Shown: positions 1-20,000, counted from the stretch's first letter. The stretch: DNA of 20,000 nucleotides from Protoeuglena noctilucae (GCA_958009085.1 OY253679.1:989571-1009570), one strand, 5' to 3'. The notes: generated by a model not told the origin, from the letters alone. Translations and numbers: made by a program.

Positions 1-1236
1 CTCCGTGCAGCGTTGGTGACGGACGGGAGCCTGCAGCGGGGGTCGCATCTGCTCACGGCCATAGCAGGCGAGAGAAGGGGCGATGCGCGGCGATGGCATG
101 CATGCTGCGGTGGTGTGGTTGATGCAAACAGCCACGCAACACCGTCGCACGCTCAACATGCGCGTTTGTAGAAGTACTATCAACCGCACACCGATACACT
201 TCCCAATCAAACTAACTCATTCAACTCATCTCCTTCCCCCCCCTCCGCAGCTCCTAATGAGTTCGGCCTGCCATGCCCCGTCGCTGTCATGCAAGTGGGG
301 GCGTCGGTGGCGTGTGCCCCGGTGGGGAGGCACGTCGTGCACCTGACAGCAGGTGAGTGGCTGTCCATTGATTGGTAAGGAATTTGAACGTGTTTGAGTT
401 TAAATTTGCATGTACCGAGTTGAGGATGGCAGCGAGTGGTTGGTTCCTTGGTTGTGGTGAGCGCACCATTGCCGTCATCGCACCCCCTCCCACCACCCGC
501 ACCCGCAGTGCCGCCCCCCTCTTCCCCCGCCCTCTCCCCCCGCGCTGCCTTCGCTAACCTCGTCTCTGCGCTGTTCGACGCCTCACTGCTGCGTAATGAT
601 GGCTATGTGCCTGACGACGGCGACATGCGGGGGGAGCCGAGAGATGTTGTGGATAATGATGGTAGTAGTAATGTGGGGATGAGTGGTGGGGGGAGTGGGA
701 TGAGTGGTGGGAGGGGGATGGGTGGGGAGAGTGGCAGTGGCAGTGGCAATGTGGGTGGGAGTGGGGTGGCGGGGGAGAGGGGTGGAGAGGGCAGTTGTGT
801 GAAAGGGGCTACATCATCCGCACAGCGTGTAACGAACACTACTGCTCCGCGTCTGCTGGCGGAGTTTTACTTTGAAGTGGCGGGGGGGAGTGGTGGTGGT
901 GGGGTGGGTGGCGGCGATAGTGTGCGTGGCAGCAGTGGTGGGGTGGGTAGTAGCAGCGTGGGTGGTTTCATCGAACTATGCCATGCAAGTGCCGGTCTGA
1001 GTTTGGATGGAGTGGTGGGGCCAGTGGCTGATGCTCTGCGGGGTGCGGGGCTGGTGGGGGATGGCGCGCTGTTTGCAGAAATGGGGGATAGTGTGGATAA
1101 TGATAAGAGTGGAGTGGATTCATCGGATGAGGATGACGTGGCGTGGCTGGAGGAAGCGGTGGGGGGGATTGGTGGGGGTGGGGGTGTAGGGGAGAGGGGG
1201 GAGGGGGTGGGGGGTGAGACGGGAGCGGGTGGGTGA
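1..1236 (+). CDS. 3' part of a probable Rab escort protein (REP/CHM, GDI family); 5' end lies outside the window
   Basis: Exons <1-67, 251-352 and 509-1236 (GC-AG then GT-AG intron) splice in frame to LRAALVTDGSLQRGSHLLTAIAAPNEFGLPCPVAVMQVGASVACAPVGRHVVHLTAV...PRLLAEFYFEV...acidic tail, TGA at 1234-1236. This resembles the REP C-terminal region (vLQlG..avCP.g.hVlyLs) and acidic C-terminus, from memory. Confidence 0.55.
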
Positions 1237-1536
1237 GAGATGTGAGATCGGGATGTGGGCAGTGAGCCCTGCTGCGCCTGTACGTGCTTGCTTGTGTCCT
1301 ATGCATGGCTGTGGCATGCTTACTGCCGCTGCTGCTGCCGTCAGTGATCTTGAAAGCGATTGCATGACAGACGCAGCAGCCAGCCTCGTGCGAGTGTTTC
1401 AACAGCGCCCTTTGCTCTCCCTACAACATCTCTCCCCCGTCCCTGCCCCTCCCGCATGCGTCCAATCAAACACACCCCACCCTCTCTCCCCCTCCTGCAT
1501 ACGTGTTGTCAACCACATCCCTTTCCCATCTCCCCC

Positions 1537-4500
1537 TCACGCGTGCTCCAGCGTGGCTGCCCCCATCACGCTCTCCAAATACGCGTCCCCACTCGCGTCG
1601 CGCCTCAGATCAGAGACCAGGGAACGGGAGCGGGAGAGGAGGGCATCCGCAGAAAGCGTGTCCAGGGGCTGCGTGTGATGGGCGGGAGAGGTGGGGGGTG
1701 AGGGTGGCAGTGGGGGTGGCAGTGGGGGTGGCAGTGGGGGTGGCAGTGAGAGATGAGCAGCGTTGCGCTCAGATGCGCCGTATTACTGTCCACTCCACAC
1801 CCACGCTCACCCCACCTCCCATCCCACCCCAACCACCCAGGCCCCCCCACACACACTCACCAGCTCCGCAAAATCCCTCAAAAACTTCCTCAGCCGCGCC
1901 CTCCCCCCCCTCTCCCCCTCCCCCTCCCCCCTCCCCCTCTCTCCCCCTCTTGCGCCCCCCCTCCCTCCCCTCCAACTCCTTCGCCTTCACTCTCGCCGCC
2001 TCCACCACTGCTTTGGGGAAGTTGGCATACTCCGCGACGTGAATGCCGAAGGACTGGTCGCACGCGCCCTCTCTGACCTGGTAGAGCATCGTCAGTCGGC
2101 CCGTGTCAGAATCCACGGCCGTCTCCACGTGACTGGGGGGGAATGAGTGGGGGAGCGAGGGAGTGAGGGAGTAATGGATGGGGGATAGAGTTGGGATGTG
2201 TTGTGTTGTGTGGAGATGAGGGTGGAGTGGGAAGTGAGTGAGGAGGGCATAGGTGAACGAGTGAGGTGGGGGGTGCATGGGCACTGACTGACTGATCCCT
2301 CACGCTGTCATCCGCCCCCACTGCCCCCCTCAACACCATCCACACCCCACACACTTACCCCTTACACACACACCCGCACACTTAACCACTCTCCATCTCC
2401 CCCTCACCGGTTTGCCACCCCCACTGCCCCCCTCAGCGCCGTCAGTTCGTGGAAGTGCGTGGCGAACAGCGTCGGCGCCCCCACGCGCTCCATCAGATGC
2501 TCGGATATGGCCCACGCGAGACCAAAGCCATCGTAAGTGCTGGTGCCGCGACCCAATTCGTCGATGATGACCAATGAACGACTGCTGGCGCCCTTGAGGA
2601 TCGAGGCGGTCTGCGGGGGGGGAGGGGGGAGTGGGTGAGGAGGTAGTTGTGGAAAGTAATGGTGAGGATGAAGGGGGGTGGTGAGGGGGTGGGGCGATCT
2701 CAGCCATGACCGCATCTCTGTTACATGCATTGCCACTAGTAGTAGTGGTAGTAATGCTTGTGACAAATCATCACTATCAGTATCTACCCATCCCCTCACC
2801 TCCACCATCTCCGGTATGAATGCATCCCTGTCCTCATCATTATCATTATTAGCTAATAATCACAATCACATCCTCACCTCCAGCATCTCGGCCATGAACG
2901 TCGACACCCCCCTCAGCTGGCTGTCCCCCGCGCCCACCCTGGCAAAGATGGCGTCGCGCACGGGGATGGTCGCGGAATCGCAGGGGACGAAGCACCCCAC
3001 CTGCGCCATCAACACGCACACCCCCACCTGCCTGCGGGGGGGGTTGGAGGTGAGGGGGGGTTGATGGGGGGTGGTAACGAGGGGTGGTGATGTGCGATAG
3101 TGGTGGTTATGATGGTTATAAGGGCCCCAACCATGCACCCATTCAACCACTTCCATCCCTCACCTGATGAATGTGCTCTTCCCTCCCATGTTGGGGCCGG
3201 AGATGATCTGGAACCAACTCTCGCCCTTCCTGTGGGTGTGGGGGAGAGAGTGTGTGGGTGGATGGGTGTCAGTCACACACACCACAGTATGACAAACATA
3301 ACAGCCACTGTACTACCCCAGCCACCTCATCACGCAGTCGTTCCTGATGAACTCCACCCCATCTAGTTGCCAATCAATGTAATCAGTGACATTCAAATAC
3401 CCCCACTCATCTCACCTCATCACGCAGTCGTTCTTGATGAACTCCACCCCGTCCTGCGCCTCCAGGCACGGGTGGCGGCACCCCACCAGCTCCAGCGACC
3501 CCCCATCCGCATCTTGCATGCTCGCCCGGACGTATGGGGTGGGCGCGGATGCGGACAGATCGGCGAATCCCACCAGCACATCCAGCTCTGCCAGAAGAGA
3601 CGAGACGCCCTCCCACACTTCCACGAACGTCGACGCCACCGAGACGACCTGCGGGGGGGATTGAGGAAGGGGAGGGGGGGATGAGGGGTGTGTGGGTGGG
3701 TGAAGGGGTGGGATGCGGTGGTGTGGTGGTGGTGGGGTGGTGAGTGTGGCGAGCGGGGGTGGTGCGGTTGTGCGGGGTAGCGAGGGGTCGTGCGATTGCA
3801 ATTGCGATTGCGACATGCAGCATGCGATGCTGTGCTGTGCACATGGCACCCCCATGTCAACTTAACCCAATCCTCTCCCCCATCCACTCCACCCATCTCT
3901 CGCCTGCTCCACCAGCGCCTTCTGCCGGTCGTGGCAGTCCGCATCTATTACATCTACCTCCATCCACACTGTCCATACCCCCATCCACCCCTCTCGCCTG
4001 CTCCACCAGTGCCTTCTGCCTGTTCTGATAGTCCGCCTCGATCGCCTGCAGCTGCTCTGCTGCCCTGCGCATGCGCCAGCTGGTGAACTTGGTGCCGTCC
4101 TTGCGAGTCTCCAGAATGGTGAAGTCGCCGCCGCTGTAGAGATGGGGGGAGTGGATGGGGGTTGGGGTGGGGAGATGAGGTGTCATGGCAGTGCGGTGTG
4201 CAATGTGCGATGGGAGGCAAGGGGGAGAGTGATAGGGTGATGACTGGTGGTGACTGATCACCGTCACCCATATCAACGTGAAATATATCACACCCCATGA
4301 TCGCAATCATTTGAGTTTCTTGCGGCACGCCTTCTCCATCAACCCACCCACCCATCACCACTACCACCACCCATATAATTGTGACATATATCACCCCCTA
4401 TAGTGATAATCACCTGAGTTTCTTGCGGCAGGCCTTCTCCTCCTTTGCCGTGATGCGCAGGCACCGGGTGCGCTGGTTCTGGAATCTGTGCCACTCCAGC

Positions 4501-7500
4501 TTCACGGTCTTGTCCAGCTGCAGGCCCAGAGAAGACGCGGCCTGCTGGGCAGCCGCGGAGATCTGGGGGGGGAGAGGGGGGGTGGGGATGGGGCAGAGGT
4601 GAGGGGGTTGGATGGGGGAAGCGATGGGGGTGGCATACGAGGGCAGTGGAGGGACTAGCCGCACAAAGGGACAGATCGGCAAGTTAACAGCGCAGTGCCC
4701 ACCCTCCCCTCCACAACAAGCCAATCCACACCCACCATGCACAACCCGCTCCACTCTCCCCATCATTCACAACCACCCCCACCCCTCACCTCCGCCTCCA
4801 CCTCGGCCTTCCTCGCCGCCAGCTCCTCCAGGTCCGGCGAGTACCTGGGGCATATGACGTACTCGTCGGGCACCTTGTCCAGGTCCACGGCAGCCTCCAA
4901 AAGGGACTCGAACTTCTGTGGGGGTGGGGATGAAGATGGGGGTGTGATGGGGATGGGGAGGGGGTGCATGGGGGGGGGAAGGTGCATGGTGCGGTGGCAG
5001 GGGTGGGTGGATGGGGCAGCGGCAGTGGCTCTCTCGTTCTCACCCACTCCATCGCTGGTGCACGTGCGTTCACGCACCCTCCCTCACCCCATCACTGCCA
5101 CTCACTCCCTCACCCACTCTCAGTGCCACTCATTCCACATACACATATACACACAACCCCCCCAACTCACCTGCAGGTGGTCGGCGTCGTGTGCCTGCGC
5201 CATCACTGCCACTGACCCACTCCTTTACAACCACTCTCACTCATTCCATATCCACATACATGTATTCCCATTCACCTGCAGGTGGTCGGCGTCGTGCGCC
5301 TGCGCGAGGGGGTCGCAGAATCTCGACACCAAATACGCGGCGTGGGGACCCTCGTGGTCCCTCAGCACGCCCTCGATCACGGGGAGGCGGGAACTGGCGC
5401 GGTAGAGCTGGCAGAGATCTGTGGATGAGGGGGGGTGAGGGAGAGGGGGAGTGAGTGGATGAGGGAACTGGCGCAGTAGAGCTGGCAGAGATTTGAAGAT
5501 GGGGGGGGAGTGAAGTGAGGGTGGGGTGAGGGGAAGTGGGTGAGAGAAAGTGGGTAACCGCGTCTCGCAACCATGCCCAACACCCCCACTCTTGTACCCA
5601 TTTCCTCTCTCACTCCCCTCTCTCTCACCCGCGAGCGTGGCCCTCTTCCTGTCCAGCTTGCGCGTGATTCTCTCCACGTCCGGCATCCCCCGCAGCTGCA
5701 CGTCCCTCAGCTGCCCCCGCATCTCCGCGTCAGACACCATGGACTCCACCACATCCAGGCGACGGTCCACCTCCTGAGTGGGGAGAGGAAGGGGTGGGGA
5801 TGCATGGGATGGTGGAGCATGTGTGATATGCGATGCAGTGCAGTGCATGGTGTGCATCTCGATGTGAGACAAACAAGCAAGGCGACAGGTAAGCTGGCGC
5901 ATGCACTCCCATCCCACTACCACTACATTCTCCCCTCACCCATGCCCCTCATCCCCCCCCCACCCCACCCCACCCCACCCCCCACCCATAATCATCACCT
6001 GCACGTCCCTGAGCGGCTGCTTGAGCCACGTCCGCAGCAGCCTCCTCCCCATGGGCGTCCTGGCCCTCCCCATGATGCCTAACAGCGAGAATGCGTCGTT
6101 GGCATCCTGCTTAGATGGCATCACGTGCAGTGCTCTCTGTGCCTCGGCATCCAGTCGCATGAAACGACCGGGGTCGTGCAAATACAGGTGGTACTTGTTG
6201 AGGTTGGAGGCGTCGGCGAGGAGGTCGAGGAAGGAGACCACGGCGGCCAGGGGGGGGAGGGCGGGGGGGCTGGGGGGGGCGGGGGGGGGGGGGGGTGGGA
6301 GTGGGAGTGGGGGTGGCAGTGAGGGTGAGGGTGGGGGGAGGTTGAGGGTAGCGGTGAGGGCGGCAGTGACTGGGGTGGGCAAAAGAGCAAGAGAGCATCA
6401 CTGGCGTTGCATGTCGTGCGGTATCACACTGCCACCCAAACACCCCCATTCACCCCCCTCCCCCATCCTCACCGGTCCAGCACTGGCCGGTAGAGTTCGA
6501 CCGTGTCCCCCTTCAGCAGCTTGGCCAGGTCCTGCTCCAGGTCAGCGGTCCTGGGGGATGGGATACGAACAGACACATTTGATGAATGCCAGGCATAGAG
6601 AAGAGGAGTTGCAGTGTGCTTGCGAGTGACGGAGTGACGGAGTGACTCAGGCATGGAGTGATGGTGACTGCGACGATGATGGTGATGGCTGCAAAACCGC
6701 AGGCATGGCCACACAACACGACAACACTTGAGCAAGCATTCAAACACACACATCCACTCACTTGAACATGGCTTTGGGCTTCTCCGTGGCCAGCACCCCG
6801 CACCGCTCCAGCACCTCGAGCAATCGTCGATCGTCACTTGCGCCCCTCTCCGCCACCCCGTGCATCAACACGCACTCCTTGGCGCCGATCTGATTGGGAG
6901 AGGGGCGGGGGAAGTAGATGCGATGTATCAATCACATTCTGCACAAGCCCATCTCTTTGGATCACACAGCCAACAAAATCGCCCATGATACTCATACACC
7001 ACTTCATCTCACCTGCGCCACCAGTGCCTCCAGCTGGCAGAAGTGCTCGTCATCCAGGAAGGCGCACGCCCCCAGGGTGCGCGAGGTGGGGGTGCAGAAG
7101 GCGACCCCCATCGTGCGCGCCCCGTCCTGCACCGTCAGCGACGCGGCCATCACCACGGGGGCGTCCTCCATCAACGCAGTGCTGGGGGTGGGGGGAAAGA
7201 GAGAAGAGGGATGGCAATTGCATGGGGAGGGTCACAGTGCGACATGCATGCATGGGGCGAGGGAGGTACAAGGCGGGGGTGCGAGGCAGCACTCCACCAC
7301 TCGCTGGCCGCCCAGAGCTGAGCACGCTCACCATCGCCGACACCTAACATGATGCTAGGCAACTCATCCATCATTTCCCAGCATGACTGGTGCCACACCC
7401 TTCTCCCCGTCTCCCTCACCGGAAGAGGTCGTCCTCCAGGTCCCCCAGCTTCCCCGGCGAGCCCGTCCGCGCCAGCTGCCACGCCTGCCCCGACCCCTCG

Positions 7501-8106
7501 TAAATCTCCACCGTGTGGTCCGCGCGGCCCACCAGCATCTCCCGCAGCACCGTCTCAAACAGCGACGGGTTCAGCGTCGTCGTCGCCAGGCCGCCGGGGG
7601 TCTTGACGACCGCGGTCGTCTTGTAGAACTCGCGCGCGATCAGCGTCGCGTCCTCCCTGCGCGCGGCAGGGTCGGGGCGGGGACTCGCGGCGCGGCGAGT
7701 TGTGGTTCTCTCAATCGCAAAGCTTGCGCGCCTCGCCCCCGCACCCGTGGACCGTGTAGCAGCTCGAGTCCTTGCTCTTGTGGTGGAAGAACCTGCGAAA
7801 AAAAGACACGGATGCGAAGCGCGATCCGGCGGGCGCGCGGTCGGCGCGGCGAGCAAGCGCAGCGTGCGGCAGCGCGCGATGGTGCCGGCGCGCCCTGCGC
7901 GGCGATGGCGGCCGGGCGCGCACCGGATGAGGTTGGGCTCCTGCGGCAGCGTCCGATACCAGCTGCTGAAGCCACGGGCTGCGGGCACGAGGCGCGCGCG
8001 AGGCCTTGAGAGGATCCGTGCGCTCGCACGACCGCGCAGGGCCTCTCGCTCCGCAACGCTCACCCGTTCTATCATCCACGTCATATTTGGGGGCGCCGCT
8101 CGCCAT
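1537..8106 (-). CDS. MSH2: DNA mismatch repair protein MSH2, 19 exons, about 928 aa
   Basis: Exons 8064-8106, 7924-7978, 7745-7792, 7420-7656, 7013-7181, 6762-6889, 6473-6550, 5999-6269, 5629-5773, 5276-5418, 4790-4915, 4414-4562, 3998-4133, 3416-3648, 3164-3229, 2878-3031, 2408-2610, 1861-2132, 1537-1668. Motifs: GSPG, FMRLD, WLKQPL, LETRKDG, RHPCLE, Walker [61 protein letters not shown]. One extra base falls in a G-run of exon 18. Confidence 0.97.
1702..1748. repeat. 12-bp tandem repeat (GGGTGGCAGTGG) x about 4 in the last MSH2 intron
   Basis: Directly visible: gggtggcagtgg gggtggcagtgg gggtggcagtgg gggtggcagtg. Confidence 0.9.
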
Positions 8107-8487
8107 TTTGGCGGCAGCCGGAGCTCCCGCGCGCTCGGCGGCGACGGGCGGGGTCTTGCTGTCTGCGGGGGCTCGAAGGCCGCGCACTTCGAGACGAGTG
8201 ATCCAAGGATCTGCTCACCACGTTCCGGGCAGAACTTGGCTCCCTGCAAAGTACGCGGCGTCCGCGCCAGCCGCCCAAACGACGCGCATGCGCTCTCCCG
8301 CCAGTCCCGCCGGAATGCGTTTGAAACGTTCGCCTCCCGCGACGCACAAGGCGCACCGCGTGGCGCTCGGTGCCCAGACAGTCTACCCACCATACGAGCG
8401 CTTCCACCTGCGAGCGAGGCCTGTCGTTCGGGAGAGAGTCTCGCCTCGTGACACCCTTGCCCAACAGTTGCGACCCGTGAGCCCGCC
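8107..8487. promoter_or_regulatory. Putative bidirectional promoter between MSH2 and the zinc-finger gene
   Basis: 381 bp of CpG-rich sequence between divergent ATGs (8106 on -, 8488 on +). No specific elements are established. Confidence 0.55.
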
Positions 8488-9463
8488 ATGGGCCTCGACG
8501 TCCTGCACGATGCGGTCCTGAGTCACGCGGACATCGACAGCCAGGCCCCGGAGCTGTCCATGCGGGGCCTCGCGTCGCAGTGGCACTCCCAGCCATCGCA
8601 GGCCGTCACCGAAGCGTCGGCGAGGGAGTCCGCGGTCGGGGATCGGAGTCACGTTCGCGCCGATGCGCCGACATCAGCGCTGCGGGACCCGCCGGACGCG
8701 CCCGAGGCGCCGGGCCGCCCCGAGTGCCCGTGCGGGGGAGGGCCGTGCGTGGAGCGCGTGTCGCACACGGCCGCCAACCCCGGTGCGTCGAGTCGTGCGA
8801 TGACTGGGACGATGAATGGCGGCGTGCGCGTCGCGTGTTGAGACGTGGATGGGCTGATCGCTGTCCCCGGTGGGTGCAGGGCGCGTGTTCCTCAAGTGCC
8901 CTCTGAAGGGGGCGGCGCAGTGCAAGTTCTTCAAGTGGGCGGACCAGATCCCCGGCTACCGACCGAGCAGCGCGGCGGCGAAGGCGGGCGGGAAGGCCGG
9001 GCCCGATGCTGCCCCGGGCAGCGGCGACGCGGGGGCGGGCGAGGAGCGTGCAAGGAAGCGGCGACGGGCGACGCTGGCGGGACATCCCGGGCAGCCGTTC
9101 GACATGAAAGGGGGCGCCTCGGGTGCGGACGGCACGGCTGTGGAGGGTGGGGGTGTTGCTACCGCGGAGGGAGCGCCGGTGCGGAGGGAGGGCGGGGCGG
9201 ACAACACGTGCTTCGTGTGCGGCGCCCCCGGCCACTGGGCGAGGGACTGCCCCCAGGTGAGCCACCACGGCTACGTTGTGATGCCGGGGCGACGCTGACC
9301 CGGACAGTCACAGAAGAAGCTGATGTCCACCCTCCGCCCGCAGCGCGACGCGCCTGGCCGGCGGTCTTCGCGGGGAGAGCCGGGGCATCCGGCGGGACAA
9401 GCATCTACGGTGTGCTTCAAGTGTCATGCGCCAGGCCACTGGGCGAAGGACTGCCCCGCGTGA
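8488..9463 (+). CDS. GRF-type zinc finger plus two CCHC zinc knuckles, about 263 aa, 3 exons
   Basis: Exons 8488-8782, 8880-9256, 9344-9463 with GT-AG introns. Splicing rebuilds PECPCGGGPCVERVSHTAANPGRVFLKCP...CKFFKWAD (zf-GRF). Knuckles are CFVCGAPGHWARDC and CFKCHAPGHWAKDC; TGA at 9461-9463. Confidence 0.88.
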
Positions 9464-9812
9464 CGCGCCGGGCCTGCCAGGCCGCGGCTTGGGCATAACC
9501 GCGGGCATGGCGTCGCAGATAGTCGTCGAGCTCCGCCGATGACGGCATCTTCTCGCTAATCGAGAGCTTACTTGAAGCTGCGGGAGCGCGATACGCCGAT
9601 AGACCCCCGACGTCGCAAAGCGCAGCTGGTAGGACCGATTGACGAGCCCTGGCCGAGAGCCGCACCCTTCTGCAACGCGAGGCGAGTGTTATTATGAGAT
9701 GAATCCGATGGATTGCAAAATTCCGTGCCGGAGCGGCCCTTCCAGCGGCTCCACGTGTTGACATGCAGGTCGTTGAACTGCAGCTAGCGGCTACCTCCGT
9801 GCGCAGGCGACG

Positions 9813-12764
9813 ATGCCCACCGCCAAGGATGTCAAGGGCAAGGATGTGAAGTCGCTGAGCCCGGAGGTGGAGGCGGAGCGCGCGAGGAAGGCCGCCGAAA
9901 TCGAGGACGCGCGGCGTCGCGAGCAGCAGCGCCTCCGCGAGGCCGAGCGAGCGCGCAAGGAGAAGCTCGCCAACATCAAAAGTCGCAGCGTCCTGAATCT
10001 CAGCCCAGAGGTGAGCGCTTGTCCTCTAGCTCGCTTGCTGTGCGCGATGTTACTTGCTATAGGGCGACCCGTGCACCTCAGCCCAGAGTTTAGCATTTGG
10101 CCTCTCGCGTTCCCACTCTGCGCGGGGCCACATGCTTGGGCGACCCGTGCGGCCCAGCGAGGACGCTTGCGAGCGCCTCTCTGTGCAGGTGGAGGCGGCG
10201 CGTGCCACGCGGGCCAAGGAGATTGAGGAGGCGCGAGTACGGAAGGAGCGGGCTTTGAAGGAGGAGGAGCGGGCGAGGCAGGAGGCGCTGTCGCAGGTCA
10301 CGGGCAAGGACGAGAAGTCCCTGAGTCCCGCCGTCCTCGAGCTGCGCGCCAAGATGGCGGCAGAGATCGAGGAGGCGCGGGTCCGGAAGGAGCGGGCTTT
10401 AAAGGAAGAGGTGAGGGGCACAGCGCAGTAAGGCCACTGTCTGTCTCTTCACTCCCTGTTCGCCCGACAGCGTGGATGTCCCGCCCATCGCTGCAGGAGA
10501 GGGCACGACAGGAGTACCTGGCCACGGTCAAGGGCCGGGATGAGAAGGCCCTGCCACCCGAGATCGAGGAGCTGCGTGCCAAGAAGGCGACGGAGATTGA
10601 GGAGGCACGAGTGCGGAAGGAGAGAGCTCTGAAGGAAGAGGCGAGGGGTGCAGCGCTGGGCGGGCGTGGCCGGCCATGCTGCGCCTGCTTTGTCACAAAG
10701 CTTGGCCCCGCAGCGCTCTGCGCTTCTGTCATGTGTCGCTTCTTCCATACATCTCTGTCTCCATGTGTCTCATCGCCCTGGCCATTTCCAGGAGAGGGTA
10801 CGGCAGGAGTACCTGGCCACTGTCAAGGGCAGAGATGAGAAAGCCCTGACGCCCGAGATCGAGGAGCTGCATGCGAAGAAGGCGACGGAGATTGAGGAGG
10901 CGCGGGTGCGGAAGGAGCGGGCCCTGAAAGAAGAGGTGAGAGGGCTGCAGCGCTGGGCGGGCGTGGCAGCGCTGGGCGGGCGTGGCTTCGCTGCGCCTGC
11001 TCTCTTAAGAGCGTGACCGTTGCAATACTCTGCAAATCTATCCTGCACTGCTCGCTCCATGCTCTCTGTCTCCATGTGCCCCTCTGTCCCGCTCATCGCT
11101 GCAGGAGAGGGCGCGGCAGGAGTACTTGGCGACCGTCAAGGGCCGGGATGAGAAGGCCCTGACGCCCGAAATCGAGGAGCTGCGCGCGAAGAAGGCAGCA
11201 GAGATCGAGGAGGCGCGGGTGCGGAAGGAGCGGGCCCTGAAAGAAGAGGTGAGAGGGCTGCAGCGCTGGGCGGGCGTGGCAGCGCTGGGCGGGCGTGGCT
11301 TCGCTGCGCCTGCTCTCTTAAGAGCGTGACCGTTGCAATACTCTGCAAATCTATCCTGCACTGCTCGCTCCATGCTCTCTGTCTCCATGTGCCCCTCTGT
11401 CCCGCTCATCGCTGCAGGAGAGGGCGCGGCAGGAGTACTTGGCGACCGTCAAGGGCCGGGATGAGAAGGCCCTGACGCCCGAAATCGAGGAGCTGCGCGC
11501 GAAGAAGGCAGCAGAGATCGAGGAGGCGCGGGTGCGGAAGGAGCGGGCCCTGAAAGAAGAGGTGAGAGGGCTGCAGCGCTGGGCGGGCGTGGCAGCGCTG
11601 GGCGGGCGTGGCTTCGCTGCGCCTGCTCTCTTAAGAGCGTGACCGTTGCAATACTCTGCAAATCTATCCTGCACTGCTCGCTCCATGCTCTCTGTCTCCA
11701 TGTGCCCCTCTGTCCCGCTCATCGCTGCAGGAGAGGGCGCGGCAGGAGTACTTGGCGACCGTCAAGGGCCGGGATGAGAAGGCCCTGACGCCCGAAATCG
11801 AGGAGCTGCGCGCGAAGAAGGCAGCAGAGATCGAGGAGGCGCGGGTGCGGAAGGAGCGGGCCCTGAAAGAAGAGGTGAGAGGGCTGCAGCGCTGGGCGGG
11901 CGTGGCAGCGCTGGGCGGGCGTGGCTTCGCTGCGCCTGCTCTCTTAAGAGCGTGACCGTTGCAATACTCTGCAAATCTATCCTGCACTGCTCGCTCCATG
12001 CTCTCTGTCTCCATGTGCCCCTCTGTCCCGCTCATCGCTGCAGGAGAGGGCGCGGCAGGAGTACTTGGCGACTGTCAAGGGCAGAGATGAGAAAGCCCTG
12101 ACGCCCGAAATCGAGGAGCTGCGCGCGAAGAAGGCAGCAGAGATCGAGGAGGCGCGGGTGCGGAAGGAGCGGGCCCTGAAAGAAGAGGTGAGAGGGCTGC
12201 AGCGCTGGGCGGGCGTGGCAGCGCTGGGCGGGCGTGGCTTCGCTGCGCCTGCTCTCTTAAGAGCGTGACCGTTGCAATACTCTGCAAATCTATCCTGCAC
12301 TGCTCGCTCCATGCTCTCTGTCTCCATGTGCCCCTCTGTCCCGCTCATCGCTGCAGGAGAGGGCCCGGCAGGAGTACTTGGCGACTGTCAAGGGCAGAGA
12401 TGAGAAAGCCCTGACGCCCGAAATCGAGGAGCTGCGCGCGAAGAAGGCGGCAGAGATCGAAGAGGCACGAGTGCGGAAGGAGCGGGCCTTGAAGGAAGAG
12501 GTGAGGGGCACAGCGCAACAGCGGCCGGGCTCGCCATGGATGCGCGCAGCAGCTCTGTCACAGAGCGTGCCCCCTGCAGCAGCTGCTGACTGCCTGTCGA
12601 CTGTTCATTCGGTTCGTCCACCAGCCTGGATGCCCCGTTCATCGCTGCAGGAGAGGGCACGGCAGGAGTACCTCGCCACGGTCAAGGGCCGGGACGAGAA
12701 GGCTCTGTCCCCAGAAATCGAGGAGATACGAGCTAGACTTGCAGCGGGCCAGACCGTCGCGTAG
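9813..12764 (+). CDS. Uncharacterised E/K/R-rich helical protein with 48-aa repeats, about 513 aa, 10 exons
   Basis: Exons 9813-10010, 10189-10410, 10497-10640, 10792-10935, 11105-11248, 11418-11561, 11731-11874, 12044-12187, 12357-12500, 12651-12764, all phase 0. Seven 144-nt exons each encode ERARQEYLATVKGRDEKALTPEIEELRAKKAAEIEEARVRKERALKEE or a close variant; many differences between copies are synonymous. The start codon is less certain. Confidence 0.85.
10792..12500 (+). repeat. 313-bp tandem repeat (144-nt exon + 169-nt intron), about 5.5 near-identical copies
   Basis: Exon starts recur at 10792, 11105, 11418, 11731, 12044 and 12357 (period 313); the introns between them look identical. 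Confidence 0.97.
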
Positions 12765-12956
12765 GTCAACCTGCTCTAGCGCGCTGTCTCACGTAGTCCT
12801 TGCTTCAGCCGAAACTTGGCTATCCCTAGCGTATGCGTCGTTCACGTAGGGCGTAGAGACTGGAACTAGCTAGTGGGAACCTGCCGTAGAGCCACTTGTA
12901 GAGCCTTGTCCACGCGTAGGTGGACCCTAGCGCACCTTACATAGCCACGGCGCTTG

Positions 12957-15056
12957 TTAAGCTCGCTGCGGGAGGGACGCCAGCGCATCGAGCTCCAGCT
13001 CTAGGCCCGGGAACTGCCCTATCTCCTCCCCGACCAGCTTGACGGCGGCGCTCCGGAGCCCAATGCTCAGGTCGGCCATCAGCGTGGCGTCGCCCTTGCC
13101 CCCACGGCCCCGGGTCGCTGCGATGCGCTCTGCCAGCTCACGGCCACTGCGGGGGAGAGCCGGGGCCGCTTGTCTGTTGGATGCGCACTCGCAGAGTCAC
13201 TTGGTCGCGAAAGCACACTGTGTGTTGTGGTAGGAGTCACACGTGCCGCGTTGGCACCTCGGCAGCCAGCCAGCCACCCACGCTCGCCTGTCCCAGGCGC
13301 ACTGCATGCTTGCGCCGCTCAGCCAGTCGCCGCATATGCCGACGCGACCGGCGGGGTCCCACACGCAGCTGGGCTTCCCCTCCAGGGCCGTGGTCGGCAG
13401 CGCCGCGCCCCACATCTGCACGCGCCAGAAGAGCGGTGCGGGCAGGCGGCCCCCGGCGCCGACTGCAGCGCCGAAGTCCGCCAACATGCGCTGCCGGACT
13501 GCGGGGGAGAGCGACGCAGCACCTTGCTTGTCAGCAAAGACGGGTGACCGCACATAGCACACAGCAGCACCAGCACATGGCAGCACCCCCTGCAGCGACA
13601 GACTGACCCTCAATTGCGTCTCTTGCCCATCTCCTCTCCTCGCATCTCCCACCCCTCGCCTCCTCACCTTTCTCCGCCGCCTCTGCCGGGACCGACTCCT
13701 GTGGCACCTTGATGGCCTTGCCAAACGCATCCGTGCTCAGCAGCGTCCAGCACTGCACGCGCCCCTGCCGGGTTCCCAGCTTGGCCGTGTTGTTGGCCAC
13801 CCACGCCAGGCTGGACCCCTCCAGCCCCGCACACCCGATGAACGCCCCCTCCATCCCCGCCGCCACGGCCGGCGCCGCACGGCAGAGCTCCCCGGCGTCG
13901 AATGCCACCATCAGCGCCCAGATGCTACTCAGCCGCAGCGACCGCATCTGACGCTCGACGTCGTCCGCGCCCGTCCCCGACAGCAGCCGGTTGGCACACT
14001 TGCCGTTGTGGGCGATGGCCACCGCAGCGAAGGTGCCCTGGTCGCGGCCGCGCCCCGCGAGGCGCCACCCGGCCTCGCTGTGCGCCATGCTCCCCACCCA
14101 GCACGGCCGGCGCACCTCCACCCGCCCCGACGCCTGCGCCTCCCCCACCAGGCGCTGCGGCCACGTGGCAGAGGGAGCGGTGCAGCATGGGGGGCTGGCT
14201 AGCAGTGTGAGCGACTGGCATGTGTCTGTGTCCAAGGCAGCTGGGCGGCTTAAGACGCGCCAGTCACCTCCGCCAGTGCCCGCATGCCGCCCACTCCCAC
14301 GTAGAGCGGCACGCCCGCGCGGTCGCCCAGCGGTCGGAAGACCCCGGGTGCGGTCAGGTGCCCGACGCGGGAGGGGTCCCAGCGGGCGACCCATCCGCGC
14401 CGCTCCCACTCCGCAACTGCAGGCGCAGGCAGGGCGACGTGATGCGCGTGCTTTCGTCAGCGACACGCGCACCGCTCCCAGACACACTCAGCCCACGCGC
14501 CTGCTCGTGCGAAGGCGCCTCCCTCCGATGCCGTGAAGAACTGCGCCGCGTGGTCGAAGGCCAGCTCCCCCAGCCCCGCCGCATTTGTGCCCACGTTGGG
14601 GCGGCCGGCGAGGGAGTCGTCTGCCGTGGTGCGGGTGGCCATGCGGCCGCCGACGCCGTGCTCGCCCGTGTCAAACACCACGCTCCTCACGCCCGCCTCC
14701 GCCAGGGCGATGGCGCAGGACAGGCCGGACAGGCCGCCACCCATGATGGCCACGGCCCCGTCGCCCGGCATGGCCGACTCGAAGACCGCGGGCTCCCTGC
14801 TGTGACGGGGGGGCGGCGTGCCACCGCGCCCTCCCCGCCGCCGCTGGGGCGCAGAGCCGGGCTGGCTGCCGCGGCCTCTACCGGCCGACGCAGTCATGGC
14901 AGAAGACCGGCGAGCAGGGGTCCAGGAGCGGCCCGGCTGGCGAGGGAGAGGGACGCTACACAACGAAGGCGTGCGCAGCGGACACACGCGCGGGATGGGA
15001 GCGAAGATCGCGGCGGGGCGCTCGTGGCAAACGGATCGGCACGCCAAACCGCGCAT
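12957..15056 (-). CDS. FAD/NAD(P)-binding oxidoreductase, renalase-like, about 530 aa, 5 exons, possible N-terminal transit peptide
   Basis: Exons 14501-15056, 14268-14416, 13668-14154, 13288-13498, 12957-13146 (total 1593 nt). Motifs: VAIMGGGLSGL (Rossmann), FDTGEHGVGGRMATR, FDHAAQFFT, YVGVGGMRALAE, AHNGKCANRLL, KVPQE, QMWGAALP, VGICGDWL, IGQFPG. Introns 1 and 4 are GC-AG. The start ATG is inferred. Confidence 0.9.
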
Positions 15057-15398
15057 TTCCAAGACGGGGCGGCGCTGAGACGAGCTCAACGCCTCAGGCC
15101 CGTGTCGGTTACTTTGTGTTCTCGCAATCGCGCCCACGCAGCGCCTTCTGCTCGCTCGCTCCACCTCTTTTCTGATGTCAGAGGAGTCTGGCGCAACGCG
15201 AGTTTGGTCCCCTGTGACGCCGCGATGTCCGCCACTCTCGTGAGGCTCTACCACGCTCGCAGCAGTGTGGGCTGGCGATGACGAGGCCCTCCCCGCGGCG
15301 ATTTCCATAGGTGCGCGCCGCGAGCCGACAGTTACGGCCGGGCGAGGGGCTTCAGAGGCCACCGACGGCGTCTCCGATCTCCGTCGCAGGCCTGCTCG
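15057..15398. promoter_or_regulatory. Putative bidirectional promoter between the oxidoreductase gene and PET117
   Basis: 342 bp between divergent start codons. Confidence 0.45.
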
Positions 15399-15745
15399 AT
15401 GTCCCGGGGCGCGAGCGTAGTGCTGCTGGGCTCCATGGCGTTCCTGGTCGGGGCCATCTGGTTCGTGCACGAGAACGAAGTCCAGGAGCGCAAGGTGCCG
15501 CCGCGCTTTGGCAGATTGGTTGTTTGGTTCATGAAGATCACGATAGGGAGCTACAGGCGCTCGACGGATGCCGCAGCGGCTGCCCGCAGACGATGCGTCA
15601 GGGCCTGCTGCGTGACGAGCAGGCGTACGAGTACAAGTTAAGGCAGCGCCAGGCGCGGAGGGACCAGGCCAAGGGGGCCGACCAGGGGGAGGGTCACGGC
15701 CATGGCCGCGGGGAGCCAGGGCAGGCGGGGCCGGCGGGCGCGTGA
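15399..15745 (+). CDS. PET117: Cytochrome c oxidase assembly factor PET117-like, 83 aa, 2 exons
   Basis: Exons 15399-15494 and 15590-15745 give MSRGASVVLLGSMAFLVGAIWFVHENEVQERK|TMRQGLLRDEQ..., matching the PET117 pattern MSR + hydrophobic segment + VH...(L/M)R.G..RD followed by a charged helix. Confidence 0.8.
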
Positions 15746-16447
15746 CGTGAGCGAGCGGGGGCACGAGTCGGTCCATGATGGGCCAATGATGCGGTAGGGT
15801 GGGCTCGCAGCCCGGGCAAGGTTTTGCTGAGCAATCTGTCGAGAGCGCGTTTGCCGGGCATTTCAAGCGACGGAGGTTTGGCAACGCTGTGACGGGGCGA
15901 GGCGGGCGATGTGGTGCTGTGATGGGGCGCAGTGCGCCTGCCCTGCCCCTGCTGTCACCCCATCCCATGTGTCGATGCTGTGCTTGACCGTCCAAGGCCG
16001 CTCCACACCCAGCTGGTCGCTTATGGCCAAGGCCGCGCCCTCGGTCCCCGATGGGGAGAGGCGGGCAGAGACGCTTCCAGCCGCGCCATCAGCGCCCTCC
16101 CCCTGCCCCACGCGTGGGGGCGTCAGCTGCGCCAGGCAACTCGCCGTCAGCCTCCGCACCGCGCGGGCTCCATGGCCACGGCCCGCTCCGCCGCATGCAC
16201 GGCGCCCATGGCCAGCTCCGCCTCGAGTGCGCCCCTTGGCAGACGAGCGACGAGGCAGCGCCGGTGACGCTGGCAAGCGGGATGCAGCGGTGAGGTCATT
16301 GCTCCACAGTGCATGGGACGAGGGGGGCTGCTGCCCGGCTCGGCGTCTGCGGGCGTAGTGGCGGATGCGAGACGGCCAAGGCAGGGCCTGTTGGGGCGGG
16401 GGAGCCGCCAAGCAGAGCTGGGAACGGGGATATGTGCGGGTACAGGG

Positions 16448-16738
16448 TGTTGCAGCTGTGTGGTGGAGATCCCATGCAACCTTCAATCGTGTCTGCGGTG
16501 CGGTCTGCGATGGGGTGCTGATAGGGAAACTCTCTCCAGGCAGCCTGTGGCTGGTCCCTGGGGTCCCTAGCAGGTCCGAGCGGCCCGTACCTCTACAACG
16601 TAGTTGCGCCAGTTATTCACCAGCATGTCGAGTGGAGACCAGTAGGCCTTGAACTCGGAAAACTGTCCTAAGCGCAGCCTGCCTACGCTAGACCAGAGCA
16701 GGGCTACCCAGGTATGCCCTACTGGCGTGTGTCTAACA
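16448..16738 (-). repeat. Putative 3' LTR (about 291 bp, TGTT...AACA)
   Basis: On the - strand the polypurine tract AGAGGAGGGGG (16752-16742) is followed by CAG and then TGTTAGAC at 16738. The distal end at GCAACA (16448) rests only on the 4-bp terminal inverted repeat. Confidence 0.6.
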
Positions 16739-16843
16739 CTGCCCCCTCCTCTAGAGGCAAGCTTCGCCTGAAGCTGCACTAGGCGACTGCAAGCGTGCGC
16801 GGCACATGTCGGACTTGGCCAGAAGGCTTGGGAAGCTCCTCAC

Positions 16844-18594
16844 TCAGACGTCAGGCGGACTTGGCGGCTTGGACGGCTCGGGTTGAGTCTTGGGGAGTGG
16901 CTGTGAGCCCTTGCGCTCCCAGTAGGCTCTTTCGACCTCCGGGGCGTCCATCTCCGATGCGGGGACCCACTGATCATGGTCAGCTGAGTAGCCAGTCCAC
17001 CGGATCAGGTACTCCAGCACGTTCACTTGCTTCCGATTCTTCCGCTTCTTGGTTTAGCGGTGAGCAAGGATGTCCTGCACCTCGAAGTGCTCGCCTCCGT
17101 CCTCATCGAGAGTGACAGGTGGCGGCTGGTCAGTGTGCAGCTCTTCTGCAGCCCTCAGGAACTTCTCAGAGAGTCTCATGGGGTGCACGTGCTTGATGTT
17201 GATCGTCGGATGCTTGTCTGCCATCTTGTTGCCAAAGAGGGTCAGGTCCAGCTTGACTGCTGTGACGCTGCCGTCCTCCCCCCGGGTGACCGAATCCACC
17301 TGGAACGGTCCCGACTTGCGGCTAGCCAACTTGGCACTAGCGCTGGTAGCAAGGGGTCCCGTCAAGCGCGACGCATCAACATACACCCAATCGCCTGGCG
17401 CGATGGCAGGTGCAGGGCGGCGCTTGCGGTCGGCAGTGGCCTAAGTGGCGTCTCGCGCGTGCTCTAGGACCGCGCGGATCTGCTGGAGGCGCTGCTCGCG
17501 CTCATACGCAGCAAAGGCAGCTGTGCTGTCAGCGATGGCTGCTTTGTGCAGCATAGCAAGGGGCTGGTTGGGCCGGCGGTTCAGCAAGACCGCGATGGGT
17601 GGCTCTTTGAGGCCATTGTGCACGCTGCTGTTGTAAGCCTGCTCGACTATGGGCAGCCAAAGGTGCCAGTCAGAATGATCAGGCGCAACATAGTGGCGAA
17701 GGATGGTAGCCACGATACGGTTAGCAACCTCCGTTTGGCCATCAGTCTGGGGGTGATAGGCGGAGCTCATCTTGAGCTGCACCCCGTACAGCTTGTAGAG
17801 CTGCTGCCAATACGCGCTGAGGAACCGTGGGTCACGATCTGATACAACGCTGGTTGGCAGGCCAAAGGTCTTGAATAGCGTCGAGAACAGCAGTTGGGCT
17901 GTCTCCGCTGCAGTGATTGTGGTATTCACTGGGAAAAGGAAGAGCGCTTTGCTGAAACGGTCCACGACCGTGAGGATGGCGTCATGGCCAGAACTGCTGG
18001 TCGGGAGGCCCATGATAAAGTCGAGGCTGATGCTCTCGAAGGGCTCAGTGGGAACCGCTAACGGCTGCAGTAGGCCGTGAGGCGCTTGCGTGGAGTACTT
18101 GTGCTTTGCGCAGCTGGGGCATGTGCTGCAGTAGTCTTTGACATCGGCAGCCATCTTGGGCCAGTAAAAGTGCTCCTTGAGTTCGGCCAGAGTCTTGGCG
18201 ACGCCATGGTGCCCGCTGATGGGTGCATCGTGATACATGCGGAGCAATCGCTGCTTGAGCGCATTGTCATCGGGCACGCAAAGGCGTACGTGCGGCCCGT
18301 CGCGCTGGTACAGCAAATGGCCATCGGCTGTGGCATACTCGCCGTTTGGCGTAGCAGCCTGGTCGAGCATGCGCTTGTACCAGTCGTCTTGCTGACCCTT
18401 CTCAGCGATCTGTTGGACCAGCTCAGTGTGGTCGACAACCGCCACGGAGATGCTGTTCAGGGCAGCGGCAGCCTCACGCTGCGTGAAGACGCGGCTCAGG
18501 GCATCCTCGACGACTTGTTGCGTGCCAGGTCTGTGCTGGACGATTATGTCGTACTCTTGCAGAATATCGACCCAGCGGGCTCTCCGGCCGTGCA
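16844..18594 (-). pseudogene. pol: pol fragment: RNase H C-terminus, integrase, chromodomain; two in-frame stops
   Basis: RARWVDILQEYD...HRPG...DALSR; HHCC (HDAPISGHHG...CSTC); DDE core (LDFIMGLP, VSDRDPRF, HPQTDGQTE); KSGPFQV; chromodomain FEVQDILAHR*...LEYLIRWTGYSADHDQWVP. The three listed ORFs share one frame, broken by TAG at 17441-17443 and TAA at 17054-17056. Confidence 0.92.
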
Positions 18595-19046
18595 ACTGAC
18601 TGACTTTCCTTCAACAAGGCTCACAGCTAAGGTCGCTGACCTATCTCTTGCCACTCTTGCCCGGGGCCCTCGAGCAGTGGCTTCAGCTGCTTTGGCAGCG
18701 CCAGGGCCAGCAGCTACCAACACCAGGGAAGGTCGCATCAGCGGTGTAGCATACATCACCACCGCCTAGCCAAAAACAGGGCGAGGCCCTGGACCCGGCG
18801 AGCCGGTCAAGGGAGTGGTCCCTTGGGAAGTTACTGAGCAGGGCGAGGGGCCCTGGAGAGGACTGACTGACTCGCTTCAAAGGGTCCACAGCTTAGGCCT
18901 CAGGCCTATTGCTCGCCAGTTCTAGCCTATGACTAGGGGTCCGGGCCCTGGACCTGGCTTAAGCCGCTTTGGCAGCACAAGGGCCTATGCTACCAACACC
19001 CAAGAAGTTCGCATCGGCTGTGTAGTGTACGTCCGCACAGCCTAGC
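18595..19046. repeat. Two diverged direct repeats (18595-18770 and 18862-19046), each bounded by ACTGACTGACT
   Basis: Shared blocks in the same order: ACTGACTGACT, CTTCAA, CACAGCT.AGG, GGGCCCT, GGCTT.AGC.GCTTTGGCAGC, GCTACCAACACC, TCGCATC.GC.GTGTAG, GCCTAGC. Confidence 0.9.
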
Positions 19047-19700
19047 TTAGAGGTGGAACCCGAGGGAAAAACCACCCGAGGGCAAGGAGGGCAAGCCCCC
19101 CTGTGCCGGCGAAGGCGCATGCAAGAAGCAAGCGCAAGACCCCCAGATACGAGGGCGGGTGCCCGCTAGGCGGGCTCAAAGGGCTGCAGCAAGGCAGCGG
19201 GGGCAGCTGCAAGACAGCGGGTAGGCGGCGCGGCGGCTGCCACTCCCCCCGACTCGCAGGGCCGGGCTGGGGTGGCGGGCTCAGTGGCCCACCGCTTGAG
19301 AGCCCTGGTGCATGGGGAGGTGCCCCTGGGGCACCGCCCTCTGCACCCTGGGCCCGGCCGCCCCATCATGGCGGCGCTCGGGCACGAAGGCCGATGGGGA
19401 AGGGGAGTGGGCGCCCCACGCCCGGCGCGGGCACACGGTCCATGCTGAACCACTGGCCCGCCTGCTGGATCTCTTGGACGACAGCCTGGCGCTGGGAGAA
19501 GAAGGCGCCCCGCACCGTCGTGGCGATGACGCGGCGCACCCGAGTGAGCACCTCATCCGTGCCCGGGGGCCGGGCGTTGGGCAGCCGGCGCAGGGTGGTG
19601 TGGTACAGGACCATCGTGCCCCATGCCGCCATGGCCCAGGCGGAGGCGACGATGAGCCACAGGGTCGGCGGCCAGTTGGGCGGCGTCTGCAGGCCGAGCG
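18595..19700 (-). mobile_element. Putative non-LTR retrotransposon 3' fragment, truncated by the telomere
   Basis: An open frame runs from the telomere junction to TGA at 19366-19368 (LGLQTPPNWPPTLWLIVASAWAMAAWGTMVLYHTTLRR...), loosely like the Trp-rich C-terminus of LINE ORF2. It is followed by a structured 3' region and AGTC-repeat ends. No RT or endonuclease motif is present. Confidence 0.4.
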
Positions 19701-20000
19701 TTAGGGGTTAGGGTTAGGGTAAGGTTTTTTGGGTAGGTTAGGCAGGTGTAGGTTTGGGCAGGTCAGGTAGGTTAGGTAGTTAGGGTTAGGGTTAGGGTTA
19801 GGTCAGGGTTAGGGTTAGGGTTAGGGTTAGGGTTAGGGTTAGGGTTAGGGTTAGGGTTAGGGTTAGGGTTAGGGTTAGGGTTAGGGTTAGGGTTAGGGTT
19901 AGGGTTAGGGTTAGGGTTAGGGTTAGGGTTAGGGTTAGGGTTAGGGTTAGGGTTAGGGTTAGGGTTAGGGTTAGGGTTAGGGTTAGGGTTAGGGTAGGGT
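19701..20000 (+). repeat. Telomeric repeat array (TTAGGG)n with a degenerate proximal zone
   Basis: Perfect TTAGGG from about 19809 to 19994, variant repeats at about 19720-19808, G-rich strand running 5'->3' to the end of the sequence. Confidence 0.98.

Follow-up and report, generated by a model that had tools for sequence, protein, structure and literature searches.

Tandem duplications across splice junctions in seven introns of an MSH2 gene from a marine green alga

Known ways to double a splice site

Internal tandem duplications that include exon-intron boundaries were reportedly described by Gao and Lynch in PNAS in 2009, as cited in the review PMC3443670. The MSH2 gene of Protoeuglena noctilucae, a marine green alga, has seven introns that each hold a tandem copy (~100 bases) of the adjoining exon end together with its splice site; such a copy is here called an echo. 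The two cases are alike in that a short tandem duplication within a gene doubles a splice site and splicing absorbs the consequence. They are unlike in that MSH2 has seven events of similar size (74-111 bp) in one gene, and in that no new intron arises there, the mRNA is unaltered, and RNA shows splicing at the outer site in every event.

Recursive splice sites, or ratchet points, are AG/GT motifs that lie within the long introns of Drosophila and vertebrates. Four of the MSH2 echoes resemble them in having an internal AG/GT or AG/GC. The MSH2 introns, however, are short (186-360 nt), the AGs of the echoes do not have the C-rich tract of real acceptors, and splicing intermediates are not seen among the MSH2 RNA joints listed, which come from assembled contigs. 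A ratchet intermediate would, of course, differ from an unspliced echo only upstream of a block of ~30 nt.

Three other systems invite comparison. In the Rogers model (Hellsten et al. 2011, PMC3265369; Lehmann et al. 2010, PMC2891723), introns are gained when an AGGT segment is tandemly duplicated. This model shares with MSH2 a tandem duplication that delivers two equivalent splice signals, the redundant copy being spliced out. It differs in that the MSH2 segment crosses an existing donor or acceptor and is not pure exon; the intron pre-existed and was merely lengthened, and the echo is internal, not 3'-terminal.

Small tandem duplications are also documented to result when breaks having 3' overhangs are filled in (Schimmel et al. 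2021; PMC8355091), and in the green alga Ostreococcus tauri the sites of DNA integration have long duplications on their flanks (PMC8002553). Duplications of these kinds are like the MSH2 units homology-independent, head-to-tail, and tens of bases upward in size, and are a plausible source of those units. Unlike in those cases, we infer the MSH2 mechanism, the breakpoint signature being gone at 14-35% divergence.

Introners (Gozashti et al. 2022; PMC9860276) are intron-generating transposable elements. They share with MSH2 a home in marine algae and direct repeats at intron ends, but the MSH2 repeat is a local copy rather than a target duplication, and the 14 introns placed in the gene have no family in common. 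An all-versus-all blastn of these introns, confined to the window (the whole 20-kb stretch of DNA that was analysed), found no shared element, returning within-intron matches and one low-complexity match; a mobile-element family is therefore rejected as the source. A description of junction-spanning duplications as a genome-wide feature was not found in the literature searched, the matches concerning intron gain only.

Seven duplications in one gene

A gene model built from homology places MSH2 on the minus strand, as the first-pass annotation had it. The model (Table 1) combines tblastn against P0001, the nearest relative in the searches (79% identity across the 79-aa exon used as query), with splice-junction scoring, and locates 14 introns, intron 2 included. 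The best named relatives of the gene are the MSH2 genes of Asterochloris and Trebouxia. Splicing in RNA contigs agrees with the sites that the model predicts, and the joints give base-exact support to eight introns, the seven that have an echo and one that is echo-free. For intron 10, GC..AG ends are obtained in the +1 register only. A search of the whole 20 kb against Rfam returned no RNA families.

Table 1. The MSH2 gene, its echo-bearing introns, and the echo within each (window positions; a slash marks a joint or junction; all features on the minus strand)
Feature	Position	Length (nt)	RNA joint	Echo	Source	Identity	Offset	Remarks
MSH2 gene	1537..7700							~16 exons; intron 15 and extreme 5' end approximate
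Intron 6	5419..5628	210	5418/5629	5463-5495	5389-5421	31/33	74	AG mutated to AA in echo
Intron 7	4916..5275	360	4915/5276	5167-5200	5272-5305	33/34	105	donors: echo CAG/GTGAGT, real CAG/GTGAAT
Intron 9	4134..4413	280	4133/4414	4312-4337	4415-4440	25/26	103	echo donor destroyed, CAG/GT to CAA/AT
Intron 10 (GC-AG)	3649..3997	349	skips 349 nt	3897-3926	3991-4020	29/30	94	echo retains GC donor (GCGAGAG)
Intron 11	3230..3415	186	3228/3415, cut +1	3323-3360	3413-3450	37/38	90	donors: echo GAG/GTGGCT, real GAG/GTGAGA
Intron 13	2611..2877	267	2610/2878	2794-2820	2872-2898	23/27	78	weaker echo; both donors GAG/GTGAGG
Intron 14	2133..2407	275	2132/2408	2315-2340	2418-2443	23/26	103	18/18 core

The seven echoes are head-to-tail tandem duplications across a splice junction, with units of 74-111 bases. 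In six, the copied sequence is the upstream exon's 3' end with the donor site; for these, gapped alignments find unit 1 and unit 2 homologous throughout. Intron 6 has the only echo of a 3' junction, which contains the acceptor and the first 30 nt of exon 7. The first-pass annotation had listed these seven pairs, split six to one, as the work of a recurrent duplication of ~100 bp that also took in flanking intron, since more diverged. Coordinates, identities, and offsets (74-105), when recomputed from the window, all match; the gene model returns six duplications across a 5' splice site and one across a 3' site; and the intron-derived parts match at 65-86% in alignment, differing by 14-35% substitutions and by numerous gaps.

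The duplications have a common anatomy. In 7/7 introns the echo sits toward the exon that it copies. The 5' echoes occupy intron positions 49-105; they stand 52-76 nt from the donor and are followed by ~90-255 nt of further intron, while the 3' echo occupies positions 136-172 of 210. For all six 5' duplications the right-hand breakpoint is 55-76 nt inside the intron; their exon parts measure 21-52 nt. A GT or GC donor is retained in five of the six, an AG/GT or AG/GC in four, and at least two echo donors look equal in quality to the real one. The offset is divisible by three in 3/7 introns, and the in-frame insert of intron 11 holds a stop. High identity falls off 3-7 nt from the junction in all seven pairs.

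Individual introns add detail to this picture. The 74-nt unit of intron 6 is present in 2.1 copies over 5381-5534 (TRF period 74, 81% matches). In intron 7 the tandem units lie at ~5201-5305 and 5090-5200, and the same 12-mer ends both. The sharp block of intron 9 belongs to a duplication of 78 nt, 4260-4337 from 4363-4440, at 79%. Identity is patchy in two cases: exon-derived homology in intron 10 extends ~28 nt beyond the block, to ~3954, at ~67%, and in intron 14 the core has diverged exon-derived flanks, including the 10 exon bases that adjoin the donor. The intron-derived part of intron 14 is scarcely alignable (23/67 nt).

Chance similarity was assessed by local alignment of the last or first 60 nt of each exon against its own intron and against non-adjacent introns (26 tests, 13 introns). 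Six echoes stand clearly above the controls, with own-intron scores of 19-33 against 13 or less in non-adjacent introns; intron 11 scores 33, intron 6 scores 28.5 against a control maximum of 9.5, and intron 14 scores 19 against 11. Intron 13 is marginal (11 against 10.5). These scores reject chance as the source of the similarity. Assembly error is excluded by an independent DNA contig of 4420 nt, from a run with another study label, which spans 1962-6248 with all echoes present and unaltered; it has no substitutions relative to the window, and one gap, of one base, at 5501.

Over the full 20 kb, an ungapped scan at offsets of 30-400 recovers six of the seven echoes; its other matches are confined to a protein repeat, the telomere, and a 313-bp array. 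A gapped scan of 1500-7800 gives seven clusters and no more, one for each echo, that of intron 13 appearing at 2780-2790. Intron-only duplications are absent from this gapped scan, which has low sensitivity where an exon anchor is missing. The intron-derived part alone is detected in just 2/7 cases, so that unanchored duplications are harder to see, and their absence is weak evidence. All seven detectable duplications cross a junction and none is intron-only, for which detection bias may be the cause. In the rest of the window (~11.4 kb scanned), no comparable duplication appears except one in the MSH2 3' UTR, the pair at 1441/1486. The only other matches there are low-complexity sequence at 671 and, at 9210/9414, a zinc-knuckle repeat.

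In RNA, the outer, authentic sites are joined at all seven echo introns and at one echo-free intron (contigs from two metatranscriptome runs of one study), which means that each echo is removed together with its intron. A joint at an echo donor is not among the 15 of 24 joints listed, these being from assembled contigs, where rare forms are dropped. Run X11 also has contigs that lie over pieces of intron, 5068-5270 included, and are colinear with the DNA; these may be pre-mRNA or DNA carry-over, and are uninformative as to echo use.

The P0001 contigs (L001, L002) are without introns, and therefore offer no orthologous introns. Trebouxia-like MSH2 genes have echoes of the same kind, fewer and weaker: two of 28 intron ends score at least 19 in L018, none of 30 in L012, and one 3'-site echo is common to L017-L020. 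In the metagenome runs X7 and X8, only about half of the words of the window are present. A single one of the 14 intron positions (residue 546, phase 0) is exactly common to L012 and L018; it carries an echo.

Explanations weighed

The echoes are probably the scars of small tandem duplications across the junctions of introns that already existed, tolerated by the gene, with the exon copy frozen. As a kind, they look like ordinary small tandem duplications, not a novel splicing device. Here, fill-in repair of a staggered break would duplicate a unit of 74-111 bp in the DNA, by chance across the junction of an existing intron. At a 5' site, the product would read exon end X, donor, B (the first 55-76 nt), X', donor copy, B', and the remaining intron. 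As the spliceosome keeps to the outer, original site, X' and B' simply become additional intron, with the protein unaltered. Because that outer site is still used and the protein is unaltered, such duplications should be nearly neutral, and the intron would be longer by one unit. Duplications within exons, of course, would break the gene. Those across a 3' site would usually lengthen the mRNA, since splicing goes to the first AG; that may be the reason for the six-to-one bias toward the 5' side, and the lone 3' echo indeed has its AG mutated.

The lengths of the introns bear this bookkeeping out. The mean length of the echo introns is 275 nt, which falls to 183 nt once one unit is subtracted; the seven echo-free introns average 194 nt. 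With ancestral introns this short, most tolerated placements of a ~95-nt duplication must cross a junction. Thus, while the first-pass annotation saw a process acting at splice junctions, targeting is not established, since short introns make crossings expected.

The same annotation held that similarity in the exon-derived part is maintained actively. That part is more alike when the two are compared, having 18/202 mismatches over the seven echoes against 81/339 for the intron-derived part. On the reading as tolerated duplications, it is still recognizable because purifying selection freezes the real exon, leaving a single copy to drift; within the intron-derived part the two copies would both drift, in sequence that is of low complexity and prone to indels. 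A neutral model with a frozen exon expects 25.3 mismatches where 18 are observed (Poisson P=0.083). Active maintenance is not established by this marginal excess; conversion or function might contribute, but neither is needed. Against the neutral reading stand a subset of five echoes, chosen after seeing the data, whose 6 mismatches compare with an expectation of 16.4 (P=0.003), the patchy identity in introns 10 and 14, which suggests conversion tracts or local constraint, and the drop in identity near the junction in every echo. Further, the neutral model leaves unexplained why the upstream donor wins when five of six echo donors are kept. Also counting against this reading are the junction-crossing placement of all seven duplications, for which detection bias may account, and the near absence of comparable cases in the rest of the window.

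A rival account has the same tandem origin, after which repeated short-tract gene conversion would have held the exon block near-identical, selection making the exon the effective donor. The post hoc subset and the patchiness speak for this account, which we regard as unlikely but worth keeping in mind. The excess over all seven echoes is, however, not significant; conversion tracts should not all end within 3-7 nt of a splice junction; and the blocks, at 18-38 nt, are short for efficient recombination. Moreover, the shared 3'-site echo of the Trebouxia-like genes and its real site show lineage-specific single changes with no co-variation. The layout of the breakpoints raises a different question, whether mutation is aimed at junctions. 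The 5' halves of the echo introns are G-rich on the sense strand, and a G-rich first 50-80 nt might favour R-loops or G-quadruplexes, with breaks just downstream of donors. The six-to-one split, the breakpoints confined to 55-76 nt in 6/6 cases, and the short exon parts all fit. But selection against 3'-site duplications accounts equally well for the bias, with n=7, and targeting would be compatible with tolerated duplications without excluding them; we hold it to be doubtful.

The retained GT or GC and the internal AG/GT or AG/GC also invite the view that echoes are functional splicing elements: decoy or alternative donors, U1-recruiting enhancers, or recursive ratchet points. Block identity above that of the neighbouring intron would fit such a role, and two-step splicing in either order would yield the observed mRNA. 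Against this view, outer joints alone occur at 7/7 introns among the RNA joints listed (although contigs hide minor forms), and five of six donors kept is what neutral decay of ~12% per site would leave (~4.6/6 expected). Sequence upstream of the echo AGs is, by eye, purine-rich in 3/4, where real acceptors have C-rich tracts. Offsets are multiples of three in just three introns, with a stop in the in-frame insert of intron 11; the echo of intron 14 is without the bases adjoining its donor copy; and seven further MSH2 introns have no echo at all. A splicing function has only a slim chance of being correct. The broader proposal, in which the ~30-nt exon-end copies would be maintained by conversion or selection and the tandem donors would serve splicing as ratchet points or U1-loading decoys, strikes us as a long shot. 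If the copies were so maintained, junction-spanning duplication would be a genome-wide route to ratchet or decoy elements for short, G-rich introns. Scarcely credible is a Rogers-type birth of these introns, with an exonic AGGT segment duplicated in tandem. The exon ends are indeed AG/GT-like, and most intron positions are unlike those of Trebouxia-like MSH2, a difference that could have either polarity. Yet the Rogers model predicts a copy of the upstream exon at the 3' end of the intron, where the echoes here lie near the donor, and a copy of the downstream exon's start at the 5' end, where tests of the far side score no higher than non-adjacent controls in 7/7. Intron 10, further, has an echo although its position is common to relatives. 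An internal echo and an unechoed far exon thus contradict intron birth.

What the echoes may mean

Read as tolerated duplications, MSH2 is a natural archive, in compact form, of introns being lengthened and tandem splice sites being created by small tandem duplications while the gene goes unharmed. It also offers seven natural experiments in splice choice, in which paired donors share ~30 nt of identical upstream exon and a near-identical core, and the upstream one is used. Some echo donors, for example the CAG/GTGAGT of intron 7, will probably lead gene finders astray.

If the pattern is genome-wide, then, where algal introns are short, the small duplications that are tolerated must in large part cross splice junctions. 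This, in turn, would bear on the evolution of intron size, on the origin of alternative donors, and on gene prediction.

The MSH2 gene and its intronic echoes

A long gene on the minus strand encodes MSH2. One 79-residue exon, used as a query, retrieves full-length MSH2 proteins with MutS domains, and its best named matches lie in green algae (Asterochloris 76%, Trebouxia 72%, Chlamydomonas 71%). Exons were placed by tblastn of P0001, the closest relative found, together with scoring of GT/GC..AG junctions. This gives 14 introns, eight of which RNA contigs confirm to the base; these contigs come from two metatranscriptome runs within a single study. Intron 10 is, by these contigs, a GC-AG intron; its 349-nt RNA skip is canonical solely in the GC..AG register. 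A GT donor 9 nt downstream, whose use would add three residues, is not the donor used. In the penultimate exon, homology to relatives changes frame within a C-rich low-complexity stretch, where contigs also break; the cause could be one more small intron, an error in length or a genuine difference.

Features of the window and their coordinates
Feature	Coordinates	Strand	Evidence or remark
Direct repeat in presumed MSH2 3' UTR	1441-1530	-	offset about 45 nt
Penultimate MSH2 exon	1860-1970	-	frame change
C-rich low-complexity stretch	1894-1961		contigs break here
Independent 4420-nt DNA contig, span	1962-6248		run of another study
MSH2 introns (14)	about 7420 to 2133	-	tblastn of P0001, junction scoring
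RNA-confirmed joints	2132/2408, 2610/2878, 3228/3415, 3647/3997, 4133/4414, 4562/4790, 4915/5276, 5418/5629	-	RNA contigs
MSH2 intron 10	3649-3997	-	GC..AG
G run	5501		one-base length difference, window vs independent DNA contig
Gene with GRF zinc finger and CCHC zinc knuckle	8858-9460	+	
Knuckle and second knuckle-like copy	9208-9253, 9412-9457		80%
Tandem array	10200-12760	+	period 313 bp, 5.5 copies, 97% identity
Retrotransposon pol remnant	17054-18610	-	Pfam
Telomere-type array	19779-20000		about 37 copies of GGGTTA; degenerate from about 19700

Seven MSH2 introns hold an echo, that is, an internal copy of the adjoining exon end with its splice site. The first-pass annotation had listed seven such pairs of copy and original, and its coordinates, identities and offsets were all reproduced. 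It had also placed six echoes at exon 3' ends and one at an exon 5' end, and the sense-strand anatomy agrees. In each of the six 5' echoes, 21-36 nt of upstream exon end and the donor that follows are repeated at a depth of 52-76 nt in the intron. The intron 6 echo repeats the acceptor with the 30 nt that open the downstream exon, and it lies upstream of the real acceptor.

These are not chance matches. When exon ends were compared with their own intron and with non-adjacent introns (26 tests, 13 introns), own-intron scores were 19-33 for six echoes versus a maximum of 13 among non-adjacent introns; the echo of intron 13 is marginal (own 11 versus 10.5). Scanned without gaps, the full window yielded six echoes and, beyond these, only the zinc-knuckle repeat, the telomere and the 313-bp array. 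With gaps allowed, a scan of the MSH2 gene gave exactly seven clusters, each matching one echo, and no duplication confined to an intron. No repeat family shared among the introns was found, and Rfam gave no match anywhere in the window. Further, the independent DNA contig carries the echoes unchanged (0 substitutions, one single-base gap), which means that they are real DNA.

When each presumed unit is aligned with its neighbour, a head-to-tail tandem duplication emerges. Here, the exon end, donor and intron start of a first unit are followed by copies of all three in a second unit, and then by the remaining intron. Units measure 74-111 bp. Both intron 7 units end in the same 12-mer, and the boundaries in that intron are therefore exact. 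Echo introns average 275 nt, or 183 nt minus one unit; the seven echo-free introns average 194 nt. These last two values are close, and each duplication thus lengthened an ordinary intron.

Setting of the gene

GC content is 59-75% per kb across the window, whose DNA is also present in marine metagenome runs and in runs that bear a single organism label. Together with the green-algal matches of MSH2, this makes the source a marine green alga. The G-rich strand of a telomere-type (TTAGGG-type) array runs up to the window end; therefore, the window abuts a chromosome end. About 1.2 kb from this telomere lies the pol remnant, with an integrase zinc-binding domain (E=1.7e-21), an integrase core (E=3.6e-12) and a weak Tf2-type SH3 match.

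The 313-bp array, which has older copies at 230/295-bp spacing, has no match in Pfam. Judged by eye, its unit seems to consist of an in-frame exon of ~144 nt and that exon's own intron of ~169 nt, the exon resembling a coiled-coil-like repeat rich in glutamate, lysine and arginine. If that structure is right, the array would be one of whole exon-intron units tandemly duplicated. In the zinc-finger gene, the knuckle is followed 204 nt downstream by the knuckle-like copy, which is in another frame and directly after CAG/GTGAGC; this copy could represent a second knuckle exon or a further junction-spanning duplication. The direct repeat near the MSH2 3' end is the sole other local duplication that the scan found outside the MSH2 coding part.

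Splicing and decay of the echoes

RNA contigs join the outer, original sites at all seven echo introns, and each echo therefore leaves as part of the intron. No joint to an inner site appears among the 15 joints listed, of 24 in all; as RNA contigs drop rare variants, minor use of inner splice sites is possible. GT or GC is kept in five of the six 5' echoes, matching the prediction of neutral decay, and the echo donors of introns 7 and 13 look equal in quality to real donors. The C-rich tract of real acceptors is mostly missing before echo AGs, echo offsets are divisible by three in 3/7 cases, and a stop lies within the 90-nt insert of intron 11, which is in frame. Nothing in the RNA contigs listed or in these sequence features speaks positively for a decoy, alternative or recursive role.

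The first-pass annotation held that flanking intron was duplicated too, and is more diverged. So it is: intron-derived parts align, with mismatches at 81/339 aligned positions plus 71 gap columns, versus 18/202 in exon-derived blocks (Fisher P=1e-5), a contrast that is not like for like, as the numbers of drifting copies differ. Because selection on the protein freezes the real exon, only its echo drifts; in the intron-derived part both copies drift. Setting the expectation at half of each intron's own divergence gives 25.3 mismatches versus the 18 observed (Poisson P=0.083), and most of the contrast is thus expected. The greater similarity of the exon-derived part stands; its active maintenance, also proposed, is possible. 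Some excess similarity is possible. The five sharpest echoes, a subset picked post hoc, have 6 mismatches versus 16.4 expected (P=0.003), and both the gapped alignment, which understates intron divergence, and the neglect of synonymous exon change would, if corrected, raise the expected number. Identity in exon-derived sequence is also patchy (29/30 beside about 67% in intron 10; an 18/18 core in intron 14), which leaves room for short conversion tracts or for faster decay of low-complexity intron sequence.

Junctions, relatives and known likenesses

A recurrent process making duplications of about 100 bp across splice junctions had been suggested. Seven units do span junctions; a targeting of junctions is not established. 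Given an ancestral intron length of about 100-250 nt and a unit length of about 95 nt, by our arithmetic, a large share of placements that keep duplicated coding sequence out of the mRNA must cross a junction. Detection also favours exon-anchored duplications; taken by itself, the intron-derived sequence gave a hit in only 2/7 cases. As for the 5' bias, splicing uses the first AG after the branch point, which makes a duplicated acceptor usually harmful; in the sole 3' echo, the AG is mutated to AA. A duplicated donor would be harmless when the upstream donor is used, as in the MSH2 echo introns. A G-rich intron start prone to breakage could strengthen this bias.

On metagenome contigs that are Trebouxia-like, full-length MSH2 genes are split by 15 introns. 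One such contig, L018, carries an echo of an exon end in intron 4 (31/37) and another, of an acceptor and 19 nt long, in intron 12. The acceptor echo is common to L017, L019 and L020 and absent from L012. Its copy and the real site differ by single changes, each specific to a lineage, and show no sign of co-varying. This kind of event is thus not unique to this alga. The echo density in the window MSH2 is unusual: intron ends scoring at least 19 number 6/26 here, plus a weak seventh, versus 2/28 in L018 and 0/30 in L012. The window gene and those of L012 and L018 have about 15 introns each, in the same order. Only the position at P0001 residue 546 (phase 0) is exactly shared; others mostly lie 4-60 nt from their counterpart (697 vs 703, 765 vs 757, 645 phase 2 vs 647 phase 0). 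Extensive turnover of introns between green-algal lineages, or their sliding, could account for this, and chance proximity is possible too.

The closest known likeness is to intragenic tandem duplications that include splice sites, which Gao and Lynch reportedly described in 2009. Next closest is the Rogers model, where introns are gained by tandem duplication (PMC3265369 and PMC2891723); the MSH2 echoes lack its defining layout. Small tandem duplications are known to arise through fill-in at staggered breaks (PMC8355091), and flanking duplications are left by DNA integration in another marine green alga (PMC8002553). The MSH2 echoes are best read as tolerated junction-spanning tandem duplications, of a known kind and at unusual density.
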